Sequence record: MN850651.1 | Strand: one strand, 5' to 3' | Length of the DNA: 64,000 nucleotides | Source: Escherichia phage moskry | Shown here: positions 1 through 64,000 of the stretch, in pieces | Layout of the letters: every line of letters starts with the position of its first letter | Numbering within the stretch: the stretch's first letter is position 1 | The notes under the pieces: generated by a model | The model's database searches: none | Told to the model about the DNA's origin: nothing | Seen by the model: the letters and a program-made list of their open reading frames with translations, nothing else | Position numbers and translations under genes: made by a program

Positions 1-1944
1 CTTAATGACGACCCGAGGACCACTCCTATTGTCGATTCTGCTGATAAGGGTGTTTACGTTCTAGACCATGATGCTGGCACATTTAAACGTGTGTTTGGTA
101 ATACTGAAGAAGAACGCCGTCGTATTGAACCTGGGTACACCAGTATGTCTACTGATGGTGTTGAGTTATCTATTTCATCTAGTAATTTTAAATTTTTAGA
201 ATCAGATATTGTTGATGACCCAAAAACACAAATCAAGTACGGTTTAATCGGTGCTGTTAAATATGAGTATCCTCGCGAATGGTTGGCTGATAAACATTAT
301 CATATGATGGCATTTATTTCAACTGAAGACTCTCAATGGGAATCGTTCACTCCACAACCGATGGAATACTACGCCGAGCCATTCTTTAGTTATTCTAGAA
401 AGTCTGGTACTCGATGTTGGATTAATAACTCAGACAAGGCCGTTGTAATTTATTCTGATTTACTTTACACTAAGGTTATTGAGAATCATCCACTTAGTTC
501 TTCAGACCGTGAAGTTCATGAATATTGGAAAGACGGTGACTGTACAATAGTGATGCCTAACGTAGATTTCACCGGATTTAAAAAATATGCATCCGGCATG
601 ATTTTCTATAAATCATCAGGTGAGATTATTTCTTATTATGATTTTAGTTATCGTGTTAGAGATAATGTTTCTATAATTTGGAAGCCTACTAATATATTCT
701 TAACAGCATCGTTACAAAACCAAGAAAAAGATACCACATGGACTCCTGTAGAAGAGAACGGTATTGCAGACCCAGATTTACGACCATTGCTCACTACAAT
801 GATGCCGGAGTCTTATCTTTTAGATAATACAAACTTCGAAGCATTCTGCGAGGCTTATATTCAGTATCTTTCTGACGGTTATGGGACCCATTATAACAAC
901 CTTTTGAATCTTATTAAAAATCAGTATCCGCGAGAAGAACATGCGTGGGAATATTTATGGTCCGAGATTTATAAACGAAACATTTACTTAAACGCCGAAA
1001 AACGCGATTTAGTGTCTCGTTTCTTTGAATCAAGAAGTTATGACTTCTATTCAACTAAAGGAACTGAAGCATCATATAAATTCTTGTTTAAAGTGCTTTA
1101 TAACGAAGATGTTGAAATTGAAATTGAATCTAGTTCTGGGACCGAATATGATATCATCATTGAATCTGATTCGCTGACAGAAGATTTGGTCGGACAAACC
1201 ATATACACCGCGACAGGACGTTGTAATGTGACGTATATCGAGAGAAGTTACTCTAAAGGTAAATTACAATGGACTGTAACAATTCACAACCTCTTAGGAC
1301 GTTTAATCCAAGGACAGGAAGTTAAAGCTGAAAGACTCCCTGGTTTTGAAGGTGAAATTGTTCGTGGTATTAAAGGTAAAGAGCTTTCTCAGAACAACAT
1401 CGATTACATAAATCGTGGTAGAGCATACTACGTAATGAAGATTAAATCTAAACTTCCATCATCTCGTTGGAAATCAGACGTATTACGTTTTGTTCATCCG
1501 GTTGGATTTGGATTTATCGCAATTACCCTTCTCACAATGTTTATTAACACCGGATTAACACTTAAACATGTTGAAACCATTATTAATAAATACAAAAACT
1601 ATAAGTGGGATTCTGGATTACCGACTAAATATGCAGACCGAGTGGCTAAATTAGACCCACAAGGAAATGTTGAGTTTGACCCTATTACAGGTAAAGCGAT
1701 ATATGAAATAGGCCCTATGGCTGGTCAAGATTATCCATTACCTGAAGATTATAACGCTGAAAACAATAACTCCATATTTCAAGGTCAACTTCCATCGGAA
1801 CGACGTAAACTGATGAGCCCATTATTTGATGCGTCCGGAACAACATTCTCTAGATTTAGAGATTTGGTTGAACAGCGGTTAATCGATAATGTAGGAAATC
1901 CAAGAGACCCCGTGAATCCACCACAGGTTAAATTAGATGAATGA
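1..1944 (+). CDS. 7: Baseplate wedge protein gp7, 3' portion (5' end lies outside the window)
   Basis: Frame is open from nt 1; ORF ends at 1944 and is followed by gp8-gp12 in T4 order. Confidence 0.85.
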   Translation, partial: LNDDPRTTPIVDSADKGVYVLDHDAGTFKRVFGNTEEERRRIEPGYTSMSTDGVELSISSSNFKFLESDIVDDPKTQIKYGLIGAVKYEYPREWLADKHYHMMAFISTEDSQWESFTPQPMEYYAEPFFSYSRKSGTRCWINNSDKAVVIYSDLLYTKVIENHPLSSSDREVHEYWKDGDCTIVMPNVDFTGFKKYASGMIFYKSSGEIISYYDFSYRVRDNVSIIWKPTNIFLTASLQNQEKDTTWTPVEENGIADPDLRPLLTTMMPESYLLDNTNFEAFCEAYIQYLSDGYGTHYNNLLNLIKNQYPREEHAWEYLWSEIYKRNIYLNAEKRDLVSRFFESRSYDFYSTKGTEASYKFLFKVLYNEDVEIEIESSSGTEYDIIIESDSLTEDLVGQTIYTATGRCNVTYIERSYSKGKLQWTVTIHNLLGRLIQGQEVKAERLPGFEGEIVRGIKGKELSQNNIDYINRGRAYYVMKIKSKLPSSRWKSDVLRFVHPVGFGFIAITLLTMFINTGLTLKHVETIINKYKNYKWDSGLPTKYADRVAKLDPQGNVEFDPITGKAIYEIGPMAGQDYPLPEDYNAENNNSIFQGQLPSERRKLMSPLFDASGTTFSRFRDLVEQRLIDNVGNPRDPVNPPQVKLDE

Positions 1945-2941
1945 TTCAAGTGTTATCTATCGTGCAATAGTTACATCAAAATTTAGAACAGAGAAAATGC
2001 TGAATTTTTATAATTCAGTTGGGGATGGAGATGATAAGAACTCCATTTATATTACGTTTGGACGTTCAGAGCCTTGGGCGTCAAATGAAAATGAGGTGGG
2101 CTTCGCCCCACCTTATCCTACAGATTCTGTTCTTGGTGTTACTGATATGTGGACCCACATGATGGGTACCGTTAAAGTTTTACCTTCAATGTTAGATTCT
2201 GTTATTCCTAGACGTGATTGGGGAGATGTGCGATATCCAGACCCTTACACGTTTAGAATTAACGATATAGTCGCATGTAATACTGCTCCGTACAACGCGA
2301 CAGAAGTTGGAGCCGGTTGGTTAATTTACCGTTGTTTAGATGTCCCTGACGTAGGGCTCTGTTCAATAGAATCTTTAGATAATAAAGATGAATGTCTTAA
2401 ATTGGGTGGTAAATGGACTCCGTCTGTTCGTTCTATGTCTCCTCCTGAAGGCAGAGGCGATGCTAATGGGGTTATCGAAACCGGTGATGGATATATTTGG
2501 GAATATCTTTATGAGATTCCTGCCGATGTGTCAATTAACCGTTGCACTAATGAATATCTTGTAGTTCCGTGGCCGGAAGAAATTAAAGAAGACCCCACCC
2601 GTTGGGGATATGAAAATAACTTAACTTGGCAACAAGACGACTACGGCTTGATTTATCGTGTTAAAGCTAATACAATGCGGTTTAAAGCATATTTTGATTC
2701 TGTTTATTTCCCTGAGGCAGCTTTGCCTGGTAACAAGGGATTTAGACAGATATCAATTATCGCAAACCCATTAGAAGCTAAGAAAAATCCAAATGACCCT
2801 AATGTTAAAGCAGAAAAGGATTATTACGACCCTAGAGACCTGCAACGTCATTCTGGTGAAATGATTTATATGGAAAACCGACCACCTGTTATTATGGCAA
2901 TGGACCAAACAGAAGAAATTAACATTTTGTTTATGTTTTAA
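1937..2941 (+). CDS. 8: Baseplate wedge protein gp8
   Basis: 334 aa, same length as T4 gp8 and near-identical to its remembered sequence (MNDSSVIYRAIVTSKFRTEK...). Confidence 0.9.
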   Translation: MNDSSVIYRAIVTSKFRTEKMLNFYNSVGDGDDKNSIYITFGRSEPWASNENEVGFAPPYPTDSVLGVTDMWTHMMGTVKVLPSMLDSVIPRRDWGDVRYPDPYTFRINDIVACNTAPYNATEVGAGWLIYRCLDVPDVGLCSIESLDNKDECLKLGGKWTPSVRSMSPPEGRGDANGVIETGDGYIWEYLYEIPADVSINRCTNEYLVVPWPEEIKEDPTRWGYENNLTWQQDDYGLIYRVKANTMRFKAYFDSVYFPEAALPGNKGFRQISIIANPLEAKKNPNDPNVKAEKDYYDPRDLQRHSGEMIYMENRPPVIMAMDQTEEINILFMF

Positions 2942-2944
2942 TTA

Positions 2945-2969
2945 GGGAGCCTTCGGGCTCCCATTTTTG
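2945..2969 (+). terminator. Intrinsic terminator after gene 8
   Basis: Hairpin GGGAGCcuucggGCUCCC followed by a T-run. Confidence 0.6.
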
Positions 2970-2973
2970 TGTC

Positions 2974-2981
2974 TATAAATA
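2974..2981 (+). promoter_or_regulatory. T4-type late promoter TATAAATA upstream of gene 9
   Basis: Exact TATAAATA about 30 nt upstream of the gp9 ATG. Confidence 0.7.
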
Positions 2982-3013
2982 GAATATAATATCGGACAAC
3001 AAAAGGCAGAATT

Positions 3014-3886
3014 ATGGCATTTTTTAAGCAAACTCCTAAACAATTAATCGATACCGGCGAAATTGGTAATGCCTCAACAGGTGATATCTTATTCGACGGT
3101 GGTAATAAAATAAATGACGATATCAACGCTATTTACAATGCATTTGGCGATCAACGTAAAATGGCCGTAGCAGATGGAACCGGACCTACAGGTCAAACTA
3201 TTCATGCCACAGGTTATTATCAAAAAGGAAAGGCGGTCGATTATCAAACTCCTATTAAACCAGGCACTATGCATGATATTGATGCTTCTGATGGTGGTGT
3301 GATTGTTATTATTGACCGTCCTGAATTAGGTGACTCCGTAGAATTCATAAACTCTAATGGGTCTATTTCTGTTAACAATCCTTTAAGTATCCAAGTAACT
3401 GATGGTTCAATTAAAGGTGTTCTTAATAATCTTGTTATTTCCACCCCTTATACCCATGTTGTTCTTCGTTGTGTTGAAATTAATGGGCCGACTTCAGTAT
3501 GGAATTATTCTACTGATAGCATGTTTGGGCAGAAAGAATCTCCTGTCGATGGGACTTGGAGTCTTACAGGAAACACAGTTTCTATTCCTCTGTTTTATCG
3601 CACAGATTATAACATGGCTAAATTGCTTGTTACATGTCAATCCGCTGACGGTAGAAAAATAAAAACATGTGAAATAAATATTCTAATAGATACAATTAAC
3701 TCAGAAGTTCTTTCTACCGAATTTGCAGTAATGCGAGTTGGTAATGTAGATGAAACCGACGAGATTGCTAATATTAGCTTTAGTATTATTAACAACTTTG
3801 CTACTATGACGATTACATCCGATATTATTGGATTACGTTCGGCAGTTAAAATTATCTCAACTCAGAAAATTGGGGTCGCTCAATAA
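3014..3886 (+). CDS. 9: Baseplate wedge / long tail fibre attachment protein gp9
   Basis: 290 aa; N-terminus LIDTGEIGNASTGDILFDGGNKIN matches T4 gp9; late promoter upstream. Confidence 0.9.
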   Translation: MAFFKQTPKQLIDTGEIGNASTGDILFDGGNKINDDINAIYNAFGDQRKMAVADGTGPTGQTIHATGYYQKGKAVDYQTPIKPGTMHDIDASDGGVIVIIDRPELGDSVEFINSNGSISVNNPLSIQVTDGSIKGVLNNLVISTPYTHVVLRCVEINGPTSVWNYSTDSMFGQKESPVDGTWSLTGNTVSIPLFYRTDYNMAKLLVTCQSADGRKIKTCEINILIDTINSEVLSTEFAVMRVGNVDETDEIANISFSIINNFATMTITSDIIGLRSAVKIISTQKIGVAQ

Positions 3887-5691
3887 TGAAACAAAATATT
3901 AAAATTGGTAACGTCGTTGATGACGGACAAGGCGATTACCTTCGTCGAGGTGGTGAAAAAATAAATGAGAACTTTGACGAAATCTATTATGAATTAGGTG
4001 ATGGTGAAGTTCCTTATGCCGCTGGTGCATGGAAGACTTATGATGCGGCTGATGGTCTTAATCTTAAGGCTGCTTGGGGTAAATCTTATGCAATTAATAC
4101 TACTTCTGGGCGAGTTTCGGTAAATCTTCCTAAAGGGACAATTGCAGACTATAATAAAGTTATTCGTGCCCGTGACGTATTTGCAACTTGGAACATTAAC
4201 CCTGTTACTTTAATTCCGGCAAACGGAGACACGATTAAAGGTTCTTCATCTCCGGTGGAAATTAACGTTCAGTTCTCTGATTTAGAATTAGTTTATTGTG
4301 CTCCTGGACGTTGGGAATACATCAAGAACAAACAAATTGACAAAATAGTTAGCTCTGACATTAGTAACGTTGCTCGTAGAGAATATCTGGTTGAAACCCA
4401 AGGTCAGACCGATTTCATGGATGTTTTTAACGGGACCTCTTATAACGTTAACAACATTCGCGTAAAACATCGTGGCAACGAATTGTACTATGGTGATGTA
4501 TTCAGTGATAACAGTGATTTTGGTTCTCCAGGCGCTAATCCTGGTGAACTGGTTGCACTCGATGGATTTAATATTAGATTACGCCAACCGTGTAATGTTG
4601 GGGACACTGTACAAATTGAGACATTCCTAGATGGTGTTTCTCAGTGGCGTAGTTCATATACTCGTCGCCAAGTTCGCATTTTAGATAGTAAATTGACTGC
4701 TAAAAAGTCTATTGACGGAAGTATTTACGTCACTGATTTGAGTACGTTCCGGTCTATTCCATTTACAGCATTTGGTATTAATCCTACGGAACCACCTAAC
4801 CCTAATTCGTTAGAAGTTCGCTTCAATGGTATTCTCCAAGAATTAGCTGGTACTGTTGGAACTCCTATTTTCCGTTGTGAAGGTGTGGATGCTGATTCTG
4901 AAGAGTCATGCGCTAATCTCGGTGGGACGTGGACTCAATCGTATACAGATTATGCGATTGAATATACTGATAATATCCCTAGCGCAATTCTGTTTGACCG
5001 TCAATTTGAAGACCAAGACATTATTACCATCACATGGTTTAATAACGATTTAGGAACTCTTCTTGAAATGGAAGAAATCCTTGATGTCGCTGATGAGAAA
5101 TATGTTTCTCAAGGGTCTAACATTGAAATTACTGGTGACGTTGCATTAACCGATTTCGATAAAATTGGATGGCCTAATGTAGAACCTGTTCCTAAGTATG
5201 AACGTGAATTCTCGACTATCTCAGCAATATTTGATACAATTTATCCTGTCGGGACTATTTACGAAAATGCGGTTAACCCTAATAATCCGGCAACTTATTT
5301 AGGTTTTGGTTTGTGGAAAATTTGGGGACAAGGCAAAGTATTAGCAGGTTGGAATGACGACGCATCCGATCCTAATTTTGCATTAAATAATAATGACCTT
5401 GACGTCAATGGTAACCCTACTCATACCGCAGGTGGTACCGTTGGTGTAACAACCATCACATTAGAAAATGCTGATTTACCAGCTACACAAACCGATGAAA
5501 AGGTTCTTATTTCTGATGATAATGGTACAGTAATTATAGGCGGTTGCCAATATGACCCGGATGAAGAAGGTCCTATTTACACTAAATATCGTGAAGACCA
5601 TGCAAAGACTAATGGATCTCATGTTCCAGCGCGTTCTATAACTAATATTCAGCCATCTATAACTGTATACCGTTGGGTAAGGATTGCATAA
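3886..5691 (+). CDS. 10: Baseplate wedge protein gp10
   Basis: 601 aa (T4 gp10 is 602 aa); position between gp9 and gp11. Confidence 0.9.
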
Positions 5692-6350
5692 TGACTGTAC
5701 TTAATACAAAGGCGGGAGTTATTTCCCGTCATGCTGATTTTTTGAATTACAGAAAAAATCCAGCTCAAATTGATGTTTTAAACAACCAAGCTGTAGGTTC
5801 CGTGACTATTTCTCAGTTAGCTCGCGGTTTTTATGATGCTAACGTAGAATCTGCAATAAATGATGTCCATAATATGGCACGAGCTGATATTGGTACTGTT
5901 GTCACAAACACTTCAGGCGTATCGCCTGAAGGTACAGCACAAGTTGATTATTGGACTTTTTCTGGTGATGTTCTCGACGATACTTTGACCACTGGAACGC
6001 CAGTCGTTATTAACGTATTTGGACTTGCTGTTAAAGCAACAATCGGTATGACTGATAACGAATTAACGGCACAAGTTCGTATAGCTTTACAAGAAGCCAT
6101 TGCTAATCAAATCGCTATTTCTTCTTATAAAGACCATCCATCCGAAGGTAATAAACTTCAGGTGACATATTTAGATAACCAACGTCATGTGTTGCCAACA
6201 TATGCTTCGTTTGGTGTAACAATTTCGCAAGAAATTTTGTCTGAAGCAAAATCCGGATACGGAACATGGAATTTATTAGGTGCCCAAACGGTTACTCTTG
6301 ATAACCATGATACTCCTACCGTTTTCTACCACTTTGTGAGAGCCTCATGA
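5691..6350 (+). CDS. 11: Baseplate wedge / short tail fibre attachment protein gp11
   Basis: Start moved to the ATG overlapping the gp10 stop (TAATG); 219 aa as in T4 gp11; ends ...TVFYHF like T4. Confidence 0.9.
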
Positions 6351-7930
6351 GTAATAACAATACATACCAACACGTTTCAAATGAATCTATTTACGTTGAA
6401 TTCGACCCTACTGGGTCGAATTTTCCAGATACAGTCACTAATGTCCAAGCCGCATTAGCTGCTATTTCTCCTTCAGGTGTTAATGGCGTACCGGAAGCAA
6501 CAACTACTACACCTGGAATTATTCAAATAGCCACTCCACAAGAAGTTATTGATGGATTAGATAATAGTAAAGCTGTTACTCCGGCATCACTGAATGCTCG
6601 TCTACAATATCCTAATGCAACCGAAACTCAATATGGTTTAACTCGTTATGCTACTGAAGATGAAGCAGTAGCCGGAGCTATTGACGATGCATCAATTACT
6701 CCGCTTAAATTGAATCAAAAAATAGACAATGTATTCCAGACAAAAGTATCAACAGAAGCAACAAATGGTGTAATTAAAATTTCAACTTCTGCTGCGGCAT
6801 TAGCTGGTTCTGACGATACAACGGCAATGACCCCGTTAAAAACACAACAATTAGCAATTAAACTTATTTCACAAATTGCTCCAAATAATGGTGACGCCAC
6901 CGAATCTATTACCGGTGTTGTTCGTTTGGCTACAGTTGCTCAAGCACAACAAGGCACCCTGCGTGAAGGCTATGCAATTTCACCTTATACCTTTATGAAT
7001 TCAGTAGCATCAGAAACTAATAAAGGTGTCGTTAAACTAGGGACACAGACTGAAGTAAATAGTAACAACTCTTCAGTTGTAGTGACTGGCGCAACATTAA
7101 ACGGGCGTGGGGCTACAACTTCTTTACGTGGAGTTGTTCGTTTAACTACACAAGCGGGTAGCCAATCAGGTGGTGATGGTTCTTCTGCCCTTGCTTGGAA
7201 TGCTGATGTTATCCACCAACGAGGTGGACAAACTATTAATGGCACGCTTCGCATTAATAATACGTTGACGGTTGGTTCTGGTGGAGCTAATATAACTGGT
7301 AATGTCAATATGACTGGTGGTTATATTCAAGGCAATCGTATTGTGACTCAAAATGAATTAGACCGAATTCTTCCAGTTGGCGCTATTACAATGTGGGCTG
7401 CAGATAGTTTACCGAGTTCTGACTGGCGCTTCTGTCACGGTGGGACCGTTTCTGCTTCAGAATGTCCGGTATATGCTTCCAGAATTGGGACACGATATGG
7501 TGGTAGTTCTTCTAACCCAGGCTTGCCTGATATGCGTGGATTATTTGTTCGCGGCTCAGGTCGTGGTAACCATTTAACTAACCCTAATGTTAATGGTAAT
7601 GACCAATTCGGTAAGCCTCGTCTGGCGGTAGGTTGTACCGGTGGATATGTTGGTGAGGTGCAAAAACAACAGATGTCATATCATAAGCATGCTGGCGGTT
7701 TTGGTGAACATGACGATGCAGGAGCATTCGGTAATACTCGTCGTTCAAACTTTGTTGGTACTCGTAAAGGACTTGACTGGGATAACCGTTCGTATTTTAC
7801 TAACGATGGATATGAAATTGATCCAGCGTCTCAGCGTAACTCTAAATATACCCTGAATCGTCCTGAATTAATTGGAAATGAAACACGTCCATGGAACATT
7901 TCTTTAAACTATATCATTAAGGTAAAATAA
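6347..7930 (+). CDS. 12: Short tail fibre protein gp12
   Basis: 527 aa, same as T4 gp12; synteny. Confidence 0.9.
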
Positions 7931-9378
7931 TGGCTGATATAACTCTGGTAGATTTACCATATGTTGACGGCCCGCCAGACGCGGGTCAGAGTCGTATTGA
8001 ATGGATTAAAAACGATGAAGAAATAACAGGTGCTGACACAAAATACGGTTCTGAAGGTGTAATGAACCGTCCTATTGTTGAAGTTCAACGTAACGTAGAA
8101 GCGTTAGATGTTAATATTAAAACTATAGCATCTTCTTTGAATACGGCCAATGAAGATATCAAAGTTATTCAAGGTATTTTAGATGTTTCTGGGGATGTTG
8201 ATGCTCTTTCACAGATAGGTCAGAACACCCAAGATATCGATGTCATTAAAGTCACAGTTCAAACCCATGCCAGTGAATTGAATGATTTGAATGAACATAT
8301 TGATGCGAATACTGATGATATTGGTGTTTATAATCAGGAAACAGATTCAGTTTATAGAACGGTTCGTAACGACCTGCTTTGGATTAAAAATGAATTAGGA
8401 CAATATACCGGTCAAGATATTAATGGGGTTCCTACTCCAGGAAATGATAGCACTGGTATGAAACGCCGTATTATGACTAATAGCTCCGTAATTGTTGACC
8501 ACGGTGTTCGTTTAACCGATTTAGAAACTAAATTTGCTGATTCTGACGTCGGCTCTTTAACTATTGAAGTCGAACACTTGCGCGAAGAAATGGGACCTCG
8601 CACTTCTTTCACTACTCCAGTGTTTAGTCGTCTTTCCAGTATTGATTTAACTTTATCGCGTCAAAATGCTGACTTGGATGGCATTAAACAGTCTATTGGG
8701 TATCCTAATACGACTTCTATTATTACTACAACTAATGCGAATAGTTCAGCAATAAACGACATTAATCTTGAGCTCAATCAATCAGGCGGTATTAAACCTC
8801 GTTTGACTACAGTAGAAACTGCCATTGGCGCCGATGATTTGCCTACTACAATCCAAGGACGTATTAAACTCAATACTGATGCTATCGGAGCATTGAATAC
8901 TGTTGTCGGCTCTGATTCTTCGTCAGGATTGCGTTTTAATGTGTCATGGTTAAATAACGTAGTTGGTGTTGACGCTTCAGGTGGGAAACCGGAACCAGAC
9001 GGCTCTTTGCTTTATCGTACTCGAGAGCTTGAAGGAACTATCGGTGGGCTGAGTAATGACATTCAGAACATTCAAACTGATGTTGGGACTAATTCCACAG
9101 GAATTAAGGGTTCTGTAAACACATTAAATACTCTTATAAATGGCACCAACCCAAATGGTTCGACTGTTGAAGAACGCGGTATATTGCCTACAGTTAAAAG
9201 TCATGATACGACAATTAATGGTTTAACTTCTAGAATTGCTACTCTTGAAACTGATTTGGCCGCTGCAGAAGCTGAAATCCAAACTCTTAAGGACGCTGGA
9301 TATATTGAAGATGCTCCTTCAGACGGTAAATTCTATGTTCGCAAAGATGGTGCATGGGTTGAACTTCCTACAGCTTAA
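7930..9378 (+). CDS. wac: Fibritin (whisker antigen control)
   Basis: 482 aa; N-terminus LPYVDGPPDAGQSRIEWIKN and C-terminal foldon GYIEDAPSDGKFYVRKDGAWVEL. Confidence 0.9.
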   Translation: MADITLVDLPYVDGPPDAGQSRIEWIKNDEEITGADTKYGSEGVMNRPIVEVQRNVEALDVNIKTIASSLNTANEDIKVIQGILDVSGDVDALSQIGQNTQDIDVIKVTVQTHASELNDLNEHIDANTDDIGVYNQETDSVYRTVRNDLLWIKNELGQYTGQDINGVPTPGNDSTGMKRRIMTNSSVIVDHGVRLTDLETKFADSDVGSLTIEVEHLREEMGPRTSFTTPVFSRLSSIDLTLSRQNADLDGIKQSIGYPNTTSIITTTNANSSAINDINLELNQSGGIKPRLTTVETAIGADDLPTTIQGRIKLNTDAIGALNTVVGSDSSSGLRFNVSWLNNVVGVDASGGKPEPDGSLLYRTRELEGTIGGLSNDIQNIQTDVGTNSTGIKGSVNTLNTLINGTNPNGSTVEERGILPTVKSHDTTINGLTSRIATLETDLAAAEAEIQTLKDAGYIEDAPSDGKFYVRKDGAWVELPTA

Positions 9379-9410
9379 TGAAAAGGGCCTTCGGGCCCTA
9401 AAGGATTTAT

Positions 9411-10337
9411 ATGTCAGGTTATAATGCACAAAACCCTAAAGAATTAAAGGATGTAATATTACGTCGTTTAGGCGCTCCTATTGTAAATGTTGAATTAACT
9501 ACAGACCAAATTTATGATTGTATTTCACGAGCGTTAGAACTTTATGGCGAATACCATTTTGACGGGTTGAATAAAGGTTTCCATGTATTTTTTGTTGATG
9601 ACGAAGAAAAATACCGTCACGGCGTATTTGATATGCGTGGTTCTAACGTATTTGCTGTAACAAGAATTATAAGAACAAACGTTGGCTCTATTACTTCAAT
9701 GGATGGTAATGCAACTTATCCATGGTTCACTGATTTCCTTTTAGGAATGGCAGGTGTTTCAGGTGGTATGGGTAGTAATTGTGGTAAATTCTACGGCCCG
9801 AACGCTTTTGGCGCTGACCTCGGGTATTATTCTCAATTAGTATCTTATATGGGTATGCTTCAAGATATGATTGCTCCTCTTCCAGATTTTTGGTTTAACT
9901 CTGCAAACGAGCAATTAAAAGTAATGGGTAACTTTAGACAGAAAGATGTCATTATCGTTGAATCGTACGTTCGCTCTTATATCGAGACCCATAAGATGGT
10001 AGGAAATACAGTAGGGTACGGTCAGGTCGGTCCTCGTGATTCATGGTCTATTTCTGAACGTTATGATAATCCAGACCATAATTTGGTCGGACGTCGAGTT
10101 GGTGAAGATCCTGCAACTAAACAAGGCGCATATAACAACCGCTGGGTTAAAGATTATGCAACTGCATTAGCTAAAGAGCTTAATGGACAAATTCTTGCTA
10201 AACATCAAGGTATGATGTTACCGGGTGGCGTCACTGTTGATGGTGTTCGATTAATTGAAGAAGCTCGTTTAGAGAAAGAAGCTTTACGAGAAGAGTTATA
10301 TTTACTGGACCCTCCTGCAGGTATTTTGGTAGGTTAA
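9411..10337 (+). CDS. 13: Neck protein gp13
   Basis: 308 aa (T4 gp13 is 309 aa); synteny after wac. Confidence 0.85.
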
Positions 10338-10338
10338 T

Positions 10339-10974
10339 ATGGCAACATACTACAGATTGTATATTACAACATTTGAAACATCCACCGGTATAAAGATTTA
10401 TGGTGGTAAACACAAATCAGTTTACGAAGACCCTTCAAAAGACCCTTATACTGGGTCTGGTACCTTTATACGAAGGGCCAAAAGAAAATACGGTCCGTCT
10501 TGTATAAAAGAAATTATATGGTCTAAGCCATTTGAATCTAAAGCTCTAATGGATGAAGCTGAAGAGTTACTGGTAGATGAATTATCCATTTTAGAAAATT
10601 GCGCAAATCTTGTTAAAGGTGGTGCAGGCGGAAGGTCGTATATTAACCCAGAAGATAATCCATCTATAGGACAAAAACGTTCAGTCCAAACTAAAAAGAA
10701 AATGTCTGACGCCGCAAAATCAAGAAAATGGACTGAAGAAGGGTTAAGAAAACGTAAAGAATCTACAGCAAGAATGTGGAAAGATTTCAAACATAGACAT
10801 CCTGATTTTTCTGGTTCAAAAAATCCAGCAGCTCGAAAAGTTAGTGTAAATGGTAAAATATTTAACACCTGCAAAGAATGTGGTGAAGAATTTAATATCA
10901 CATCAAGCGCGGTTATAGGCCGATGCAAAAACAACAAACCTAAATGGGCAGGATGGAATTATGTCGACGTATAA
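10339..10974 (+). CDS. Putative Seg-like GIY-YIG homing endonuclease inserted between genes 13 and 14
   Basis: N-terminal degenerate GIY-YIG-like motif ([18 protein letters not shown]); basic middle region with NUMOD-like repeats; C-terminal [22 protein letters not shown] resembles the I-TevI/Seg DNA-binding module; T4 has no gene here. Confidence 0.55.
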
Positions 10975-11725
10975 TTCAAATTTATTTGCAAAGTTAGAAA
11001 ACCGAGAAGGCTATTCTAAAACTAATGAAACCGAGATTTTAAACAAATACGTGAACTTCAACAAATACGAAAATAGTCAGACATTAGCCGATGTTCTAGT
11101 GGCAGAAAGCATACAGATGCGCGGTATTGAATGTTTTTATGTTCCACGTGAATATGTTGCCGTGGACCTTATCTTTGGTGAGGACCTTAAAAATAAATTT
11201 ACTAAAGCATGGAAATTTGCGGCATATCTGAACTCATTTGAAGGTTATGAAGGAGCGAAATCGTTCTTCAGCAACTTCGGAATGCAAGTTCAAGACGAAG
11301 TTACATTATCTATTAACCCGGGTCTTTTCAAACACCAGGTCAACAATCAGGAGCCCAAGGAAGGTGATTTAATATACTTCCCAATGGACAACAGTTTGTT
11401 TGAGATTAACTGGGTTGAACCATATGACCCATTCTATCAAGTAGGTAAAAATGCGATTCGTAAAATTACTGCAGGCAAGTTTATTTACTCTGGCGAAGAA
11501 ATCAATCCGGTGCTTCAGAAAAATGAAGGTATCAATATACCTGAATTTAGTGACTTGGAACTTAACCCTGTTAGAAATCTTGACGGTATCCATGACATTA
11601 ATATCGATGAATATTCTGAAGTTGAGCAAATCAATTCAGAGGCAAGTGAATACGTTGAGCCGTATGTAGTAGTTAACAACCGTGGTAGACAAAATTCACC
11701 ATTTGACGATGGGTTTATGAATTAA
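10961..11725 (+). CDS. 14: Neck protein gp14
   Basis: 254 aa; [15 protein letters not shown] matches T4 gp14. Confidence 0.85.
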
Positions 11726-11774
11726 TAAATAGATAAGATAAAGCAAACACCGGTCGAAAGGCCGGTTAGGAGAA

Positions 11775-12599
11775 ATGATGTTTGGTTATTTTTACAACTC
11801 GTCGTTCAGGCGATATATCACAATGATGGGCGATTTGTTTTCAAATATCCAAGTTAACCGTCAATTGTCTACAGGCAATAAATTAATTAGAGTTCCTATT
11901 ACGTATGCATCTAAAGAGCACTTTATGATGAAACTTAATAAATGGACCTCTATAAACTCACAAGAAGATGTGGCTAAAGTCGAAACTATTCTACCACGTA
12001 TAAATCTCCAAATGGTAGATTTCGTTTATAACCCAACGTTTAAAACGAATATATTGAATAACTCTCTTTTGAGTAAATCGACTAAGGATATTGTAGACCA
12101 ATACAACCCATCACCAATTAAAATGATTTTTGAACTGAGCATCTTTACTCGTTATGAAGATGATATGTTCCAAATCGTTGAGCAAATTATTCCATATTTT
12201 CAGCCGCATTTTAATACGACTATGATTGAGCAATATGGGCAGGATATTCCATTTGAAAGGGATATTAAAGTCGTATGGATGGCAGCAGCAATGGATGAAC
12301 AAATAGACGGTGATAATTTATCCCGTCGACGTTTAGAGTGGTCATTAACATTTGAAGTAAATGGATGGATGTATCCTCCGGTAGGCGCAGCTGAAGGCCT
12401 TATTAAAACGACTTATCTTGATTTTCATGCTAATGAACGAGACCTTCAAACAGCCGCCAGTGTTTTTGAATCAGTTGATACAGAAATTAAACCGAGAGAC
12501 GTTGAAGCACAAGATTGGAATGGCGAAGTTGAACAAACTTATACTCATGATATTCCAATCCCGACTCCACCAACCCCTCCTGGTCCTAGAAAACAATAA
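11775..12599 (+). CDS. 15: Tail sheath stabiliser / tail completion protein gp15
   Basis: 274 aa; MFGYFYNSSFRRY matches T4 gp15; true start may be the second ATG at 11778. Confidence 0.85.
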   Translation: MMFGYFYNSSFRRYITMMGDLFSNIQVNRQLSTGNKLIRVPITYASKEHFMMKLNKWTSINSQEDVAKVETILPRINLQMVDFVYNPTFKTNILNNSLLSKSTKDIVDQYNPSPIKMIFELSIFTRYEDDMFQIVEQIIPYFQPHFNTTMIEQYGQDIPFERDIKVVWMAAAMDEQIDGDNLSRRRLEWSLTFEVNGWMYPPVGAAEGLIKTTYLDFHANERDLQTAASVFESVDTEIKPRDVEAQDWNGEVEQTYTHDIPIPTPPTPPGPRKQ

Positions 12600-14925
<2,326 letters not shown>

Positions 14926-14952
14926 AAATAAAGCAAATTAAGAGGAATTAAA

Positions 14953-16935
14953 ATGGCACTTCTCTCTCCGGGCGTTGAGCTCAAAGAAACTACCGTACAG
15001 AGTACTGTAGTTAATAACTCCACTGGTACTGCTGCCCTGGCTGGAAAATTCCAATGGGGACCTGCATTCCAGATTAAACAAATCACTGATGAAGTTGCAT
15101 TAGTTGATATGTTTGGTACTCCTAATACGGATACAGCAGATTATTTCATGTCTGCTATGAACTTCCTTCAATATGGTAATGACCTTCGTGTTGTACGCGC
15201 AGTTGATCGTGATACTGCTAAGAACTCATCTCCTGTAGCAGGCAATATTGAATTCACAATCTCTGCTACTGGTAGTAACTATGCAGTTGGTGATAAAATT
15301 ATCGTTAAGTATTTGACCGAAACTGTTGAAGCAGATGGTTATGTCACTTCAGTTGATGTCGATGGTAAAATTCTTAACATTTATATCCCAACCGGTAAAA
15401 TTATTGCTCGTGCAAAAGAAATTAATGAATATCCGGCATTGGGTTCTAACTGGACCGCCGAAGTTGCCAGTTCTTCTTCTGGTCTCTCTGGCGTTATTAC
15501 AATTGGTTCTATCGTAACCGATTCGGGTATTCTGTTAACTGAAGTTGAAACTTCTGAAGAAGCTATTACTTCTCTAACTTTCCAAGAATCTATTAAAAAA
15601 TATGGTGTCCCAGGCGTAGTTGCTCTTTATCCTGGTGAACTTGGCGACCAGCTCGAAATTGAAATCGTATCTAAAGCAGACTATGACAAAGGTGCTTCAG
15701 CCCAGTTAAAAATTTATCCTGATGGTGGTACTCGTGCATCTACTGCTAAAGCAATCTTTGGGTATGGCCCACAAACTGATGACCAATATGCAATTATCGT
15801 TCGTCGTAACGATGCTGTAGTTCAGAGCGTAGTTCTTTCTACTAAACGTGGTGAACGCGATATTTATGGTAGTAATATCTTTATTGATGATTTCTTTGCT
15901 AAAGGCGCAAGCAATTATATTTTCGCTACTGCACAAGGTTGGCCAAAAGGTTTCTCTGGCGTAATCAAACTGGGTGGTGGCTTATCATCTAATGAAACGG
16001 TTGACGCTGGTGATTTAATGGAAGCTTGGGATTTGTTTGCTGACCGTGAATCTGTTAATGCGCAGTTGTTTATTGCCGGTTCTTGTGCAGGTGAATCTTT
16101 AGAAGTTGCTTCTACAGTTCAGAAACATGTTGTAGCAATTGGTGATTCTCGCCAAGATTGCTTGGTTCTTTGCTCACCGCCACGTGCAACTATAGTCGGT
16201 ATTCCTGTTAATCGTGCAGTTGATAATCTGGTTGATTGGCGTACTGCGTCAGGAACTTACACCGATAATAACTTTAATGTAAGTTCTACTTATGCCGCTA
16301 TTGACGGTAACTATAAATATCAATATGACAAATATAATGATGTGAATCGTTGGGTTCCATTAGCCGCTGATATCGCTGGACTTTGTGCTCGTACAGACAA
16401 TATTTCTCAGCCTTGGATGTCTCCAGCCGGTTATAACCGTGGACAAATTCTTAACGTTATTAAGCTTGCAATTGAAACTCGCCAAGCACAACGTGATCGT
16501 TTGTATCAGGAAGCTATTAACCCTGTTACTGGTACCGGTGGTGATGGATATGTTCTGTACGGTGATAAAACTGCCACTTCTGTTCCTTCGCCATTTGACC
16601 GTATTAACGTACGTCGTTTGTTTAACATGGTTAAAACGAACATTGGTTCAGCATCTAAATATCGCCTGTTTGAATTGAACAACGCATTTACCCGTTCTTC
16701 TTTCCGTACAGAGACTTCTCAATATCTACAGGGTATTAAAGCTCTCGGTGGTGTATATAACTTTAAAGTTGTTTGTGATACTACCAATAACACTCCAGCA
16801 GTTATCGACCGTAATGAATTTGTAGCTACTTTCTACTTACAACCTGCCCGCTCGATAAATTATATTACGTTGAACTTTGTAGCAACAGCAACTGGTGCCG
16901 ATTTCGACGAACTAATTGGTGCTGTAGGTGGTTAA
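14953..16935 (+). CDS. 18: Tail sheath protein gp18
   Basis: 660 aa (T4 659 aa); late promoter overlapping the gp17 stop. Confidence 0.95.
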   Translation: MALLSPGVELKETTVQSTVVNNSTGTAALAGKFQWGPAFQIKQITDEVALVDMFGTPNTDTADYFMSAMNFLQYGNDLRVVRAVDRDTAKNSSPVAGNIEFTISATGSNYAVGDKIIVKYLTETVEADGYVTSVDVDGKILNIYIPTGKIIARAKEINEYPALGSNWTAEVASSSSGLSGVITIGSIVTDSGILLTEVETSEEAITSLTFQESIKKYGVPGVVALYPGELGDQLEIEIVSKADYDKGASAQLKIYPDGGTRASTAKAIFGYGPQTDDQYAIIVRRNDAVVQSVVLSTKRGERDIYGSNIFIDDFFAKGASNYIFATAQGWPKGFSGVIKLGGGLSSNETVDAGDLMEAWDLFADRESVNAQLFIAGSCAGESLEVASTVQKHVVAIGDSRQDCLVLCSPPRATIVGIPVNRAVDNLVDWRTASGTYTDNNFNVSSTYAAIDGNYKYQYDKYNDVNRWVPLAADIAGLCARTDNISQPWMSPAGYNRGQILNVIKLAIETRQAQRDRLYQEAINPVTGTGGDGYVLYGDKTATSVPSPFDRINVRRLFNMVKTNIGSASKYRLFELNNAFTRSSFRTETSQYLQGIKALGGVYNFKVVCDTTNNTPAVIDRNEFVATFYLQPARSINYITLNFVATATGADFDELIGAVGG

Positions 16936-16967
16936 TAAGACGCCTGATGGGCTATTTCGGTAGCCCA

Positions 16968-16975
16968 TATAAATA
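16968..16975 (+). promoter_or_regulatory. Late promoter TATAAATA for gene 19
   Basis: Exact match directly after the gp18 hairpin. Confidence 0.65.
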
Positions 16976-17047
16976 TACTATATCGTTTAAAAATTAATTC
17001 TATGGGCATCCGGTTAATCCTAGGCCCATATTACTACAGAGGCTAAT

Positions 17048-17539
17048 ATGTTTGTAGATGACGTAACTCGTGCCTTCGAATCTGGTGATTTCGCTCGCCC
17101 TAACCTGTTCGAAGTAGAAATCTCTTATCTTGGGCAAAACTTTAGCTTCCAGTGTCGTGCTACGGCTCTTCCTGCTGCGATAGTTGAAAAGGTTCCTGTT
17201 TCTTATATGAACCGTAAAATTAACGTGGCTGGTGATCGTACATTCGATGATTGGACTATTACAGTAATGAACGATGATGCTCATAGCATTCGTCAGAAAT
17301 TTGTTGATTGGCAAGGTATTGCAGCAGGACAAGGTAATGAAATTACCGGTGGTAAACCTGCTGAATATAAAAAGTCTGCTATCGTTCGTCAATTTGCTCG
17401 TGATGCTAAAACGGTCACTAAAGAAGTTGAAATTGTCGGCTTGTGGCCTACTAACGTTGGTGAAGTATCTCTTGATTGGGATTCTAATAACGAGATTGAA
17501 ACGTTCGAAGTAACTCTTGCTCTTGATTGGTGGGAATAA
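17048..17539 (+). CDS. 19: Tail tube protein gp19
   Basis: 163 aa as in T4; late promoter upstream. Confidence 0.9.
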   Translation: MFVDDVTRAFESGDFARPNLFEVEISYLGQNFSFQCRATALPAAIVEKVPVSYMNRKINVAGDRTFDDWTITVMNDDAHSIRQKFVDWQGIAAGQGNEITGGKPAEYKKSAIVRQFARDAKTVTKEVEIVGLWPTNVGEVSLDWDSNNEIETFEVTLALDWWE

Positions 17540-17587
17540 TCTGGTTGGGGAGAAATCCCCAGCTTCCCGTGATGACGGAGAAGTCCA

Positions 17588-17595
17588 TATAAATA
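17588..17595 (+). promoter_or_regulatory. Late promoter TATAAATA for gene 20
   Basis: Exact match about 30 nt upstream of the gp20 ATG. Confidence 0.7.
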
Positions 17596-17623
17596 TAACT
17601 ATAATTCCCATTCGGAGAATACA

Positions 17624-19195
17624 ATGAAATTTAATATCTTAAGTTTGTTTGCTCCATGGGCAAAAATGGACGAACGTGATTACAAAGACCAAGAAAAAGA
17701 AAATTTAGAATCTATCACCACACCAAAATTAGACGACGGCGCTAAAGAATACGAAGTATCTGAAAATGAAGCACAGCAAACATATAATGCTATGTTTCAG
17801 AGAATGTTTGGTAGTCAAGAACCAGGGCTCAAATCAACCCGTGAATTAATCGATACGTATCGAAATTTGATGACGAACTATGAAGTGGATAACGCGGTCT
17901 CTGAAATAGTTTCTGATGCTATCGTGTATGAAGATGATACAGAAGTCGTTTCTATAAATTTAGACAACACAAAATTTAGTCCAAATATAAAATCAATGAT
18001 GTTGGATGAATTTAACGAAGTGTTGAATCATTTATCTTTCCAACGTAAAGGTTCAGACCATTTTAGGCGTTGGTATGTAGATTCTCGAATTTTCTTCCAT
18101 AAAATTATTGACCCTAAACGCCCTAAAGAAGGTATTAAAGAGCTTCGTCGTTTAGACCCACGTCAAGTTCAATATGTCCGTGAAGTTATTACAACCACTG
18201 AAGCCGGTGTTAAAATAGTCAAGGGTTATAAAGAATATTTCATTTATGACACATCACACGAATCTTATGCTTGTGATGGTCGCATATATGAAGCTGGCAC
18301 AAAAATAAAAATCCCTAAAGCCGCGATTGTTTACGCCCATTCTGGTTTAGTTGATTGTTGTGGTAAAAATATCATCGGTTATTTGCATCGGGCTATTAAG
18401 CCAGCGAACCAATTAAAACTTCTTGAAGATGCTGTCGTAATTTATCGTATTACTCGTGCTCCCGATCGTCGTGTATGGTACGTTGATACAGGTAATATGC
18501 CTTCAAGAAAAGCAGCAGAACATATGCAACATGTTATGAATACGATGAAAAACCGTATTGCATATGATGCTACTACAGGCAAGATTAAAAACCAGCAGCA
18601 TATTATGTCGATGACCGAAGATTATTGGTTACAACGACGTGATGGTAAAGCAGTAACAGAAGTTGATACATTACCAGGCGCAGATAATACCGGAAATATG
18701 GAAGATGTACGTTGGTTCCGTAATGCGCTTTATATGGCTTTACGTATTCCTATTACCCGTATTCCAAGTGACCAAGGTGGTATACAGTTTGATGCTGGTA
18801 CTTCTATTACACGAGATGAATTGTCATTTGGTAAATTTATTCGTGAGCTGCAACATAAATTTGAAGAGATATTCCTAGACCCGCTTAAAACCAATTTAAT
18901 TCTTAAAGGAATTATTACAGAAGATGAGTGGAATGATGAAATAAATAATATTAAGATAAAATTTCATCGGGATAGTTATTTCTCGGAATTAAAGGATGCT
19001 GAGATTCTGGAGCGTCGCATTAATATGCTTCAGATGGCCGAACCATTTATTGGTAAATATATTTCTCACAGAACAGCTATGAAAGATATTCTTCAGATGT
19101 CTGACGAGGAAATTGAACAAGAGGCTAAGCAAATTGAAGAAGAGTCGAAAGAGGCTCGTTTCCAAGACCCCGACCAAGAACAAGAGGATTTTTAA
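17624..19195 (+). CDS. 20: Portal vertex protein gp20
   Basis: 523 aa (T4 524 aa); late promoter upstream. Confidence 0.9.
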
Positions 19196-19431
19196 TGGAC
19201 GATTTAATTCAAGCTATTAAATCAAACGACCTCGTTGCTACTCGAAAGTTTTTTGAAAGTGCAATGGCAGAAAAAACGGTTCGTTTGATTGAAGCACGCA
19301 AAGCAGAAATCGCTTCTCAATTTTTGATTGAAGGCGAAGAACCTGAAGAAGAAAAGAAAGCTAAAGCTTCGGAAGACGACGCTGATGAAGGCGATGACGA
19401 CGAAGACGAAGATGATGAGGACGATGAATAA
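19195..19431 (+). CDS. 67: Prohead core protein gp67
   Basis: 78 aa with acidic C-terminal tail; position after the portal gene. Confidence 0.75.
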
Positions 19432-19856
19432 TGTATCTTATCCCTGAATCTTATGAATTGGTACTCGAAAATGTCGAAGCACTTATTCCTGAAGCACAGG
19501 GCCGAATCGATGCATTGTCTTCTGCTCTCGATATTGACGATATAAATACTATTATCGAGAACATGCTTGAAACTGAAACGGATTTAGCTGTTGCAATGGC
19601 TTCCATTATTAATGAAGAACAGTTAAATGAGTTTATTGTTAAACATGTTTCTTCTCGTGGTGAAGTCACCCGCACTAAAGACCGTAAAACTCGTGAACGT
19701 AATGCGTTCCAAACCACTGGTCTTTCTAAAGCAAAACGTAGACAAATCGCTCGTAAGGTCGTTAAAGCTAAAAAAGCTAACCCTTCAGGCCAAGTTAAAG
19801 GCTTGCGTAAGCGTAAAAAGGCTCTTAAACGTCGTAAAGCATTAGGATTAAGCTAA
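19431..19856 (+). CDS. 68: Prohead core protein gp68
   Basis: 141 aa as in T4; synteny. Confidence 0.75.
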
Positions 19857-20497
19857 TGAATAAACCCGAGTTACTTATTGAAACTTGGGGTCAACCCGGT
19901 GAGATTATTGATGGCGTTCCAATGTTGGAATCTCATGATGGAAAAGATTCTGGCTTAAAACCAGGGCTTTATATAGAAGGTATTTTTCTTCAGGCAGAGG
20001 TTGTTAACCGAAATAAACGTTTATATCCTAAACGCGTTTTGGAAAAAGCAGTAAGTGACTATATTAAAGAACAAGTCGCAACCAAACAAGCCCTTGGAGA
20101 ATTAAACCATCCACCTCGTGCAAATGTTGACCCTATGCAAGCCGCTATCATTATTGAAGATATGTGGTGGAAAGGAAACGATGTATATGGACGTGCTAGA
20201 ATTATTGAAGGCGACCATGGTCCCGGCGATAAATTAGCTGCTAATATACGAGCTGGTTGGATTCCAGGTGTTTCCTCTCGTGGTCTTGGTTCTTTAACCG
20301 ACACCAATAAAGGGTACCGTATCGTGAACGAAGGATTTAAATTAACCGTCGGCGTAGATGCCGTATGGGGACCTTCTGCTCCAGATGCTTGGGTTACTCC
20401 TAAACAAATATCAGAATCAGAAAATTCGGTGGAAATCACCAAAAACAGTGCTGACGAAGCATTTAAAGCTCTCGCAGAGAGTTTAAAAGCATTATAA
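19856..20497 (+). CDS. 21: Prohead core protease gp21
   Basis: 213 aa (T4 212 aa); synteny. Confidence 0.85.
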   Translation: MNKPELLIETWGQPGEIIDGVPMLESHDGKDSGLKPGLYIEGIFLQAEVVNRNKRLYPKRVLEKAVSDYIKEQVATKQALGELNHPPRANVDPMQAAIIIEDMWWKGNDVYGRARIIEGDHGPGDKLAANIRAGWIPGVSSRGLGSLTDTNKGYRIVNEGFKLTVGVDAVWGPSAPDAWVTPKQISESENSVEITKNSADEAFKALAESLKAL

Positions 20498-20500
20498 ATA
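20493..20500 (+). promoter_or_regulatory. Late promoter TATAAATA for gene 22
   Basis: Exact match overlapping the gp21 stop codon. Confidence 0.7.
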
Positions 20501-20530
20501 ATAATGTAATCTAAACCACAGGACACTAAA

Positions 20531-21343
20531 ATGATCAAAGAACAACTTTTGAAAGAAGCTCAGAACATCGAGACTTCAGTTGCTCTTAATAGTGTTTTCG
20601 AATCAGTAGAACTGTCTCCGGACGTTAAAGCTAATTTCAGCACTGTATTCGAAGCCACCGTTAAGCAGGAAGCAGTCAAACTGGCTGAATCTCATATCAA
20701 AGCCATCGCCGAAAAGGCCGAAGAAGAAGTTGAAAAGGCTAAAGAAGATGCTGAAGAGAAAGCTGATAAAAAATTGGCTGAACAAGCTTCTAAATTCCTA
20801 GACCATCTTGCAAAAGAATGGCTCGCAGAAAACCAAATCGCAGTTGATAAAGGCATTAAAGCTGATTTGTTCGAATCCATGCTTGGTGGTCTGAAAGAAC
20901 TGTTTGTTGAACATAACGTTGTTGTTCCAGAAGAATCCGTAGATGTTGTAGCAGAAATGGAAGAAGAGCTGGCCGAACATAAAGAAGAAACCGCTCGTTT
21001 GTTCGAAGAAGTTACCAAACGTGATGCATATATCAATTACGTTCAGCGTGAAACCGCTATTAATGAAAGCGTAAAAGACCTGACTGAATCTCAGAAAGAA
21101 AAAGTTATTGGCCTGGTTGAAGGTATGGATTATTCTGACGCATTTGGTACTAAGTTAACTGCTATTGTAGAAATGGTTAAAGGTTCTACTAAAGAAGAAG
21201 CCGCTATTACCGAAAGTATAAATACAGTTGACAATGACGCTGCCGGTCTTAATTTTGTTGCCGAAGCAGTTGACACTACCACAACTCAGGTAGAACAGAA
21301 TTCTAATGTAAGTTTATATGCGAAAGTCGCATCTCGTTTCTAA
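20531..21343 (+). CDS. 22: Prohead core scaffold protein gp22
   Basis: 270 aa, acidic coiled-coil-like; late promoter overlapping the gp21 stop. Confidence 0.85.
   Translation: MIKEQLLKEAQNIETSVALNSVFESVELSPDVKANFSTVFEATVKQEAVKLAESHIKAIAEKAEEEVEKAKEDAEEKADKKLAEQASKFLDHLAKEWLAENQIAVDKGIKADLFESMLGGLKELFVEHNVVVPEESVDVVAEMEEELAEHKEETARLFEEVTKRDAYINYVQRETAINESVKDLTESQKEKVIGLVEGMDYSDAFGTKLTAIVEMVKGSTKEEAAITESINTVDNDAAGLNFVAEAVDTTTTQVEQNSNVSLYAKVASRF
21217..21224 (+). promoter_or_regulatory. Candidate late promoter for gene 23, inside the gene 22 3' region
   Basis: Exact TATAAATA about 137 nt upstream of the gp23 ATG; none closer. Confidence 0.35.
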
Positions 21344-21360
21344 TTTAAAGGTTAACACAA

Positions 21361-22929
21361 ATGACTACTATCAAAACTAAAGCTCAGCTCGTAGACAAAT
21401 GGAAAGAACTGCTGGAAGGTGAAGGCCTGCCGGAAATCGCTAATAGCAAGCAGGCTATTATCGCTAAAATCTTCGAAAACCAGGAAAAAGATTTCGAAGT
21501 ATCCCCTGAATATAAAGACGAGAAAATCGCTCAGGCATTTGGTTCTTTCTTGACCGAAGCTGAAATTGGTGGTGACCATGGTTATAATGCTCAGAACATC
21601 GCAGCAGGTCAAACCTCTGGTGCAGTAACCCAAATTGGGCCGGCAGTTATGGGTATGGTTCGTCGTGCTATTCCTAATCTGATTGCTTTTGATATTTGTG
21701 GTGTTCAGCCTATGAACAGCCCGACCGGTCAGGTATTTGCTCTCCGTGCAGTATATGGTAAAGACCCTATCGCTGCTGGCGCTAAAGAAGCTTTCCATCC
21801 GATGTATGCCCCAGACGCGATGTTCTCTGGTCAGGGTGCTGCTAAGAAATTCCCAGCTCTGGCTGCTGACACTACTACTGTTGTAGGTGATATCTATACT
21901 CACTTCTTCCAAGAAACTGGTACCGTATATCTGCAAGCTTCTGCTATCGTAACACTTGATTCTAGTGCAACTGATGCAGCTAAATTAGATGCAGAAGTTA
22001 AGAAACAAATGGAAGCTGGTGCACTGGTAGAAATCGCTGAAGGTATGGCTACTTCTATCGCTGAACTTCAGGAAGGTTTCAACGGTTCTACCGATAACCC
22101 ATGGAATGAAATGGGCTTCCGTATCGATAAACAAGTTATCGAAGCTAAATCTCGTCAGCTGAAAGCTGCTTACTCTATCGAATTAGCACAAGACCTCCGT
22201 GCAGTACACGGTATGGATGCTGATGCTGAACTGAGCGGTATTCTGGCTACAGAAATTATGCTAGAAATCAACCGTGAAGTTGTTGATTGGATTAACTACT
22301 CTGCACAGGTTGGTAAATCTGGTATGACCCTGACTCCGGGTTCTAAAGCTGGCGTATTTGACTTCCAGGACCCGATTGATATCCGTGGTGCTCGTTGGGC
22401 CGGTGAAAGCTTTAAATCTCTGTTGTTCCAGATTGATAAAGAAGCAGTTGAAATTGCTCGTCAAACCGGTCGTGGTGAAGGTAACTTCATTATCGCTTCC
22501 CGTAACGTAGTTAACGTACTGGCTTCAGTTGATACTGGTATTTCTTACGCTGCGCAGGGTCTGGCTTCTGGTTTTAATACCGACACTACTAAGTCTGTAT
22601 TTGCCGGTGTACTTGGTGGTAAATACCGCGTATACATCGACCAGTATGCTAAACAGGATTACTTCACCGTTGGTTACAAAGGCGCTAACGAAATGGATGC
22701 AGGTATTTACTATGCTCCTTACGTTGCACTTACCCCGCTGCGTGGTTCCGATCCTAAGAACTTCCAGCCGGTAATGGGCTTCAAAACTCGTTACGGTATC
22801 GGTGTTAACCCGTTTGCTGAAAGTTCCCTGCAGGCTCCAGGTGCTCGCATCCAGTCCGGTATGCCGTCTATCCTGAACAGCCTTGGTAAGAACGCTTACT
22901 TCCGCCGTGTATATGTAAAAGGCATCTAA
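21361..22929 (+). CDS. 23: Major capsid protein gp23
   Basis: 522 aa; near-identical to T4 gp23 along its length. Confidence 0.97.
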   Translation: MTTIKTKAQLVDKWKELLEGEGLPEIANSKQAIIAKIFENQEKDFEVSPEYKDEKIAQAFGSFLTEAEIGGDHGYNAQNIAAGQTSGAVTQIGPAVMGMVRRAIPNLIAFDICGVQPMNSPTGQVFALRAVYGKDPIAAGAKEAFHPMYAPDAMFSGQGAAKKFPALAADTTTVVGDIYTHFFQETGTVYLQASAIVTLDSSATDAAKLDAEVKKQMEAGALVEIAEGMATSIAELQEGFNGSTDNPWNEMGFRIDKQVIEAKSRQLKAAYSIELAQDLRAVHGMDADAELSGILATEIMLEINREVVDWINYSAQVGKSGMTLTPGSKAGVFDFQDPIDIRGARWAGESFKSLLFQIDKEAVEIARQTGRGEGNFIIASRNVVNVLASVDTGISYAAQGLASGFNTDTTKSVFAGVLGGKYRVYIDQYAKQDYFTVGYKGANEMDAGIYYAPYVALTPLRGSDPKNFQPVMGFKTRYGIGVNPFAESSLQAPGARIQSGMPSILNSLGKNAYFRRVYVKGI

Positions 22930-22953
22930 TCTTAATTGATTAAATCTTATTTT

Positions 22954-22980
22954 GGGAGACTTCGGTCTCCCATTTTTGGT
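22954..22980 (+). terminator. Intrinsic terminator after gene 23
   Basis: Hairpin GGGAGACuucgGUCUCCC followed by a T-run. Confidence 0.7.
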
Positions 22981-22981
22981 T

Positions 22982-23251
22982 TTATTTCTGTGCAATTTTG
23001 ATGTAAGTTTTCAAAATATTTTGCCAATTAGGCATACCTTCTTGGATATATGCTGGAGAACCGTCTTTGTTTTTGAATGATGCAAGTTTATCAGTGGCCC
23101 AATAACCTTTAGCTCGAGCTTCAGAATCAACTTTCATCCATACTTTGTTGAAGGCATTACCATTAACTTTTGCACCATATTTTTCTACTAACTTAACTGC
23201 TTCAGCTTCCAGAACTTTTAAAGTATCTCGTAAGAAACGTGCTTTAGTCAT
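22982..23251 (-). CDS. Hypothetical 89-aa protein, antisense to the late cluster, at the position of T4 segD
   Basis: RBS GAGGAG 7 nt upstream of ATG; own early-type promoter at 23282-23311; no recognisable motif. Confidence 0.5.
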   Translation of the reverse strand: MTKARFLRDTLKVLEAEAVKLVEKYGAKVNGNAFNKVWMKVDSEARAKGYWATDKLASFKNKDGSPAYIQEGMPNWQNILKTYIKIAQK

Positions 23252-23281
23252 TTTGTTTACTCCTCTGTAGTTGATAAGTCT

Positions 23282-23311
23282 ATAGTATCATATACCAAAT
23301 ACGTTGTAAAC
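23282..23311 (-). promoter_or_regulatory. Early sigma70-type promoter for the 89-aa ORF
   Basis: -35 GTTTAC, 18-nt spacer, -10 TACTAT. Confidence 0.55.
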
Positions 23312-23317
23312 AATCTT

Positions 23318-23325
23318 TATAAATA
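23318..23325 (+). promoter_or_regulatory. Late promoter TATAAATA for gene 24
   Basis: Exact match about 28 nt upstream of the gp24 ATG; abuts the divergent early promoter. Confidence 0.7.
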
Positions 23326-23352
23326 ATCTATATCACATAAGGAAAAAATGCA

Positions 23353-24636
23353 ATGAGTAAAATCCAAAAATTATTGCGTGAATCTACAACGTCTACTAGC
23401 AACTCAATTGGTCGCCCAAATCTCGTTGCTTTGACTCGCGCTACGACTAAATTAATATATTCTGACATTGTAGCAACACAAAGAACTAATCAACCTGTTG
23501 CTGCTTTTTATGGTATCAAATATCTTAACCCAGATAACGAATTCACATTTAAAACTGGCGCTACTTATGCGGGTGAAGCTGGATACGTAGACCGAGAAAA
23601 AATTACTGAGCTCACAGAAGAATCAAAAGTCACACTAAATAAAGGCGATTTTTTCAAATATAATAATATCGTCTATAAAGTGTTAGAAGATACACCATTT
23701 GCAGATATTCAAGAAAGTGATCTAGAATTAGCTCTTCAGATTGCAGTCGTTCATTTAAAGGTACGGTTATTTTCAGATGCAGCGGTAACAAGCAAATTTG
23801 AAAGCTCTGATAGCGAAATTTCTGATGCAAGATTCCAGATTAATAAATGGCAAACTTCAGTCAAATCTCGTAAACTTAAAACTGGTCTCACGGTTGAATT
23901 AGCGCAAGATTTGGAAGCGAATGGATTTGATGCCCCTAACTTCTTAGAAGATTTGCTTGCTACTGAAATGGCAGATGAAATTAATAAAGATATTCTTCAG
24001 TCTTTAATTACTGTATCGAAACGTTATAAAGTTACTGGAATTACTGACACTGGATTTATTGACTTGAGCTATGCGTCAGCTCCAGAAGCAGGTCGTTCAT
24101 TATATCGAATGGTGTGTGAAATGGTATCACACATTCAAAAAGAGACAACTTATACTGCAACGTTTTGTGTAGCCTCAGCTCGTGCAGCTGCTATTCTTGC
24201 TGCTTCTGGTTGGTTAAAACATAAGCCAGAAGATGACAAGTATCTTTCACAAAATGCTTATGGATTCTTGGCAAATGGATTACCTCTTTACTGCGATACC
24301 AACAGCCCGTTAGATTATGTTATTGTGGGTGTTGTAGAAAATCTCGGCGAAAAAGAAATTGTAGGGTCCATCTTTTATGCTCCATACACTGAAGGAGTAG
24401 ATTTAGATGACCCAGAACATGTCGGTGCTTTTAAAGTTGTAGTTGATCCAGAAAGCTTGCAACCGTCTATCGGATTATTGGTTAGATATGCTTTATCAGC
24501 AAATCCTTACACAGTAGCAAAAGACGAAAAAGAAGCGAGAATAATTGATGGTGGGGACATGGATAAAATGGCAGGACGTTCAGACTTGTCTGTTTTACTC
24601 GGTGTTAAATTGCCTAAAATTATTATAGATGAATAA
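23353..24636 (+). CDS. 24: Capsid vertex protein gp24
   Basis: 427 aa as in T4; gp23 paralogue; late promoter upstream. Confidence 0.9.
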   Translation: MSKIQKLLRESTTSTSNSIGRPNLVALTRATTKLIYSDIVATQRTNQPVAAFYGIKYLNPDNEFTFKTGATYAGEAGYVDREKITELTEESKVTLNKGDFFKYNNIVYKVLEDTPFADIQESDLELALQIAVVHLKVRLFSDAAVTSKFESSDSEISDARFQINKWQTSVKSRKLKTGLTVELAQDLEANGFDAPNFLEDLLATEMADEINKDILQSLITVSKRYKVTGITDTGFIDLSYASAPEAGRSLYRMVCEMVSHIQKETTYTATFCVASARAAAILAASGWLKHKPEDDKYLSQNAYGFLANGLPLYCDTNSPLDYVIVGVVENLGEKEIVGSIFYAPYTEGVDLDDPEHVGAFKVVVDPESLQPSIGLLVRYALSANPYTVAKDEKEARIIDGGDMDKMAGRSDLSVLLGVKLPKIIIDE

Positions 24637-24637
24637 A

Positions 24638-24669
24638 CAAAAAAAAAAGGGACCTTACGGTCCCTTTTT
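24638..24669. terminator. Bidirectional terminator between gene 24 (+) and rnlB (-)
   Basis: A-run, hairpin GGGACCuuacGGUCCC, T-run. Confidence 0.7.
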
Positions 24670-24671
24670 CG

Positions 24672-25670
24672 TTATGATACTAATTCAATCCATGCAGGAC
24701 GCAGAACATCTTGCACCATTCTGACTAATTCTTTCTTAACAAGATTCGGATTATCAGATGATGTTAATACAATACCTTCACGAGAAGTTTCTTCCAGAAT
24801 ATCTTGAACAGTCAATCCCATCACTTTGCCAAAATCTTTTGGCGTTACAGTCCCAATCTTAGAAATCACATTATTAATACGATTTAATGTAACATAACAA
24901 GCTAGAACATCAAGCAAGTTTTTGTCAGTTTCGGTTAATGGAACCTGAGTTTTAATAGGCTTATCAGACTTTTTCTTTTCACTGAATTTAGAGTTCTTGC
25001 ACTTAATAGCTACACGAGTACCGTTTGGCAGCCATTTAGGGAAACAGGGCTTCAGAACATAACCTTCTGCCGTATTATCGCCAATAACATTAGCATCAAA
25101 TACGCAATTATTTGCTTCGACAAGGTCTTCCGATGCCGTGGCGTTATAAGCGGCTAAGACGGAATCAAGGTCATTTGGAATCATGATAAGAGAATCAAAT
25201 GTTCCACGTCCAAGCATTGGTGCCATTTTAAAACCGAATTCATTACAGAAATCTTGCATTTCGTAATCGGTCAAATACGTATTATCACCACTTTCTGTAT
25301 TGATAAGGATATCGAACACGTAAAAATCTTTTTCACCGTAGTCAACACCTTTCTGGATTCCACCACCAGCGAATTCACCGAATACTTGATATGATACGGC
25401 TCGAGCTGTGTACATGAATTCCTGAACGGCTTTAATAGCTTTATCATACTTCTTGAGTATGATTTCATAACCATAAAAATCTTCTGCTGGAAGAATAGGG
25501 CCTGTGCGCTTGGCGCATGTGACGTTGTCACGTTCAATTATTAACGAGAAGTTAGTCCCATGGATTTTCTCACGTGCTACCCAAACACCAGTAGTCAAAC
25601 CATTAGTGTAGAGTTTTTCAATAAACTTAGAGTTGTAGTGGTTTTCAAGACTGCTGTATTTCTTAAACAT
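24672..25670 (-). CDS. rnlB: RNA ligase 2
   Basis: 332 aa; nucleotidyltransferase motif I KIHGTN; MotA-box middle promoter upstream. Confidence 0.85.
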
Positions 25671-25761
25671 AAATCACCATTATAAATAATAATATCAAAA
25701 TAATTAGCAGAGACTCTGTCTCCGACCAGATGTTTAATTTGAATGGATAGAACCTAGATTC

Positions 25762-25787
25762 ATTATACCATCAAAAAATGTAAAGCA
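25762..25787 (-). promoter_or_regulatory. MotA-dependent middle promoter for rnlB
   Basis: MotA box TGCTTTA, 13-nt spacer, -10 TATAAT. Confidence 0.55.
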
Positions 25788-25789
25788 TA

Positions 25790-26041
25790 TTAGAACTTGA
25801 TTTCTATCCAATGACCATCACGCTGGTCGTGATTAATTTTATACTGAAAGCCATTATCACGTAACCACTGCCCGACTTGCTCAGTGATAGTTAAATCATT
25901 CTTTGACGGATAGTATGTAAATTGTGTCTGGCCTTTATCAGCGGCTTTCTCTGCCATCACAGAGAAGTTAGTAATAAAATCACTCAACAAATTAGCTTTA
26001 GTGGCCAGAGCCCTTTCTCTTAATTCCTGTGCAAAACTCAT
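25790..26041 (-). CDS. Hypothetical protein (T4 24.2-like position)
   Basis: 83-aa ORF; position only. Confidence 0.45.
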   Translation of the reverse strand: MSFAQELRERALATKANLLSDFITNFSVMAEKAADKGQTQFTYYPSKNDLTITEQVGQWLRDNGFQYKINHDQRDGHWIEIKF

Positions 26042-26232
26042 TTCTTCACCTTTTTGTTAATCAAACGTTTACGGTATACAACTTTTTCTTTTGCTTTAAA
26101 CTTTGACCGAGCTGTCTCGGCTTTAGTCCATAGTAATCCAACTTCTTTAGGTTGTAAACCGATTTTTTGAGCAATTTCTACGAATGAAAATCCCGCCTCA
26201 TGTAATGTATAAACTTCAACTTCAGCTCTCAT
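26038..26232 (-). CDS. Small helix-turn-helix protein (T4 24.3-like position)
   Basis: ORF-track start is a TTG; ATG at 26232 preferred; HTH-like FSFVEIAQKIGLQPKEV. Confidence 0.4.
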   Translation of the reverse strand: MRAEVEVYTLHEAGFSFVEIAQKIGLQPKEVGLLWTKAETARSKFKAKEKVVYRKRLINKKVKK

Positions 26233-26295
26233 AATCAATCCCGTATTATTTGGTTTGTGCCATTATATACATCAATCTCAAGATGTGTTTTGTAT

Positions 26296-26327
26296 GCTTT
26301 AAAAACGAAGAAAGGGGCCGAAGCCCC
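26296..26327 (-). terminator. Terminator after hoc
   Basis: Hairpin GGGGCuucgGCCCC followed by a U-rich tract on the - strand. Confidence 0.6.
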
Positions 26328-26331
26328 TTGA

Positions 26332-27750
26332 TTATGGATATGTATAGATGATACCAGTTTCCAAAGCAGTTTTATGGATGATGTATCCATTACGTGATTC
26401 TTGAACATCAACTTCTGGATAATCTTTCATCATCTTCTGAAGAGTGTAACGATGCAGGTAGTATTTACTATCTGGATCTTCAGTTTTCCAATCTTTACCT
26501 TCTTCAGTCATTTTTTGGATTTCATCCATAACCCACCATCCGCACCAGATGTAAGCTGAAGTACGATGTGGAAGAGGATGAACATAAGGTAATTCACCTT
26601 CTGGTTCTGGAGCAACTTTATCGGTTACCTGAACTTGACCTTCTGCTGTAATAGTTTTGCTATCGTAATCAGTTGCAGTAATAGTTGCAGTAACTTCAAT
26701 AGTTTGACTTCCAATAGATGAGGTATCAACGGTATATACATTAGTTGACCCTTCTACAGGAGAAGAATCTTTCTTCCATGAATACTCAATTTGCGCTTCT
26801 TCTGGAGCATCAGTGACATTAGCGGTAAATGTAGCCGAAGCATCTTGCTGAACGTTAATAGAAGGAGGAGTCAATGTAACCCGTGGATTCATTGTCTTCT
26901 TATTAACCGTTAATGATACTTCATTCGAAGTAACTTCCTTTGCATCATAATCTGTCGCGGTTACTTGGGCTACACATTTAATTCTTTTTACCCCGCTTGT
27001 AGTCGGAGTATAGCTAAATGTAGAGTTAGTTTCTCCACCAACCTGTGAATCATCTACATACCACTGATACGTAGCAGACGCTCCAACCGGTTGAGAAGCT
27101 AAGGCAGCAGTAAATTGAACTGGGGTTCCAATTACTCCGGCTGAAGGACTATTGGGAGTTACTGCCAACGTAGTTGTCTGTGTCTTTTTATTAACAGTCA
27201 GTGACACTTCATTAGAAGTAACGCTTAGTGCGTCATAATCTGTTGCGGTTACTTGAGCCACACACTTAATTCTTTTTACCCCGCTTTCGGCAGGAGTGTA
27301 ATTGAACGTAGCGTTAGTTGCTTCACCAACAGGAGAATCATCTACATACCATTGATAAGTAGCGTTTGCGCCTGATGGCTGCGAAGCTAAAGCGGCAGTA
27401 AATTGAATAGCTGTTCCTATTACTCCAGCGTCAGGGCTATTAGGAGTTACAGCTAAGGTAGTCGTTTGTGTCTTGTTTTGAACTGTGATAGTTGTAGTAG
27501 CTTCTGCTGTTTCAGCTTCAGCTTCTGGAACTGTATTTGTTGCAACTACTTTAATAGTCTTTTGACCGGCAGGTCCTTTTAGTACATAACTAAAAGTTGC
27601 TTCAGCTCCATCTTGTGGAACATCATCCACAGACCAAGCATATGTAATAGGTCCATCTCCAGTTTGACCACTGGGTGTAGCAGTAAACTGCTTAGTCTCA
27701 TCTATAACTCCAGTAGGTGTTTTAGGAGTTATATCAACTGTAAAAGCCAT
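26332..27750 (-). CDS. hoc: Highly immunogenic outer capsid protein Hoc with an extra tandem Ig-like domain
   Basis: 472 aa versus 376 aa in T4; N- and C-terminal regions match T4 Hoc; a 96-aa Ig-like domain is present twice in tandem. Confidence 0.85.
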   Translation of the reverse strand: MAFTVDITPKTPTGVIDETKQFTATPSGQTGDGPITYAWSVDDVPQDGAEATFSYVLKGPAGQKTIKVVATNTVPEAEAETAEATTTITVQNKTQTTTLAVTPNSPDAGVIGTAIQFTAALASQPSGANATYQWYVDDSPVGEATNATFNYTPAESGVKRIKCVAQVTATDYDALSVTSNEVSLTVNKKTQTTTLAVTPNSPSAGVIGTPVQFTAALASQPVGASATYQWYVDDSQVGGETNSTFSYTPTTSGVKRIKCVAQVTATDYDAKEVTSNEVSLTVNKKTMNPRVTLTPPSINVQQDASATFTANVTDAPEEAQIEYSWKKDSSPVEGSTNVYTVDTSSIGSQTIEVTATITATDYDSKTITAEGQVQVTDKVAPEPEGELPYVHPLPHRTSAYIWCGWWVMDEIQKMTEEGKDWKTEDPDSKYYLHRYTLQKMMKDYPEVDVQESRNGYIIHKTALETGIIYTYP

Positions 27751-27759
27751 AACTTATCC

Positions 27760-28428
27760 TTATTTTAATGTTACGAAAGAAGAATTACGAGTTTCACGAA
27801 TTAGAACTGATCCATCGCGATTAATATAATAAATTAAGCTAAATAATGTTTGGTGAGCAGAAGCATGCACAAAACTAGTTGGGCGAGATTTCCAATCTGG
27901 GGTTTCGGCTATCCATTGATAAATCCACCAAGGAACAGTAACATATCCTGGGCCTTTGCCTAATTTAATGAGTGTAGGACTAAAATTTTCAGGCAGAACA
28001 AATTTTACTTCTTTATTTACCTCTGGTTCAGGCTCTTTTTCGGATTCAACAATCTGAGTAATTGCTTCTTCGAATTTATCATGGTCGAATTCTTTTTCTT
28101 GTTCGACAACTTCTAATACTTCAACTTGTTCTGTTGGAGAATCAAACAACAGAATAGCTTCTTCTTTAACTTCTTCGTTGGTGAAATTAACACCGTCCAC
28201 ATCATCTGCGGCAGTAATTAAATCGGTGATAGATAATCCATCAGTTTCAGGTAATGGTTCATCAGCCAGTGCGTTAAGAGCTTCTTCGATATCAATAACA
28301 ATATTATCGAATGATTTTGTTTTCTTAACACTAATGCCAAATTGTTCCGCGTATTCAAACAGTTTAGCTTTGGCTTCCTTTTTATCAGAAAGAGCACGTA
28401 ACTCTTCAATATAGTCTTTATCGATCAT
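27760..28428 (-). CDS. inh: Putative inhibitor of prohead protease
   Basis: 222-aa acidic protein directly after hoc as in T4; RBS GAGGAA. Confidence 0.5.
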   Translation of the reverse strand: MIDKDYIEELRALSDKKEAKAKLFEYAEQFGISVKKTKSFDNIVIDIEEALNALADEPLPETDGLSITDLITAADDVDGVNFTNEEVKEEAILLFDSPTEQVEVLEVVEQEKEFDHDKFEEAITQIVESEKEPEPEVNKEVKFVLPENFSPTLIKLGKGPGYVTVPWWIYQWIAETPDWKSRPTSFVHASAHQTLFSLIYYINRDGSVLIRETRNSSFVTLK

Positions 28429-28441
28429 GGTATTTCCTCAT

Positions 28442-28449
28442 TATAAATA
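28442..28449 (+). promoter_or_regulatory. Late promoter TATAAATA for uvsW
   Basis: Exact match about 30 nt upstream of the uvsW ATG. Confidence 0.65.
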
Positions 28450-28478
28450 TAACTATATTTATTACATGGTAATTTGAC

Positions 28479-29993
28479 ATGACTGACATTAAAGTACATT
28501 TTCATGATTTTAGTCACGTGCGCATTGAATGCGACGAAAGTACGTTTTACGAACTTCGTGACTTTTTTAGCTTTGAAGCTGACGGGTATAAATTTAACCC
28601 AAAATATCGCTATGGGCAATGGGATGGTAGAATTCGACTTTTAGATTACAATCGTTTGTTACCATATGGACTTGTAGGTCAAATAAAAAAGTTCTGTAAC
28701 AATATGAGTTATTCTGTATGGATTGACCCTAAAATCTTTGAGACTGAAGACCTTACCAGGGAAGATTTTGACGCATGGCTTTCTAAACAAGAAATTTATT
28801 CTGGCAACGCCAAAATTGAACCACATTGGTATCAAAAAGATGCAGTATATGAAGGACTAGTTAATCGTCGTCGAATTTTAAACCTTCCAACATCAGCAGG
28901 TAAATCACTAATCCAAGCACTTTTAGCTCGATATTATCTAGAGAACTATGAAGGTAAAATTCTCATTATCGTCCCTACAACGGCATTGACAACTCAGATG
29001 GCTAATGATTTTGTTGATTATCGCTTGTTTAGTCATTCGATGATTAAGAAAATTGGCGGTGGTGCTGATAAAGCGGACAGAGCTAAAAACGACGCTCCAA
29101 TTATTGTTGGCACATGGCAAACGGTAGTTAAGCAGCCTAAAGAATGGTTCTCTCAGTTCGGTATGATGATGAACGATGAATGCCACTTAGCAACAGGCAA
29201 AAGTATTTCTTCAATCATCTCAGGATTAAATAATTGCATGTTTAAATTCGGTTTATCCGGCTCATTAAGAGACGGAAAAGCCAATGTAATGCAGTATGTA
29301 GGCATGTTCGGCGAAATCTTCCGTCCTGTTAGCACGTCTAAATTAATGGAAGATGGACAGGTAACTGAGCTTAAGATTAATAGTATTTTCCTTCGTTATC
29401 CAGATGAATTCGCCATTAAATTAAAAGGTAAAACATACCAAGAAGAAGTTAAAATTATTACCGGACTAAAACGTCGTACAAAGTGGATTGCTCAACTTTC
29501 AGTCAAATTGGCTAAGAAAGACGAGAACGCCTTTGTAATGTTTAAACACGTTACACACGGTAAAGAAATATTTGAAGCTATTAAAGAGCTTGGATACGAA
29601 AAAGTTTATTACGTATCAGGTGAAGTTGATACTGAAACACGTAACGCGCTTAAAGTCATGGCAGAAAATGGTAAAGGCATTATTATTGTCGCATCATACG
29701 GAGTATTCTCTACTGGTATTTCAGTCAAGAATCTTCATCATGTTATTTTTGCTCATGGTGTTAAATCAAAAATTATCGTACTTCAAACCGTAGGTCGTGT
29801 GCTTCGTAAGCACGGTTCTAAAGCTGTTGCTACAGTTTGGGATCTCATAGATGACGCAGGTGTAAAACCTAAATCATTAAATACTAAAAAGAAGTATACT
29901 CATCTTAATTACTTGTTAAAACACGGTATTGATCGTATCCAACGTTACGCTGATGAGAAATTTAACTATGTAATGAAAACAATTAATTTATAA
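28479..29993 (+). CDS. uvsW: UvsW SF2 DNA/RNA helicase
   Basis: 504 aa; Walker A LPTSAGKS and DECH box; late promoter at 28442. Confidence 0.9.
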   Translation: MTDIKVHFHDFSHVRIECDESTFYELRDFFSFEADGYKFNPKYRYGQWDGRIRLLDYNRLLPYGLVGQIKKFCNNMSYSVWIDPKIFETEDLTREDFDAWLSKQEIYSGNAKIEPHWYQKDAVYEGLVNRRRILNLPTSAGKSLIQALLARYYLENYEGKILIIVPTTALTTQMANDFVDYRLFSHSMIKKIGGGADKADRAKNDAPIIVGTWQTVVKQPKEWFSQFGMMMNDECHLATGKSISSIISGLNNCMFKFGLSGSLRDGKANVMQYVGMFGEIFRPVSTSKLMEDGQVTELKINSIFLRYPDEFAIKLKGKTYQEEVKIITGLKRRTKWIAQLSVKLAKKDENAFVMFKHVTHGKEIFEAIKELGYEKVYYVSGEVDTETRNALKVMAENGKGIIIVASYGVFSTGISVKNLHHVIFAHGVKSKIIVLQTVGRVLRKHGSKAVATVWDLIDDAGVKPKSLNTKKKYTHLNYLLKHGIDRIQRYADEKFNYVMKTINL

Positions 29994-30018
29994 GGGCTTC
30001 GGCCCTTAGGAGATAAAA

Positions 30019-30249
30019 ATGGTACTTGAATTTAAACAATTTTTATACGAAGCATCTATTGACGAATTCATGGGTAAAATTGCTAGTTGTCATACCTTAG
30101 AAGGGCTTGAAGAATTGGAAGCTTATTATAAGAAACGTATAAAAGAAACGGAATTAAAAGATACAGATGATATTTCTGTCAGGGATGCCTTAGCAGGTAA
30201 GCGTGCCGAACTTGAAGGCGATGATGAGGATGTGGAAGAAGACTTCTAA
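30019..30249 (+). CDS. UvsW.1-like small acidic protein
   Basis: 76 aa; RBS GGAG; follows uvsW. Confidence 0.6.
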   Translation: MVLEFKQFLYEASIDEFMGKIASCHTLEGLEELEAYYKKRIKETELKDTDDISVRDALAGKRAELEGDDEDVEEDF

Positions 30250-30251
30250 TT

Positions 30252-30286
30252 AAAAAAAGGCCCGACCTTTTTGGAAGGGCCAAAAA
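30252..30286. terminator. Hairpin terminator between uvsW.1 (+) and the uvsY operon (-)
   Basis: GGCCC...GGGCC stem flanked by A-runs on both sides. Confidence 0.5.
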
Positions 30287-30307
30287 CCATAGGCAAAAAA
30301 GGTAACA

Positions 30308-30475
30308 CTATAGTAAAAGTTGGGTTTCGTTCAATTGCTCTTCTGAACTTTCTGAAACCGGCAATTGTTGGACATAATTATAACAAGGACCAGGATGTGC
30401 TGGACCTTTGTCTGTTTCAACAACCAATGCAGAATCGATTGGAGTTTTACAGACAACACAAATCTTATCTGACAT
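30308..30475 (-). CDS. Small 55-aa Cys-rich protein (uvsY.-2-like position), absent from the ORF track
   Basis: Hand translation: MSDKICVVCKTPIDSALVVETDKGPAHPGPCYNYVQQLPVSESSEEQLNETQLLL; RBS GGAGG 5 nt upstream; terminator downstream. Confidence 0.45.
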   Translation of the reverse strand: MSDKICVVCKTPIDSALVVETDKGPAHPGPCYNYVQQLPVSESSEEQLNETQLLL

Positions 30476-30507
30476 GATTGCCTCCTAAGTTGAAATTACA
30501 TATCTAT

Positions 30508-30732
30508 TTATACCACTCGCATGCACATATCGATACCCATATCTTTTGTATAAAAATACTCGTCGATGTACCCAGCAAACTTCCCTTTAATATAAAGGAC
30601 GTCTTCGCCACAAGGATGGTCTGCCAGGATACGAATATCCTGACGACGTAGACGATACTTTTCCATTAAGAATTTAATTTCAGTTTCAAATTCTTCATCA
30701 TTATTAAAGGCATCTTCAATTGAATAACGCAT
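30508..30732 (-). CDS. UvsY.-1-like protein
   Basis: 74 aa; start overlaps the uvsY stop (TAATG). Confidence 0.55.
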   Translation of the reverse strand: MRYSIEDAFNNDEEFETEIKFLMEKYRLRRQDIRILADHPCGEDVLYIKGKFAGYIDEYFYTKDMGIDMCMRVV

Positions 30733-31145
30733 TATTGCCCCGCTTCAAATTCTCGCATATCCTGGATATGTTTAAGTGCAAAACTACGAGATTTAACTGC
30801 GTCAAGTGCACCACTACAGAACTCAAGTAAAATTCCCCAGTATTGTAAAGTAGTCTCTATTTTAAGCACATCTTTATCTGCAGCCAGGACAGTTTTCATT
30901 TCAGATTTCTCGTATCGGTCCATACTGAATTCATCACCATCACCTCGTCCCGAGTAGTAGTCTAATCTCGCTTTTAGAGCAGTTTTCTTCTGAGTCTCTA
31001 TACGCAACATTTCTTTACGAATAAATGAGTGCTTACGTAACCATTTGCTGTATAACTTAACATTATTCGCCGTCTCGTATTGCAACTTTGTCGTATCAAT
31101 AACTAAGTCTGCGTCTAACTCTTCCTGTAAATCTTCCAGCTTCAT
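30732..31145 (-). CDS. uvsY: UvsY recombination mediator
   Basis: Start moved to MKLEDLQEEL (137 aa as in T4); the 27-codon extension in the ORF track overlaps the MotA-box promoter. Confidence 0.85.
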   Translation of the reverse strand: MKLEDLQEELDADLVIDTTKLQYETANNVKLYSKWLRKHSFIRKEMLRIETQKKTALKARLDYYSGRGDGDEFSMDRYEKSEMKTVLAADKDVLKIETTLQYWGILLEFCSGALDAVKSRSFALKHIQDMREFEAGQ

Positions 31146-31200
31146 AATATTCTCTCTTTTAACTAATAATCTCCCGGCTGTATCGGAAGGACCTAAAACC

Positions 31201-31226
31201 ATTATACATAGGTTGCCTTGAAGCAT
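31201..31226 (-). promoter_or_regulatory. MotA-dependent middle promoter for uvsY
   Basis: MotA box ATGCTTCA, 12-nt spacer, -10 TATAAT, about 55 nt upstream of the uvsY ATG. Confidence 0.65.
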
Positions 31227-31624
31227 TACACTCTATTGCTTGATGCTAACTGAAGTTTGATTTGTTCGATATCATCAGGGTTATCTACGACCGAAAATCT
31301 AATCTCTACTATAACTGTATAGTCATCATATACTGGCGTTACACTTACAGAAAGTTTGTCGATGCGCGGCTCATAGTTACGGACGGCTGCCTGGATATTA
31401 CGCTCAATCGTATCGGCTGTAAGTGGTGACATGTTCTCGAAAAGTTCATCAACCAAATCGCATCCAAATTCAGGGTCGAAGGGGCGTGAGCCTTTTCTAG
31501 TTGTCACTATGCCAAGAAGACTATTTTTAATAGAACGAAGTCCTACAGAACGAGCAACGTCCTTGTTCCAATCCATACGCATTTCTGGGTCGATATCTGA
31601 ATAAAGTTTATTGATATTAGACAT
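31226..31624 (-). CDS. 25: Baseplate wedge protein gp25
   Basis: 132 aa as in T4; synteny. Confidence 0.9.
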   Translation of the reverse strand: MSNINKLYSDIDPEMRMDWNKDVARSVGLRSIKNSLLGIVTTRKGSRPFDPEFGCDLVDELFENMSPLTADTIERNIQAAVRNYEPRIDKLSVSVTPVYDDYTVIVEIRFSVVDNPDDIEQIKLQLASSNRV

Positions 31625-32250
31625 TATAGTAACTCAAAGAATTCTTTGAGGCCTCGTATTGTGTGAACGTGTGACGCCCCACATTTGGGACATTTAATAG
31701 GGGTTGCCAGATAAATTGATGGCGACACCAAAAGATTTTTAATATTGATCATATCATCTTCTGTTATAAGGCCGTAAAGGTCGTTTATTTCTGCTTCAGT
31801 TAAATCTTCAACAGCGATGGACTCTCCATTTACAAAAACGGCCTCAATACATGAAGCAATCATTAATGCGATATTTTTATCGTCAAATAATTTAGGTTGA
31901 CGGAACTTAATTTTAATACCACTAAACGAATACCAGGGATCGGCCTGTTCATCTAATTGAGTGTGCAATAAATTCATATAGACTTGAAATGAATGCCCAC
32001 AGGAACAATTCCAGGTGTGTTCTTGATTCACTTCACCTAACGAATGTGCCCACAGATTTACCAACAATAACTCGGCTTCTTGTTTAGTCAAGTTTTTAGC
32101 GTTAGAGCAATTAGTGATAATATTGTTCACTGCTGATTCAATAGTACCGGTAGCCCGCGCACCTATGAGTCCTAAATATTCTTTTAAAGTAAAGGCTCTA
32201 CAATTCACTTCTTTATCGCCTAAACGTACGGTAAACGTATATTTGTACAT
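31624..32250 (-). CDS. 26: Baseplate hub protein gp26
   Basis: 208 aa as in T4; divergent from gene 51. Confidence 0.85.
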   Translation of the reverse strand: MYKYTFTVRLGDKEVNCRAFTLKEYLGLIGARATGTIESAVNNIITNCSNAKNLTKQEAELLLVNLWAHSLGEVNQEHTWNCSCGHSFQVYMNLLHTQLDEQADPWYSFSGIKIKFRQPKLFDDKNIALMIASCIEAVFVNGESIAVEDLTEAEINDLYGLITEDDMINIKNLLVSPSIYLATPIKCPKCGASHVHTIRGLKEFFELL

Positions 32251-32268
32251 GTTAACTCCTTTATTGTG

Positions 32269-32276
32269 TATTTATA
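32269..32276 (-). promoter_or_regulatory. Late promoter TATAAATA for genes 26/25
   Basis: Reverse-strand TATAAATA within the same 12-nt element. Confidence 0.65.
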
Positions 32277-32280
32277 AATA
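32273..32280 (+). promoter_or_regulatory. Late promoter TATAAATA for gene 51
   Basis: Within TATTTATAAATA; overlaps the divergent gene 26 late promoter. Confidence 0.7.
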
Positions 32281-32297
32281 ATAGAAAAGGAGTAATT

Positions 32298-33050
32298 ATG
32301 GCTAATATAATTCGTTGTAAATTACCGGATGGTGTTCATCGTTTTAAGCCGTTCACTGTGGCGGATTATAGAGACTTTTTACTAGTTAGAAATGATATCG
32401 AACATCGTTCGCCGCAAGAACAAAAAGAAATAATTGCTGATCTGATTGATGATTATTTTGGCGAGTACCCTAAAACATGGCAACCATTTATATTCCTGCA
32501 AGTTTTTGCAGGCTCTATAGGCAAAACAAAAGTTCCCGTTATTTTCACTTGCCCTAAATGCTCTAAAGAAAAAACTGCGCCATTTGAGATATATCAAAAA
32601 GAACTAGTCGAACCTGAACTTGATGTTGCTGGTATAAAAATACGGTTTTCTTTCCCTGAAAAGTTTTATGACAACAAGGCATTAATGATAAGTGAAAACA
32701 TAAAAGAAATATACTATAATGATGAATGGTACCCATGGAATGATTTGACTGAAGAGAACCAAATCCAAGTAATAGAAGCAATAGACATTGACTCGCTCGA
32801 GAAGGTTATTGCTTCTATGAACCCTATTAATTTGACCCTTAGATTAGGTTGTTGTGAACGTCATGTTAAAACATATACCGATATCTTAGAGGTTTTTAAA
32901 TTGTTAGTTAACCCTGATGAGATTTTTACATTCTATCAGATAAACCATTCACTGGTAAAGAGTCAATACACATTGGATTCTATTATGCAAATGATTCCTG
33001 TTGAACGTGGTATTGCTTTAACATTAGTAGAAAAGGACCATAAAAAATGA
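32298..33050 (+). CDS. 51: Baseplate hub assembly protein gp51
   Basis: 250 aa; late promoter and RBS AAGGAG upstream. Confidence 0.85.
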
Positions 33051-34219
33051 CAGTATTCCAACGTCCAGGATATCCTAACTTAAGCGTTAAATTATACCAA
33101 GATTATTCGGCTTGGCAAGAAAATAGATACGTTGAACTCGCAGCAACAATAACAACTTTAACCATGCGAGATTCGTTATATGGAAGAAATGAAGGGATTC
33201 TTCAATTTTATGACACTAAAAACATCCACACTAAAATGGACGGTAGACAGATAGTTCAAATCTCTGTTTCAAATTCAAACACACCTCTCCAAGTTAGAAC
33301 TCGAATTTATGGATGCAAACATTATTCTGTGTCTGTGGACTCAAAAGGTGACAATATTATTGCAATTGAGCTTGGAACAATACATTCTATAGAGAACCTT
33401 AAATTTGGGCGGCCATTCTTCCCGGACGCAGGAGAATCTATACGTGAAATGTTAGGTGTCATATACAAAGACCGTGCGTTAATTACTCCGCCAATAAACA
33501 CTATTAATGCTTATGTTCCTGATATCCCTTGGACAAGCACATTTGATGATTATTTGGCATATGTCAGAGAATTAGGACTTGCTACAGCGAGTGATAAGTT
33601 CGTATTCGTATGGCAAGATATTTTAGGCGTAAACATGATTGACTATGATACTCTTATTGGTCAGGAAGGCATTAAGATGATTGTAGGTGAGCCAAATACC
33701 GTAGGTCAGTATATTCAAGAGCTTGAGTATCCATTAGTATGGGATTTCACCTGGATGACTAAAGCCAACCAATTTACAAGAGACCCTATTAAAAACGCCA
33801 CAATATTCGCCCATTCATTTTTAGATACATCTATTCCGGTTATTGTTACAGGCGATGGTGATAATGCTATTGTTGTGTCAAGATCCGGTGGATATTCCGA
33901 AATGACCTATCGTAATGGATTTGAAGAAGCAAGTCGTCTTCAGACAATGGCTCAATATGACGGATATGCTAAATGCACTACTACAGGTAATTTTAACATA
34001 ACGCCTGCTACTAAAATTATATTTGTTGACCAAAAGAACCAATTCAAATCCGAATTTTACGTAGATGAAGTTATTCATGAGTTATCAAATAACAACTCAC
34101 AAACTCATCTGTACATGTTTACCAACTCAATGGTGTTAGAACCTGTTAACCCAGTTAAGGTTAAAAATGAACTTAAATCTGATTCTACCTCTAAAGAAAA
34201 TAATTCTACCACAGTCTAA
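33047..34219 (+). CDS. 27: Baseplate hub protein gp27
   Basis: 390 aa (T4 391 aa); synteny. Confidence 0.9.
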
Positions 34220-34700
34220 TAAAAATGTAATGATTCCCAAATTAGGGCTAAAACATTATAATCTTTTAAAGGACGTTAAAGGTCCTGATGAAAACATGAA
34301 AATCTTAGCTGATTCTATTTGTAAAAATATGAGTCCTGCAGATTTTGATTTTGCATGTCTACACATATTGGAATTTAATAACAAACTTAAGTCTGAAGTT
34401 GAAAAAGACGGATTCACGTATAAACTAGATGACGTCTATGTATGCCAACGAACAGAATTCCAATTCCAAGGCAATACTTTTTATTTTAGACCTCCAGGCA
34501 AATTTGAACAATTCGCTACAATCAGTGAAATGCTATCAAATTGCTTAATAAAAGTTAATGACGAAGAGAAAGAAATTTCTTTCCTTGAGATGCCTGCTTT
34601 TGTAATCAAATGGGCAGAAGACCTTTCGACAACTATTGCTATTCCAGGCCCTAATGGCCCTATTAAGGGTATAGCAGAAATTATTGGATTGCTTGAATGA
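34167..34700 (+). CDS. 28: Baseplate hub distal protein gp28
   Basis: 177 aa as in T4; overlaps the gp27 3' end. Confidence 0.8.
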
Positions 34701-36469
34701 AACCTGAAGAAATGAAATCCATGCGTAGAAATAAGGTCATTGCCGATAATAAACCACAAAAAGTAGCTGCAACAGCAGCTACCGATTCATTAGAAGCATT
34801 GAATGACATTTCAACAAAACTAGACGATGTCCAAGCCGCGTCTGAACTCACATCACAAAGTGTAGAAGATAAAGGCAATGGAATTATTGAATCAATTGGA
34901 GACTTAAAGAATTCGACAGATAATACTGCTGAAGGCACAGAGCTTATCGCAGAAGTTATTGAAAAACAAACTGAAGTCACTAAAAGTATAAACGAAGTTT
35001 CTAGTGCAATAAGCTCTAAGTTAGACCGATTAGCTACATTATTAGAGCAAAAATTACAAACATCTACCGCTATTCAAAATACAGGAGGCACCTCTCTTGA
35101 AGTAATTGAGAACGCAATACCTGTTAAAGTGGTTGAGAATGAAACTTCTGATGAGTTGTTTAAAGCATTACCTACACCTGAAAAGATTGATAATAAGCCA
35201 GACGAAGATTTCTTCCCAGCCCCGGTTCAAGAAAGTGCTAATTCTACTTCCGATTCTAAAGGCGGAATTAGCTTTAAATTGAGCGATAAAATTGCAATGC
35301 TCACCAAAACAGTTCAAACCGGGTTTAATAAATCAATATCAATTTCAGACAGAATTGCTGGAATGCTTTTCAAATACACTATAACGGCTGCTATTGAAGC
35401 AGCAAAAATGGCCGCACTTATTCTTGGTATTGTTATCGGTATTGATTTATTGATAGTCCATTTCAAATATTGGACAGACAAGTTCACTTCTGCCTGGGAT
35501 TTATTTGATGAAAACTTTACTAAATTCTCCGATGAAGCTAAAGAGTGGGGTAAATTCTTAAGTGATATATTCACTTCTATTGACTCGATAAAACAAATGT
35601 GGGAAGCTGGAGACTGGGGTGGTTTAACCGTTGCTATTGTCAAAGGTGTAGGAACAGCATTAATGAACTTAGGTGAACTAATTCAATTAGGAATGGCTAA
35701 ACTCTCCGCGTCTATATTGCGTGCTATAGGTTTTGGTGATACCGCGGACGAAATAGAAGGACGTGCTTTGGAAGGATTCCAAGAAACTACTGGGAACAAA
35801 TTAAAGAAAGAAGACCAAGAGAAAGTCGCTAAATATCAAATGAAGCGTGACGATGGGGAATTAGGAACCGTTTCTAAAGGTCTTGATATGTTACAACGCG
35901 GCAAAACATTCGTTACTAACTGGGTTCGTGGTAATGACAATAAAGAAGAGTTTAGTACAAGTGATGAGCGTGCTGCGGAATCAGCAAAATTAAAAGAGTT
36001 ACCTGAAGAGGAGCGTAAAGAGGCGTATATAAAAGCTAATGAAACTCGTGCGGCACTGGTTAGATTTGAGGATTATATCGATAAAATCGATATGACTAAT
36101 CCAGAAAATGCTAAAAACGTCGAGAAGTCTTATGCTGATTTAAGTAAACTTATTAAAGACCCTGAACTTAATAAAACTCCTGTTGTTAAAAAGGAAATAG
36201 ATGCTAGATTTGAAAAGCTAAATAATAAAATGGCTGAAGCCAAAAAGGCTCAGACAACAGTTAAGCCTGAATCTTCGACTAAATCTCCGGAAGCAAAACA
36301 AGTTCAGTCAATAGAGAAAGGACGTGCTTCTGAATCTAAACAACAGCAACCGGTAACGGCGATTAGTAACACAAATAATGTCGTCAAAAAGAATACCGTA
36401 GTCCAGAATATGACCCCTGTAACAAGTACAACGGCTCCTGGAATTTTCCATGCCACCGGTGTTAATTAA
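34697..36469 (+). CDS. 29: Baseplate hub / tail length determinator gp29
   Basis: 590 aa as in T4; synteny. Confidence 0.85.
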   Translation: MKPEEMKSMRRNKVIADNKPQKVAATAATDSLEALNDISTKLDDVQAASELTSQSVEDKGNGIIESIGDLKNSTDNTAEGTELIAEVIEKQTEVTKSINEVSSAISSKLDRLATLLEQKLQTSTAIQNTGGTSLEVIENAIPVKVVENETSDELFKALPTPEKIDNKPDEDFFPAPVQESANSTSDSKGGISFKLSDKIAMLTKTVQTGFNKSISISDRIAGMLFKYTITAAIEAAKMAALILGIVIGIDLLIVHFKYWTDKFTSAWDLFDENFTKFSDEAKEWGKFLSDIFTSIDSIKQMWEAGDWGGLTVAIVKGVGTALMNLGELIQLGMAKLSASILRAIGFGDTADEIEGRALEGFQETTGNKLKKEDQEKVAKYQMKRDDGELGTVSKGLDMLQRGKTFVTNWVRGNDNKEEFSTSDERAAESAKLKELPEEERKEAYIKANETRAALVRFEDYIDKIDMTNPENAKNVEKSYADLSKLIKDPELNKTPVVKKEIDARFEKLNNKMAEAKKAQTTVKPESSTKSPEAKQVQSIEKGRASESKQQQPVTAISNTNNVVKKNTVVQNMTPVTSTTAPGIFHATGVN

Positions 36470-36477
36470 GGATTATT

Positions 36478-37587
36478 ATGATTAGTGTAAAAGAAATAGT
36501 AGTAGATGCAAAGGATTTAAATAAAGCAATCCCAGTCTCAGAAAGTGCTGGGCAAAGCACTAAAACCGAAACAACTACTAAAACTTATGTTGCTCAATTT
36601 CCTACAGGAAGAGCAGCCGGAAATGACTCCACAGGAGACTTCCAGGTAACAGACCTTTATAAGAACGGATTATTATTTACCGCGTACAATATGTCTGCAC
36701 GCGATTCAGGATCCCTCAGGAATTTACGTCCGGCGTATGCCGGAACTTCATCTAATGGTATCATATCAGATTTAACTGATAATGTGAAAGATGCAGTGAC
36801 TAAATTCTCTAATGGGTTGCTTCCTGCCGGAGCTAATAAATCTACTATAAATAAAACTCCTGTTGCTAATATACTTTTGCCACGTTCCAAATCTGACGTT
36901 GATACAACTTCACATCGTTTTAATGATATCGGTGATAGCCTTATTACTAAAGGTGGAGGTACTGCTACAGGTGTTTTAAGTAACATTGCTTCTACTGCAG
37001 TCTTTGGTGCATTAGATTCTATTACTCAAGGGCTTATGGCTGATAACAACGAACAGATTTATACGACTTCTCGTAGTATGTATGGCGGTGCTGAGAACCG
37101 TACTAAAGTCTTTACATGGGATTTAACTCCACGTTCGACTGAAGACCTTATGGCTATTATAAACATTTACCAGTATTTTAACTATTTCTCATATGGCGAG
37201 ACCGGTAAATCACAGTACGCCCAAGAGATTAAAAGTTATTTAGACGAATGGTACCGTTCAACGTTTATTGAGCCTATGACGCCAGATGATGCAGTAAAAA
37301 ATAAGACATTGTTTGAAAAGATTACTGCGTCATTAACAAACGTATTAGTTGTAAGCAACCCTACAATTTGGATGGTTAAAAACTTTGGTTATACATCTAA
37401 ATTTGATGGATTAACTGACGTATTTGGCCCATGTCAAATTCAAAGCGTACGTTTTGATAAAACTCCAAATGGACAATTTAATGGTCTCGCTGTTGCTCCT
37501 AACTTACCATCAACATTTACGTTAGAGATAACAATGCGAGAAATTATTACATTAAACCGTTCTTCACTTTATGCGGGGACTTTCTAA
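36478..37587 (+). CDS. 48: Baseplate tail tube cap protein gp48
   Basis: 369 aa; synteny. Confidence 0.85.
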   Translation: MISVKEIVVDAKDLNKAIPVSESAGQSTKTETTTKTYVAQFPTGRAAGNDSTGDFQVTDLYKNGLLFTAYNMSARDSGSLRNLRPAYAGTSSNGIISDLTDNVKDAVTKFSNGLLPAGANKSTINKTPVANILLPRSKSDVDTTSHRFNDIGDSLITKGGGTATGVLSNIASTAVFGALDSITQGLMADNNEQIYTTSRSMYGGAENRTKVFTWDLTPRSTEDLMAIINIYQYFNYFSYGETGKSQYAQEIKSYLDEWYRSTFIEPMTPDDAVKNKTLFEKITASLTNVLVVSNPTIWMVKNFGYTSKFDGLTDVFGPCQIQSVRFDKTPNGQFNGLAVAPNLPSTFTLEITMREIITLNRSSLYAGTF

Positions 37588-38549
37588 TGTACTCTTTAGA
37601 AGAATTTAATAACCACGCTATAAATGCGGATTTCCAACGAAACAATATGTTTAGTTGTGTATTTGCTACTACCCCATCGACTAAATCATCTTCACTAATT
37701 TCGTCAATTGGTAGTTTTGCTTATAATAACTTAGGGTTGGATTCAGATTGGCTAGGATTGTCTCAAGGTGATATCAATCAGGGCGTAACAACCCTGATTA
37801 CAGCAGGAACACAGAAATTAATTCGAAAATCGGGTGCAAGTAAATATCTGATTGGAGCAATGAGTCAACGTACGGTACAAAGCTTGTTAGGTGAGTTCAC
37901 AGTAGGAACTTATCTGATAGACTTCTTCAATATGGCATATAATAATACAGGTTTAATGATTTATTCTGTAAAAATGCCTGAGAACCGATTATCTTATGAA
38001 ACGGATTTCAACTATAACTCCCCGAACATCCGAATTACCGGTCGTGAAATGGACCCGTTAGTAATAAGCTTTAGAATGGATTCCGAAGCATCTAACTTTA
38101 GAGCAATGCAAGACTGGGTAAACTCAGTCCAAGACCCTGTAACAGGTCTTCGTGCTTTACCACAAGACGTCGAAGCAGATATTCAGGTTAATTTACACGC
38201 ACGAAATGGTTTACCACATACCGCTGTCATGTTCACAGGATGTATTCCTGTTAGTGTCTCTTCTCCTGAGTTAACGTATGATGGTGATAATCAGATAACA
38301 GTTTTTGATGTAACATTTGCTTATCGCGTTATGCAATCAGGTGCTGTAAATAGACAGGCTGCTTTAGAATGGCTGGAATCAGGACTTATTAGTAGTGTTT
38401 CAGGAATGTTTGGAAATAATCAGAATGATTCTGGACTAGGAAGTGTAGTATCAAGACTTTCTAGATTAGGTGGGACTGCTGGTGGTGTGTCTAATATAAA
38501 CACATTGACAGGTGTGGTGAATTCTGCGTCAAGAGTTTTAGGACTATAA
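37587..38549 (+). CDS. 54: Baseplate tail tube initiator gp54
   Basis: 320 aa as in T4; synteny. Confidence 0.85.
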   Translation: MYSLEEFNNHAINADFQRNNMFSCVFATTPSTKSSSLISSIGSFAYNNLGLDSDWLGLSQGDINQGVTTLITAGTQKLIRKSGASKYLIGAMSQRTVQSLLGEFTVGTYLIDFFNMAYNNTGLMIYSVKMPENRLSYETDFNYNSPNIRITGREMDPLVISFRMDSEASNFRAMQDWVNSVQDPVTGLRALPQDVEADIQVNLHARNGLPHTAVMFTGCIPVSVSSPELTYDGDNQITVFDVTFAYRVMQSGAVNRQAALEWLESGLISSVSGMFGNNQNDSGLGSVVSRLSRLGGTAGGVSNINTLTGVVNSASRVLGL

Positions 38550-38550
38550 G

Positions 38551-38577
38551 AAAAAGGGAGACAACGTCTCCCTTTAT
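38551..38577. terminator. Bidirectional terminator between gene 54 (+) and the alt operon (-)
   Basis: A-run, hairpin GGGAGACaacgUCUCCC, T-run. Confidence 0.65.
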
Positions 38578-38581
38578 GGGT

Positions 38582-38875
38582 TTATTTACGGAATGAAAGG
38601 AATGCTGGTGCTCGGAATGGAGTATCATCTTTAGAGTATTTAACTAATACGACCATTGGTACCTCTGTTTCTAAATGACCTGTCACTACACCGATAAAAA
38701 TTTGATCAGTGTGCTCAGGGTCACGAAAGTTTTTAAGAGGTTCCATAGCAATATGGAATGCACCTGGGAATACTCGATTCAATTCGTCAATCACAGCTTC
38801 GTTAAAAGCATCATCCGCTGGGATAGCATCTTCAACTACTAGTTCTTGACCATTAAAGCGAAGCATAGATTTCAT
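38582..38875 (-). CDS. Hypothetical protein (alt.-1-like position)
   Basis: Start moved to MKSMLRFNGQ with RBS GAGGAA; longer ORF-track version runs into the promoter and the alt 3' end. Confidence 0.45.
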   Translation of the reverse strand: MKSMLRFNGQELVVEDAIPADDAFNEAVIDELNRVFPGAFHIAMEPLKNFRDPEHTDQIFIGVVTGHLETEVPMVVLVKYSKDDTPFRAPAFLSFRK

Positions 38876-38904
38876 AACGTTTTCCTCATGTTGTTGATGG
38901 GATG

Positions 38905-38934
38905 ATAGTATCACACATCCATGTGTTTGTAAAC
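38905..38934 (-). promoter_or_regulatory. Early promoter for the alt.-1-like ORF
   Basis: GTTTAC-N18-TACTAT; palindrome ACACATccATGTGT in the spacer. Confidence 0.55.
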
Positions 38935-41021
38935 TATCCTTGGACAAATTTAAACGGAACTGATTCTAAATCCATTAAAGATGCTAACAATTTCAATCCT
39001 TTAGGTGCACTAGTTTTTTCTACAAATGAAGAGAACGATACCGGCTCATCCGATTCGATTTCACCCGTCATAGCAACCACCTCGCCTGTTTCCATGAGAA
39101 CATCACCATCATAAATGACAGCTTCGTCCAACTGGTCCGAGGACATGACTTCAGCTTGAATAAATTTAAGGTTGGATTCTAAACCTGCACCAGTGTCAGA
39201 TGACGCATCTGTAATTTTATTTATTTGCAAGAGAATGCCTCTAGGCAAAATAATTTCTTGCTCATTAGGGTGATTACTCAACTGTCCTGGATAAATCACG
39301 TTAACTTTATGAGCGCCATCAATAGCCCATCCAACGTTAACACGGATTTGTTCTGGCGCATGCATAGCTGTTCTTACTTGACTAGGAGAAATAGTAACAC
39401 CTTCATCATTATTGTCAATGTTAAGCTCTTTGCGAACTTCTTCAGGAGCAAGTCCAAGGGCAACGTTCTCTTTAAACCCACCGAAAATAATAGGAGCTAG
39501 TGAAGTGGAAACATAGTTTCTGAAGTAGAATACCTTATTTTTAACCATTGCTTCGTAAATAGGCATTCTGATAGACTGAGCTCTATATAACGTTAGTCCT
39601 TCAGGTAAACGGTCTCCATTTAAAAACGCTGAATCAAGACCATCGATAGCGCGTTTAACTTCATCTTCATCTGCAACATCGTAAAAATCTGGTTTATAAC
39701 GACCTAACAACATATTATTGATATCGGTATACGCAGAAGAGGCATATTCGCGAATAGCTCGTTTTTCAGCAACAGAGTATTGTTTAGGGTCCCGATTCAT
39801 TGTTATATTAAAGGTGCCTCTAGCCGATTCTCGTGCATAAGTATACATCACATTAGACAAGAACGCTGATTTACGTTGTTTCCAAGTTTTTTCAGATACT
39901 TCAGCTAAAACGTCGTCAGCCAGTTGGAAATTATCTCGTCTAAAATCTTCAAACCATTCGTCTTTAATAGAGTCTGCAATTTCATTTGCAGCTTCAACAA
40001 AAGCAGCTAATGCTTTAACAGATGTTGTTTTTTCAGTTTTAATTTTCTTAGCAAACTTTTCTAAAGTTGGCTTAATAACACTACCATAAGAAACTTCATC
40101 GGCAAATCTAAAGGATTCATCAATACGATTATAAATCTTATTTTCGATATCAGCAACTAAAGTGCCTTTTGCTGTGGACGATGCTTGGGCTAGTACGATT
40201 TCATATGCTTCAGGAAGTAATTCGGCTGTAGCTGGGCCACTAACTTCTTTAGCAGAATTTTCGTATTTCTGGAATAACTCGCCTTCTTGGCGGTCAGCTT
40301 CTAAAGATTGACTTGCTGCAATAGCACGACGAGAAATTTTGGTGCGAGCAATAACCGGCTTATCTTTACGTTTTTCTTCTACCGCGGCAATAGAACCAGC
40401 GATAGCCGTTTCTTTGGTGACCTTTTCACCGGTCTTTTTACTCACATAAACTTCGCCAACATCAGAATCTACTTTCGTGTACAACTCTGTGTTAATGTTA
40501 GGGATGCCTTTAATATCCTCAATGTTGGCATTTTTACGAACCATCATCACATAGGTGTGTTTACCTGTGAATTGATACATTGCCGACAATACTTTAAAAC
40601 GACCACCGGTTTTAGTAGAAACTAAACGAGCAAGAAGAGTTTGAAGTTGTTGTCCGCGTCCTTTCAATTTCTTGGTAGGGAATCGGAACAGAACTGCATC
40701 CATACGAAGAGCTTTAACCTGTTCATATACTGTATTGAAAATGGTGTTGATTGCATCAATAGGAGCAGGACCAAGGCCGTTTTTCAATTCAGCGAGATTA
40801 CCCTTTTCAGACAGACTCATAATAACAACATGAGCGTATTTGTCGCCAAGTTTAACTTGTTTTACAGCGTCGCCTTCGGAAAGGTAAGAGAATAAACGAA
40901 CTACAATATTTGTATCAACATCACCAATTTTCCAGACTTGTGGAACTTTAGCTTTAGGGTTCAAATTGACGACAGGAAGACTGCCTTCAGATTCAAACAC
41001 TTCATTTAATTGTTCAGACAT
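38934..41021 (-). CDS. alt: Alt ADP-ribosyltransferase (packaged; modifies host RNA polymerase)
   Basis: 695 aa (T4 682 aa); C-terminal motifs YRAQ, VFYFRNYVSTSL, QAEV and ending PFKFVQG match T4 Alt. Confidence 0.8.
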   Translation of the reverse strand: MSEQLNEVFESEGSLPVVNLNPKAKVPQVWKIGDVDTNIVVRLFSYLSEGDAVKQVKLGDKYAHVVIMSLSEKGNLAELKNGLGPAPIDAINTIFNTVYEQVKALRMDAVLFRFPTKKLKGRGQQLQTLLARLVSTKTGGRFKVLSAMYQFTGKHTYVMMVRKNANIEDIKGIPNINTELYTKVDSDVGEVYVSKKTGEKVTKETAIAGSIAAVEEKRKDKPVIARTKISRRAIAASQSLEADRQEGELFQKYENSAKEVSGPATAELLPEAYEIVLAQASSTAKGTLVADIENKIYNRIDESFRFADEVSYGSVIKPTLEKFAKKIKTEKTTSVKALAAFVEAANEIADSIKDEWFEDFRRDNFQLADDVLAEVSEKTWKQRKSAFLSNVMYTYARESARGTFNITMNRDPKQYSVAEKRAIREYASSAYTDINNMLLGRYKPDFYDVADEDEVKRAIDGLDSAFLNGDRLPEGLTLYRAQSIRMPIYEAMVKNKVFYFRNYVSTSLAPIIFGGFKENVALGLAPEEVRKELNIDNNDEGVTISPSQVRTAMHAPEQIRVNVGWAIDGAHKVNVIYPGQLSNHPNEQEIILPRGILLQINKITDASSDTGAGLESNLKFIQAEVMSSDQLDEAVIYDGDVLMETGEVVAMTGEIESDEPVSFSSFVEKTSAPKGLKLLASLMDLESVPFKFVQG

Positions 41022-41055
41022 AGAGTTTTCCTTTTAGTAATAATTTATATTTATG

Positions 41056-41078
41056 CCAAAAAGAGCCCGAAGGCTCTT
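41056..41078 (-). terminator. Terminator-like hairpin between the ligase operon and alt
   Basis: AAGAGCCuucgGGCUCUU followed by a U-run on the - strand. Confidence 0.5.
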
Positions 41079-41265
41079 AATCCACAATCGGGAGCAAAGT
41101 ACGATAAACTTCAAAATTAGGGCCTTTTTCGTACGTATCAAAATTGTCCATAAAAATATTATAGGAATCGTTATTAGGAAAATCTAATATAATCTGAGAG
41201 CAAGAGGTGGAAACATCACCACCGTCTTTATTAGCGACAACTACTGTTTCTAAATAAGCTTTCAT
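41077..41265 (-). CDS. Hypothetical small protein
   Basis: Start taken at the ATG overlapping the ligase stop (TAATG); terminator hairpin downstream. Confidence 0.4.
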   Translation of the reverse strand: MKAYLETVVVANKDGGDVSTSCSQIILDFPNNDSYNIFMDNFDTYEKGPNFEVYRTLLPIVD

Positions 41266-42758
41266 TATAAACCTGTCTGGGACCACGGTCCAAATACGTC
41301 TTCAAATGAATCCGCTTCTGTTTTATCAAAACGGAACCCTTTAATAATTGGAAGGAAAATACCTACAGTACCTTCACGGCCTTTAGAATGAACCCAACCG
41401 TTACATTCACAATCAGCGATACGTCCAATTAATTTACCTTCACGAGCTTCGGTCATTAATCGTTCACGGTCTAAATCATGACGCTCGTCTAAAGGAATAA
41501 GAACCTTTACACCGTCAACTGTTTTATGAGTTGTATCTTTAAAACCTGAACCACAATCGGTTGTAATACGACGACAACGTGATACGAGTTCGACACCACC
41601 TAATTTGTTAGGGTCTTTAGAGTGTTCATAGTATCCTACAACTTCTAAAGCGATATCAATAACTTCTTTAAATTTAATTAGGTTCTTAGAGCGTTTGTTT
41701 TCCCAATATGAATCACGGTTTTTAAGGATAATACCTTCAAGACCTTGGTCAACATATTTTTTATAAACCACTTTAGCTTCGTCAAGATTACGAACTAACT
41801 GATTTTCAATTGGCTCAATTCGCTTAAAGCCTTCAGCCATATTTTCAAGAGCAGCAAAACGAACATCGTATTTCTGACCTTTAATTTTGCCATCAGAATA
41901 GACTTCATCTAAAGGAACATAGTCCCAGGCTTGAAGAACCATACCTTCCGCTTCTTTAGGAGAAATAGTCCCTTGAAGAGATTTATTTGCTAAACCATTT
42001 GAAGTGCTACGGTCTGCAACCTGTACTTCTTCGGATTCTTCATTATCACCAAATAAGAACGACAGGTCATTTCCTGAGCTCACGGCCTTTTTAATATCAA
42101 ATGAATGATAAACTAATTCACCGTCGATTAAAACCCCATTAGGGTGTCTTTCACGAGCTTCTTTAGTCATTTCCATTAGTTCATCCGCTAATAGAGTAAG
42201 ACCATGGTATTCATTACCAGCACGAGAAAAGAATTGAACACCATCATCGCGAACTTCAGCGAAACAACGAGCACCATCGGCTTTTAATTGAGCAAATGCA
42301 GGCCATTTAATATTTTTAGTAATCAATTTCTCATCATATGCAGATGCTAACATCTGTGGTTGCAATTGAATAAGACCAGGCCATACCTTATTCGCGATAG
42401 ACACTGAAGCACCTACTTCAAGGTCTCGCATCATTACACGGCGTAGTACTTCAACATCATCAGGTTTACCGTCGGCGATATAACCCATGAGCTCTTTAAT
42501 TGCTGCATTACCAGTGAGTTTACGAGTGGCCAATGTGAACTCAATAAAATCCAACATGTCATCTAATTCAAGAAGGCCATACGCTTGAGACCTTTCACCT
42601 GGCCCAGGCCATTTCTTAATATAATACTGAATGCCACGTGCATACGTTAAACGATATACACGTTCAAGTAATTTGTTGTCCTTATTTTTCTTAAGGATTT
42701 CCTGTTTTGTTTTAGTAGAACCGATCGCAGCTATTTGGTTTAAAATATCTAAAATCAT
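41265..42758 (-). CDS. 30: ATP-dependent DNA ligase gp30
   Basis: 497 aa; N-terminus matches T4 ligase; adenylation motif KADGARC. Confidence 0.95.
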   Translation of the reverse strand: MILDILNQIAAIGSTKTKQEILKKNKDNKLLERVYRLTYARGIQYYIKKWPGPGERSQAYGLLELDDMLDFIEFTLATRKLTGNAAIKELMGYIADGKPDDVEVLRRVMMRDLEVGASVSIANKVWPGLIQLQPQMLASAYDEKLITKNIKWPAFAQLKADGARCFAEVRDDGVQFFSRAGNEYHGLTLLADELMEMTKEARERHPNGVLIDGELVYHSFDIKKAVSSGNDLSFLFGDNEESEEVQVADRSTSNGLANKSLQGTISPKEAEGMVLQAWDYVPLDEVYSDGKIKGQKYDVRFAALENMAEGFKRIEPIENQLVRNLDEAKVVYKKYVDQGLEGIILKNRDSYWENKRSKNLIKFKEVIDIALEVVGYYEHSKDPNKLGGVELVSRCRRITTDCGSGFKDTTHKTVDGVKVLIPLDERHDLDRERLMTEAREGKLIGRIADCECNGWVHSKGREGTVGIFLPIIKGFRFDKTEADSFEDVFGPWSQTGL

Positions 42759-43024
42759 TTGATATCCTCGATTTTGGTTACGGTTCTATTATAAGCCACT
42801 TCATCTAGAAGCGATTTCAGCGTTTTCTGATAAGTGGTAATCCATTTACCGAGTCCTTCAACATAATATTCTGAAATGTAGATGAACCCTTGTTCAACAC
42901 ACTCTTTAAATATTTCTGCGTCTTTTACTGAACGAAACACCGGCCAGTCTCGAAAGAACATGTTAACATGACCGTAGTCACGCGTTGTGTTTTTGCCATC
43001 TGTAATATCATGAACTACAAACAT
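42755..43024 (-). CDS. Hypothetical protein (30.1-like position)
   Basis: 89-aa ORF coupled to gene 30. Confidence 0.5.
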   Translation of the reverse strand: MFVVHDITDGKNTTRDYGHVNMFFRDWPVFRSVKDAEIFKECVEQGFIYISEYYVEGLGKWITTYQKTLKSLLDEVAYNRTVTKIEDIK

Positions 43025-43033
43025 AATTAGCCC

Positions 43034-43849
43034 TTAACAATTTATAGACCAAGTCCATTTAGACGAATCTAAAGGAAAGTTTTGAATCGTCCACCATGGC
43101 TGCATATCGGTTGGTCCTGGGGTTCGCCAGGTATACGGATTCGACGGAGCGCCGATTTGATTAGGCCATGCGCCTGGACTTGTTGCACCAGATTCTTTAA
43201 GCAAATCTGCCAATCGTTTTAAAAGGTCTTCACGATCTGAATCTGAATTATGCTCTGGCGGAACCAATCGAGATTCAATATCATCCCACGTGTGTACACG
43301 TTGTGCAGTACGAGGAATGGCATCACGTTCACCACGAGCCAACCAATAAATTGGTACATTAAGAATTTCTGCTGCATGGTCACAGTGATGAGCTAAATCG
43401 TCAACGTAACAAATCACGTTATATTTTGTTTTAGCTAGTTCAAATAATTGTTCCTTTGAAGAATCATGACCACACATCATTACTTCAGAGAAAGCGCCTG
43501 GGAACAAAGCATTCAAATTAAATTGTCTATTCAATCTAGCATCAATTGAATCACCTAGCGCCGTCACGGCTACAAAATTATAGTCTTCTTTTAGTTTATT
43601 GATAACTCGAAGAGCATCCGAATAAGGCGCTAAGTAACGAATAAAATCAGAGCTATTATATTTTTCTATTAATTGTTTACCAAGGTTATCGTCGGTATTG
43701 AACAGTTTACCAGGAGAAATAAATTTTTCGTCCTGAATCATTTTTAAAATATGTTCTAATGGAAGATTATATTTTTGGGCAAAATAAGGAAGTCCAGATT
43801 GCCAGCTTAAACATACACCATCAATATCAGTCAAAATAGTAGGCTTCAT
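43034..43849 (-). CDS. Putative HAD-like hydrolase (30.2-like position)
   Basis: 271 aa; N-terminal DIDGV resembles HAD motif I; Trp/Pro-rich C-terminal tail. Confidence 0.45.
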   Translation of the reverse strand: MKPTILTDIDGVCLSWQSGLPYFAQKYNLPLEHILKMIQDEKFISPGKLFNTDDNLGKQLIEKYNSSDFIRYLAPYSDALRVINKLKEDYNFVAVTALGDSIDARLNRQFNLNALFPGAFSEVMMCGHDSSKEQLFELAKTKYNVICYVDDLAHHCDHAAEILNVPIYWLARGERDAIPRTAQRVHTWDDIESRLVPPEHNSDSDREDLLKRLADLLKESGATSPGAWPNQIGAPSNPYTWRTPGPTDMQPWWTIQNFPLDSSKWTWSINC

Positions 43850-44313
43850 AAAGAGTCTCTTAATAGGTTTAACACATCAATAAATTCAGCTTCGGTTAAT
43901 ATTGTATCATCTTTTGTTAGGTGGCTGGCCATGCTGTGCTTCAAAATTTTTCCTTTCGAAGCCTGTAATGCATCACGAAAGCCTTTGTTTTGGATCGCGG
44001 CTTCAAAATATGCATTTGTGTATAATTCTTTCCACGCTTCAGAGTATCTTGAAAATGGAACTCCTAACCAGAAGAGAGTCCCATGGTCCTGAGCTCTTGC
44101 ATAAGACCTTCCGGCTTGCTGTGCGGCCAGTCCTGACAGCCCAAATATACGTCTTTGTTGTTCAACATTTTTCACCTTACATCCTTGGAGAAATCCTTCA
44201 AGACCTCCGAATTGAATACCATCCATAACGAAAGGCCACTGGGCAAAATTACTTAATGCACATGACGGCCATCTAAAATTGCTTCTAATCTCTAACTCAG
44301 ACATCTTTAACAC
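43846..44313 (-). CDS. NADAR (YbiA/DUF1768)-like protein (30.3-like position)
   Basis: 155 aa; ALSNFAQWPFVMDGIQFGGLEGFLQGCKV resembles the YbiA core FSNFAAWP..DG..SEHYFQAQKF. Confidence 0.5.
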   Translation of the reverse strand: MLKMSELEIRSNFRWPSCALSNFAQWPFVMDGIQFGGLEGFLQGCKVKNVEQQRRIFGLSGLAAQQAGRSYARAQDHGTLFWLGVPFSRYSEAWKELYTNAYFEAAIQNKGFRDALQASKGKILKHSMASHLTKDDTILTEAEFIDVLNLLRDSL

Positions 44314-44509
44314 TTATAATTTCAACATCAGCCCAATGTCCATAAGCCGGTAGACGGTCTTTGATAGATAATCCACCGTCATATTTCAGCATTTTAATTG
44401 TTTTAGTATATGGTTCAACTTTTCGGGCCCATGGGCTTACATCAGTCACACGATACGTAACTTCAATCATTTCCATACCAAACAATTTCTGGATTAATTT
44501 ATTCAACAT
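44297..44509 (-). CDS. Hypothetical protein
   Basis: 70-aa ORF in an overlapping early operon. Confidence 0.4.
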   Translation of the reverse strand: MLNKLIQKLFGMEMIEVTYRVTDVSPWARKVEPYTKTIKMLKYDGGLSIKDRLPAYGHWADVEIISVKDV

Positions 44510-44696
44510 GTTTCAACCCTTTAATAGGAGATAACTCTTTACCCATACGTATGTCAGAAGTCCAATCAACCCATTGAACAGCATACGCTTCATTGATAAT
44601 TCCAGCGGCGGTTTTAAATTCAGGGAGAACTTTAAAAATCACCCCAGGAATTCCAACACCTTTTAATTGGACTGTTTGTGCTATTAAAAATTTCAT
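44499..44696 (-). CDS. Hypothetical protein
   Basis: 65-aa ORF; weak early promoter upstream. Confidence 0.4.
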   Translation of the reverse strand: MKFLIAQTVQLKGVGIPGVIFKVLPEFKTAAGIINEAYAVQWVDWTSDIRMGKELSPIKGLKHVE

Positions 44697-44720
44697 ATTT
44701 TTCCACTTACTAAAGAAATC

Positions 44721-44751
44721 GTTATACTCTAATCCGTTCTTGGATGTAAAC
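44721..44751 (-). promoter_or_regulatory. Weak candidate early promoter
   Basis: GTTTAC-N19-TATAAC; non-consensus -10 and long spacer. Confidence 0.3.
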
Positions 44752-45365
44752 TACTTAACGAAATTAATTTCTACCGGATGAACAACAGGTTGAGCAGTGA
44801 TATATTGAGTAATTGCTTTCATGACTAGAGCTTCAGAACCAGGATTTTTCTCAACGAATTCACGTGCTTGGTTATGGGCTTCAAGTTCACTTAGTAAACC
44901 GGAACGTTGGCATCCACGGTCTTGAGTACCCTGTTCAGATAAAAAGACGACTATGTATTTTTCATCGTCATACGGTTTAGACGGTTGAGCAAATGTTCCT
45001 TTACTTCCAAAAGGAGAGTTATGACGCCACATCACGCCGTGAGGAGTTTCAACCTTCGTATATTCGTGCGGGCCATTTTTCTTAGTTTCTTGATGTGGAA
45101 CTTCGTGGACCTTAGGGTTAGGACATTCAATAAAATGCTCATCTAAATCGGTCGAGAATATTAAAGTAAAACAATTACTAAATTTACCAACACCTGCCTG
45201 ATAAATTTTACCTTCAGAAGTTCTAATTTCACAAACTGAGCCAGCATCAGTAACTTCTAAAACTTCAAAAGGCTCGATAAGGTCATATGAGAACATGTTT
45301 TTAAGGCGTGGAGTAATATCCCCATTTTTAAAATTCATTTTATAAAAAGTATTAACTTTAAACAT
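44751..45365 (-). CDS. Hypothetical protein
   Basis: 204 aa; RBS GAGGA; UUCG hairpin immediately upstream. Confidence 0.5.
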   Translation of the reverse strand: MFKVNTFYKMNFKNGDITPRLKNMFSYDLIEPFEVLEVTDAGSVCEIRTSEGKIYQAGVGKFSNCFTLIFSTDLDEHFIECPNPKVHEVPHQETKKNGPHEYTKVETPHGVMWRHNSPFGSKGTFAQPSKPYDDEKYIVVFLSEQGTQDRGCQRSGLLSELEAHNQAREFVEKNPGSEALVMKAITQYITAQPVVHPVEINFVK

Positions 45366-45400
45366 AATTTCCTCAATGGGAGCCGAAGCTCCCAGTTAAA

Positions 45401-45766
45401 TTAGATATCAAATTCGTTAAGAACTACATCAAAGATTGCTTCGAGATGTTCAGGTTTAGCTCGGTTACTCAGGATATGACGAATCCAAGTTTTAACCAGA
45501 AGTTTACGATTAACACCATTCCAGCAAGGATGAGTACCTAAATCACGTTGACGGAAATCATCATCTAATGCAATTTTGAAGTTGGAACCTTCCATTGTGA
45601 TTGAAACCGTGATGCCATTTTCAAATCGCATATAAACATAATTAGGAGTCATATACTGCTCAATTTCACATACTGAACCATTTTTATGCTTCCACAAACA
45701 AACCATATCGATAGAACCAGCGATACCGTTAGAAACATATTTGCGTTCGAAGTTGGTGTAGTTCAT
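45401..45766 (-). CDS. Hypothetical protein
   Basis: 121 aa; RBS GGAG; own early promoter at 45808-45836. Confidence 0.5.
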   Translation of the reverse strand: MNYTNFERKYVSNGIAGSIDMVCLWKHKNGSVCEIEQYMTPNYVYMRFENGITVSITMEGSNFKIALDDDFRQRDLGTHPCWNGVNRKLLVKTWIRHILSNRAKPEHLEAIFDVVLNEFDI

Positions 45767-45807
45767 TTTATTCTCCAGATGTTTAAGTTGTTTGTTGGTA
45801 CAGGTCT

Positions 45808-45836
45808 ATAATAACATAACCTGTACCAAAGTAAAC
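45808..45836 (-). promoter_or_regulatory. Early promoter for ORF 45401-45766
   Basis: GTTTAC-N17-TATTAT; -10 sits in the loop of a 10-bp inverted repeat. Confidence 0.55.
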
Positions 45837-45840
45837 TGTT

Positions 45841-46209
45841 TTATGCAACTTTAATCCAATTGTCTAAATTTAAAACACCTTTGGCTTTCATTTTTTCGAT
45901 CAGGTTATCTGCTGTAATGCGTCCATTTTGATACCATGTAACATCTTCAGAGTAACCAGTTTCTTCGTCAACATATGTTTCTGAACGAATTTTACCGGTA
46001 ATAATAGTTTTTAATTCGTATGTGTCGCCTGTGAAAAAGTTTGCTAACACAATTTTCCAAGAGAAATCATCAGAAGGACCTTCAGGGGTCATACAACCTA
46101 CGAACTCAAATTGCTCTTTGTATAACATCCACTGGAATTCTTTAATTTCGATAGCTTTATAACCGTCATGGTCTTTACATTTGATGTATGAGTTCAGATT
46201 GATTTTCAT
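45841..46209 (-). CDS. Hypothetical protein
   Basis: 122 aa; RBS GGAG; own early promoter at 46251-46280. Confidence 0.5.
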   Translation of the reverse strand: MKINLNSYIKCKDHDGYKAIEIKEFQWMLYKEQFEFVGCMTPEGPSDDFSWKIVLANFFTGDTYELKTIITGKIRSETYVDEETGYSEDVTWYQNGRITADNLIEKMKAKGVLNLDNWIKVA

Positions 46210-46250
46210 TTTATTCTCCGATTGTTTTATTGATTAGGTGGTACAAGTCT

Positions 46251-46280
46251 ATAGTAACACCATCCTACAGGATAGTAAAC
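46251..46280 (-). promoter_or_regulatory. Early promoter for ORF 45841-46209
   Basis: GTTTAC-N18-TACTAT. Confidence 0.55.
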
Positions 46281-46311
46281 ATCTTTTTTAAACTTTTTCT
46301 GCCCTAAACGC

Positions 46312-46335
46312 ACAAAAGGGAGACCGAAGTCTCCC
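46312..46335 (-). terminator. Terminator after the 59-aa basic ORF
   Basis: Hairpin GGGAGACuucgGUCUCCC followed by UUUUGUG on the - strand. Confidence 0.6.
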
Positions 46336-46340
46336 TAAAA

Positions 46341-46520
46341 TTATGCAACAACCTTTCCAAAACGAGAAGCATCATCTCGAAGAACTGCACGTGCTCTGCG
46401 CATGATCTTCTCAACTGTTTGATTAATACGAGAGTTCGACCCACGCTTGTATCCAGCGCGTTTAGAGGTACCATCAACTTTCTTTTCAACTGCTTTCTTT
46501 GCTTTAGCTTGTTTTGCCAT
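46341..46520 (-). CDS. Small basic 59-aa protein, absent from the ORF track
   Basis: Hand translation MAKQAKAKKAVEKKVDGTSKRAGYKRGSNSR...; ends just before terminator hairpin 46318-46335; the ORF-track alternative runs through the hairpin. Confidence 0.4.
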   Translation of the reverse strand: MAKQAKAKKAVEKKVDGTSKRAGYKRGSNSRINQTVEKIMRRARAVLRDDASRFGKVVA

Positions 46521-46677
46521 TATAAATTCTCTTTAAATGAAAATGCAGGACTTATTGACATTGCCTGCGCAAGCCCTCAAGGGGAACATAGGTTTTGGAT
46601 ATTTAACGACAGGATAACCATAAACCTCGTCATCATACCAACCACGACTTAGACAGATAACCTTTTTCTGACGCGTG

Positions 46678-46706
46678 ATAGTATAAAATACATTCAAGAG
46701 GTACAC
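46678..46706 (-). promoter_or_regulatory. Candidate early promoter inside the rIII-30.9 non-coding region
   Basis: GTGTAC-N17-TACTAT, about 155 nt upstream of the 59-aa ORF. Confidence 0.4.
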
Positions 46707-46816
46707 CGTAAAACTGCCGGGGTCTTAAAACTATAATGATTCGCAAATCATTAATCAGACAGTTCGACGGCTCCTCGATTTTCTAGCCGCACTTAAGGTA
46801 GCGAATCACCTAAAAC

Positions 46817-47065
46817 TTATTTAAGGGTGATAACAAAATGACGTACTGCTTTACGAGCTGCAGAAGCCAAAGGCTTAGCATATTTCAGTTCATCTTTTGC
46901 TTCCAGTTCAGAAGCCAAAGCTGCCTGTACCGGGTTCAGATGTTTGAAATATCGCAGGATTTCAAGAGCTTCGGCTTCAACATCAATAGATGCGCCATAG
47001 TTTTCGTGGCCGTTATTCCATGCGTTTCGTTGCAGTTCAAGAGCGTGTTGTAATTGTTTAATCAT
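46817..47065 (-). CDS. rIII: Putative lysis-inhibition accessory protein rIII
   Basis: 82 aa as in T4 rIII; lies between the 30.x island and gene 31. Confidence 0.6.
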   Translation of the reverse strand: MIKQLQHALELQRNAWNNGHENYGASIDVEAEALEILRYFKHLNPVQAALASELEAKDELKYAKPLASAARKAVRHFVITLK

Positions 47066-47181
47066 TTTAAATTCTCAATTCGAGATAATATTTAGTAGCC
47101 ACGTTCGTCTGAATTTCACTTCCTTTCGACAAGTCTCTCAGTTGTAGGCTACCGCTTAGAAGAGTGTTCTCTTCATATAGT

Positions 47182-47189
47182 TATTTATA
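47182..47189 (-). promoter_or_regulatory. Candidate late promoter for rIII
   Basis: Reverse-strand TATAAATA immediately after the gene 31 stop, about 120 nt upstream of rIII. Confidence 0.4.
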
Positions 47190-47522
47190 TCACTTATAAA
47201 GACACGGAATAGCTTTATAGTGGCATGTTACGAATTTCTGTTTAATTTCTTTAGGATGTTTAAGTCCCAAAGCCACAAATGGATGTGGAACATTTCGAAT
47301 TTGTCCAACTGGTAGTGGAGTCAAATCACCGACTTCAACAAAACCTTTAGGAACATCAGGACCTACAGAATGAACTACACATAGTTCAGGAACTTCACCT
47401 TGAACACGTTTACCAATCACAAGTCCTGATTCGGTAACTTCTTCATCACCTGCTTGAGCGGGTTCAGAAACCAGAATAACATATTCACCAACAGCACGAA
47501 TTGGGAGTTGTACTTCAGACAT
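47190..47522 (-). CDS. 31: Co-chaperonin gp31 (GroES analogue)
   Basis: 110 aa; near-identical to T4 gp31; MotA-box middle promoter upstream. Confidence 0.95.
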
Positions 47523-47552
47523 CTTATTTCCTTGTTGTTTGACGATAGATTA

Positions 47553-47577
47553 ATAATACCATACTATTCGTAAAGCA
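47553..47577 (-). promoter_or_regulatory. MotA-dependent middle promoter for gene 31
   Basis: MotA box TGCTTTA, 12-nt spacer, -10 TATTAT; RBS AAGGA. Confidence 0.6.
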
Positions 47578-47579
47578 TA

Positions 47580-47888
47580 TTACATAAGAAGCAAACGTTC
47601 TACTGGAGTACCATCAACCGAAATTACTTTATCAAGGCGGAAAGAACGCCACTGACCTAACTCGGTATCGAATGCTCGAACTGATTCACGAGGTTCAGAA
47701 CGAACTTCTGTTGATGGGTTACTATTTTCATATTTGACTTCAAGTTCATCGCGGGAGGCAAACATCGTACGAACATCACCGTTAGCCTTTTCAAATACAA
47801 CACAATGAACGCCTACAGACAGAATAGTTTTAATACGTTCACGAAGAACCATAGTTTCTCGTTCAGTTAAAATCATATTATTCACCAC
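47580..47888 (-). CDS. Hypothetical protein (31.1-like position)
   Basis: 102-aa ORF upstream of gene 31. Confidence 0.5.
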   Translation of the reverse strand: MVNNMILTERETMVLRERIKTILSVGVHCVVFEKANGDVRTMFASRDELEVKYENSNPSTEVRSEPRESVRAFDTELGQWRSFRLDKVISVDGTPVERLLLM

Positions 47889-48459
47889 AAAAGTTTCGGA
47901 TTTGTTCCCAATTCAGAGAACGAAGATTATTACGAGAGTACTGAATTACTTCAATACCGGCTTGTTTTAGAATGTCGGCCCAATTTTCAGGAGATCTGTC
48001 ATATAATTCCGCGTATACAACCTTTTTAATACCTGACTGCGTAATAGCTTTAGTGCAATCAGGACACGGAGAAAGCGTAGTATATAACGTAGCACCTTCA
48101 ATAGAATTACCTTTACGAGCTGCAAACAAAATTGCGTTCAGTTCCGCATGGATTTCGTTATTAGCAGACCATGCACTATGAGCGGCCCGATGTTCTTTAG
48201 CCAAAACAAAATTATCCACCCGTCCAAATGCTGTAGTGCCTTCTTTATGCCCAGCAACGATGACCGGGCTTGGTTTATTCTTCAACCAACCGTTTTCGGA
48301 TGCATGTTCACAACAGTTAACACCACCGGCCGGGCTACCGTTATACCCAGTAGAAATAATGCGCCCATCTTTTTCAATGACGGCACCAACTTTCCATGAA
48401 CAACATTTTGATTCTTGAGAAATCAGATATGCAATCTGAAGGTATGTGCTAGCTTTCAT
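47878..48459 (-). CDS. cd: dCMP deaminase
   Basis: 193 aa as in T4; zinc-binding deaminase motifs HAELNAI and SPCPDC. Confidence 0.9.
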   Translation of the reverse strand: MKASTYLQIAYLISQESKCCSWKVGAVIEKDGRIISTGYNGSPAGGVNCCEHASENGWLKNKPSPVIVAGHKEGTTAFGRVDNFVLAKEHRAAHSAWSANNEIHAELNAILFAARKGNSIEGATLYTTLSPCPDCTKAITQSGIKKVVYAELYDRSPENWADILKQAGIEVIQYSRNNLRSLNWEQIRNFCGE

Positions 48460-49451
48460 TATTGAACCTTATTAATATAAGTTAACAGCTCTTTAGTTTG
48501 TTCCCAACTGATGCACGCATCGGTAACGGAAACGCCATAGGACATATTATCAGAAATTTTTTGATTTCCTTCATGTAGGAATGATTCTATCATAATTCCT
48601 TTGACCAAATCATTAGCTGCTAAATTTTTACCAATACCAATTTGATTGCTATAATGCCCATCAGCGTTTGCATGGCTACAGTCAACCATTACATAATGAT
48701 TCAGACCTACTGCACTTGCTTTGTTAGAAGCTTCTTGAATATCAGAAGAATGATAGTTCGGGCCGTTGGTCCCGCCACGCAATACGATATGCGTATTCTG
48801 ATTACCTTCAGCTTCAACAATGCCTACAGTACCATCGACGTCCATACCCATATACCGATGAGGCCAGGCGGCACTATACATCGCGTCTGTAGCTACTTTA
48901 ATAGAACCATTGGTTGCGTTCTTGAAGCCTACGCACATCGGTAGACCTGAAGCAATTTCACGATGTGTCTGACTTTCAGTCGTACGGGCGCCAATAGCAA
49001 CCCATGAGAAAATACCAGAAAGATACTTAATCGTGAATGGGTCTAATACTTCAGTTGCTAATGGAAGTCCCATACGTAGAAGTTTACGACACAATGTTCG
49101 TGCAACTATAAGACCGTGGTTCATATCAAAACTTCCGTCAAGATATGGATCATTTACAAGACCTTTCCAACCTACGGTAGTTCGAGGCTTTTCAAAATAA
49201 ACGCGCATCACTAACAGAACATTAGGAAGACGAGTTTGAAGTTCAGCCAAACGTTTGCCGTATTCAACAGCAGCAATAGGGTCATGAATTGAACAAGGAC
49301 CTACAACAATAAGTTTGCGTGGGTCTTCACCGTTCATAATCGAATTAACTTGTTCGCGATGAGAAGCCACTTGTGATGCGTAAGCTTCCGACAAAGGAAT
49401 AATCTCAGCCAGTTCTTTTGGAGAAATAAGTTTTCCGACGACAGGTAACAT
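48459..49451 (-). CDS. 3-deoxy-D-arabino-heptulosonate 7-phosphate (DAHP) synthase, type I-alpha (AroF/AroG/AroH family)
   Basis: 330 aa; motifs GPCSIHD, VMRVYFEKPRTTVGWKGL, GARTTESQTHRE, ILRGG, DCSHAN, ESFLHEGNQ, YGVSVTDACISWE; metal ligands Cys/His/Glu/Asp and PEP-binding Lys/Arg conserved; RBS AAGGA. Confidence 0.85.
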   Translation of the reverse strand: MLPVVGKLISPKELAEIIPLSEAYASQVASHREQVNSIMNGEDPRKLIVVGPCSIHDPIAAVEYGKRLAELQTRLPNVLLVMRVYFEKPRTTVGWKGLVNDPYLDGSFDMNHGLIVARTLCRKLLRMGLPLATEVLDPFTIKYLSGIFSWVAIGARTTESQTHREIASGLPMCVGFKNATNGSIKVATDAMYSAAWPHRYMGMDVDGTVGIVEAEGNQNTHIVLRGGTNGPNYHSSDIQEASNKASAVGLNHYVMVDCSHANADGHYSNQIGIGKNLAANDLVKGIMIESFLHEGNQKISDNMSYGVSVTDACISWEQTKELLTYINKVQ

Positions 49452-49571
49452 AACAATCCTTAGGAGATATAAACAGATTCTGATTCAACAATACCTTTAA
49501 CCGGATTAGACAGGCTAAGTTGGTAGTGCTCAGATTTATGACCATTCTCGATAGTAATGAGATAGCTCTCA

Positions 49572-49808
49572 TTATAGTGTTCCATATACTCGAGTTGCTT
49601 CAACAAGACCATCACTGCCTAATTTAAGATTAGTAATTTGGTCGCCATCTTTAGGATTTACAATTATGAGAAAAGAACGTGGAGATTCTTGAATAACTCG
49701 TAATGTTGCATCCTGGAAACGTTCAGACACTTTATTTATGAGTGCTTGAGCAAATTCTTTTACTTTAATCTGAAATTCGTGCACTGTAATTGGGTTTTCA
49801 CTTAGCAT
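49572..49808 (-). CDS. Hypothetical protein
   Basis: 78 aa; RBS GAGGAA; early promoter at 49838-49867. Confidence 0.5.
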   Translation of the reverse strand: MLSENPITVHEFQIKVKEFAQALINKVSERFQDATLRVIQESPRSFLIIVNPKDGDQITNLKLGSDGLVEATRVYGTL

Positions 49809-49837
49809 TCTGTTTTCCTCATTGTGTTGGTAGAGTT

Positions 49838-49867
49838 ATAGTATCACAACTCTACCATGTTGTAAAC
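49838..49867 (-). promoter_or_regulatory. Early promoter for ORF 49572-49808 and downstream DAHP synthase/cd
   Basis: GTTTAC-N18-TACTAT; -10 in the loop of a 9-bp inverted repeat. Confidence 0.55.
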
Positions 49868-49869
49868 CA

Positions 49870-50145
49870 TTAAATTGCTTTGCATTCAATTTTTTGTGTA
49901 CCGAAATTGATATCACATTGGATAACTAAATCGCCGTCAAGATCAAATACCACGATGACGTGTGCAGACCCAGGGAGAAGAGTAATAGCAATAGAATCTA
50001 CTTGGTTTGGGAGCAAAGCATTGAGTACATGAGTTACTTGAGCATGAACTCTGAGTTCGGCTGCATTATCAAGCACTTCAAACATATTATTAGCAATAAT
50101 CTGACTGAAGACTACCTTTACAATTTCAGAATAAGTTGGGAACAT
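49870..50145 (-). CDS. Hypothetical protein
   Basis: 91-aa ORF in the operon downstream of pseT. Confidence 0.45.
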   Translation of the reverse strand: MFPTYSEIVKVVFSQIIANNMFEVLDNAAELRVHAQVTHVLNALLPNQVDSIAITLLPGSAHVIVVFDLDGDLVIQCDINFGTQKIECKAI

Positions 50146-50152
50146 AATTACC

Positions 50153-50377
50153 TCAGTGCACAGTATTTACTTTAACTCGAACAACAAATCGCTCGGTTGG
50201 TTCACCTACAGGAACAAACTCTACATGATATTCGCCTTTGTAACGAGTATTCAGATCATTACGAATTCCTGCGAGTTTGTTGATTAATGTAGGACTCATA
50301 TTAAGTCCCACTAGTTTACGAAGCATTTTGTATGCTTCATCTTCGATTTCATGATGTTTATCGTACATAGTTTTCAT
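50153..50377 (-). CDS. Hypothetical protein
   Basis: 74-aa ORF. Confidence 0.45.
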   Translation of the reverse strand: MKTMYDKHHEIEDEAYKMLRKLVGLNMSPTLINKLAGIRNDLNTRYKGEYHVEFVPVGEPTERFVVRVKVNTVH

Positions 50378-50548
50378 TTAACCATTCAATTGCCTGGTCG
50401 ACGTTATCAAATATACCACCGTCCAACCATTCTTCATGTTCATAGTCCAGCACATCAATACCGAACCGTCCATTTACTAAAGGCCATACTACAAACAAAT
50501 ATTCTTTATGCTGTTCGATGACCTCAATCACTTCATATAATCGTTTCA

Positions 50549-50549
<1 letters not shown>
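50358..50549 (-). CDS. Hypothetical protein
   Basis: 63-aa ORF coupled to pseT. Confidence 0.4.
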
Positions 50550-51635
<1,086 letters not shown>

Positions 51636-51636
<1 letters not shown>

Positions 51637-51935
51637 TATTTGATTCCTAAGAAAGCTTCAAGAATACGAATGTTGAGTTCGCGCCGGTCTTTATTAATTT
51701 CAGCAACGTTTTTATTAATTGACGTACTTCTAACGTTTGAAGAAATAAATTTAATCATATGACTTTTGAGTTGTTGCAAATCCAACCCTTTTTCTTTAGC
51801 AGCTTTACGAAGAGCTTTACCTGCTTCATCTAGTGCTTTTGCCGCATCTTTATCATAATTGCCAAGTGACATTCCGCGGCAGATATCAATATACTCATCA
51901 GACCGTTTGATGTAATTCTCTAGTAATGTTTTCAT
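51636..51935 (-). CDS. Hypothetical protein
   Basis: 99 aa; RBS GAGGAA; early promoter at 51965-51993. Confidence 0.45.
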
Positions 51936-51964
51936 TTAGATTTCCTCAATTATCCATAGGAGCA

Positions 51965-51993
51965 TTATACTCTGCTCCCGAGAGTTTGTAAAC
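51965..51993 (-). promoter_or_regulatory. Early promoter for ORF 51636-51935
   Basis: GTTTAC-N17-TATAAT; flanking inverted repeat GGAGCA/TGCTCC. Confidence 0.55.
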
Positions 51994-52217
51994 TATTTTA
52001 CTAAAGATTCAATATACTCATGAAGAGCTTTAGTCGCTACTGCCCACTTATTCTGATATTCATTTTTCAGATTAGCACGAGACTGAACTAACAAGCGGTC
52101 ATTAGTCGGAGGCAAAGATTCTAATCGTTGAATCTGGCGTCCATAAATCATAGCCGCCATTTCAGATTCATAGATAAGCCCTTTAATGTATTCATGCTGT
52201 TCTTTAGTCATTGGCAT
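51993..52217 (-). CDS. Hypothetical protein
   Basis: 74-aa ORF. Confidence 0.45.
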   Translation of the reverse strand: MPMTKEQHEYIKGLIYESEMAAMIYGRQIQRLESLPPTNDRLLVQSRANLKNEYQNKWAVATKALHEYIESLVK

Positions 52218-52498
52218 TTTTCCTCTTTTAAACCACTACGATAATAACATAACATAGTCTTCTGGTCATGTATATATCTTTTTACGTCGTTTAACCAGAT
52301 ACGAAATTCTTGAGAGTCTTCAAATGGCATTCCAACCCACGGATTACCATCAATAACCTTTACTTGCCATTTCTGGTTGTATTCGGAAATAGGCGTAGGC
52401 CATGAAGGATGTAAAGTTTCTTTAGGGCTTACTGGCACATCCTGAGTACATCCAACTAGGAGACCAATAGATAATACAGCCACAGTTAATTTAATCAT
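52208..52498 (-). CDS. Putative outer-membrane spanin lipoprotein (Rz1 equivalent; T4 pseT.2-like)
   Basis: Signal peptide plus lipobox LLVGC; follows the candidate i-spanin. Confidence 0.6.
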   Translation of the reverse strand: MIKLTVAVLSIGLLVGCTQDVPVSPKETLHPSWPTPISEYNQKWQVKVIDGNPWVGMPFEDSQEFRIWLNDVKRYIHDQKTMLCYYRSGLKEEKCQ

Positions 52499-52851
52499 TC
52501 TGAGAGCTTCCTGAGGTCTTCTGCAAAGGAATCGAAGGACCTGTTGATTTGTTTTTCGACCAATCCTGGCTTACTTGCCACCACGTTCTTCTTCTTCGAA
52601 TCCTTACGGAGCTTTTCATTTTCAGCCTTAAGTTGGTCAACTAAAACACGGTTCTTATAAGTCATTTCTTCGATTGACTGATATTGAATCTTGAAGTCGT
52701 CTAATACTTTAGCATTGTTTTTAGCAGTCTCTTTAACAGAAGCCAATTCAGTATTCAGCGAATCGACTTTATGGTTCAGAAATGCTATTGTTACAGTAGC
52801 AACAACTGCAAAAGCTGCCACTACAATATATGATGCATTTACTTTAAGCAT
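52495..52851 (-). CDS. Putative inner-membrane spanin (Rz equivalent; T4 pseT.3-like)
   Basis: N-terminal transmembrane helix YIVVAAFAVVATVTIAFL followed by a coiled-coil-like region. Confidence 0.6.
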   Translation of the reverse strand: MLKVNASYIVVAAFAVVATVTIAFLNHKVDSLNTELASVKETAKNNAKVLDDFKIQYQSIEEMTYKNRVLVDQLKAENEKLRKDSKKKNVVASKPGLVEKQINRSFDSFAEDLRKLSE

Positions 52852-53339
52852 GTTTGAATAATCTCAATGATTTCGTCTCGGGATAATCCATTGATAAGAA
52901 CTGTTTTAGGCCCGTCAGTTTGGATTTTGTATGATTCAAACAATACACACAACTCTTCTGCTGTATGATATGGGCTTGAGATTCCGAGACGGTTGAATTT
53001 GTCGGTAAGAGGGTCGCAAATAATATAGAATTTGATACCTGCGATATGTACGTTTGGTTGACTAATATTAATGAACACATTAGCGTCATATTTAGTCAAA
53101 TTGTTTTGAAGAAATTCTACCATAGCATTAACTGCTTCTGGCATCGCTTCGCGTTTCTCTTCAGCGTATCGGGTTGAATACTCTTTTTGTTTTACTTTCT
53201 TTTTAAGATTTTTGGCCAGTGTAACACGTAGGTCAGTAAGATAACCAACTGGACGTCCTTTCTTAAAGACCCGGATTCCGTCAGTTGTGTCTCCAAAAGC
53301 GTTTACGACCATATCGTTAGTAATCAATTGCATATTCAT
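52839..53339 (-). CDS. alc: Putative Alc (inhibitor of host transcription on cytosine DNA)
   Basis: Start moved to MNMQLITND (166 aa; T4 Alc 167 aa) with RBS GAGGAG; ORF-track extension begins inside the promoter -10; assigned by position between rnlA and the pseT block. Confidence 0.55.
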   Translation of the reverse strand: MNMQLITNDMVVNAFGDTTDGIRVFKKGRPVGYLTDLRVTLAKNLKKKVKQKEYSTRYAEEKREAMPEAVNAMVEFLQNNLTKYDANVFINISQPNVHIAGIKFYIICDPLTDKFNRLGISSPYHTAEELCVLFESYKIQTDGPKTVLINGLSRDEIIEIIQTCLK

Positions 53340-53368
53340 AATTTTCTCCTCGTGTTGTTGATAAACCC

Positions 53369-53398
53369 ATAGTATCACCATCCTTGGTGTTTGTAAAC
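53369..53398 (-). promoter_or_regulatory. Early promoter for alc
   Basis: GTTTAC-N18-TACTAT about 30 nt upstream of the alc ATG. Confidence 0.55.
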
Positions 53399-53400
53399 CG

Positions 53401-54534
<1,134 letters not shown>

Positions 54535-54551
54535 TCAGTTAGTTTTTTTAA

Positions 54552-54581
54552 ATTGTACCACAATCCTTGTGGTATGTAAAC
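54552..54581 (-). promoter_or_regulatory. Early promoter for rnlA
   Basis: GTTTAC-N18-TACAAT; inverted repeat CCACAAtccTTGTGG in the spacer. Confidence 0.5.
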
Positions 54582-54991
54582 TACTTTTTCTTATGTTGGA
54601 TATTCCAAGGCGGGTTGAACTTTTTGATAAAAAGTGGTTCTTCAAGGTCCATTGTTGCGATGGTCATTGAACCAAGTTCGTTGGTGACTGAAAGGTCAAA
54701 ACATTGGCGGGCCCAGAATTCAACCTTTTTGCCTTGCATTAAGGCATCCAAAATCATAAGTGATTTTCTTGAATCTGAAGTCTGGTCTTTTCGATTTATG
54801 GCTGTTCGATAATAGTTAATGCGTTTCTTTAAATTCTTGGTTTTACCAATATACACAAGTTCGTCATCTATAGCAATAGCGTATATGACATTTTTCTTAT
54901 TAGGGACATCAACTGTTTTAATTGTTGCATCTTCTAATAGCTCCAATTCTGTATATTTAATAAAGGAATATTCGGCGGCAATATCTTTCAT
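54581..54991 (-). CDS. denA: Endonuclease II
   Basis: 136 aa as in T4 EndoII; GIY-YIG motif NVIYAIAIDDELVYIGKTKNLKKR. Confidence 0.75.
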   Translation of the reverse strand: MKDIAAEYSFIKYTELELLEDATIKTVDVPNKKNVIYAIAIDDELVYIGKTKNLKKRINYYRTAINRKDQTSDSRKSLMILDALMQGKKVEFWARQCFDLSVTNELGSMTIATMDLEEPLFIKKFNPPWNIQHKKK

Positions 54992-55017
54992 AATAAAGTG
55001 GGACCGAAGTCCCGTCC

Positions 55018-56196
55018 TTAGAAATATTTTTTGTATGAATTGATTACATTTTGGTCTACATCATTATCAATTTGTGCGACAAGATAAGAACTGATTTCAA
55101 CTTCCTGAGGAGCTGCTTGAACTAAATCAGAGTTCAGATATTCACGAATCCAAGGATACGGATGCTTGGTCGGAGCATCAGTGATTGGGCATGGCAAACC
55201 ACACTGTTTCATACGAGACACAGTCAAGTAATCAACAAAAGCACACATACTCTGCGTATTGATACCTGGACATGTACCATCTTTAAAGAGGTGTGCAGCC
55301 CATTCCTTCTCTTGACTATTTACTTCCATAAAAATGTCAACTGCTTCTTGTTCACATTCTTTAGCAATTTGAACCCACTCATCACCGTCAGTACCAGATT
55401 GAAGTTGACGGATAATGTACTGAGTACCCTTGAGATGGAGTTGTTCGTCACGAGCAATGAACTTCATAATCTTTGCATTGCCTTCCATAATTTCCATATT
55501 TTTATGGAAGTTGAAAGTACATGCAAATGATACATAAAAACGAATAGCTTCTAAGGCGTTGATAACATGCAAACAGAGATAAAGAGACTTCATTAGGTCA
55601 TGTTTACATTCTTCCATGTGCATAAGACTATTTGAATACGCATCTAAATCATATTCATTTTCGGAAAAACATTTAAAAATTTCTTTAGCATTTTCCCATT
55701 CACGGGTTTTAATCAGAACGTCATCATAATAACGTCCAATGGATTCAGCTCGTTTCATAATAGCTTCATCTAATACAATTTCATCAAATACCTTCGATGG
55801 ATCGGTATAAAGATTTCGCATAATATGAGTATACGAACGAGAGTGAATAGTTTCACTGAATGTCCATGTTGCGACCCATGTATCTAATGAAGGGTCAGAA
55901 ATCAGTGCCATAAGTACCGCAGATGGGGCCCTGCCTTGGATAGAATCTAATAATGATTGATACTTAAGATTGTTTGTAAAGATGTCCTGTTGGAACTGAG
56001 GAAGCTTATTGAACTGTGCAGAGTCCAACATCAAGTTTACCTCTTCTGGGCGCCAGAAAAATGACAAGGATTTTTCTATAAGTTCTTCGAAAACTTTATG
56101 ACGCTGAATATCATACCGTGCGAGGCCAAGACCAGAACCAAAGAACATCGGTTCATTCAAAACATCGACTTGTTGCGTGTTAAAAACTGTACTCAT
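55018..56196 (-). CDS. nrdB: Ribonucleotide reductase small subunit
   Basis: 392 aa; class Ia R2 fold; uninterrupted (no intron). Confidence 0.95.
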   Translation of the reverse strand: MSTVFNTQQVDVLNEPMFFGSGLGLARYDIQRHKVFEELIEKSLSFFWRPEEVNLMLDSAQFNKLPQFQQDIFTNNLKYQSLLDSIQGRAPSAVLMALISDPSLDTWVATWTFSETIHSRSYTHIMRNLYTDPSKVFDEIVLDEAIMKRAESIGRYYDDVLIKTREWENAKEIFKCFSENEYDLDAYSNSLMHMEECKHDLMKSLYLCLHVINALEAIRFYVSFACTFNFHKNMEIMEGNAKIMKFIARDEQLHLKGTQYIIRQLQSGTDGDEWVQIAKECEQEAVDIFMEVNSQEKEWAAHLFKDGTCPGINTQSMCAFVDYLTVSRMKQCGLPCPITDAPTKHPYPWIREYLNSDLVQAAPQEVEISSYLVAQIDNDVDQNVINSYKKYF

Positions 56197-56251
56197 TATA
56201 TTTTCTCACTTAGTTATTAACTCATCCATGAGTAAATTATAATCAAAAGTC

Positions 56252-58507
56252 TTAAAGCTTACAAGCAGAACAATCTTCAGCTTTAGGTGTTTCTAATTCA
56301 TAGTCATCTGTACCTGACCCATCACGAGTGTTATGATAGTAGAGGTTTTTTCCGCCAAAGTACCAGAAGTAAAGCAGATCGTCAAGCATTACAGACATTG
56401 GCACTTTGCCTTTCTCAAAGACTGAAGGGTCGTAGTATGTATTAGCAGAAGCAGATTGGCACACCCATTTTAACATGATAACAACTTGTGTCAGATAAGG
56501 CTTATTACCTTTCTTAGCGAGTTTCCACGCATAGTCATAAAGACCCATGTTGTGTTCAATATTAGGAACTACTTGACGGAAATTACCTTCTTTAGATTCT
56601 TTAATACTTACTGGGCCACGAGGTGGTTCAATACCATTTGTGCTATTTGAGACCTGGCTGCTTGATTCGCATGGCATGAGAGCACTGAGTGTACTGTTAC
56701 GAATCCCGTGTTCTTTAAGTTCGGCTCGTAGTTCTTCCCAATCACATACATAGTTTGGGGCTGCGATTTGGTCAATTTTTTTATTGTACCAGTCGATAGG
56801 TAATTCGCCTCGAGACCATTTAGTGTCTGAATAATACTCGCAACGTCCTTTTTCTTTGGCGAGTTTGATTGATGCTTTGATAAGGCCATATTGCAATCTC
56901 TCAAACAATTCATGAGTCAAATCGTTAGCGTCTTCATATGAAGCGAAGTTAGAAGCTAACCATGCAGCATAGTTCGTAACACCAACACCAAGATTACGAC
57001 GCTTTTTGGCTTTTAAAGCTTCTGGAACCGGATAATCTTGATAGTCTAACAGGTTATCAAGTGCACGTACTTGTACTTCGGCAAGTTCATTAATTTTATC
57101 TTGGTCTTGCCAATCAAATTTATCTAACACGAATGCAGATAATGTGCATAAACCAATTTCAGCATCAGGACCATTCACATCATTAGTTGGAATAGCGATT
57201 TCACAACATAAGTTACTCTGACGAATTGGAGCTTTTTCACGAATAAACGGAGTGTAGTTATTCGTGTTATCAACAAACTGTGGATAAATTCGAGCAGTAC
57301 CAGAGCGTTCAGTCATGAACAATTCAAAGAGTTCTAGTGCTTTGATTCTTTTCTTTCTGATTGTTGGGTCTTTTTCAGCTTTCTCATAAAGCTCACGGAA
57401 TTTATCTTGATCTTCAAAGAACGAGTAATATAGTTCGCCTGACATTTCGTGAGGGCTAAATAAAGTAATATAATCATTTTTGCCAAGGCGTTCCATCATA
57501 AGGTCATTAATCTGAATTCCGTAGTCCATATGACGAATACGGTTTTCATCCACACCTTTGTTATTTTTCAGAACTAATAGGTTCTCTACTTCTAAGTGCC
57601 ACATCGGATAATACGCTGTAGCAGCACCACCACGAATACCACCTTGAGAACAAGATTTTACTGCAGTTTGGAAATGTTTCCAGAATGGAATAACACCCGT
57701 ATGTCGAACTTCACCCATACCGATCTTAGAACCTTCTGCACGAAGCATACCAACGTTGATACCAATACCAGCTCGTTTAGAAATATATTCAATAATCGAT
57801 GCTGAAGTTTTGTTAATAGATTTTAACGAATCACCGGCTTCAATAACTACACAACTAGAGAACTGGCGAGTTGGAGTACGAGCACCTGCCATAATTGGGG
57901 TTGGCAATGAAACTTGATGAGTAGAAACGGCATCATAAAAACGAATAATATGTTTCAAACGGTCATGAGTTTCGTTTTGGTGTAAGGCCATGCCAATAGC
58001 CATGATAGCAAACTGGGGAGTTTCATAAATCTTCCCAGTTGTTTTATCTTTAACTAGATATTTTTCTTTAAGCTGCATAGCACCAGCATAAGTCAGGTCA
58101 AAGTCTCGTTCATGTTTAATCTGTGAATCGAGATAAATGATTTCTTCTGCTGAATATTGAGACAACAGCTCAGGGTCATATTTGCCTTCATTAACACAAT
58201 AAGAAATATGGTCGATAAAAGCAGGCGGTTCAAACTGCCCATATACATCTTTACGAAGTGCAAACATTAGCCCTTTGGCGGCGACATACTGATAATCAGG
58301 TTCTTCGACAGAAATCGAGTTAGCTGCAACTTTAATACAAATCTTCTGGATATCTTTGGTGCTCATCCCGTCGACAAGATGGGTCTTAATTTCTTCGTAC
58401 AATTCATATGGGTCAATTTGTGTTCCTTCACATTGCCAGGTCAGAACTTGGATAATTTTCTGTGCATCAAAATTTTGGGATACGCCACTGCTCTTAGTTA
58501 CTTGCAT
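56252..58507 (-). CDS. nrdA: Ribonucleotide reductase large subunit
   Basis: 751 aa; class Ia R1; C-terminal CSACKL-type tail. Confidence 0.95.
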   Translation of the reverse strand: MQVTKSSGVSQNFDAQKIIQVLTWQCEGTQIDPYELYEEIKTHLVDGMSTKDIQKICIKVAANSISVEEPDYQYVAAKGLMFALRKDVYGQFEPPAFIDHISYCVNEGKYDPELLSQYSAEEIIYLDSQIKHERDFDLTYAGAMQLKEKYLVKDKTTGKIYETPQFAIMAIGMALHQNETHDRLKHIIRFYDAVSTHQVSLPTPIMAGARTPTRQFSSCVVIEAGDSLKSINKTSASIIEYISKRAGIGINVGMLRAEGSKIGMGEVRHTGVIPFWKHFQTAVKSCSQGGIRGGAATAYYPMWHLEVENLLVLKNNKGVDENRIRHMDYGIQINDLMMERLGKNDYITLFSPHEMSGELYYSFFEDQDKFRELYEKAEKDPTIRKKRIKALELFELFMTERSGTARIYPQFVDNTNNYTPFIREKAPIRQSNLCCEIAIPTNDVNGPDAEIGLCTLSAFVLDKFDWQDQDKINELAEVQVRALDNLLDYQDYPVPEALKAKKRRNLGVGVTNYAAWLASNFASYEDANDLTHELFERLQYGLIKASIKLAKEKGRCEYYSDTKWSRGELPIDWYNKKIDQIAAPNYVCDWEELRAELKEHGIRNSTLSALMPCESSSQVSNSTNGIEPPRGPVSIKESKEGNFRQVVPNIEHNMGLYDYAWKLAKKGNKPYLTQVVIMLKWVCQSASANTYYDPSVFEKGKVPMSVMLDDLLYFWYFGGKNLYYHNTRDGSGTDDYELETPKAEDCSACKL

Positions 58508-58803
58508 ATGTCCTCTATATTAAATTCGTCTTTAAAAAGTTTATTAACCACTAGAGCTATTATATCACCATGACAGGCTTTTGGTTTACATGTGCATCCC
58601 AGACGCATACCACGTAAAGGTTCTAGATGAGCTTTTGTGATTTCTCCACACTTAATTCTCTTAATAAAATCCTTTTTGAAAAGCTCAATAGCTTCTTCTC
58701 GGGAAGAGGCATCCTTGCCTACATAATTTCCCCAGAATGTGCCACGATGAATATTAACATCAAAATCGGATTTATATTTATTCACAACGCGGCACATTTT
58801 CAT
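58498..58803 (-). CDS. Hypothetical Cys-rich protein (nrdA.x-like position)
   Basis: 101 aa with GCTCKPKACHGD; overlaps the nrdA start. Confidence 0.45.
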   Translation of the reverse strand: MKMCRVVNKYKSDFDVNIHRGTFWGNYVGKDASSREEAIELFKKDFIKRIKCGEITKAHLEPLRGMRLGCTCKPKACHGDIIALVVNKLFKDEFNIEDICK

Positions 58804-59057
58804 TACATGTCCTCTGCAATAATTTCTTCGTATTCTTTAGGAGTCAAGACCGTGATATTAAAATAAACCAACGGTTCTTTTTCTATACCGAATCCACCAC
58901 AGAATTCACGATATTCATAAATTCGTTCATGTGAATAACAAATGAATCGTTCACCTTTAACTGTGATTTCACTATTTGGTGAAGGGATATCCAGTTCACT
59001 TGGATTTTTCATTTCAAAAATTGTGGTGCCATATGAATTAATAAAACGTAAAATCAT
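58803..59057 (-). CDS. Hypothetical protein (nrdA.x-like position)
   Basis: 84-aa ORF between td and nrdA. Confidence 0.45.
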   Translation of the reverse strand: MILRFINSYGTTIFEMKNPSELDIPSPNSEITVKGERFICYSHERIYEYREFCGGFGIEKEPLVYFNITVLTPKEYEEIIAEDM

Positions 59058-59058
59058 T

Positions 59059-59919
59059 TTATACCGCCATTTTAGCTTTGATAGCTGGATGAGATTCGTA
59101 ATTTTTAAGAACGAAATCAGAATGTGTCATCGTTCCAGTAACCCAGTCCATTTGGATTTTTGTAGGCCAATTCTCAAAATTACTAGGCCAATTAATTTCA
59201 AGAGAACATAACTCTTTAGGTTCACGACGAAGAACTTCTTTGCATTGTTCTACATGATTGCTGTAGATATGCGTGTTGCCGCCTGAGAACACTAAATCAC
59301 CTGGGATAAGGTTACACATCTTCGCTACAATATGCGTCAAGGCAGCGTACGAGGCAATGTTGAACGGCAGGCCCAAGAAAACATCTACACTGCGTTGATA
59401 CCATTGTAAATCAAGATGCCCATTACGCACATTAAATTGATAGAACATATGACAAGGAGGAAGAGCCATTTGGTCAATTTCGGCAGGGTTCCATGCAGAA
59501 ACTATTTGACGACGATCATTAGGAAGAGCTTTAATACGGTCGATAGTTTTGACCAATTGGTCTACACCACCAAAATCACGCCATTGCTTACCATAAATAG
59601 GACCAAGTTCGCCGCTATGATATCCAAGGTCTTTTGCCTGATTTTCATAGTTGTCGTCCCAAATAGTTTTACCTTGAATAAGACTACCATGAGTACGAAT
59701 ACGCAAATCATTAACATTGGTAGAACCAGACATGAACCACAGTAACTCGGCAATACAAGCTTTCCATGCAAGCTTCTTGGTTGTTACTGCAGGAAATCCT
59801 TTAGTAAGGTCCCAACGCAATTTAGTTCCGAATAGAGCAATTGTTCCTGTGCCTGTTCGGTCGTCTGTTTCGTAGCCATTTTCTAAGATATCTTTAATCA
59901 GGTATTGGTATTGTTTCAT
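59059..59919 (-). CDS. td: Thymidylate synthase
   Basis: 286 aa as in T4 TS; catalytic region ALPPCH; uninterrupted (no intron). Confidence 0.95.
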   Translation of the reverse strand: MKQYQYLIKDILENGYETDDRTGTGTIALFGTKLRWDLTKGFPAVTTKKLAWKACIAELLWFMSGSTNVNDLRIRTHGSLIQGKTIWDDNYENQAKDLGYHSGELGPIYGKQWRDFGGVDQLVKTIDRIKALPNDRRQIVSAWNPAEIDQMALPPCHMFYQFNVRNGHLDLQWYQRSVDVFLGLPFNIASYAALTHIVAKMCNLIPGDLVFSGGNTHIYSNHVEQCKEVLRREPKELCSLEINWPSNFENWPTKIQMDWVTGTMTHSDFVLKNYESHPAIKAKMAV

Positions 59920-60503
59920 TTATAAACGCTCTCAGTAATTTCGGTGAGTTCATCGATTCTGTAGTAATGAGATTCTACCATAGAACGTTGAAGCATAATA
60001 TCTTGGATGAAATCTTTATCAAGTTGAACGTCTGAATTAACACGAGATTTCTTAATGATTTTAGTCATCACGATTTCATCGGCATAAGGCAGTGCTTGTT
60101 TCAACAGAGCTGGACCGCCAATAACCGAGACATCAACATGTTCAGTAGAAAGTTTAAACGGTACGTCAGTTGCAGGGCTAAACAGGTTAATTTCACCACC
60201 TGTTACCAAGGTAATAAATTCAGATTGGGTGATATAGAACCGTGCAAGTTCATCAGTTTTAGTCCTAGGCAGTTTTCTGGCCATATCAGTGACAACCACA
60301 TGAGTACGATCTGGGAGTAGACGAGGTAATGATGCAAAAGTCTTAGCACCCATAACCATTACAGTGTTTTTAGTGCGAGCAACAAAGTTACTCATATCTT
60401 GTTTGATATGCTTCCATGGAAGTCCATCACCTAATCCAAAAGCATATTCCAGTTTATCATCAACTGTTTTAGACGGTGCGCATGCGAATACTAATTTAAG
60501 CAT
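59916..60503 (-). CDS. frd: Dihydrofolate reductase
   Basis: 195 aa; GLGDGLPW and VIGGPALL motifs; overlaps the td start. Confidence 0.9.
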   Translation of the reverse strand: MLKLVFACAPSKTVDDKLEYAFGLGDGLPWKHIKQDMSNFVARTKNTVMVMGAKTFASLPRLLPDRTHVVVTDMARKLPRTKTDELARFYITQSEFITLVTGGEINLFSPATDVPFKLSTEHVDVSVIGGPALLKQALPYADEIVMTKIIKKSRVNSDVQLDKDFIQDIMLQRSMVESHYYRIDELTEITESVYK

Positions 60504-60505
60504 TT

Positions 60506-60754
60506 TTATTTCCTCAGATTTTTCTTAACAACTTTCCAATCAGCTTTAAATGATTCAACATCAGAGTGGTGAATCCAGAATCCTGCGCTTTCACCATCTT
60601 CGTAGAGTGGACATCCATCACATTCTTCGTTCCAACCCATTTCACGTAAAGCTTCTTCAGCTTGTTCAAGGAGTTCAGCGTCTTTACCGACGATGTTGAA
60701 GTACCATTTACCTCTAACTTCTGAATCTTTGATGCTCTGGCGTTGCAATCTCAT
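60506..60754 (-). CDS. Hypothetical protein (frd.1-like position)
   Basis: 82 aa; RBS GAGGAG; early promoter at 60789-60818. Confidence 0.45.
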   Translation of the reverse strand: MRLQRQSIKDSEVRGKWYFNIVGKDAELLEQAEEALREMGWNEECDGCPLYEDGESAGFWIHHSDVESFKADWKVVKKNLRK

Positions 60755-60788
60755 TTTATTCTCCTCTTCACTTTTATTTTATAGGGCT

Positions 60789-60818
60789 ACTATAACATAG
60801 CCCTATCTTGTTATAAAC
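60789..60818 (-). promoter_or_regulatory. Early promoter for the frd.1-like ORF
   Basis: GTTTAT-N18-TATAGT; 9-bp inverted repeat flanks the -10. Confidence 0.45.
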
Positions 60819-61210
60819 TACTTTTTAAAAGTTTTTTGCAAAAGTTTGATGATTTCGTCGACGTTAGTTTCATCCACGATACAATGGATTTTTGTTACAC
60901 CTAAAGTTATACCTTCGTTAGTAGGTTGAGGCTTTACTAAATCTACCTCAGTAAAGTATTTGAACTCGTCAGGATAAATCTCAAAATAAGTTTCAATTTC
61001 ACCACCGGCAGAACATACAGTACCATCTTCCATAGTTACACTTACTACGTTTGACGTATCGCTATCATAATCAGGTTCCATTCCGTTTACAACAAAACTA
61101 GGCCCGTGGAGTTCAATCAATTTTAACATCTTAGCGTTATTGTGTGGTGCTTCTTGAACAAAGTCGTCTTTAAATAAAGGGTTAATGATATAAGATTTTC
61201 CGATTTCCAT
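60818..61210 (-). CDS. Hypothetical protein (frd.2-like position)
   Basis: Start moved to MEIGKSY with RBS GAGGAA just after the upstream stop; ORF-track extension overlaps the upstream gene. Confidence 0.45.
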   Translation of the reverse strand: MEIGKSYIINPLFKDDFVQEAPHNNAKMLKLIELHGPSFVVNGMEPDYDSDTSNVVSVTMEDGTVCSAGGEIETYFEIYPDEFKYFTEVDLVKPQPTNEGITLGVTKIHCIVDETNVDEIIKLLQKTFKK

Positions 61211-61220
61211 TTTGATTTCC

Positions 61221-61472
61221 TCATTTGTTGATGTGTTGTAATAAAGATTCTGCAAACGTCTCATATGATTCCAGGTGTTCTTCTTTAATGCGAACTGCAT
61301 GATTATCACCCGAAGAATAGAACATCTGTACGATAAGAGCTTCGTAATCAGACGAAATACATGCTACGTTTTCCGACTTCAGGCATTCATTGTATGTCGC
61401 AACTGGGTCAGTGAAAGCTGCAACGTTTTTGCTACCGCAGTAATCCATACTTCTTTGAATAATAAAAATCAT
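61221..61472 (-). CDS. Hypothetical protein (frd.3-like position)
   Basis: 83 aa; RBS GAGAGG; early promoter at 61503-61531. Confidence 0.45.
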   Translation of the reverse strand: MIFIIQRSMDYCGSKNVAAFTDPVATYNECLKSENVACISSDYEALIVQMFYSSGDNHAVRIKEEHLESYETFAESLLQHINK

Positions 61473-61502
61473 TTTATTTTCCTCTCATTTGTCGATAAGT
61501 CT

Positions 61503-61531
61503 ATAGTATCATGTTTAAAGGAAAAGTAAAC
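61503..61531 (-). promoter_or_regulatory. Early promoter for ORF 61221-61472
   Basis: GTTTAC-N17-TACTAT; 19-nt core identical to the promoter at 23273-23291. Confidence 0.55.
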
Positions 61532-61556
61532 AACTTTTTCGGCAATTTACAGATAC

Positions 61557-61580
61557 TCAAAAGGGAGACCGAAGTCTCCC
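61557..61580 (-). terminator. Terminator after gene 32
   Basis: Same 18-nt hairpin followed by UUUUGAG on the - strand. Confidence 0.65.
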
Positions 61581-61586
61581 AATTTA

Positions 61587-62486
61587 TTATAGACCAGCTA
61601 ACAGGTCATCGAGGTCGCCATCGTCAGAAGACGAGGAACTCATGAAGTCATCTTCAGTTTTTGCAGAACCAAAGGCTTCCATGTCTTTATCAAAATCATC
61701 AAGGTCAGAAGCAACTTTATCTGCAACAGAAGCTGCTGCGGCTGCTGCACCACCAAGAGCGGCAGTACCAAGAACTTGATTAAATTTAGTATTCAATTCT
61801 TCAAACGATTTGAACTTATCTTTAGAAGTCATTTCAGAAAGGTCGACCATTTGTTCGAACAATTCTTTTTGGAAAGATTCATCATCAATGTTTGGAATCG
61901 CAGATTGATTCAGGAATTTAGATTCATCGTAGTTACTGAAACCAGAAACCTGTTTAACTTTCAGCACAAAGTTAGCACCTTCCCATGGGCAAGTTACATC
62001 AACAGGAGTTTCACCCATTTCAGTATCGACTGCAATCATTGCATTGATTTTGTCCCAAATCTTTTTACCGAAACGATATTTGAATACTTTACCTTCATTA
62101 TCTGGAGCTTGTGGGTCTTTAACAACCAGAATATTAGCCCAATAAGAAGTTTTACGTTTCAGTTGAGAATATTCAGTTTTGTTGGTATTGTACAGGTCAT
62201 TTTTACTAATGTACTGACATACAGGACAAGAGTCATAATCGCCGTGTGTAGATGAACAGGTTTCAATATACCATTTACCATTTTTCTTGAACCCGTGGTT
62301 AACAAGAATTGTAAACGGAAGTGCGTCATCTGTTTTTGCCGGCAGGAAACGAATTACCGCTTGACCATTACCGGATGCATCGAGTTTCAGCTTCCATTCA
62401 CCTTTATCTTCTGAAGAGAAACCTTTGTTACCATTCAGTTTAGCCATCTGAGCTGCGAGGTCTGCGGTACTTTTACGTTTAAACAT
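61587..62486 (-). CDS. 32: Single-stranded DNA-binding protein gp32
   Basis: 299 aa; near-identical to T4 gp32; autoregulatory leader upstream. Confidence 0.97.
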
Positions 62487-62565
62487 TTTATTTGCCTTTA
62501 TTTAGATTATTAATTAAATTTTACAGTTGGTTGCTACGACACTTATACCTCGTAGCTGGTATGTT
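62487..62565 (-). promoter_or_regulatory. Gene 32 autoregulatory translational operator (hairpin/pseudoknot plus A/U-rich unstructured tract)
   Basis: Leader has stem GCUACGA/UCGUAGC followed by AAAAUUUAAUUAAUAAUCUAAAUAAAGGCAAAUAAA-AUG, the layout known for the T4 gene 32 operator. Confidence 0.6.
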
Positions 62566-62566
62566 T

Positions 62567-62574
62567 TATTTATA
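62567..62574 (-). promoter_or_regulatory. Late promoter TATAAATA for gene 32
   Basis: Reverse-strand exact match upstream of the gene 32 leader. Confidence 0.6.
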
Positions 62575-62603
62575 TGGTAATTCTAACACAGATAAAATAA
62601 AGC

Positions 62604-63257
62604 TTAATACTTACATGATTTTATTGTTTCTATGAACAATTTCTTAGCAGCATTTACATCGATTTGAAGTATTTTTCGATATGCCTTTAATTTGGTAGAA
62701 TAATTTTGCCAGACTAAATTGTCAGTGAGTTCGTCGTGCTTATCTATAATATTCAAAAATGAGTCCAACAATAAGAAAGTCTCAAATGAAATTATATTGC
62801 TTTGTAGCAATTTGAATATGTAGCTCGACTGAACGTTGTTATTATAATCAAATATCTCTTGAAGCGCACTAACTTCAACTTTCTTACTGAAATAGTAGAT
62901 GTTACGTACGTCTTCAGCAAACGTCTCTTTAGCTTGTTTGAGACGTCCAATATATTCCCTATAGAAAACTAATGCATCAGCGTCTGATATCTCACCAATC
63001 CATGCGTCTTGGTTAGCAACTAAGTTGCTTATGAATATCAAGGTGAGTTCCTTCAATTTATATTTCTCTGCTAGTTTTTCAAAGAAATATTTATCTCGGC
63101 GTTTTTGATACGCATTATCCGAAACACGCATGCACCAGTTATATTTGATTACGTCATACCGACCATTAAAATGTTGTTTGCACATCAAGTATAGTTTGTA
63201 TACCGATTTTCCGTTAATATAACGTTCTCCATCAGGAGGCATGCGTATTTTAATCAT
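62604..63257 (-). CDS. 59: Helicase loader gp59
   Basis: 217 aa as in T4; near-identical N-terminus. Confidence 0.9.
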   Translation of the reverse strand: MIKIRMPPDGERYINGKSVYKLYLMCKQHFNGRYDVIKYNWCMRVSDNAYQKRRDKYFFEKLAEKYKLKELTLIFISNLVANQDAWIGEISDADALVFYREYIGRLKQAKETFAEDVRNIYYFSKKVEVSALQEIFDYNNNVQSSYIFKLLQSNIISFETFLLLDSFLNIIDKHDELTDNLVWQNYSTKLKAYRKILQIDVNAAKKLFIETIKSCKY

Positions 63258-63592
63258 AATAAGAAATCTAACGTATTAGTTTTTTCACCACGAGCAACTG
63301 ACGGGCGAAGCATGTTTTCGTCAATTGCTTCGCTTGTAATTTTTTCAACAATTCCTGTAGGAATAAATTTAGCAAATTGTGTTTCTGGAATAGAATTTTC
63401 TTCCAAGAAAGCAGTTGTTGCTTCTAAATAAGACATACCAAATTGTTCAACCATAGATTCGATAATGAATCCGTTTTCTTGACGGTCAAGCAATTTAGCG
63501 ATATCATCTTTATCATGTTTTACTGCTAATTCTTGTTCAGATAAACCGGCCTCATCAACCGGTTTAATATCACTTAGTGAAAACTGTGTCAT
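63254..63592 (-). CDS. 33: Late transcription co-activator gp33
   Basis: 112 aa as in T4; acidic; position between dsbA and 59. Confidence 0.7.
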   Translation of the reverse strand: MTQFSLSDIKPVDEAGLSEQELAVKHDKDDIAKLLDRQENGFIIESMVEQFGMSYLEATTAFLEENSIPETQFAKFIPTGIVEKITSEAIDENMLRPSVARGEKTNTLDFLL

Positions 63593-63839
63593 AAAGCTCG
63601 ACTACCTCTTCATTTTCAGCTTCAAATTGGTCACGAGCGTCTTTATGATAAAGAGCTAACAAACGATTAAACATTTTTCCATCAACGCCAAGCTCTTCTT
63701 TAGCACGAGTACGAATGTCTTTAATCAGTTCATTATAACCAGAAATTTTAAGTTTGTTATCGGAAGCTTCCTTGACTAGTTTAGCCAGTTCTTCACCATG
63801 CACATCTTGATTAAATTCAACTGCTTCTTTCTTAGCCAT
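63570..63839 (-). CDS. dsbA: Double-stranded DNA-binding protein DsbA
   Basis: Start moved to MAKKEAVEF (89 aa as in T4) with RBS GAGGT; matches T4 DsbA. Confidence 0.75.
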   Translation of the reverse strand: MAKKEAVEFNQDVHGEELAKLVKEASDNKLKISGYNELIKDIRTRAKEELGVDGKMFNRLLALYHKDARDQFEAENEEVVELYDTVFTK

Positions 63840-63846
63840 GTTTACC

Positions 63847-64000
63847 TCAGAATTCATTAATTACACTTGTTAATTTAGAAAGACCAGATTTTACAAAGTA
63901 TGAATAAATCTTGCCTTTAGGTTGTTGTTTATATGAGTTATAATACTCTATAATGGTTGAAGCAATATTATCAGGGATATAATCAAAATCAATGAGAACC
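63847..64000 (-). CDS. rnh: RNase H, 3' end only (5' end lies beyond the window)
   Basis: Open - strand frame from the window edge ending ...YSYFVKSGLSKLTSVINEF*; T4 order rnh-dsbA-33-59-32. Confidence 0.5.
   Translation of the reverse strand, partial: VLIDFDYIPDNIASTIIEYYNSYKQQPKGKIYSYFVKSGLSKLTSVINEF

Follow-up and report, generated by a model that had tools for sequence, protein, structure and literature searches.

A Probable Free-Standing GIY-YIG Homing Endonuclease at the Gene 13/14 Junction of Escherichia Phage moskry

Described endonucleases and the gene 13/14 locus

Among the endonucleases described in phage T4, SegC is a free-standing GIY-YIG enzyme that is active and is encoded between 5.1 and 5.3 (Table 1, PMC2988022), and the T4 genes segA-G and mobA-E are all located at sites other than the junction of genes 13 and 14 (PMC2988022). 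I-TevI is encoded by an intron of the T4 td gene and is represented in the PDB by its catalytic domain (1ln0/1mk0) and its DNA-binding domain (1i3j/1t2t). Through its DNA-binding domain, this enzyme has a repressor role as well (PMC2988022).

The window analyzed here, a stretch of 64,000 nucleotides from Escherichia phage moskry (MN850651.1), contains an open reading frame (ORF) of 211 amino acids at this junction (10339..10974, + strand). This ORF very probably encodes a free-standing Seg- or I-TevI-like GIY-YIG homing endonuclease specialized on the gene 13/14 junction of T4-like phages, the Seg-type assignment being based on the ORF list, PHROG 314, hhalign, and an AlphaFold2 (AF2) model. 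It is flanked upstream by gene 13, which encodes the neck protein serving as head-tail adaptor (9411..10337, + strand; PHROG 211, 2.2e-43, and gp13 annotation in relatives), and downstream by gene 14, which encodes the neck protein for head closure and is the presumed target (10961..11725, + strand; Pfam T4_neck-protein, 2e-127). Matches of gp15 to Pfam T4-gp15_tss (1e-95) and of wac to Fibritin_C confirmed these flanks. The endonuclease ORF is intact, starts with an ATG located 1 nucleotide past the gp13 stop (TAA-T-ATG, with the gp13 TAA at 10337), and overlaps the gp14 start at 10961 by 14 nucleotides, an overlap also given in the original prediction. Its G+C content of 36.3% is similar to that of the neighboring genes. 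The existence of full-length homologs and the intact state of the frame in the six other carrier genomes examined show that this is not a chance ORF. No other Seg-like or HNH-like genes were detected in the window by tblastn. The absence of a gene at this position in T4, also part of the original prediction, agrees with Table 1 of PMC2988022 and with three Tequatrovirus-like loci (L010, L011, and L013), in which the gp14 ATG directly follows the gp13 TAA.

The prediction implied more novelty than the gene has, as it is already publicly annotated as an endonuclease. GenBank records label it "GIY-YIG endonuclease" in RPN187, "homing endonuclease" in SQ17, NicPhage, JM10, and VIPECOMC06, and "putative endonuclease" in F2 and mogra, and the homolog in the Gaprivervirus SP18 (GQ981382) is annotated "segC." The gene is thus known at the annotation level and belongs to a well-known class; a search of the searchable literature retrieved no biochemical or genetic data and no paper on this endonuclease.

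The closest match in T4 is SegC, with 34% identity over amino acids 4 to 197 (E value, 2e-9) and the same domain order. T4 segC differs in lying between 5.1 and 5.3, which implies a different target, and the candidate assignment of the moskry gene as an orthologue of T4 segC was rejected because of this other locus and the low identity. The SP18 and Phi1 genes owe their "segC" label to best-hit naming and not to their genomic position. Much closer relatives are found at the 13/14 junction itself. The copies of the Mosigvirus carriers RPN187, SQ17, NicPhage, and JM10 are 99% identical, have the same junction, and show no differences in arrangement. The genes of Shigella phage SP18, vB_EcoM_RZ, VR26, and Klebsiella phage KpF2 are 55 to 60% identical over the full length. 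Like the moskry gene, they occupy the 13/14 position, overlap the start of gp14, and show a presence/absence polymorphism. These carriers from other genera differ in that their gp14 N termini are recoded otherwise (MRNSYDAS... and MRDWDEN...), and some members have their own ribosome-binding site (RBS) in a short spacer, without sharing the start of gene 14. The Phi1 or RB49-type "segC" of Krischvirus is also located at the 13/14 junction, with an 8-nucleotide overlap with the gp14 start, and is a GIY-YIG protein by its match to Pfam SegE_GIY-YIG (29.5 bits, above the cutoff of 25). It differs in being only 29% identical, thus forming a separate Seg lineage, and in having its own RBS in a 66-nucleotide spacer after gp13.

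Domain organization and catalytic residues

The endonuclease is composed of three parts, as follows: an N-terminal GIY-YIG nuclease domain (amino acids 1 to 98; 10339..10632, + strand) carrying RLY8, Y21-G-G23, E75, N90, and G94-G95; a basic linker with a NUMOD3-like helix (amino acids 105 to 123; 10651..10707, + strand); and a C-terminal I-TevI-type helix-turn-helix DNA-binding domain (amino acids 159 to 208; 10813..10962, + strand). The whole length of the protein matches the PHROG 314 family, "homing endonuclease," with an E value of 1.3e-37. Searches with the single sequence gave no match at an E value of ≤1 to the Pfam models PF01541 and PF19835 and no above-threshold GIY-YIG match in NCBIfam, where TIGR01453, "group I intron endonuclease," reached 28.8 bits (cutoff, 56.05) over amino acids 95 to 208 only. 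The Pfam I-TevI_DNA-bd model (PF20987) matched amino acids 159 to 204 with an E value of 9.7e-5 and 22.6 bits, under its cutoff of 27, and NUMOD3 gave a single match at 20.0 bits, just under its cutoff of 20.4. Both models are matched by 11 of the 12 family members, PF20987 with a best E value of 1.6e-10. The basic, NUMOD-like middle and the I-TevI- or Seg-like C terminus of the original prediction were thereby recovered, the latter (amino acids 167 to 188) falling inside the I-TevI_DNA-bd match.

Two profiles of different breadth were compared with the PDB. The narrow family profile, built from 12 homologs with 52 to 63% identity to the endonuclease, matched the I-TevI DNA-binding domain (1i3j, 2.5e-5) and only that domain, while a broader profile of 46 sequences matched the I-TevI catalytic domain (1ln0, 5.6e-10) in addition to 1i3j (3.4e-13). 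In hhalign comparisons, the narrow profile aligned over amino acids 4 to 208 with nine Seg-like proteins that have Pfam GIY-YIG matches (99.7%; E value, 7.9e-26). It also aligned with residues 68 to 244 of I-TevI (94%), pairing E75 with E75 and N90 with N90; the I-TevI sequence used for this alignment is consistent with the PDB alignments. A phmmer search of the endonuclease against the PDB gave noise and a weak 1i3j match. The AF2 model is confident (pLDDT of 90.6) and presents, in order, a beta-hairpin, a helix, a strand, a helix, two linker helices, and the C-terminal helix-turn-helix, so that the N-terminal part has the alpha/beta GIY-YIG fold. Foldseek with the whole two-domain model was weak and uninformative (1ln0 at an E value of 0.39). 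Assignment of the catalytic domain therefore needed the broader profile, profile-profile comparison, and the structure model, because the narrow profile saw the DNA-binding domain only. The predicted GIY-YIG membership rests on this profile-profile and fold evidence and lies under the curated single-model thresholds. The profile searches and the Seg and I-TevI alignments that had been proposed as checks thus both came out in favor of a Seg-like GIY-YIG homing endonuclease, the former at the profile-profile level with PF01541 and PF19835 silent on the single sequence. A library of 1.84 billion representatives contained 1,743 relatives at an E value of ≤1e-3 and only 2 at ≤1e-30. This endonuclease is one small lineage inside a very large Seg-like superfamily.

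With I-TevI, the protein shares the two-domain architecture, the GIY-YIG fold, the positions of E75 and N90, and a C-terminal helix-turn-helix ending in W-x-Y. It is unlike I-TevI in being free-standing, in having no zinc finger, and in its shorter linker (211 versus 245 amino acids for the proteins), and the helix that carries Arg27 in I-TevI is replaced by a Seg-typical "D-x-Y-x-G-S-G" loop. The residues invariant in the 12 homologs include R6, L7, Y8, Y21, G22, G23, K24, E75, N90, G94, and G95, and N90 is the sole fully invariant column of the 46-sequence set. R6-L7-Y8 and Y21-G22-G23 align to the columns that hold GIY and YIG in canonical Seg-like proteins, although the motif letters are noncanonical (RLY and YGG) and the spacing between the two tyrosines is 13, versus 11 in I-TevI. 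The original prediction had correctly placed this motif (amino acids 6 to 23) in the N terminus, but its description as degenerate did not stand, as R-L-Y...Y-G-G is invariant and normal for the family.

Two features of the catalytic domain bear on whether the enzyme still cuts. In the model, the alpha1 helix is replaced by a loop (amino acids 28 to 41), and the equivalent of I-TevI Arg27 is not assignable. Residues 24 to 26 are K24-H25-K26 in the window versus K24-R25-H26 in close homologs. In the Seg-like set, R, H, and D all occur at position 25, also in members that have Pfam GIY-YIG matches, and His25 is therefore not evidence of inactivation; its candidacy as the mark of an inactivated enzyme was rejected, given that His is common at this position in the wider Seg-like family.

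A decayed or domesticated Seg remnant that no longer cuts, and that is retained as a passenger or for DNA binding (e.g., as a regulator) through its helix-turn-helix, is unlikely. Such a protein might be expected to show the unassignable Arg27, the exchange of Arg25 for His, and the silence of the Pfam GIY-YIG models, and I-TevI offers a precedent, since its DNA-binding domain also lets it act as a repressor (PMC2988022). However, His25 is common in Seg-like proteins with Pfam GIY-YIG matches, Y8, Y21, G23, E75, and N90 are invariant down to 52% identity, and the ORF is intact in all seven carriers examined, with two conservative changes and all others synonymous. The patchy distribution over unrelated flanks and the limited sequence variation of the insert, described in the next section, also point to recent spread rather than decay. 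The endonuclease is real and probably active.

Distribution of the insert and anatomy of the junction

The insert is optional among closely related phages. A megablast search with the gp13-ORF-gp14 segment placed the window in Mosigvirus (99.6% to phage S143_2). Of about 150 Mosigvirus records at ≥95% identity, only 12 covered the full query. Most of the remaining records at this identity covered 72 to 74% in two pieces, showing that the endonuclease ORF is absent from them, and in the seven insert-free Mosigvirus genomes fetched, gp13 and gp14 are contiguous (TAA-T-ATG). Gaprivervirus has a homolog in 9 of about 33 records, with about 24 lacking it. In about 500 Tequatrovirus records at ≥90% identity, the 13-14 region is mostly in one piece, to judge by the 20 rows listed, 2 of which show an insert. 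Scans of IMG/VR retrieved only three carrier loci and no close Mosigvirus. Optional presence at a single site among near-identical genomes is the behavior of a mobile element, as judged from these sequences.

The seven carrier copies (the window and six others) are all intact and 2 to 4 nucleotides apart, and their only amino acid changes are V116A and T118S. Diversity was compared across 14 of the roughly 150 Mosigvirus genomes. Between carriers, the endonuclease gene differs by 0.36%, gp13 by 1.74%, and the rest of gp14 by 1.38%; between carriers and empty genomes, gp13 differs by 1.62% and the rest of gp14 by 2.77%. In gp13, gp14, and gp15, several carriers are closest to an insert-free genome, and the carriers form no clade in the flanks. 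Its low diversity together with these scrambled flanks indicates that the insert is younger than the genomic backgrounds in which it is found and is uncoupled from them, in keeping with a recent horizontal spread, although general recombination among T4-like phages could have shuffled the flanks as well. Mosaic flanks are no proof of nuclease-driven spread, because T4-like phages recombine heavily.

Beyond Mosigvirus, homologs with 52 to 63% identity are located at the 13/14 junction in Gaprivervirus (RZ, VR26, and SP18), in Slopekvirus (KpF2), and in three further T4-like contigs, and this junction is the site of all full-length family members located. One relative, similar in the catalytic domain only (44% identity) and with another C terminus, adjoins nrdD/nrdG, as would be expected were the target determined by the C-terminal domain. 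The 13/14 junction is also occupied by an HNH enzyme in Tequatrovirus and by the distant Seg protein in Krischvirus, so that it is used by three endonuclease lineages, including the present one.

At the left end, the insert reuses the start of gene 14. The empty Mosigvirus site reads ...GGTTAATATGGCAACTTATGATAAAAATCTTTTCGCC... (in F27, ...GGTTAATATGGCAACTTATGAT), and the left side of the insert in the window reads ...GGTTAATATGGCAACATACTACAGATTG..., with the endonuclease beginning MATYY. The start codon and the first ~11 nucleotides of the ORF (ATGGCAACATA, encoding MATY; 10339..10349, + strand) are common with the resident gene 14, that is, the endonuclease ORF begins with gene 14's own start (ATGGCAAC..., MATY). 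Gaprivervirus has the same arrangement, in which the empty gp14 begins MATYDSR, the carrier endonuclease MATYY, and the carrier gp14 MRNSYDAS. At the synonymous codon 2, Mosigvirus has GCA and Gaprivervirus has GCT, in carriers and empties alike; since this codon follows the host lineage, the first codons are part of the host flank and not of the insert. Family members of other lineages start with M-x-Y-R-L-Y, preceded by an RBS of their own in a short spacer. The insertion between genes 13 and 14 in the original prediction is therefore right as to position, but the gene is not simply wedged there, since it shares the initiation codon of gene 14 and supplies a new gene 14 5' end.

At the right end, the 3' end of every member encodes ...W-N/x-Y, with the gp14 ATG embedded in the Tyr codon and an overlap of 8 or 14 nucleotides; this overlap architecture is also found in RZ, KpF2, Phi1, and two further loci (L040 and L041). 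The W-N-Y codons around the gp14 ATG are invariant. The gp14 translation-initiation region thus lies within the 3' end of the endonuclease gene (AGGA, 7 nucleotides, ATG; 10950..10963, + strand), with the AGGA at 10950 to 10953, 7 nucleotides upstream of the ATG.

From this ATG, gene 14 restarts in the window as ATGTCGACGTATAATTCAAATTTATTTGCA..., a recoded 5' end (10961..11011, + strand) that likely represents both a homing site that has been disrupted and the right boundary of the mobile unit. Compared with F27, 16 of the first 51 nucleotides differ (17 of the first 63), and within the conserved stretch NLFAKLENR, seven of the nine codons are synonymously changed in carriers. In a MAFFT alignment of this start, carriers differ from empty genomes by 27.7% and from one another by 0%, versus 2.8% between carriers and empties for the rest of gene 14. 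The first ~50 nucleotides of gene 14 hold the only fixed differences between carriers and empties in a 5.3-kb region, and the recoded variant is confined to the 12 carrier records. The pattern of recoding recurs in Gaprivervirus. T4-like phages naturally differ in their gp14 N terminus (MMNNN, MNNK, MTTYDSS, and MYDSS), which explains how recoding is tolerated at this position. The recoded end is likely a signature of self-immunity and of the target site. It could instead be hitchhiking foreign DNA rather than selected immunity, an alternative that arises because the search for a donor found none, the best insert-free phage match being about 81%.

These observations also bear on where the enzyme acts. 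A nuclease of interphage competition with its main target elsewhere, which would cause marker exclusion without homing and for which 13/14 is a permissive landing site, is improbable. The unrelated HNH enzyme and the distant Seg protein at the same junction are what a permissive hotspot would accumulate, but the restriction of all located full-length members to 13/14, the relative near nrdD/nrdG with the same catalytic domain and a different C terminus, which fits local targeting by the DNA-binding domain, and the carrier-linked recoding of the first 50 nucleotides of gene 14, which a local target predicts, argue for action at the junction. That the gene encodes a conserved accessory protein of the neck module without nuclease function, as suggested by the location in the late structural operon with translational coupling to gp13 and gp14, has a negligible probability and is refuted by the presence/absence data: the gene is missing in about 90% of close Mosigvirus relatives and in most Tequatrovirus records, whose gp13 and gp14 adjoin directly, and its homology is to endonucleases, not to structural proteins. 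The possibility of a conserved resident gene, raised with the original prediction, is answered in the same way by the absence from most close relatives.

Proposed homing cycle and significance

Four lines of evidence were observed at this locus: domain homology, conservation of catalytic residues, a precise presence/absence polymorphism, and a linked recoded segment. From the sequences we infer cleavage activity, the location of the target, immunity, and the timing of expression. No consensus late promoter (TATAAATA) is present on the + strand from 2974 to 14918, scans for sigma-70 promoters and terminators returned chance-level hits only, and no significant RNA structure was found at either start site. 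Expression of the endonuclease is most likely late, via the neck-operon transcript and by translational coupling to gp13, and gp14 would be reinitiated from the AGGA-N7-ATG within the 3' end of the endonuclease gene.

In the proposed cycle of a homing endonuclease specialized on this junction, the protein would bind the intact gp13-stop/gp14-start region of a coinfecting insert-free genome and cut the DNA near the bound gp13/gp14 junction. Recombinational repair with the carrier genome as the template would then copy the endonuclease gene together with about 50 nucleotides of the recoded gene 14 5' end. The carrier itself may be immune for two reasons, first because its site is split by an insert that reuses the ATG and first ~11 nucleotides of gene 14, and second because the regenerated gene 14 start differs at 16 of 51 nucleotides.

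A broader reading, which has about an even chance of being correct in both its parts, is that the mobile unit is a self-immunizing cassette and that the 13/14 junction is an arena of competing homing endonucleases. At one end of such a cassette, in-frame fusion to the first ~11 nucleotides of the essential gene 14 would capture the ribosome-binding site of this gene and couple the unit to gp13; at the other end, the cassette would carry a portable, recoded replacement of the gene 14 initiation region and of its first ~16 codons. In this arena, shared with at least two further endonuclease lineages, each lineage would protect the target in its own way.

What is new here is the sharing of the start codon, the insert-linked recoded end of gene 14, which is the predicted homing and immunity site, and the presence of three lineages at 13/14. 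The locus is a clean natural example more than a discovery, and these details are useful and testable yet unsurprising to a specialist. The recoded gene 14 start offers a ready prediction of where homing takes place and what confers immunity, and the three lineages make the junction convenient for studying competition between selfish nucleases beside an essential gene. The endonuclease marks a boundary of recombination in Mosigvirus, which is relevant to cocktails of therapeutic T4-like phages, and a homing endonuclease within the neck operon can bias how genes 13 and 14 are inherited in mixed infections.

Other endonucleases at the 13/14 junction

The junction between genes 13 and 14 also harbors endonucleases other than the Seg-type GIY-YIG protein of the window. 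In some Tequatroviruses, it holds an HNH protein of 270 amino acids that is unrelated to the window protein, as seen in a T4-like contig from IMG/VR (L012, positions 1687 to 2499) and in Tequatrovirus AV119 (OR352949.1; L043, positions 1137 to 1949). This protein matches the Pfam HNH_4 profile at 23 to 24 bits, exceeding the cut-off of 22. Its gene is placed precisely from the gp13 stop to the gp14 start, leaving the start of gp14 (MATYDKN) unaltered, and the same insert of approximately 808 nt is also present in SHFML-26. A third endonuclease lineage occupies the junction in the Krischvirus Phi1, where the gene is annotated as “segC” (L008, positions 1501 to 2085). Its product exceeds the threshold for the Pfam SegE_GIY-YIG profile and shares only 29% identity with the window protein. 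The Phi1 gene is preceded by a 66-nt spacer with its own ribosome-binding site and overlaps gp14 by 8 nt.

Possible domain exchange and mosaicism among relatives and carriers

A relative of 269 amino acids, encoded on Logan contig SRR31864812_7989 (L042, positions 2501 to 3310), shares the N-terminal catalytic domain (44% identity) but differs over its C-terminal half, and its gene is located downstream of nrdD/nrdG-like genes, not at the 13/14 junction. This looks like domain shuffling that retargeted the nuclease.

By the taxonomy line of its record, phage F2 (L027; MN864145.1/NC_054913.1) belongs to Tequatrovirus efftwo, yet across gp12 to gp17, including the endonuclease, it is 99% identical to the Mosigvirus genomes. 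This discrepancy reflects either a wrong classification of the record or a mosaic genome. In vB_Eco_NicPhage, two overlapping coding sequences are annotated for gp15 (L028, positions 3868 to 4816), and gp16 starts 127 nt farther downstream than in other carrier loci, which suggests that gp15 of this phage has undergone an insertion or a frameshift. The fibritin gene (wac) of vB_EcoM_SQ17 (L030, positions 26 to 1468; compared with window positions 7930 to 9378) differs by up to 28% from other Mosigvirus copies, whereas the adjoining gp13, endonuclease, and gp14 are near-identical. This is a sharp recombination boundary immediately upstream of the neck genes.

Repeats and putative transcription signals around the neck genes

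Window positions 10956 to 10977 contain an inverted repeat of 8 bp, GAATTATG/TATAATTC, whose loop includes GTCGAC; it extends over the start codon of gp14 and the stop codon of the endonuclease. This repeat is found in carriers only and is not significant relative to shuffled sequences (z = +0.45).

In the whole window, there are 17 copies of the T4 late-promoter core TATAAATA (for example, at 14918, 16312, 16968, and 17588) against 7.2 expected, a count reached in none of 100 shuffles. Most copies lie on the plus strand. Between 2974 and 14918, the plus strand has none, a gap that covers the entire wac-13-14-15-16 block. A G+C-rich palindromic hairpin (AGGGCC-TTCG-GGCCCT; positions 9384 to 9399) is situated in the 32 nt that separate wac from gene 13; the annotations of the relatives WFbE185 and KAW3E185 list the same element as a putative transcription terminator. 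If this hairpin terminates transcription, expression of gene 13 and the endonuclease would require read-through or an unrecognized promoter.

Follow-up and report, generated by a model that had tools for sequence, protein, structure and literature searches.

A probable early accessory cassette in a variable slot separating capsid genes 23 and 24 in Escherichia phage moskry

The late capsid genes 23 and 24 of Escherichia phage moskry are separated by a small open reading frame (ORF) that lies on the opposite strand behind a promoter of its own, which raises the question of whether this element works through its protein, through its antisense transcript or as part of the homing endonuclease cassette that occupies the same position in phage T4. 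The window analyzed here is a stretch of 64,000 nucleotides (sequence record MN850651.1). The reading that best accounts for the locus, with a probability of about 0.6, is a self-contained early cassette of promoter, strong Shine-Dalgarno sequence and 89-amino acid ORF placed in a variable slot between genes 23 and 24, the product being a dispensable accessory protein.

At 90% identity or above, the region 22900-23360 has matches in 144 phage records, nearly all of them Escherichia or Shigella Mosigvirus, with vB_EcoP_EP32B as the closest (99.8%), and on these matches the window is assigned to Mosigvirus, the RB69-like T-even phages. The genes and signals of the locus are arranged as follows.

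21361-22929, plus strand: gene 23, major capsid protein of 522 amino acids, a late gene whose 3' end faces any read-through from the early promoter
22953-22983, plus strand: gene 23 intrinsic terminator from the terminator scan, a C(UUCG)G hairpin GGGAGAC-UUCG-GUCUCCC with T-run
22982-23251 including the stop, minus strand: 89-amino acid ORF from the ORF list, ATG start, basic, PHROG 6003
23260-23265, minus strand: Shine-Dalgarno GAGGAG, 8 nt before the ORF ATG, read from the sequence
23282-23311, minus strand: early-class sigma-70 promoter, GTTTAC, 15 nt, TG-A-TACTAT
23318-23325, plus strand: T4-type late promoter TATAAATA serving gene 24, whose ATG at 23353 lies 27 nt further on
23353-24636, plus strand: gene 24, capsid vertex protein of 427 amino acids, a late gene served by the late promoter
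24672-25670, minus strand: rnlB, the flanking gene beyond gene 24

A 156-amino acid TTG-initiated ORF (22525-22995, minus strand) opposite the 3' end of gene 23, overlapping the end of the 89-amino acid ORF, is dropped as a downstream gene; by inspection it is judged to mirror the reading frame of gene 23, which is highly expressed. Gene 24, whose product is matched by about 1,400 records, is present once in the window; a tandem duplication (24a/24b) is present beside the slot in Dhakavirus JS98 (L003, 335-2899) and in two metagenomic T-even lineages (L014, 1338-3897, and L017, 1337-3901).

The ORF placed on the minus strand between the two capsid genes by an earlier note on this DNA is confirmed at 22982-23251. 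It is an already catalogued gene, an ordinary accessory gene and not a new kind of element: over 100 phage records list it as a hypothetical protein, PhAPEC2_170 being described as similar to RB69ORF188c, and the SA79RD record (OL960576) already annotates a minus-strand T4-type early promoter, the late TATAAATA and, at the hairpin, a terminator for each strand. The protein matches PHROG 6003 with an E-value of 2.6e-45, residues 1-89 aligning with profile positions 1-90 of 90, and the same family is the sole one matched by the proteins of JS98, ABPH49, P0018 and P0019. The PHROG members RB69ORF188c/189c, JS98 orf173, PhAPEC2_170 and SA79RD_184 are all annotated as hypothetical. A further family member of 90 amino acids, P0006 (L017, 4001-4273), carries the name "NADPH-dependent curcumin reductase CurA" in its JGI source, an evident misannotation.

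Lack of conservation in relatives, together with missing transcript or peptide evidence, had been named in the earlier note as what would speak against the ORF; the tblastn search finds a homologue in 240 phage records, with at least 80% query coverage in 238 of them. About half are Mosig-type at 90% identity or above, and the remainder are 31-37% identical. Within Mosigvirus the hypothetical protein of EP32B is 100% identical and most other copies are 96-99% identical. The position and strand between genes 23 and 24 are the same in JS98 and AnYang (Dhakavirus) and in lineages L014 and L017 at 35-60% identity, the Mosigvirus and Dhakavirus copies keeping location and orientation at about 35% identity and the L017 copy being 60% identical to that of the window. 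Family members range in length from 83 to 93 amino acids despite only 31-36% identity between them, and Gly-31, Asn-32, Asn-35 and Gln-70 are invariant throughout, with Asn-30 nearly so. By the Nei-Gojobori method, dN/dS comes to 0.09-0.10 when JS98 is compared with AnYang or ATK47 and to 0.14 when the window is compared with L017, values that mark the ORF as a real gene under protein-level purifying selection.

Broken copies are present in three phages. In the RB69 reference (NC_004928, L027, 5292-5532) the gene is split into ORF188c (41 amino acids) and ORF189c (29 amino acids) by +1 and -1 indels together with a cluster of substitutions, a state that reflects either a lab-strain pseudogene or old sequencing errors. 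The copy in phage mogra is frameshifted by a 1-nt deletion in an A-run, and in both RB69 and mogra the indels may reflect faulty sequencing instead of true loss. The copy in 310Ecol104PP is broken too.

The strong ribosome-binding site claimed for the ORF is found as GAGGAG, and GGAG stands at the same place in the compared relatives. The promoter, described earlier as early-type GTTTAC-N18-TACTAT, is located where it had been placed, with the -35 hexamer GTTTAC at 23306-23311 and the -10 hexamer TACTAT at 23282-23287 (both minus strand), and has in addition a TG before the -10 that the earlier note did not mention and that makes this an extended -10. A generic promoter scan reports the same promoter as TTTACA-17-TACTAT with TG. 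Transcription would start near 23275 (minus strand). The -35, the extended -10, their spacing, the AT-rich upstream region TTATTTATAAAGATT and the strand common to the other early promoters are those of a T4-type early promoter. Matches to GTTTAC-N13-16-TG-N-TANNNT number eight in the window, against 0.16 expected, and all eight lie on the minus strand; the scan gives, besides the promoter of the ORF, seven further members of the class.

38905-38934, minus strand: early-class promoter
45808-45836, minus strand: early-class promoter
46251-46280, minus strand: early-class promoter
49838-49867, minus strand: early-class promoter
53369-53398, minus strand: early-class promoter
54552-54581, minus strand: early-class promoter
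61503-61531, minus strand: early-class promoter, sharing TGATACTATAGACTTATC (-10 and start region) with the promoter at 23282-23311

Judged by this excess of same-strand matches, the ORF promoter belongs to the phage's own early-promoter class, beyond chance.

The intergenic region was aligned for the window, JS98, L014, L017, ATK47 and T4, and a frame common to all six is apparent. It comprises the stop codon of gene 23, a hairpin of the C(UUCG)G type that has its T-run on the plus strand only, a minus-strand cargo, GGAG, the early promoter and TATAAATA. The promoter in the aligned slots reads (G/A)TTTACA-N17 with TG-N-TA(C/T)TAT. It is kept in JS98, L014 and ATK47 and is homologous to the promoter upstream of T4 segD; the exception is L017, which retains the -10 as TG-T-TATTAT and is absent from the pattern-scan matches because its -35 reads GTGTAC. 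On this alignment the layout of divergent promoters and hairpin is a conserved slot frame in T4, Mosigvirus and Dhakavirus, not a peculiarity of the window.

The comparison of the cargo across T4-like phages that had been proposed earlier gives four states of the slot: empty, segD only, ORF only, and ORF with segD. The empty state is that of RB32 (Tequatrovirus, DQ904452, L023, 1418-1500), in which the slot is 83 nt long and holds the hairpin GGGACC-TTCG-GGTCCC, 17 nt and TATAAATA. No antisense promoter is found in these 83 nt, from which it follows that the early promoter travels with the cargo and is not needed to express genes 23 and 24. In Klebsiella phage KP27 (Slopekvirus, NC_020080.1) a SegD-like gene (43% identity) lies at 132982-133584 on the plus strand, directly upstream of gene 24 (133719-134936).

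T4 carries segD between genes 23 and 24, as had been stated, and carries it on the minus strand too. The T4 cassette encodes a free-standing GIY-YIG homing endonuclease and corresponds to the window in its slot, its strand and the UUCG hairpin at its 3' end by the gene 23 stop, as well as in a homologous early-type promoter, ATTTACA-17-TG-A-TATTAT, beside TATAAATA (L019, NC_000866, 1234-1323). The cargo differs: the two products have no significant similarity, BLASTP of the 89-amino acid protein against T4 SegD aligning 17 residues at an E-value of 0.035, and no GIY-YIG or other endonuclease domain is matched in the protein among the Pfam or PHROG profiles. The earlier description of the ORF as unrelated to segD therefore stands. 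The idea that it replaces segD does not, since Mosigviruses of the ATK47 type hold both genes in tandem behind one promoter. ATK47 (NC_055708.1, L020) shares at least 99% identity with the window in both gp23 and gp24, and its slot at 2401-3487 places 1087 nt between genes 24 and 23 that are unannotated in RefSeq and contain two genes.

2501-2767: Dhaka-type copy of the ORF, 88 amino acids, PHROG 6003
2771-3430: SegD homologue of 219 amino acids, 3 nt after the small ORF, 58% identical to T4 SegD (E 1e-87), matching homing-endonuclease PHROGs

As they coexist in ATK47-type phages, the ORF and segD are not alleles of each other. The GenBank version of ATK47 (KT184309) labels gp24 itself "homing endonuclease". 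In a sliding comparison ATK47 matches the window at 95-100% identity along genes 24 and 23. At the 5' UTR of the ORF the identity changes to 85-98% with JS98 DNA and about 45% with the window; about 660 nt absent from both the window and JS98 come next, and window-like sequence resumes in the final few dozen bases of gene 23. This clean mosaic suggests an endonuclease-linked exchange of the cassette between genera. JK45 and LF82 phages have the same adjacent tandem coordinates, and an ATK47-type SegD at 95% identity or above is present in about 33 records. The arrangement is consistent with segD having invaded downstream of a resident small ORF and using the promoter of that ORF, the divergent ORF allele then having moved between genera together with segD. 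The T4 arrangement could have come from one like that of ATK47 through loss of the small ORF; TAAAAATGAA around the ORF start resembles TAAAATATGAA around the segD start, and the 5' UTRs of T4 segD and the L017 ORF are alike. Endonucleases of the SegD family may have landed repeatedly at the 23-24 junction.

These observations bear on the first alternative, that the ORF is part of segD biology, serving as its target, as an allele that confers protection or immunity, or as a passenger in co-conversion, so that its presence and its two divergent allele types reflect endonuclease-driven gene conversion. The ATK47-type phages, near-identical to the window in genes 23 and 24 and yet with a Dhaka-type ORF joined to a segD homologue, fit this explanation, as do the same tandem coordinates in JK45 and LF82 phages and the homologous promoter and 5' UTR used by T4 segD. 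It is nevertheless unlikely. In the sampled carriers (the window, SA79RD, PhAPEC2, JS98, AnYang, L014 and L017) the ORF is present with no adjacent segD, T4 has segD and lacks the ORF, the homologues outside the T-even phages have no endonuclease neighbor among their called genes, and a dN/dS of about 0.1 points to selection acting on the protein.

The activity of the promoter can be considered from the T4 side. A segD-specific promoter could not be identified according to a 2010 review, in which very low transcript levels were assumed (PMC2988022), and in a 2022 omics study segD RNA is classed as early and the SegD protein is detected by mass spectrometry (PMC9697503 supplement). The comparison made here gives T4 segD a candidate promoter, and by analogy the early segD RNA provides indirect support for early activity of the homologous and more consensus-like promoter in the window.

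The early promoter and the gene 24 late promoter had been described as lying back to back, and they are found 6 nt apart, TATAAATA being separated by that distance from the divergent -35 hexamer and overlapping the AT-rich region upstream of it. TATAAATA occurs 17 times in the window against 7.2 expected, and upstream of gene 24 it is kept in every compared lineage, including the empty slot of RB32. At the other end of the ORF, the hairpin GGGAGAC-TTCG-GTCTCCC at 22953-22972 is followed by TTTTTGGTTTT on the plus strand and by AAAATAAGATTT on the minus strand, with folding energies of -18.3 and -17.0 kcal/mol, respectively. The stem is identical in four lineages and the T-run is never on the strand of the ORF. 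The earlier statement that the only nearby hairpin terminates the plus-strand gp23 transcript accordingly agrees with the T-run, which is on the plus strand alone. Read on the minus strand, the stem runs into AAAAUAAGAUUU with no U-tract and is not an intrinsic terminator, and the same holds in JS98, L014, L017, ATK47 and T4; the WebGeSTer minus-strand terminator annotated in OL960576 is not supported by the tail sequence. A terminator scan of the minus strand inside gene 23 yields no good terminator.

Near-identical C(UUCG)G hairpins (GGGAGAC-TTCG-GTCTCCC) recur in the window at about 2945 (plus strand), 46335 (minus strand) and 61580 (minus strand) and elsewhere. A "second place" reported by megablast in many records is accounted for by these repeated UUCG hairpins and a similar early promoter elsewhere, and a paralogue as its cause is rejected. 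Rfam over 22500-23800 gives chance-level matches only, on the hairpin.

Because the hairpin is canonical for the plus strand alone, antisense read-through into gene 23 is plausible, and to this extent the earlier proposal that early transcription could read into the 3' end of gene 23 holds; as the purpose of the element it does not, and the read-through looks like a tolerated by-product. The alternative in which it is the purpose takes the locus as a transcription-level element, early minus-strand RNA passing the hairpin and damping premature expression of genes 23 and 24 by antisense or interference, and occupancy of the early promoter occluding the late one. In addition to the missing U-tract in all lineages, the lack of a good minus-strand terminator in gene 23 and the 6-nt distance between the -35 hexamer and TATAAATA, this explanation has a precedent in the early antisense transcription of late regions that is classical in T4, described in the "anti-late RNA" literature of the 1970s; the literature search found nothing under that term. 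It is distinctly improbable in view of the strong protein-level purifying selection on the ORF, the variation of the cargo by lineage while the capsid genes stay 95-100% identical, the expression of genes 23 and 24 in RB32 from a slot with no antisense promoter, and the family members outside the T-even phages, which have no capsid gene opposite.

These non-T-even members, at 31-40% identity, are found in Acinetobacter phage ABPH49 and in metagenomic contigs of 33-141 kb, rV5-like phages being among the carriers of the family. In four of the five contexts the gene lies far from capsid genes within a long array of tiny co-oriented genes that have no known domains, the usual look of an early region, and the fifth copy comes after a tail-fibre-like gene. 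A GC-rich hairpin lies downstream of every one of these copies, and a sigma-70-like promoter precedes most of them. Taken with the dN/dS values and the empty RB32 slot, these contexts argue that the selected function resides in the protein, whatever lies opposite, and that the element is unlikely to exist for the sake of antisense transcription.

The structure prediction that had been suggested was run with AlphaFold2 and gives a confident fold for the 89-amino acid protein (pLDDT 86.7, pTM 0.71) from only 11 sequences, with a predicted topology of helix 3-25, helix 31-48, β-hairpin 56-70 and helix 76-88. That the ORF is instead a decaying remnant or chance frame with no functional product is scarcely credible, the broken copies in the RB69 reference, mogra and 310Ecol104PP and the lack of a known function or relative being outweighed by the intact, full-length frame in 238 of the 240 records, the length held at 83-93 amino acids at 31-36% identity, the dN/dS of about 0.1, the fold prediction, and the conserved Shine-Dalgarno sequence and promoter.

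The remote-homology search that had been proposed, carried out as profile searches, returns no relative of known function. Pfam gives sub-threshold matches only (DUF4859, DUF5380 and Ca_bind_SSO6904); DUF4859 is rejected at 17.4 bits against a cut-off of 22.6, the predicted fold being a helical bundle with a β-hairpin. The best PDB sequence-profile match, the RFC1 BRCT domain, has an E-value of 0.12 over 27 residues and is likewise rejected. NCBIfam yields nothing meaningful for the protein, and PADLOC, which consists of defence-system models only and covers anti-defence poorly, has no matches for three family members. A profile search of 1.84 billion representative proteins recovers only about eight real relatives, all within the small family, the repeat proteins P0017 and P0020 from the same search being spurious; with a wider profile, six further phage proteins are added, all of them small (83-93 amino acids) and unnamed. 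Foldseek with the predicted model finds nothing in the PDB at an E-value of 0.001 or below, and in BFVD finds one family member and no other. On these searches PHROG 6003 is a small phage-only family. In the literature search the gene is mentioned only in ORF lists with no paper devoted to it, and no Mosigvirus transcriptome was found. The net charge counted from the sequences is about +8 for the window protein and about +3 for the JS98 homologue; since charge is not conserved in the family, no claim of nucleic acid binding is made. The invariant residues are likely to form a putative functional surface, composed of the N-G-N..N loop and the invariant Gln.

Under the preferred reading of a self-contained early cassette, host RNA polymerase would transcribe the ORF in the first minutes of infection. 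With no canonical intrinsic terminator, the ORF mRNA would end by Rho-dependent termination in the untranslated gene 23 antisense and/or by trimming as far as the stable 3' hairpin; Rho would find a substrate in the untranslated antisense RNA, and the hairpin of -17 kcal/mol could set the mature 3' end. The product would act as a protein and not via the RNA. Most tiny early T-even proteins are small binding proteins aimed at host or defence components, and by analogy the 89-amino acid product is most likely a small binding protein directed at a component of the host or of anti-phage defence. That the gene is dispensable is supported by its absence from T4 and RB32 and by the frameshifts in the RB69 reference and mogra, which are possible sequencing errors.

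A broader reading that joins these points is put forward tentatively and is doubtful as a whole. PHROG 6003 would be an as yet uncharacterised protein of early host takeover or anti-defence, with a fold that has no informative relative and with the N-G-N..N loop and invariant Gln as a possible binding site; the 23-24 slot would undergo segD-linked replacement of whole alleles in the direction from Dhakavirus to Mosigvirus; and the "promoterless" segD of T4 would have inherited the early promoter and translation start of the ORF after deletion of the latter.

In itself the gene is one more uncharacterised small early T-even gene and carries little weight. The most useful new points are the promoter frame common with T4 segD, the tandem haplotype of ORF and segD, and the cross-genus allele swap. 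The four natural slot states in otherwise near-identical genomes form a convenient system for studying endonuclease-linked cassette exchange, and the family is a clean candidate for early-phage-protein screens its members being small, conserved and dispensable, with a confidently predicted fold and a distribution limited to phages.

Compared with known systems, the locus is closest to the hypothetical genes of PHROG 6003, with which it is the same gene in the same position and on the same strand, nothing setting the window copy apart. It resembles T4 "anti-late" transcription in that an early promoter is directed into a late gene with no canonical terminator between; unlike in that system, the evidence here points to the protein as the selected product. 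The small early T-even genes with their own promoters, which form part of the accessory "plastic periphery" of T4-like genomes (PMC1524935), are likewise tiny, lineage-variable and dispensable, and are placed on the early strand behind a sigma-70 early-class promoter. The window ORF differs from these in its setting, standing alone in the late capsid cluster and converging on gene 23 instead of lying in a block of early genes.

Follow-up and report, generated by a model that had tools for sequence, protein, structure and literature searches.

Tandem copies of Ig-like domain 2 in the Hoc protein of Escherichia phage moskry and a one-, two- and three-unit series among its relatives

The 64,000-nucleotide stretch of Escherichia phage moskry DNA analysed here (MN850651.1; hereafter the window) encodes a Hoc protein of 472 aa, compared with 376 aa in T4. 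What do the surplus residues consist of, are they peculiar to this genome, and which of the two lengths came first? Hoc is the standard example of phage mucus adherence and a main display platform for T4 vaccines, and it attaches in monomeric form to the centres of gp23 hexamers. The protein is non-essential and acidic and has been implicated in virion dispersion, in binding to the E. coli surface and in adherence to fucosylated mucin glycans (PMC10385173, PMC9958956, PMC9271167); each head carries 155 Hoc fibres (PMC10385173). A reading of the window from its sequence alone (the sequence-only reading) had ascribed the greater length to a tandem duplication of the second Ig-like domain, and both the ORF list and the alignment with T4 Hoc bear out the difference in length.

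The identity of the gene is clear from the protein, which matches T4 Hoc (5vf3_Z, 376 aa) with an E-value of 7.9e-222 in a phmmer search and PHROG 1149, 'Hoc-like head decoration', with an E-value of 1.1e-143. The features of the locus are as follows.

26332-27750, minus strand: hoc, 472 aa plus stop codon (26332-26334), ATG start, intact ORF
28479-29993, plus strand: uvsW
27760-28428, minus strand: inh (hoc.1), which hoc adjoins on its downstream side
26038-26238, minus strand: 24.3
25790-26041, minus strand: 24.2
24672-25670, minus strand: rnlB
26312-26329, minus strand: intrinsic-terminator-like hairpin from a consensus scan, AAGGGGCTTCGGCCCCTT followed by a T-rich tail, directly 3' of the hoc stop codon

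This is the usual T-even gene order, with uvsW on the plus strand followed by inh, hoc, 24.3, 24.2 and rnlB, all on the minus strand. Judged by ORFs and PHROG assignments, hoc thus occupies its conserved position after inh and before 24.3, 24.2 and rnlB, and a matching order is annotated in relatives. The strand of hoc, which the sequence-only reading did not give, is minus. A terminator is annotated at the equivalent place in G2469, G50 and fPS-2. The T4 late promoter TATAAATA was sought upstream of hoc on the minus strand and none was found between hoc and 30505, so that transcription of hoc presumably starts farther upstream or at a variant promoter. Along a 24-kb stretch, identity of the window to vB_EQ1 and AV110 is 99.1% and to JS09, G53 and mar005p1 ∼98%, the window and these relatives being of the Mosigvirus type.

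T4 Hoc aligns with the window protein in two stretches, query residues 1-109 with T4 1-109 and query residues 189-472 with T4 93-376, indicating that the 96 surplus residues are an additional copy of T4 domain 2. The protein is divided as follows.

27475-27750, minus strand: Ig-like domain 1 (D1), aa 1-92, aligning with T4 Hoc 1-92; beta-sandwich in the AlphaFold2 model, pLDDT 82-94
27187-27474, minus strand: repeat unit A (aa 93-188), the N-terminal one of the two copies of Ig-like domain 2; groups with clade A in the unit tree
26899-27186, minus strand: repeat unit B (aa 189-284), the copy of Ig-like domain 2 that follows unit A; groups with clade B in the unit tree
26623-26898, minus strand: Ig-like domain 3 (D3), aa 285-376, aligning with T4 Hoc 189-280; Pfam Ig_3 and I-set matches over 289-373, and a domain of the AlphaFold2 model
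26335-26622, minus strand: capsid-binding domain at the C terminus, aa 377-472, differing little from T4 Hoc 281-376

The repeat is readily recovered at the nucleotide level. A repeat search gave one direct-repeat pair of 288 nt (26893-27180 and 27181-27468, spacing 288, 78% identity), and Tandem Repeats Finder reported 26893-27474 with a period of 288, 2.0 copies, 79% matches, 1% indels and a score of 726. The coordinates first proposed for the two copies, 26896-27183 and 27184-27471, are correct and describe the same repeat in a shifted codon phase (aa 190-285 and 94-189). An in-frame alignment of the units gives identities of 77.8% for DNA and 85.4% for protein, far above chance; the presence of two adjacent copies of the 96-aa domain 2, encoded by a 288-bp repeat whose units are diverged but homologous, is thus upheld by the repeat searches and by the alignments at both levels. 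The 64 differences among the 288 positions fall at codon positions 1, 2 and 3 in the numbers 11, 10 and 43, and the differing codons comprise 34 synonymous and 14 nonsynonymous changes. The 288-nt period preserves the frame and corresponds to 96 aa, the length of a complete Ig-like domain, namely domain 2 of T4 Hoc. Unit B is nearer to T4 domain 2 (95% aa identity) than unit A is (86%).

The N-terminal part of the protein is a linear string of Ig-like (PKD/Ig) beta-sandwich domains by Pfam, AlphaFold2 and Foldseek alike. Pfam PKD, PKD_3, Ig_2 and related families match both units, as Ig_3 and I-set match domain 3. An AlphaFold2 model computed from 31 two-unit homologues predicts that residues 1-377 form four consecutive all-beta (beta-sandwich) domains, mostly at pLDDT ∼85-95, and its best PDB matches in Foldseek include four-Ig fragments of Dscam1, Sidekick (Ig1-4) and ICAM-5 (D1-D4) at E-values of ∼1e-12. 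The C-terminal part contains QESRNGY and CGWWVMD, with few substitutions relative to T4 281-376, and these carry residues listed as conserved in Hoc (the E-S-R-N-G loop and the W-W pair) in PMC10385173, where this domain is defined as the one that binds the capsid. All testable features of a Hoc protein are present in the window protein. As the repeat period equals one structural domain, the prediction that the fibre is one Ig domain longer is a reasonable one and is supported by the four modelled beta-sandwich domains and the four-Ig structural matches. The T4 Hoc fibre has four domains and is 180 Å long (PMC10385173), to which the extra domain would add roughly 45 Å; because the C-terminal domain is poorly predicted in the model (pLDDT <50), the geometry of the full-length fibre is not derivable from the coordinates.

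Is the longer protein peculiar to this phage? The hoc query matches 662 phage records, and in a sample of 60 of them, taken in even steps down the ranking, 21 have two-unit genes (∼1419-1425 nt), about 31 have one-unit genes (∼1131-1161 nt) and 2 have three-unit genes, the remainder being partial or divergent. Comparison of Hoc lengths gave the same series of one, two and three units: the 120 best clusters of a database of metagenome and genome proteins comprise 81 of 376-378 aa, 30 of 468-472 aa and 9 of 567-570 aa. Units could be located as one, two or three copies across these length classes (376, 472 and 568 aa), with two misfits, P0111 (378 aa), which has two units, and the divergent P0118 (567 aa), which has one unit above the cut-off. 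Two-unit alleles include those of the long-deposited phages RB27, AR1 and PP01, and three-unit alleles include those of UGKSEcP2 and EC101. Both states occur even among genomes that share at least 98% identity with the window. According to lists that merge the top hoc-gene matches with the top 24-kb matches, the close genomes vB_EQ1, F31, G53, WFbE185 and pEK20 have a 1419-nt hoc, and in AV110, JS09, SA79RD, SA35RD and MRostami-2023e the gene is ∼290-300 nt shorter. We conclude that the 472-aa Hoc is an old, common and established allele class found in about one-third of related phages and is not peculiar to this genome.

The age of the duplication was assessed from Nei-Gojobori estimates of dN and dS.

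Window unit A versus window unit B: dN 0.110, dS 1.13, dN/dS 0.10
Window versus T4, D1: dN 0.063, dS 0.27
Window versus T4, D3 plus C-terminal domain: dN 0.059, dS 0.34
Window unit B versus T4 unit: dN 0.043, dS 0.28
RB27 first unit versus RB27 second unit: dN 0.134, dS 1.11

Identity between first and second units is uniformly 75-78% in all six two-unit genes examined. When 28 units are placed in a neighbour-joining tree, two clades separate. Clade A contains the first unit of every two- and three-unit gene, whether from Mosigvirus or Tequatrovirus, and in addition the L005 and G50 single units. In clade B are the second units, the T4 single unit and every single unit of the close Mosigvirus relatives, and the third unit of five-Ig alleles forms a separate further branch. 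A dS of 1.13 between A and B, compared with ∼0.3 to T4, and clades A and B that each span two genera show that the duplication predates the split of these alleles and is much older than their divergence. The dN/dS of 0.10 and the placement of 43 of the 64 differences at third codon positions show that both copies are under purifying selection, and most of the 14 amino-acid differences lie in loops or strand ends as predicted by the AlphaFold2 model. Period, frame and dN/dS are those of an in-frame tandem duplication of a domain that selection has kept.

Single-unit alleles reveal how the states may be related. Global alignment of the AV110 gene with the window hoc leaves one exact 288-nt gap, and the single unit of AV110 has the A state at the first 7 informative sites and the B state at all 57 that follow (Fisher p 1.6e-9). 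When single units are typed from protein there are only three robust diagnostic positions, too few for mapping of switch points, which were therefore mapped from the nucleotide sequences of hoc loci. The nucleotide-level analysis covers ∼25 hoc genes; a scan of IMG/VR gave only 21 loci, mostly of divergent Hoc types, and four of the 21 were useful.

27148-27435, minus strand: 288-nt segment missing from AV110 hoc, gene nt 316-603, beginning at nt 40 of unit A and ending at nt 39 of unit B
AV116: A-to-B switch at unit nt 12-18
NicPhage and G2469: A-to-B switch at unit nt 24-33
FL18: A-to-B switch at unit nt 33-39
AV110: A-to-B switch at unit nt 39-43
IMGVR L003: A-to-B switch at unit nt 43-54
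IMGVR L004: A-to-B switch at unit nt about 70-78
KIT03: A-to-B switch at unit nt 108-129, with 22 A sites followed by mostly B (p 1e-12)
G50: A-to-B switch at unit nt 210-214
JK38 and Shinka: switch near the 3' end, almost pure A
fPS-2: two switches, an A-B-A mosaic

At least seven distinct A-to-B switch points are thus distributed over the single-unit alleles. The T4 unit has no differences from the first RB27 unit and 8 from the second over unit nt 1-62, whereas over nt 63-288 it has 51 differences from the first and 23 from the second, with an additional A-like patch near nt 217-264. The single domain 2 of T4 itself is therefore an A/B mosaic. In describing the fibre as one domain longer than that of T4, the sequence-only reading implied that this phage had gained a domain; this is probably wrong, as the duplication is much older than the split between this allele and that of T4, and T4 domain 2 is such a mosaic.

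Every simple single-switch chimera has an A-type 5' end and a B-type 3' end. This polarity is predicted by deletion through unequal crossing-over within an A-B tandem, and it would also result from exchange between a pre-existing single-unit allele and a two-unit allele paired through the D1 or D3 flanks. Chimeric single units could, in other words, also have arisen from an existing three-Ig allele and a four-Ig allele. Many switch points sit in the first ∼60 nt of the unit, away from the longest perfect A/B matches, which in the window are 21 nt (unit nt 189-209) and 17 nt (nt 124-140); such clustering would be expected of exchange anchored in conserved D1 or D3. Under both routes A and B sequences do recombine, and copy number changes or is transferred repeatedly. 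The expectation that a tandem repeat of this length serves as a substrate for recombinational expansion and contraction is supported by relatives that have one, two or three units and by single-unit alleles that are A/B chimeras. Since the longest perfect match between A and B is only 21 nt, expansion and contraction within one lysate are expected to be rare, and the hoc repeat is not expected to behave as a fast contingency or phase-variation locus.

On balance, many three-Ig alleles, that of T4 included, seem to derive from a four-Ig ancestor with the A-B arrangement. This ancestry is the likelier because single units nest within the A or the B clade with none outside both, and because in most B-type single units the 5' end is of A type, matching that of the two-unit relatives closest to them. 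A quite different origin is suggested by the reference phage T4 having three Ig domains and by the simplicity of a tandem duplication of one unit, namely that the three-Ig, T4-like Hoc is ancestral and the unit was duplicated recently in the lineage of this phage. We regard this as very improbable, given that dS between A and B is 1.13 and that of the window to T4 is ∼0.3, that each of the A and B clades holds alleles of two genera with single units nested inside, and that single units are A/B chimeras; inflation of dS by diversifying selection or gene conversion is unlikely. A mis-joined or falsely duplicated segment was also considered, since tandem repeats can trouble assemblers and the RefSeq genome of KNP5 (NC_055713) has a gap of 990 N exactly over this part of hoc. 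Units that differ at 64 of 288 positions, mostly third codon positions, in a frame that stays open, and the same A-B arrangement, at 90-98.6% identity, in many independently sequenced phages make an assembly artefact hardly credible.

The most serious competitor, which we still consider unlikely, holds that A and B were once diverged single-unit alleles in different phages and that one unequal or illegitimate crossover brought them into tandem. Pure-A and pure-B single units would then be ancestral, and the chimeras would stem from later exchange between three-Ig and four-Ig alleles. Near-pure A single units do exist (IMGVR L005, JK38 and Shinka), as do near-pure B ones (PhiZZ6 and AV116); A is always upstream of B, as one founding event predicts; and the nearness of many switch points to the D1 flank is what flank-anchored exchange predicts. 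The A-type 5' end on most B-type single units (T4, AV110, NicPhage, G2469, FL18, L003, L004, PE37 and KIT03) speaks against such a fusion, as do the Mosigvirus single units, which nest among four-Ig B units at no more than 5% divergence and are most simply explained by repeated loss. Import of the extra domain from a divergent RB69-type hoc is suggested by RB69 Hoc (471 aa), which can be aligned with the window protein over the full length at 58% identity. The first of the two RB69 domains at this place (D2a), however, shows 52-54% identity with A and B alike and the second (D2b) 39-40%, D2a and D2b are only 41% identical to each other, and specific orthology to A or B was not found, which leaves this source with next to no probability.

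Comparison with RB69, the type species of Mosigvirus, is instructive in another respect. Its Hoc has four Ig-like domains and the same capsid-binding domain, but the Ig string is a different, highly diverged cassette (58% aa identity overall). At the DNA level, the window and RB69 are 96-98.6% identical from 24000 to 26607, the C-terminal domain being 98.6% identical up to 26607, whereas across the Ig string identity falls to 66-78% or nothing can be aligned, the break coinciding with the boundary between D3 and the C-terminal domain. In relation to T4, D1 and D3 plus the C-terminal domain are ∼90% identical, compared with 73% for rnlB and 78% for the BLAST segment spanning unit A, D1 and inh (27181-28465), so the Ig string of the window is closer to T4 than its flanks are. 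By the break in identity to RB69 and by its closeness to T4, the Ig string is thus a cassette that is exchanged while the capsid anchor stays conserved.

We consider it likely, taking the parts together, that unit number (one, two or three) is a copy-number polymorphism spread over Tequatrovirus and Mosigvirus, that the states interconvert by recombination between A and B, and that additional units make a longer fibre. Relatives differ in unit number and the junction units are chimeras, as expected of such a polymorphism. Homologous recombination would interconvert the copy-number states and shuffle them, with the A and B units taking part in unequal crossing-over, in gene conversion and in exchange between co-infecting phages.

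Would the second copy of domain 2 alter adhesion, as the sequence-only reading proposed for mucus and host surfaces? An effect is plausible. Domain 2 of PNJ-9 Hoc bound MUC2, and S183, L184 and T185 were required (PMC11853027). The segment NEVSLTVNK is present in both window units, at aa 180-188 and 276-284, a comparison that concerns presence of the motif. In the 31 two-unit homologues, S183, L184, S279, L280 and T281 are invariant and T185 is almost invariant. The S-L-T residues sit in the last beta-strand of the domain, and their conservation may be structural, reflecting folding rather than ligand binding. By analogy with PNJ-9, the fibre would display two copies of a candidate glycan-binding domain, and the second unit probably changes the reach and avidity of weak binding to glycans or surfaces. 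The calculated net charge at pH 7 is -24 for the window Hoc, -21 for that of AV110 and -14 for that of T4.

Among known systems, T4 Hoc (PDB 5VF3 chain Z and 8T1X) is the product of the same gene in the same position (inh-hoc-24.3-24.2-rnlB), and D1, D3 and unit B of the window protein are 84-95% identical to T4 D1, D3 and D2; the window protein differs in having unit A as an additional copy of domain 2 and in being more acidic. The Ig domains of RB49 Hoc are also available, in PDB 3SHS. The two-unit Hoc proteins of 472-474 aa (RB27, AR1, PP01, vB_EQ1, mobillu, vB_Eco_F31 and many other T-even phages) have the identical architecture, D1-A-B-D3-C-terminal domain, with point differences only (88-98.6% DNA identity; 96% for protein cluster P0009), and in the annotations of two-unit records that we saw ('Hoc-like head decoration', 'PKD domain protein', 'capsid and scaffold protein') the duplication is not mentioned. 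The feature in this window is thus already known, as a real and ordinary member of an established allele class. Hoc homologues are known to have Ig strings of variable length, from one domain (PG7) or two (PNJ-9 and the short Hoc of Muldoon) to as many as ten (Serratia phage Muldoon) (Fokine et al. 2023, PMC10385173; for PNJ-9 also PMC11853027), and share with the present case a conserved capsid anchor with a variable number of Ig domains. The variation reported here differs in occurring between near-identical genomes, in involving one domain and in leaving traceable recombinant junctions, which are not described in PMC10385173. In the literature searched we found no description of the extra domain as a tandem copy of domain 2, of the one-, two- and three-copy series or of chimeric single-unit alleles, T4's included, and no paper on recurrent switching of unit number as a length or avidity polymorphism. 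The comparative picture, namely the copy-number series and the chimeras, offers a modest testable lead.

In its fullest form this lead would be that unit number is a recurrently switching polymorphism in fibre length and avidity, that the three-Ig state of T4 is secondary, and that unit number tunes the strength and distance of adhesion; taken jointly, we put this forward tentatively, as possible but somewhat short of probable. The repeat also matters for annotation and assembly, given the gap that it has left in at least one RefSeq genome (KNP5). To our knowledge, nearly all work on Hoc in mucus adherence and vaccines has used the three-Ig T4 protein. About one-third of related coliphages have four Ig domains and some have five, and near-identical genomes differ only in Ig number. 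Pairs of this natural, isogenic-like kind, for instance AV110 with either vB_EQ1 or this phage, would allow the effect of fibre length and domain-2 dosage on mucosal retention, dispersion and immunogenicity to be compared, which may be relevant to the choice of therapeutic phages.

Hoc alleles that differ from the 472-aa window allele in domain-2 number or in length were found in three phages, at the following positions within loci taken from their records:

L026, 1434-3146: UGKSEcP2, five-Ig Hoc of 570 aa with three domain-2 units
L035, 440-2146: EC101, five-Ig Hoc of 568 aa with three domain-2 units
L037, 301-1461: vB_EcoM_G50, single-unit Hoc of 386 aa

In both three-unit alleles, the first unit is of the A-type (the first copy in the window) and the second is mostly of the B-type (the second copy), while the third is diverged. 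This third unit joins an A-like 5′ end to a B-like 3′ end, a composition that hints at a past expansion with a later partial contraction. The single-unit Hoc of G50 is 10 aa (30 nt) longer than the T4 protein, and its domain-2 unit resembles A until about nt 210–214, late in the unit, and B from there on.

In the public record of Shigella phage KNP5 (NC_055713), a run of 990 N (L036, 533-1522) exactly covers the domain-2 repeat of hoc together with the last part of D1, and the gene is annotated only as a 588-nt fragment. Considering the position of this run and the fragmentary annotation, the KNP5 assembly was apparently broken by the repeat. A separate annotation difference concerns rnlB, coding for RNA ligase 2, which is an intact ORF of 332 aa in the window (24672-25670), whereas in vB_EQ1, the closest relative, it is annotated as two separate CDS (L024, 3581-4419); the split could reflect a frameshift or a sequencing error.

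A scan of window positions 27751-30512 for the exact T4 late-promoter motif TATAAATA gave no match on the minus strand, on which hoc lies, from the hoc start to 30505. The plus strand has an exact copy of TATAAATA at 28442-28449, in front of uvsW.

When window positions 24000-27750 were compared with RB69 (L027 and L032), the stretch from 24000 to 26607, which takes in Hoc's C-terminal capsid-binding domain, was 96–98.6% identical, but identity collapses over the Ig string (26608-27687), and the break falls where D3 meets the C-terminal domain. The Ig string of the window is nearer to Tequatrovirus alleles than are the genes flanking hoc, which suggests that the string has been exchanged between genera in a cassette-like manner. 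In T4, the homing endonuclease gene segE (L025, 144-761) sits between the hoc/inh region and uvsW, whereas the inh–uvsW interval of the window is only 50 nt long (28429-28478). SegE promotes non-reciprocal exchange at this locus between T-even phages, and such exchange could have aided the movement of hoc alleles.

What the first reader, a model, noticed from the sequence alone, without database searches (positions are those of the whole stretch)
43034..44313. NADAR-like protein and HAD-like hydrolase adjacent in the 30.x early island
ORF 43846-44313 has the YbiA/NADAR core (ALSNFAQWPFVMDGIQFGGLEGFLQGCKV). NADAR enzymes remove ADP-ribose from guanine bases and can reverse DarT-type DNA ADP-ribosylation, so a phage copy is a plausible counter-defence factor. 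The translationally coupled upstream ORF 43034-43849 begins with a HAD-like DxDG motif and ends in an unusual Trp/Pro-rich tail. Both functions are inferred from short motifs only.
Basis: partly seen in the sequence, partly recalled or inferred. Interest (0 to 1): 0.5.

Follow-up and report, generated by a model that had tools for sequence, protein, structure and literature searches.

The report
Known anti-DarT enzyme plus uncharacterised phosphatase
These two neighbouring phage genes are an intact copy of AdfN, an already characterised enzyme that strips a bacterial defence mark (ADP-ribose) off phage DNA, and a conserved phosphatase of unknown role that published T4 data show is not needed for that counter-defence, so the finding is correct but ordinary.

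Summary
Both ORFs are real. They lie on the minus strand of a T4-like phage of the genus Mosigvirus (the RB69 genus).

**Gene 30.3 (43846-44304)**
- It is a full-length member of Pfam Phage_30_3 and 96% identical to T4 gp30.3.
- T4 gp30.3 was characterised in 2024 as AdfN, a NADAR DNA ADP-ribosylglycohydrolase that is necessary and sufficient to defeat the DarTG1 defence system.
- The window copy keeps E36, K43, the subfamily histidine H123 and the C-terminal helix.
- It lacks the one-base insertion that inactivates the RB69 copy.
- Its model matches the three solved NADAR structures and nothing else.

**Gene 30.2 (43034-43849)**
- It is a confident HAD-fold phosphatase. All four catalytic motifs are present and it has a helical C1 cap.
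- It is a divergent branch of the 5'(3')-deoxyribonucleotidase-like (NT5C) group.
- It ends in a disordered, lineage-specific Trp/Pro-rich tail that is under purifying selection.
- Its function is untested.

**Are the two a pair?** The adjacency holds in only some lineages, while 30.2 stays next to the ligase gene. Published T4 transposon data show that 30.2 is dispensable on a DarTG1 host and 30.3 is not.

**Verdict:** Interest is low.

The parts
43846..44304 (-). Gene 30.3 / adfN: 152-aa NADAR-superfamily DNA ADP-ribosylglycohydrolase, ATG start at 44304, stop at 43846-43848
   Evidence: Pfam PF08010 at 231.7 bits against a cut-off of 36. 96% identity to T4 gp30.3. AF2 pLDDT 94, and the Foldseek top three are 2b3w, 8bat and 8bau.
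44197..44199 (-). Codon for catalytic Glu36 of AdfN
   Evidence: GAA read from the sequence. Invariant in the 45-sequence family alignment. E36A abolishes T4 AdfN function (PMC11257639).
44176..44178 (-). Codon for catalytic Lys43 of AdfN
   Evidence: AAG read from the sequence. Conserved in at least 90% of the family. K43A abolishes function in T4.
43936..43938 (-). Codon for His123, the histidine in the last beta-strand that marks the phage gp30.3 NADAR subfamily
   Evidence: CAC read from the sequence. Invariant in alignment A4. The subfamily definition is in PMC11125620.
43849..43895 (-). Intact 3' end of adfN encoding the C-terminal helix. The site where RB69 carries its inactivating extra T lies at about 43894/43895 and is in frame here.
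   Evidence: DNA alignment of window, RB69 and T4. Only the two RB69 records among 608 carry the insertion.
43846..43849 (-). ATGA overlap: the stop of 30.3 overlaps the start of 30.2 (possible translational coupling)
   Evidence: Read from the sequence. The same overlap is found in T4. It is lost in RB69, where truncation leaves a 42-nt gap.
44297..44304 (-). 8-nt overlap between the end of 30.4 and the ATG of 30.3
   Evidence: The arrangement is the same in T4. T4 30.4 insertions are mildly depleted on DarTG1, which suggests polarity.
43265..43849 (-). Gene 30.2, residues 1-195: HAD-superfamily phosphatase core with a helical C1 cap
43814..43828 (-). HAD motif I, D8-I-D10-G-V12 (nucleophile Asp and general acid/base Asp)
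   Evidence: Sequence; invariant D8, D10, G11.
43037..43264 (-). Gene 30.2, residues 196-271: one helix (203-219) followed by a disordered Trp/Pro-rich tail specific to a Mosigvirus clade
   Evidence: pLDDT below 50 for 225-271. This tail class occurs in 149 records and only inside 30.2. pN/pS is 0.17 against 0.03 in the core. It is not a frameshift of the T4 tail.

Best explanation
The window comes from a Mosigvirus, a T4-like phage of the RB69 genus.

**Gene 30.3 is an intact orthologue of T4 adfN.** It encodes a small NADAR-fold glycohydrolase. When the host toxin DarT1 ADP-ribosylates guanines in replicating phage DNA, AdfN cleaves the ADP-ribose off the base, so replication continues. In effect the phage carries an orphan copy of the antitoxin activity. 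[quoted passage not shown] Function in this phage is inferred from 96% identity, the conserved catalytic residues and the intact C-terminus.

**Gene 30.2 is an independent, non-essential enzyme.** It is a Mg-dependent HAD phosphatase with a C1 cap, so it most likely acts on a small phospho-ester. The best guess for the substrate is a (deoxy)nucleoside monophosphate, because the family is a divergent branch of the NT5C 5'(3')-deoxyribonucleotidase group. The HAD chemistry is inferred strongly from motifs and fold. The nucleotide substrate is inferred weakly.

**The tail and the pairing.** The C-terminal aromatic/proline-rich tail of gp30.2 is a lineage-specific disordered extension, possibly a partner-binding or localisation module. 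This is speculation. The two genes are co-transcribed neighbours, not a functional pair.
For: **AdfN**
- Pfam PF08010 E=2.7e-69.
- 96% identity to T4 gp30.3, with E36, K43 and H123 present and a full C-terminus.
- The gp30.3 family profile hits YbiA 2b3w at E=0.0045.
- The pLDDT-94 model has 2b3w, 8bat and 8bau as its top three PDB matches.
- The RB69 frameshift is absent.
- Experiments on the T4 orthologue: PMC11257639; in vitro guanine-ADPr hydrolysis in PMC11125620; HIDEN-SEQ gives 30.3 a log2FC of -7.25 on DarTG1.

**gp30.2**
- All four HAD motifs are conserved in 49 homologues.
- Model pLDDT is above 90 over residues 1-195, with helices 16-86 inserted between motifs I and II.
- The best PDB sequence hit is mouse cdN 2jao.
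- NT5C matches 7 of 49 close relatives and 29 of 50 distant relatives, best E=4e-10.
- Invariant W16, F43 and Y64 align with the cdN aromatic residues F18, F44 and Y65 (the role of those cdN residues is from my memory of Wallden et al. 2007).

**Independence of the two genes**
- T4 30.2 is non-essential: 72 of 72 insertion sites are hit.
- T4 30.2 is neutral on DarTG1: log2FC -0.12, p=0.61.
- 30.3 is directly upstream of 30.2 in only 3 of 9 lineages, while 30.2 abuts the ligase gene in 8 of 9.
Against: - No experiment was done on this phage. The six substitutions relative to T4 AdfN are untested.
- The window protein does not itself hit the Pfam NADAR model PF08719.
- For gp30.2, no Pfam or NCBIfam model reaches its cut-off on the window protein.
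- The cdN sequence match is only E=0.12-0.2, so the nucleotide substrate is a lead, not a result.
- No phenotype of 30.2 is known in any condition examined.
- I identified the supplement sheet read as the DarTG1 comparison from the sheet order and the 30.3 result. Its header was not in the part I read.
Confidence: 0.85

Rival explanations
1. gp30.2 and AdfN are a two-enzyme module. AdfN releases ADP-ribose from DNA, and the HAD phosphatase then processes that product or a phosphorylated derivative. Translational coupling would keep the two in proportion.
For: ATGA overlap. Direct adjacency in T4, Dhakavirus IME08 and Acinetobacter phage KARL-1. Near-identical distribution across phage records, 1438 against 1510. 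The published 'sufficiency' experiments always had a phage-borne 30.2 present.
Against: T4 30.2 insertions are neutral on DarTG1 while 30.3 insertions are lost. Purified AdfN alone is active in vitro. 30.3 is two genes away in KP15 and S13, and it is not within 3 kb of 30.2 in four other lineages. Both genes are near-universal in T4-like phages, so co-occurrence says little.
Confidence: 0.05
2. gp30.2 is a small-molecule HAD phosphatase that acts on something other than a nucleotide, such as a sugar phosphate or phosphoglycolate-type metabolite.
Confidence: 0.3
3. gp30.2 is a DNA-end (3'-phosphate) phosphatase that prepares nicks for the adjacent DNA ligase gp30.
For: 30.2 sits immediately upstream of ligase gene 30, with zero or one small ORF between, in 8 of 9 lineages examined. 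HAD phosphatases include the polynucleotide-kinase 3'-phosphatase domain (established knowledge).
Against: The model has a roughly 70-residue helical C1 cap over the active site. In HAD enzymes such a cap goes with small substrates, whereas macromolecule-acting members lack a cap (established knowledge). These phages already encode PseT. Conserved gene order in T4-like core regions is common without a functional link.
Confidence: 0.08
4. gp30.3 acts mainly on soluble ADP-ribose derivatives or riboflavin-pathway intermediates, as proposed for YbiA-type NADARs, and not on DNA.
For: The closest solved structure is YbiA. A 2022 survey predicted that phage NADARs prefer soluble ADPr derivatives (PMC9503650).
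Against: There is direct in vitro de-ADP-ribosylation of DNA, and genetic necessity against DarT1, for the 96%-identical T4 protein.
Confidence: 0.03

Closest known systems
T4 AdfN (gp30.3), anti-DarT factor NADAR (Johannesman, Carlson & LeRoux 2024, PMC11257639)
   Same: 96% amino-acid identity and the same length (152 aa). It has the same E36, K43 and H123 and the same C-terminal helix. It occupies the same position between 30.4 and 30.2, with the same 8-nt and 4-nt overlaps.
   Different: There are six substitutions, none at known catalytic positions. The host phage is a Mosigvirus, whose best-known member RB69 has arabinosylated hydroxymethyl-C DNA, whereas T4's is glucosylated. No experiment has been done on this copy.
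RB69 gp30.3 (the natural null allele of adfN)
   Same: Same genus and the same locus. The neighbouring gp30.2 is 99% identical.
   Different: RB69 has one extra T that creates a premature stop. This removes the last 15 residues and makes RB69 DarTG1-sensitive. The window lacks that insertion, and so do the other 606 of 608 matching records.
DarG1-type NADAR antitoxin (Geobacter lovleyi, PDB 8bat) and E. coli YbiA (PDB 2b3w)
   Same: Same NADAR fold: TM 0.57-0.68, and these are the top PDB matches. They share the motif around the catalytic Glu and Lys.
   Different: It is an orphan gene with no DarT partner. The last-strand catalytic residue is His instead of Asp (DarG1 type) or Glu (YbiA type). 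T4 AdfN does not rescue uninfected cells from DarT1, probably because it prefers hydroxymethylated phage DNA.
Cytosolic and mitochondrial 5'(3')-deoxyribonucleotidases cdN/mdN (Pfam NT5C; PDB 2jao, 2i7d, 1q92) and the bacterial homologue 3bwv
   Same: HAD core with a DxD nucleophile motif and a helical C1 cap. This is the best PDB sequence hit and is among the tightest Foldseek superpositions (rmsd 4-5 A, TMt 0.62-0.70). Conserved aromatics lie at the aligned cap positions. Distant relatives of gp30.2 match NT5C.
   Different: Identity is only 15-19%. The window protein does not reach the NT5C threshold. gp30.2 carries an extra helix and a 50-residue disordered Trp/Pro-rich tail that cdN/mdN lack. 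The substrate is unknown.

Membership tests
Phage gp30.3 / AdfN branch of the NADAR superfamily | Match to Pfam Phage_30_3 (PF08010) above the gathering score | tested here: met
   231.7 bits against a cut-off of 36, covering profile positions 1-138 of 138.
Phage gp30.3 / AdfN branch of the NADAR superfamily | NADAR alpha+beta fold | tested here: met
   AF2 pLDDT 94. The Foldseek PDB top three are YbiA 2b3w (E=2.3e-4, TM 0.68), the Geobacter NADAR 8bat and the Phytophthora NADAR 8bau. Nothing else scores below E=3.
Phage gp30.3 / AdfN branch of the NADAR superfamily | Catalytic Glu and Lys (E36 and K43 in T4 AdfN) | tested here: met
   Both are present. E36 is invariant and K43 is conserved in at least 90% of 45 family members.
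Phage gp30.3 / AdfN branch of the NADAR superfamily | Histidine in the last beta-strand (Asp in DarG1-type NADARs, Glu in YbiA-type) | tested here: met
   H123 sits in strand 120-122/LKHS and is invariant in A4. The definition comes from PMC11125620.
Phage gp30.3 / AdfN branch of the NADAR superfamily | Intact C-terminal helix (lost in the inactive RB69 allele) | tested here: met
   The full 152 aa ends ...LNLLRDSL, as in T4. The RB69 insertion is absent.
Phage gp30.3 / AdfN branch of the NADAR superfamily | Removes ADP-ribose from guanine in DNA and protects the phage from DarTG1 | not testable with these tools
   Shown only for the T4 orthologue.
Pfam NADAR (PF08719, YbiA/DUF1768) proper | Direct match to the PF08719 model | tested here: not met
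   No hit at E<=0.1 for the window protein. The link is indirect: a family profile hits YbiA at E=0.0045, one family member carries both Pfam domains (P0178), and the fold matches. It belongs to the superfamily, not to this Pfam family.
HAD (haloacid dehalogenase-like) phosphatase superfamily | Four catalytic motifs: I DxDx(T/V), II S/T, III K/R, IV DD | tested here: met
   D8-I-D10-G-V12, T96, K132 and D150-D151 are invariant or at least 90% conserved in 49 homologues. D8, D10 and K132 remain invariant in 51 more distant sequences. The second Asp of motif I indicates phosphoryl transfer, not dehalogenation (established knowledge).
HAD (haloacid dehalogenase-like) phosphatase superfamily | Rossmann-like HAD core fold with a cap insertion | tested here: met
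HAD (haloacid dehalogenase-like) phosphatase superfamily | Curated profile match above threshold | tested here: not met
   HAD_2 scores 16 bits against a cut-off of 23.8. NCBIfam HAD_type_II scores 12.7 against 125.4. The sequence is too divergent for the curated models, so membership rests on motifs and fold.
NT5C 5'(3')-deoxyribonucleotidase family | Match to Pfam PF06941 | tested here: inconclusive
   The window protein has no hit. 7 of 49 close homologues match at E<0.1. 29 of 50 distant relatives recruited by the gp30.2 profile match at E<=0.01, best 4.2e-10.
NT5C 5'(3')-deoxyribonucleotidase family | Aromatic cap residues that stack on the nucleobase | tested here: inconclusive
   W16, F43 and Y64, all invariant, align with F20, F46 and Y67 of mouse cdN. 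That alignment has only E=0.12, and the role of the cdN residues is recalled from the literature, not verified here (searches did not retrieve it).
NT5C 5'(3')-deoxyribonucleotidase family | Dephosphorylates deoxyribonucleoside monophosphates | not testable with these tools
   No biochemical data on any gp30.2 homologue was found.

The most novel reading that the evidence does not exclude
gp30.2 is a phage-specific NT5C-like (deoxy)nucleotidase. Its fast-evolving, swappable aromatic/proline-rich tail docks it onto a lineage-specific partner. Its real role would be conditional, for example destroying a nucleotide-derived immune signal or toxic nucleotide, or trimming a dNMP pool on hosts that carry a particular defence system. 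That would explain why the gene is nearly universal in T4-like phages and yet dispensable in every laboratory condition examined so far.
Probability: 0.2. Interest if true: 0.45.

Novelty: already known. Interest (0 to 1): 0.15.

Why it matters
- It confirms that this Mosigvirus carries a functional-looking adfN, so the phage should plaque on DarTG1-bearing hosts. RB69, the type phage of the same genus, carries a unique null allele and does not. This is a useful annotation and host-range prediction, not a discovery.
- The only open question is gp30.2. It is a near-universal, highly conserved but dispensable HAD enzyme in T4-like phages, with no known substrate or phenotype.
- Placing gp30.2 next to the deoxyribonucleotidases, and showing that it is not part of the anti-DarT mechanism, narrows the experiments worth doing.

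Tried and rejected
- **Direct sequence searches.** The 152-aa protein gave no PDB hit and no NCBIfam hit. Only a family profile and the fold search exposed the NADAR link.
- **Literature on gp30.2.** The term 'gp30.2' gave no papers. The search 'phage T4 / 30.2 / phosphatase' returned only a false lead, an HPLC gradient time in PMC12697855.
- **Verifying the cdN base-pocket residues.** The searches did not retrieve the primary paper. PMC3946280 supports only the general point that HAD 5'-nucleotidases stack the base between cap aromatics.
- **Tail as a frameshift artefact.** Rejected. No alternative frame encodes the T4-type GIEYLxxxPT motif, the DNA is simply divergent, and the tail shows purifying selection. 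The different distal tail in AV109 is a sequence replacement, not a frameshift.
- **Functional NADAR-HAD pair.** Rejected on the synteny survey and the T4 DarTG1 transposon data.
- **A local promoter for the pair.** Sigma-70-like sites are not above chance, 22 against 19.2 expected. No MotA-box-like site lies between 43.0 and 47.5 kb.
- **Names for the distant gp30.2 relatives.** None was found; they are all anonymous metagenome proteins.
- **My first genus call.** I initially took the phage for a Tequatrovirus and corrected this to Mosigvirus.

Full report
**What is there.** The region lies in the leftward-transcribed 30.x cluster of a T4-like phage. On the minus strand the order is: 30.7, a 204-aa ORF, 30.5, 30.4, 30.3 (43846-44304), 30.2 (43034-43849), 30.1 (DUF3045), DNA ligase gene 30 (41265-42758), alt.1 and alt. 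The nearest public genome is Escherichia phage vB_EcoM-pEK20 at 97.5% identity. It belongs to Mosigvirus JS09, so the window is from the RB69 genus and not from Tequatrovirus. One correction is needed. The ORF list starts 30.3 at a GTG (44313), but the annotated start in T4 and pEK20 is the ATG at 44304. That start gives 152 aa and the published residue numbering.

**Gene 30.3 is adfN.** The protein matches Pfam Phage_30_3 end to end (E=2.7e-69) and is 96% identical to T4 gp30.3. The window protein gives no direct hit to the Pfam NADAR model, to NCBIfam or to PDB sequences.
- One family member carries both PF08010 and PF08719.
- An AlphaFold model with pLDDT 94 has the three solved NADARs as its only meaningful PDB matches: YbiA, the Geobacter lovleyi NADAR and the Phytophthora NADAR.

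The literature had already closed the question.
- Johannesman, Carlson and LeRoux (PMC11257639) mapped DarTG1 resistance in T-even phages to gene 30.3 and renamed it adfN. Deleting it costs T4 and T2 about four logs of plaquing on DarTG1. Ectopic expression fully rescues RB69. The E36A and K43A mutants are dead. The purified protein removes ADP-ribose from DNA.
- An independent study showed that the phage NADAR hydrolyses guanine-linked but not thymine-linked ADP-ribose. It defined the gp30.3 subfamily by a histidine in the last strand (PMC11125620).
- A T4 transposon screen found 30.3 dispensable on K-12 but lost on DarTG1.

The window protein has E36, K43 and H123 (codons GAA, AAG and CAC at 44197-44199, 44176-44178 and 43936-43938) and the complete C-terminal helix.

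**The RB69 comparison.** RB69 is sensitive to DarTG1 because an extra T in its 30.3 creates a premature stop and removes the last helix. I aligned the window, RB69 and T4 at the DNA level. RB69 reads CTAACTTGA, whereas the window reads TTAAC-CGAAGCT in frame, like T4. A 71-nt probe across the site matched full-length at 100% only in the two RB69 records out of 608. The listed hits in other phages span 70 nt, so they lack the insertion. The window therefore carries the normal, intact allele, and this phage is predicted to resist DarTG1. AdfN does not counter DarTG2. It also does not detoxify DarT1 in uninfected cells, probably because it prefers hydroxymethylated phage DNA.

**Gene 30.2 is a HAD phosphatase, probably nucleotidase-like.** The curated profiles are only weakly positive (HAD_2 at 16 bits against a 23.8 cut-off). 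The case rests on other evidence.
- In 49 homologues the four HAD motifs are conserved: D8-x-D10-G, T96, K132 and D150-D151.
- The model has pLDDT above 90 over residues 1-195, with a helical insertion (16-86) at the C1 cap position.
- The DxD motif points to phosphoryl transfer, not dehalogenation.

- The best PDB sequence hit, for both the single sequence and the profile, is mouse cytosolic 5'(3')-deoxyribonucleotidase.
- Foldseek's tightest superpositions are with cdN, mdN and 3bwv.
- NT5C matches 7 of 49 close homologues.
- An exhaustive profile search recruited 1130 representatives. Of 50 distant, tail-less relatives, 29 match NT5C, best E=4e-10.
- In the cdN alignment, invariant W16, F43 and Y64 fall on F20, F46 and Y67 of the mouse enzyme. 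I recall these as the base-pocket aromatics (F18, F44 and Y65 in human numbering). The +2 offset checks out, but I could not retrieve the primary paper.

I rate 'HAD phosphatase' at about 0.9 and 'nucleotide substrate' at about 0.45.

**The tail.** Residues 196-271 form one helix (203-219) and then a segment with pLDDT below 50. Across the family, tails range from 0 to 114 residues and fall into classes.
- A G-I-E-Y-L-x-x-x-P-T class, in 11 of 49 sequences including T4.
- An LRAYY class.
- A PRLTC class.
- The window's class, ending PWWTIQNFPLDSSKWTWSINC.

The window and T4 tails share only TWRTPG. The window's class occurs in 149 Escherichia and Shigella phage records, always inside 30.2, and RB69 has it unchanged. 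It is not a frameshifted T4 tail. Phage AV109 has a replaced distal segment. Among seven Mosigvirus alleles, pN/pS is 0.17 in the tail against 0.03 in the core. Window against RB69 shows 7 synonymous and 0 non-synonymous changes in the tail. The pairs are not independent, so the ratio is rough. The tail is therefore a real, selected, modular extension of unknown role.

**Are the two genes a pair?** The overlap and adjacency suggest it, but the evidence says no.
- 30.3 sits directly upstream of 30.2 only in T4, Dhakavirus IME08 and Acinetobacter phage KARL-1.
- Two small genes intervene in KP15 and Cronobacter S13.
- No 30.3 lies within 3 kb of 30.2 in a Jiaodavirus, in Aeromonas phages Aes508 and 65, or in Vibrio phage D480.
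- By contrast, 30.2 abuts the ligase gene in 8 of 9 lineages.
- In the T4 HIDEN-SEQ data, 30.2 tolerates insertions at 72 of 72 sites.
- On the DarTG1 host, 30.2 shows log2FC -0.12 (p=0.61), while 30.3 shows -7.25 and upstream 30.4 shows -1.79, the latter consistent with polarity. I identified that sheet as the DarTG1 comparison from the sheet order and the 30.3 result.

No promoter-like signal separates the genes. They are co-expressed neighbours with separate jobs.

**Verdict.** The HAD gene remains an uncharacterised conserved phage gene. The modest additions here are its placement beside the deoxyribonucleotidases, the description of its modular tail, and the evidence that it is not part of the DarT counter-defence. 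Novelty: already known. Interest: 0.15.

Noticed in passing
window 44751-45365 (-): A 204-aa ORF (phrog_17531, E=4e-146, no Pfam hit) sits between 30.5 and 30.7, where T4 and RB69 have the 95-aa gene 30.6. pEK20 has the same ORF. This looks like a variable slot in the 30.x cluster.
   Followed up: partly
whole window; nearest site to the finding at 47553-47577 (-): MotA-box-type middle-promoter patterns (TGCTTNA, 10-14 nt, TANNNT) are enriched: 20 found against 6.4 expected, with none of 100 shuffles reaching 20. Most are on the minus strand. None lies between 43.0 and 47.5 kb, so 30.9 through 30.1 probably form one transcription unit.
   Followed up: partly
L005 (Vibrio phage D480) 2950-3576: In this large Vibrio phage the (weaker) gp30.2 homologue lies next to a nicotinamide phosphoribosyltransferase gene, not next to the ligase. 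The genome has a second match elsewhere. This is a possible link to NAD or nucleotide salvage.
   Followed up: no
L001 (T4) 30.2 tail, and 10 other homologues in alignment A3: A short motif, G-(I/V)-E-Y-(L/W)-x-x-x-P-T, recurs near the C-terminus of gp30.2 tails in T4 and in Klebsiella, Enterobacter and Citrobacter phages. The tails are otherwise unalignable. It looks like a conserved short linear motif. The window's allele lacks it.
   Followed up: partly
L014 (Escherichia phage AV109) 316-1152: This Mosigvirus has the window-type tail up to ...TDMQP and then a completely different 27-residue end, produced by sequence replacement and not by a frameshift. The distal tail is exchangeable.
   Followed up: partly
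window 44297-44509 (-), gene 30.4: In the published T4 transposon data, 30.4 (log2FC -1.79, adjusted p 0.014) and 30.5 (-3.0, not significant) are also depleted on the DarTG1 host. This is probably a polar effect on adfN through the 8-nt overlap, but a contribution by 30.4 itself is not excluded.
   Followed up: no
window 38934-41021 (-): The Alt-like ADP-ribosyltransferase gene (695 aa, ADPrib_exo_Tox E=6e-28) lies about 3 kb downstream of adfN in the same orientation. The phage therefore encodes an ADP-ribose writer and an ADP-ribose eraser in one region, as noted for T4-like phages in PMC9503650.
   Followed up: no

Follow-up and report, generated by a model that had tools for sequence, protein, structure and literature searches.

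The window analysed here, 64,000 nucleotides of Escherichia phage moskry, belongs to an RB69-like phage of the T4 type (Mosigvirus). It shows 97.9% nucleotide identity to genomes already sequenced from that genus and is matched by 757 phage records. Judged by sequence comparison, positions 44297–46520 (minus strand) are the T4-type early gene block 30.4–30.9, between DNA ligase and rIII. The range holds six complete genes, all on the minus strand: orthologues of T4 30.4, 30.5, 30.7, 30.8 and 30.9, and a 204-aa gene, 30.6A. The ligase-to-rIII interval comprises nine genes in total, in an order that agrees with T4, RB69, JS98 and SP18. BLASTP against T4 proteins gave E-values of 2e-20 to 1e-90 with concordant Pfam and PHROG families, and all six ORFs match PHROG families, each of unknown function. 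The original prediction had described seven small early ORFs without recognisable motifs. The genes are indeed small, early-type and non-structural, and the minus-strand ORFs are real and correctly placed, but the seventh (30.3) overlaps the range by only 8 nt, and motifs do exist in that the 121-aa and 122-aa products belong to PF06919 and PF06019 and all six to PHROG families, albeit families without known function. Nor is the block unknown territory, being the named T4 30.4–30.9 cluster, already annotated in hundreds of phages; the 204-aa gene is not new either, having been named 30.6A in the earlier TuIa deposit (AJ621579).

Proceeding from rIII, gene 30.9 (46341–46520; 59 aa, very basic; phrog_1427, E 2.4e-31) is 96% identical to T4 gp30.9; of the 1006 phage records that carry it, 838 reach at least 90% identity, and neither Pfam nor PDB gave a match. 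Gene 30.8 (45841–46209; 122 aa; PF06019, Phage_30_8, E 6.7e-44) is fast-diverging and allele-swapped, with identities of 36–37% to T4, 57% to RB69 of the same genus, 86% to SP18 and 76% to a Klebsiella phage; 635 of its 1037 records fall under 60% identity. Gene 30.7 (45401–45766; 121 aa; PF06919, Phage_T4_Gp30_7, E 1.8e-52), which like 30.8 passes the Pfam gathering threshold, is highly conserved, being 95% identical to T4 with a dN/dS of 0.04, present in 996 phage records and showing 37 invariant alignment columns. Its AF2 model (pLDDT 74) has seven strands and two C-terminal helices, and fold searches with this model yielded no informative match.

Gene 30.6A (44751–45365; 204 aa) occupies the slot of T4 30.6, shows no similarity to T4 gp30.6 and is 98% identical to TuIa gp30.6A. 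The protein has two modules, N (about residues 1–90) and C (about 95–195), and SP18 carries a stand-alone C-module between 30.9 and 30.8. Only 120 phage records contain 30.6A; a search of 5.8 billion proteins returned its own cluster alone, a search of 1.8 billion representatives returned 8 matches, and its AF2 model (pLDDT 59) found no fold match. The structure-based searches that had been suggested as a route to function thus brought out none for either 30.6A or 30.7, both AF2 models being mediocre. Gene 30.5 (44499–44696; 65 aa; phrog_1690; 735 records) is 64% identical to T4 gp30.5 over its full length. Gene 30.4 (44297–44509; 70 aa; phrog_2042), 47% identical to T4 gp30.4, shares 11 nt with the end of 30.5 and 8 nt with the start of 30.3 (ATGTCTGA). 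It has the highest dN/dS of the block (0.29–0.43); 456 of its 721 records lie under 60% identity, and it is only 73–76% identical to its counterparts in NBG1 and SA79RD, relatives that are otherwise 97–100% identical. Outside the range apart from this overlap lies 30.3, or adfN (43846–44304, minus strand), encoding the NADAR anti-DarT factor (PF08010, E 2.7e-69). Its true start is the ATG at 44304, and across its 152 aa the product matches T4 gp30.3 at 97% identity; it has Glu36 and, unlike RB69 30.3, a complete C-terminus.

Three of the ORFs are only 59–70 aa long, four (30.4, 30.5, 30.6A and 30.9) have no Pfam family and the ORFs are A+T-rich, as might be expected if some were chance frames inside a non-coding regulatory spacer. 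That explanation is effectively refuted: the frame of each ORF is kept in homologues from 120 to more than 1000 phages, expressed T4 30.5 protein pulled down a specific host partner, and dN/dS is well under 1 (0.04–0.43 across the six) wherever synonymous divergence is measurable. All six genes are real and under purifying selection. Homology to characterised housekeeping proteins, which would have spoken against the original prediction, was found for none of the six in Pfam, NCBIfam, PADLOC or PDB sequence searches.

The promoter and terminator roles given below are predictions that rest on sequence, conservation and published statements on T4 and TuIa. Exact copies of the early-promoter pattern GTTTAC-N16–19-TAnnnT number 12 in the window, against 3.7 expected, and none of 100 shuffles reached 12. 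Within 44297–46520, exact GTTTAC-N17/18-TAnnnT promoters precede only 30.7 and 30.8. The predicted promoter of 30.8 (46251–46280, minus strand) consists of GTTTAC at 46280–46275, an 18-nt spacer and TACTAT at 46256–46251; it aligns with the remaining early promoters of the window, in T4, NBG1 and a Klebsiella phage, too, 30.8 is preceded by a GTTTAC...TAnnnT site, and no significant stem-loop is associated with it (z -0.16). That of 30.7, with an overlapping stem-loop (45795–45836, minus strand), has GTTTAC at 45836–45831, a 17-nt spacer and TATTAT at 45813–45808, and GTTTAC...TAnnnT recurs at this position in eight relatives from six or more genera. In the stem-loop, UUGGUACAGG (45829–45820) pairs with CCUGUACCAA (45804–45795) at -17.4 kcal/mol (z -4.67; none of 200 shuffles as stable). 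A degenerate early-type promoter of 30.5 (44721–44751, minus strand) comprises GTTTAC at 44751–44746, its G being the final base of the 30.6A stop codon, a 19-nt spacer, which exceeds by one base the 18 nt most common in the window's exact matches, and TATAAC at 44726–44721. Here C replaces the conserved final T of the -10 box; NBG1, SA79RD and TuIa have TATAAT, and the site carries a promoter annotation in all three records. P30-like and P31-like sites flank the range, and no MotA-type middle promoter was found inside it.

The claim that each gene has its own promoter is therefore wrong, since the early-promoter search found none for 30.9, 30.6A or 30.4, and exact promoters serve two of the six genes; "several" private promoters holds to the extent of two exact sites and a degenerate third. 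Strong ribosome-binding sites, also claimed, are present at 30.8 and 30.7 (GGAG) and at the 204-aa gene (GAGG), but those of 30.9 (AAGAG), 30.5 (GTGGA) and 30.4 (AAGGG) are modest.

The remaining signals are hairpins and a leader. A putative intrinsic terminator after 30.9 (46306–46336, minus strand) has the stem AGGGAGAC/GUCUCCCU with a UUCG loop (46336–46317) and a U-rich tail (-14.7 kcal/mol, z -4.46; none of 200 shuffles as stable), and is so annotated in NBG1 and SA79RD. Between 30.7 and 30.6A, a GGGAGC-UUCG-GCUCCC hairpin (45378–45393, minus strand; -14.1 kcal/mol, z -3.36) has no U tract and is directly followed by the GAGG Shine–Dalgarno sequence (45374–45371), these being the only signals upstream of 30.6A. 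This spacer is 100% identical to that of RB69 despite the different downstream gene. The rIII–30.9 spacer (46521–46816, minus strand), the 5' leader of 30.9, consists of conserved blocks separated by indels; it contains no exact early promoter and no Rfam match, its length in relatives lies between 163 nt (NBG1) and about 400 nt (SP18), and its last ~120 nt are common to nearly all of them.

Taken together, these signals suggest a few short units. Gene 30.9 would be transcribed through its conserved leader, with a stop at the UUCG-loop terminator; 30.8 would be transcribed from its own strong early promoter, and 30.7 with 30.6A would form one unit under a second, where the overlapping stem-loop could cap or attenuate transcripts reading through from 30.8. 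The genes from 30.5 through 30.4 and 30.3 onward may rely on read-through, because the -10 box of the 30.5 promoter is TATAAC, or on this weakened promoter, and overlapping stop and start codons would couple 30.5, 30.4 and 30.3 translationally.

Early messages of 30.7 and 30.8 would probably be switched off by RegB. A 2006 paper in Virology by Truncaite et al. (PMID 16225899), which by its title concerns transcription and RNA processing of genes preceding the ligase gene 30, is cited elsewhere as having reported that RegB cleaves the early transcript of T4 30.7 at a specific site. The Shine–Dalgarno sequences of 30.7 (45766–45776, minus strand) and 30.8 (46209–46219, minus strand), both GGAGAATAAAA, match the 11-nt RegB/S1 target consensus GGAGAAUAAAA (PMC1702504) exactly, and are two of only three exact copies in the window; the messages are therefore probably silenced by RegB, with translation likely halted a few minutes after infection begins. 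In T4, RegB is documented to cut the early transcript of 30.7, at GGAG in the Shine–Dalgarno region (PMC9409239).

Gene 30.8 is flanked by 55-nt direct repeats that are 80% identical (45762–45816 and 46205–46259, spanning 45762–46259, minus strand), each running from the -10 box through the leader and Shine–Dalgarno sequence to the start codon. In TuIa, where 30.8 is absent, a 30.8-type cassette is joined straight to the 30.7 coding sequence at a shared GGAGAATAAAATGAA; TuIa also lacks 30.4. The repeated promoter, leader and Shine–Dalgarno cassettes probably serve as recombination joints, as in the published PeSL model.

The modular layout of the original prediction stands, as does variation in gene content among RB69, TuIa, SP18 and T4 (RB69 has 30.6 and lacks both 30.5 and 30.6A), but hypervariability of the whole does not. 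Each of 30.7, 30.8 and 30.9 accompanies rIII in about 90% of the phages that carry it (996, 1037 and 1006 records against 1118 for rIII), and 30.7 and 30.9 are 95–96% identical to T4, compared with 63–67% for the essential ligase. Measured against T4, ligase and 30.2 have a saturated synonymous divergence of about 2 and 30.1 is too saturated for an estimate, compared with 0.22–0.73 for 30.3, 30.7, 30.9 and rIII, although low dS could partly represent constraint on the nucleotide sequence and not recent exchange. The region is a mosaic, only partly variable and not uniformly hypervariable. The 30.3, 30.7, 30.9 and rIII cassettes probably diverged from their T4 counterparts more recently than the ligase backbone did, and 30.4, the 30.6/30.6A position and the 30.8 alleles are fast-evolving or swappable slots between conserved cassettes.

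We consider it likely, at a probability of roughly 85%, that the block is the T4-type pre-replicative 30.4–30.9 segment, with few short early units, RegB shut-off, mosaic evolution and host-directed accessory products. Its products would be non-structural accessory proteins acting on the host. Such action has been shown in T4 for two genes: 30.5 binds the host polyphosphate kinase (Ppk) and is one trigger of the defence protein bNACHT11 (bioRxiv 10.1101/2024.12.17.629029), and 30.3 is AdfN, a NADAR enzyme that undoes the action of DarT1 by taking its ADP-ribose off DNA (bioRxiv 10.1101/2024.07.11.602962). The counter-defence and anti-host idea is borne out to this extent, for T4 30.5 and the adjoining 30.3 and for no others; for 30.4, 30.6A, 30.7, 30.8 and 30.9 a host-directed role is pure inference, and the literature searched documents no anti-defence activity for any of these five. 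It is doubtful that the block is a hypervariable island of single-gene modules with private promoters that mainly accumulates anti-host or counter-defence genes. Promoter density is several-fold over average (2–3 sites per 2.2 kb against 12 per 64 kb), gene content varies among T4, RB69, TuIa, SP18 and moskry, 30.4 and 30.8 diverge rapidly, and the published roles of 30.3 and 30.5 are defence-related; set against this are the exact promoters in just two of six genes, the coupling of the three promoterless genes to the gene upstream, and the prevalence and conservation of 30.7 and 30.9, and the prevalence of 30.8, described above, together with the missing record of anti-defence activity for the five genes just named.

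A different and equally tentative possibility is that 30.7, 30.9 and perhaps 30.8 do not counter host defences but are accessories in the early programme of the phage itself, such as regulators that associate with RNA, ribosomes or DNA, and are retained because infection benefits from them whatever the host. These genes are near-universal in T4-like phages of Escherichia, Klebsiella, Enterobacter, Yersinia, Salmonella and Aeromonas; 30.7 is under strong purifying selection and many of its His, Arg, Lys and Glu residues are invariant, the Lys/Arg-rich composition of 30.9 is typical of nucleic-acid binders, and ribosomal protein S1 is a binding partner of the neighbouring rIII product, which also modulates RegB (PMC9409239). 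However, neither homology nor a fold match backs such roles, and conservation cannot discriminate between the two functions, because AdfN is as conserved and widespread and yet is a counter-defence enzyme.

The preferred reading, a pre-replicative T4-type segment, finds a close parallel in T4 itself (NC_000866), where 30.4–30.9 have the same position, strand, order and approximate sizes. T4 also has the same early promoters of 30.8 and 30.7 and the same stem at the latter, an equivalent UUCG hairpin with a U run after 30.9, and a hairpin after 30.7 at the same position, before 30.6, although that hairpin differs (GGGGCUUCAGCCCC). In contrast to T4, the window has the unrelated 204-aa 30.6A and a promoter-like spacer in place of 30.6 (95 aa), a 30.8 allele from a different deep lineage, and an extra block of ~60 nt in the rIII–30.9 spacer. 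The TuIa segment 30.7/30.6A/30.5 is 98% identical in 30.6A, 92% in 30.7 and 95% in 30.5, and has the same post-30.7 hairpin and 30.5 promoter, both annotated by the depositors, but 30.8 and 30.4 are missing and the -10 box of 30.5 is intact. The 65-aa ORF is the orthologue of T4 gp30.5 at the same position, although Ppk and bNACHT11 binding have been shown for the T4 allele only, to which that of the window is 64% identical. For AdfN, an orphan NADAR anti-DarTG1 enzyme in T4, the near-identical window gene retains the catalytic Glu36 and an intact C-terminal helix and is the immediate downstream neighbour of 30.4, to which it is translationally coupled; none of the six in-range ORFs resembles it.

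The flanking cassettes can be compared with the promoter-early stem-loop (PeSL) cassettes of T4-type phages (Arbiol et al. 2010, PMC2839356; Comeau et al. 2014, PMC4122927). They differ from these in that the genes they flank are mostly widespread and not orphans, and only one of the two is a textbook PeSL because the 30.8 promoter lacks a significant stem-loop. In its predicted layout the 30.7 promoter fits the published description (PMC2839356). The shared features are repeated units of ~55–100 nt that combine a strong early promoter of the sigma-70 type, a stem-loop lying over its -35 and -10 elements or between them, a Shine–Dalgarno sequence and a start codon. The units lie on either side of small genes of unknown function, at the joints where relatives differ by insertions or deletions.

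By sequence comparison, the 2.2-kb range at 44297–46520 is the T4 gene 30–rIII early cluster, carrying orthologues of 30.4, 30.5, 30.7, 30.8 and 30.9, all genes already named in the T4, RB69 and TuIa records. Nucleotide comparison with phage records gives 97.9% identity to Escherichia phage 308Ecol101PP and 96–97% to further RB69-like phages of the T4 type (Mosigvirus), HX01 and JS09 among them, with 757 records matching the range. All genes of the locus lie on the minus strand. The range is flanked on one side by DNA ligase (gene 30, 41265–42758), with 30.1, 30.2 and 30.3 in between, and on the other by rIII (46817–47065), beyond which stand gene 31 (Cpn10 fold), 31.1, dCMP deaminase and DAHP synthase; gene order and strand are the same as in T4, RB69, JS98 and SP18. 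The original prediction placed seven ORFs of 59–204 aa here. They are real genes at the positions given, except that only six are complete (70, 65, 204, 121, 122 and 59 aa); the seventh is perhaps 30.3, which overlaps the range by only 8 nt, and the whole ligase-to-rIII interval holds nine genes.

BLASTP against the T4 proteins gave 47% identity for 30.4 (E 2e-20), 64% for 30.5 (E 6e-27), 95% for 30.7 (E 1e-90), 36–37% for 30.8 (E 9e-18) and 96% for 30.9 (E 4e-34). That the proteins lack recognisable motifs is correct insofar as the function of every matched family is unknown, and overstated in that the 121-aa 30.7 scores above the gathering cut-off of PF06919, the 122-aa 30.8 above that of PF06019, and all six proteins match PHROG families. 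Comparison with T4, RB69 and NBG1 gave dN/dS values of 0.04–0.43 across genes with measurable synonymous divergence, which argues that the six ORFs are real protein-coding genes.

Three flanking genes deserve comment. The 271-aa 30.2 (43034–43849, minus strand) has a weak haloacid-dehalogenase-like match (PF13419, E 0.013, below cut-off) and a DxDG-type motif (TDIDGV) at its N-terminus; over the last ~20 residues it fails to align with T4 gp30.2. The 102-aa 31.1 (47580–47888, minus strand), wrongly labelled a tail fibre protein in some relatives, matches PF10902 (WYL_2, Sm-like SH3 beta-barrel) with E 4.5e-10. Adjoining dCMP deaminase is a 330-aa DAHP synthase (48459–49451, minus strand; PF00793, E 7e-75), which catalyses the first step in making aromatic amino acids; it is present at the same place in NBG1 and SA79RD, absent there from T4 and RB69, and is apparently an auxiliary metabolic gene of this lineage of Mosigvirus.

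The block was expected to be hypervariable, and this holds for only part of it. Among 50,697 phage records searched by tblastn, rIII was found in 1118, 30.8 in 1037, 30.9 in 1006, 30.7 in 996, 30.5 in 735, 30.4 in 721 and 30.6A in 120. Three of the six genes (30.7, 30.8 and 30.9) are thus near-universal among rIII-carrying T4-like phages, 30.7 and 30.9 being present in about 90% of them and 95–96% identical to T4. The ligase is only 63–67% identical to that of T4 with saturated dS (about 2), whereas 30.3, 30.7, 30.9 and rIII are 92–97% identical with dS of 0.22–0.73, implying that these genes share a more recent ancestor with T4 than the backbone does. Such recent ancestry of the conserved cassettes fits exchange between lineages. 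What does vary is 30.4, the 30.6 slot and the alleles of 30.8. The gene 30.4, with the highest dN/dS of the block, is 73–76% identical to relatives whose flanking genes are 97–100% identical. Alleles of 30.8 fall into deep classes. The window's version is the same as that of NBG1 (100% identity) and is closer to the alleles of SP18, from another genus (86%), and of a Klebsiella phage (76%) than to those of RB69, from the same genus (57%), and T4 (36%). The proposed comparison of gene content among T4-like phages did reveal differences, located at two places: RB69 has 30.6 and lacks 30.5 and 30.6A, TuIa has 30.6A and lacks 30.8 and 30.4, and SP18 keeps 30.6 and carries a stand-alone version of the 30.6A C-module between 30.9 and 30.8. 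The cluster comprises conserved anchors (30.7, 30.9 and, as a slot, 30.8) and swappable or fast-evolving members (30.4, 30.6/30.6A and the 30.8 alleles). Separately, in a 154-aa protein from a metagenome contig (P0021), residues 1–77 of 30.7 run in frame into the C-terminal half of 30.3, the two parts meeting at a short 'D-x-G-T' motif that both share; this chimera reflects either deletion of everything between 30.7 and 30.3 or an assembly artefact.

The 204-aa gene occupies exactly the T4 30.6 position and is not its orthologue. It corresponds to 30.6A of TuIa, none of the T4 proteins matched it by BLASTP, including gp30.6 (95 aa), and the two belong to different PHROG families (phrog_2153 for T4 30.6, phrog_17531 for 30.6A). 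A word-indexed search of 5.8 billion proteins found no relatives beyond its own cluster, and exhaustive HMMER against 1.8 billion representatives only 8 matches, which carry no annotation and reveal two modules. The N-module (about residues 1–90) is remote kin of phrog_8920/622/3710, which include proteins following 30.7 in Klebsiella and Aeromonas phages. The C-module (about 95–195) also occurs as stand-alone proteins of 118–152 aa with a conserved GTQDRGCQRSGL motif. Structure-based searching, suggested as a route to its function, yielded no usable match, the AF2 model being poor (pLDDT 59) and the best Foldseek hit against the PDB (E 0.2) meaningless; similarity of the N-module to the KDM4A Tudor domain (E 0.16) was judged chance.

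Early promoters of the T4 type (Pe) were defined by a GTTTAC −35 box, a 17–18-nt spacer, a TAnnnT −10 box and an A-rich upstream region. The pattern is genuine in this genome, with 12 matches in the 64-kb window against 3.7 expected and no shuffle reaching 12. The proposed arrangement of one promoter per gene is not borne out, since exact copies within the range number two for six genes: GTTTAC-N17-TATTAT before 30.7 (45808–45836, minus strand) and GTTTAC-N18-TACTAT before 30.8 (46251–46280, minus strand), both of which can be aligned with the window's remaining early promoters. T4, RB69, SP18, NBG1 and T4-like phages of Klebsiella, Salmonella, Aeromonas and Citrobacter have a promoter of the same type immediately upstream of 30.7, and T4, NBG1 and the Klebsiella phage have one upstream of 30.8. 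Both are predicted early promoters with positions conserved across genera. The site before 30.5 is degenerate (GTTTAC-N19-TATAAC, −10 box at 44721–44726, minus strand); the −10 box reads TATAAT in NBG1, SA79RD and TuIa, and the T-to-C change at its most conserved position may reduce the extent to which 30.5, 30.4 and 30.3 are transcribed independently. No early promoter of their own was found for 30.9, 30.6A or 30.4. The last of these shares 11 nt with the 3′ end of 30.5 and 8 nt with the 5′ end of 30.3, and the only signals upstream of 30.6A are a hairpin (GGGAGC-UUCG-GCUCCC) and a Shine-Dalgarno sequence (GAGG). No MotA-type middle promoter was found inside the range, which is flanked by the equivalents of the T4 P30 and P31 sites (42788–42812 and 47553–47576).

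Downstream of 30.9, a hairpin with a UUCG loop precedes a U run (z −4.46), and a stem-loop of −17.4 kcal/mol overlaps the 30.7 promoter. The 3′ arm of the latter is at or just past the predicted transcription start, so the whole hairpin would be present only in read-through transcripts from upstream. A generic sigma-70 scan of 42700–47600, not tuned to T4 promoters, returned 15 promoter-like sites against 15.8 expected and hence no enrichment, and a terminator scan of the same interval, which missed the UUCG hairpins, gave 1 site against 2.9 expected.

The leaders of 30.7 and 30.8 carry a further shared signal. Efficient RegB/S1 cleavage in T4 follows an 11-nt consensus, GGAGAAUAAAA, with the general form GGAGRAYARAA (PMC1702504), and a site was recognised as this 11-nt sequence in an intergenic leader, where it usually forms the Shine-Dalgarno. 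The Shine-Dalgarno regions of both genes read GGAGAATAAAATG, and pattern search located exact GGAGAAUAAAA matches at 45766–45776 (30.7) and 46209–46219 (30.8) on the minus strand, two of only three exact copies in the 64-kb window. In T4, RegB cleavage of the early 30.7 transcript is documented, at GGAG in the Shine-Dalgarno region, as cited from Truncaite et al. 2006 in PMC9409239. Our inference is that both genes give early messages that would be inactivated by RegB.

The rIII–30.9 spacer (46521–46816, minus strand) consists of blocks near-identical in T4, RB69, SP18 and JS98 with indels between them, its length ranging from 163 nt (NBG1) to about 400 nt (SP18). No exact early promoter for 30.9 was found in it; the best candidate, TTTACG-N16-TATTTT near 46685–46712, is missing from T4. 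The last ~120 nt before the 30.9 start, common to almost all relatives, contain a hairpin in which GCAGG (46568–46564) pairs with CCTGC (46549–46545) around a conserved loop, CAAUGUCAAUAAGU. In Salmonella phage STP4-a, alignment by eye suggests covariation of the stem (CTGG/CCAG), but the helix was absent from the computed consensus fold, and a consensus structure of these ~120 nt across divergent phages was unconvincing. The near-identity of the whole spacer to T4 was also considered as the mark of a functional RNA; most of it is explained by the low dS of the flanking genes. Rfam gave no credible family for the region and related loci.

Many T4-like phages carry in the same spacer a conserved non-coding element of ~135 nt that is lacking in the window, T4, RB69 and NBG1. 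In the related loci compared it lies at L005:1901–2035 (SP18), L008:2559–2693 (JS98), L009:1484–1618 (Klebsiella kv_tblp5) and L011:1761–1892 (Aeromonas PS49), and also at L012:401–532, L013:401–535, L014:401–535 and L015:401–537. It occurs in 407 phage records, essentially once in each and mostly under no annotated feature, and had no Rfam match. RNAalifold on seven sequences gave 45 base pairs, 11 with compensatory double changes; several are G-U pairs, which indicates an RNA read in the same direction as the genes. The element looks like an undescribed structured RNA.

The proposal that counter-defence factors accumulate here is supported for two members of the wider block by work on T4. 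Host polyphosphate kinase was recovered with the 30.5 protein, and a reciprocal pull-down confirmed the interaction; the same phage protein belongs to a set of three from T4 that activate the defence protein bNACHT11 (bioRxiv 10.1101/2024.12.17.629029). The neighbouring 30.3 encodes the NADAR ADP-ribosylglycohydrolase AdfN, both necessary and sufficient for overcoming DarTG1; a truncated copy makes RB69 sensitive (bioRxiv 10.1101/2024.07.11.602962). The moskry gene (43846–44304, minus strand) is full length and 97% identical to T4, with Glu36 kept; it also retains its C-terminal helix, which a frameshift has removed in RB69. Comparison with T4 puts its start at the ATG at 44304, the ORF listing having begun at a GTG at 44313. 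Given a full-length adfN, phage moskry is predicted to resist DarTG1, unlike RB69.

The proposal does not extend to the other five proteins on present evidence. PADLOC, Pfam, NCBIfam, PDB and fold searches gave no sign of counter-defence or host takeover for 30.4, 30.6A, 30.7, 30.8 or 30.9; NCBIfam and PADLOC had no matches for the cluster proteins, and PDB sequence searches with all six returned nothing below E 0.1. The literature searched contained no functional report for 30.4, 30.6, 30.6A, 30.8 or 30.9, and mentioned 30.7 only as a RegB substrate. Weak similarities of 30.8 to the VbhA antitoxin (E 0.07, below cut-off, motif absent) and of 30.7 to a levanase CBM (E 0.1) were judged chance. 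The Lys/Arg-rich, 59-aa 30.9 matched no protein of known function or structure in the searches made.

By analogy with 30.3 and 30.5, our working view is that the cluster proteins may be early, non-structural proteins that bind host components. Both 30.7 and 30.9 are almost invariant, widespread and share a more recent common ancestor with T4 than the ligase backbone does; one or both are candidate new-fold effectors of host takeover or counter-defence, and 30.6A is a candidate recently assembled two-module effector; we put this tentative reading at roughly one chance in three. The genes 30.7 and 30.9 would suit studies of general function, and 30.4, 30.8 and 30.6A studies of host- or defence-specific function.

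Taken as a whole, the island is neither uniformly hypervariable nor new, its genes being named in existing records, the T4 30.7 transcript having been studied in 2006 and the shuffling mechanism described in 2010–2014. What the analysis adds is a corrected map. Six genes that pipelines usually annotate as 'hypothetical protein' are set out with their predicted promoters, terminator and RegB sites, and two members of the wider block have host- or defence-related functions in T4. The map leaves current understanding of T4-type phages unchanged; what it still has to offer concerns 30.7 and 30.9, both highly conserved, and the lineage-restricted 30.6A.

The modular layout that had been proposed is evident in repeated cassettes and in gene-content changes between relatives. 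A 55-nt direct repeat of 80% identity, running from the −10 box to the start codon, stands on both sides of 30.8. In TuIa, a 30.8-type cassette is joined directly to the 30.7 coding sequence, the switch lying inside the shared GGAGAATAAAATGAA, an outcome expected of recombination between the 30.8 and 30.7 cassettes. The 35-nt spacer after 30.7 (hairpin and Shine-Dalgarno) is 100% identical in RB69 despite a different next gene. In T4-type phages, repeated early-promoter/stem-loop (PeSL) cassettes have been described as mediating modular shuffling (PMC2839356, PMC4122927). The 30.8 cassette differs from these in having no significant stem-loop of its own (z −0.16), although a separate terminator hairpin is present ~35 nt upstream. 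The likeness is that repeated copies stand on either side of small genes, at the indel joints that distinguish relatives, and that the 30.7 cassette combines an early promoter with a stable stem-loop (z −4.67). The two cassettes would match the PeSL model, with a significant stem-loop of its own in the 30.7 cassette only.
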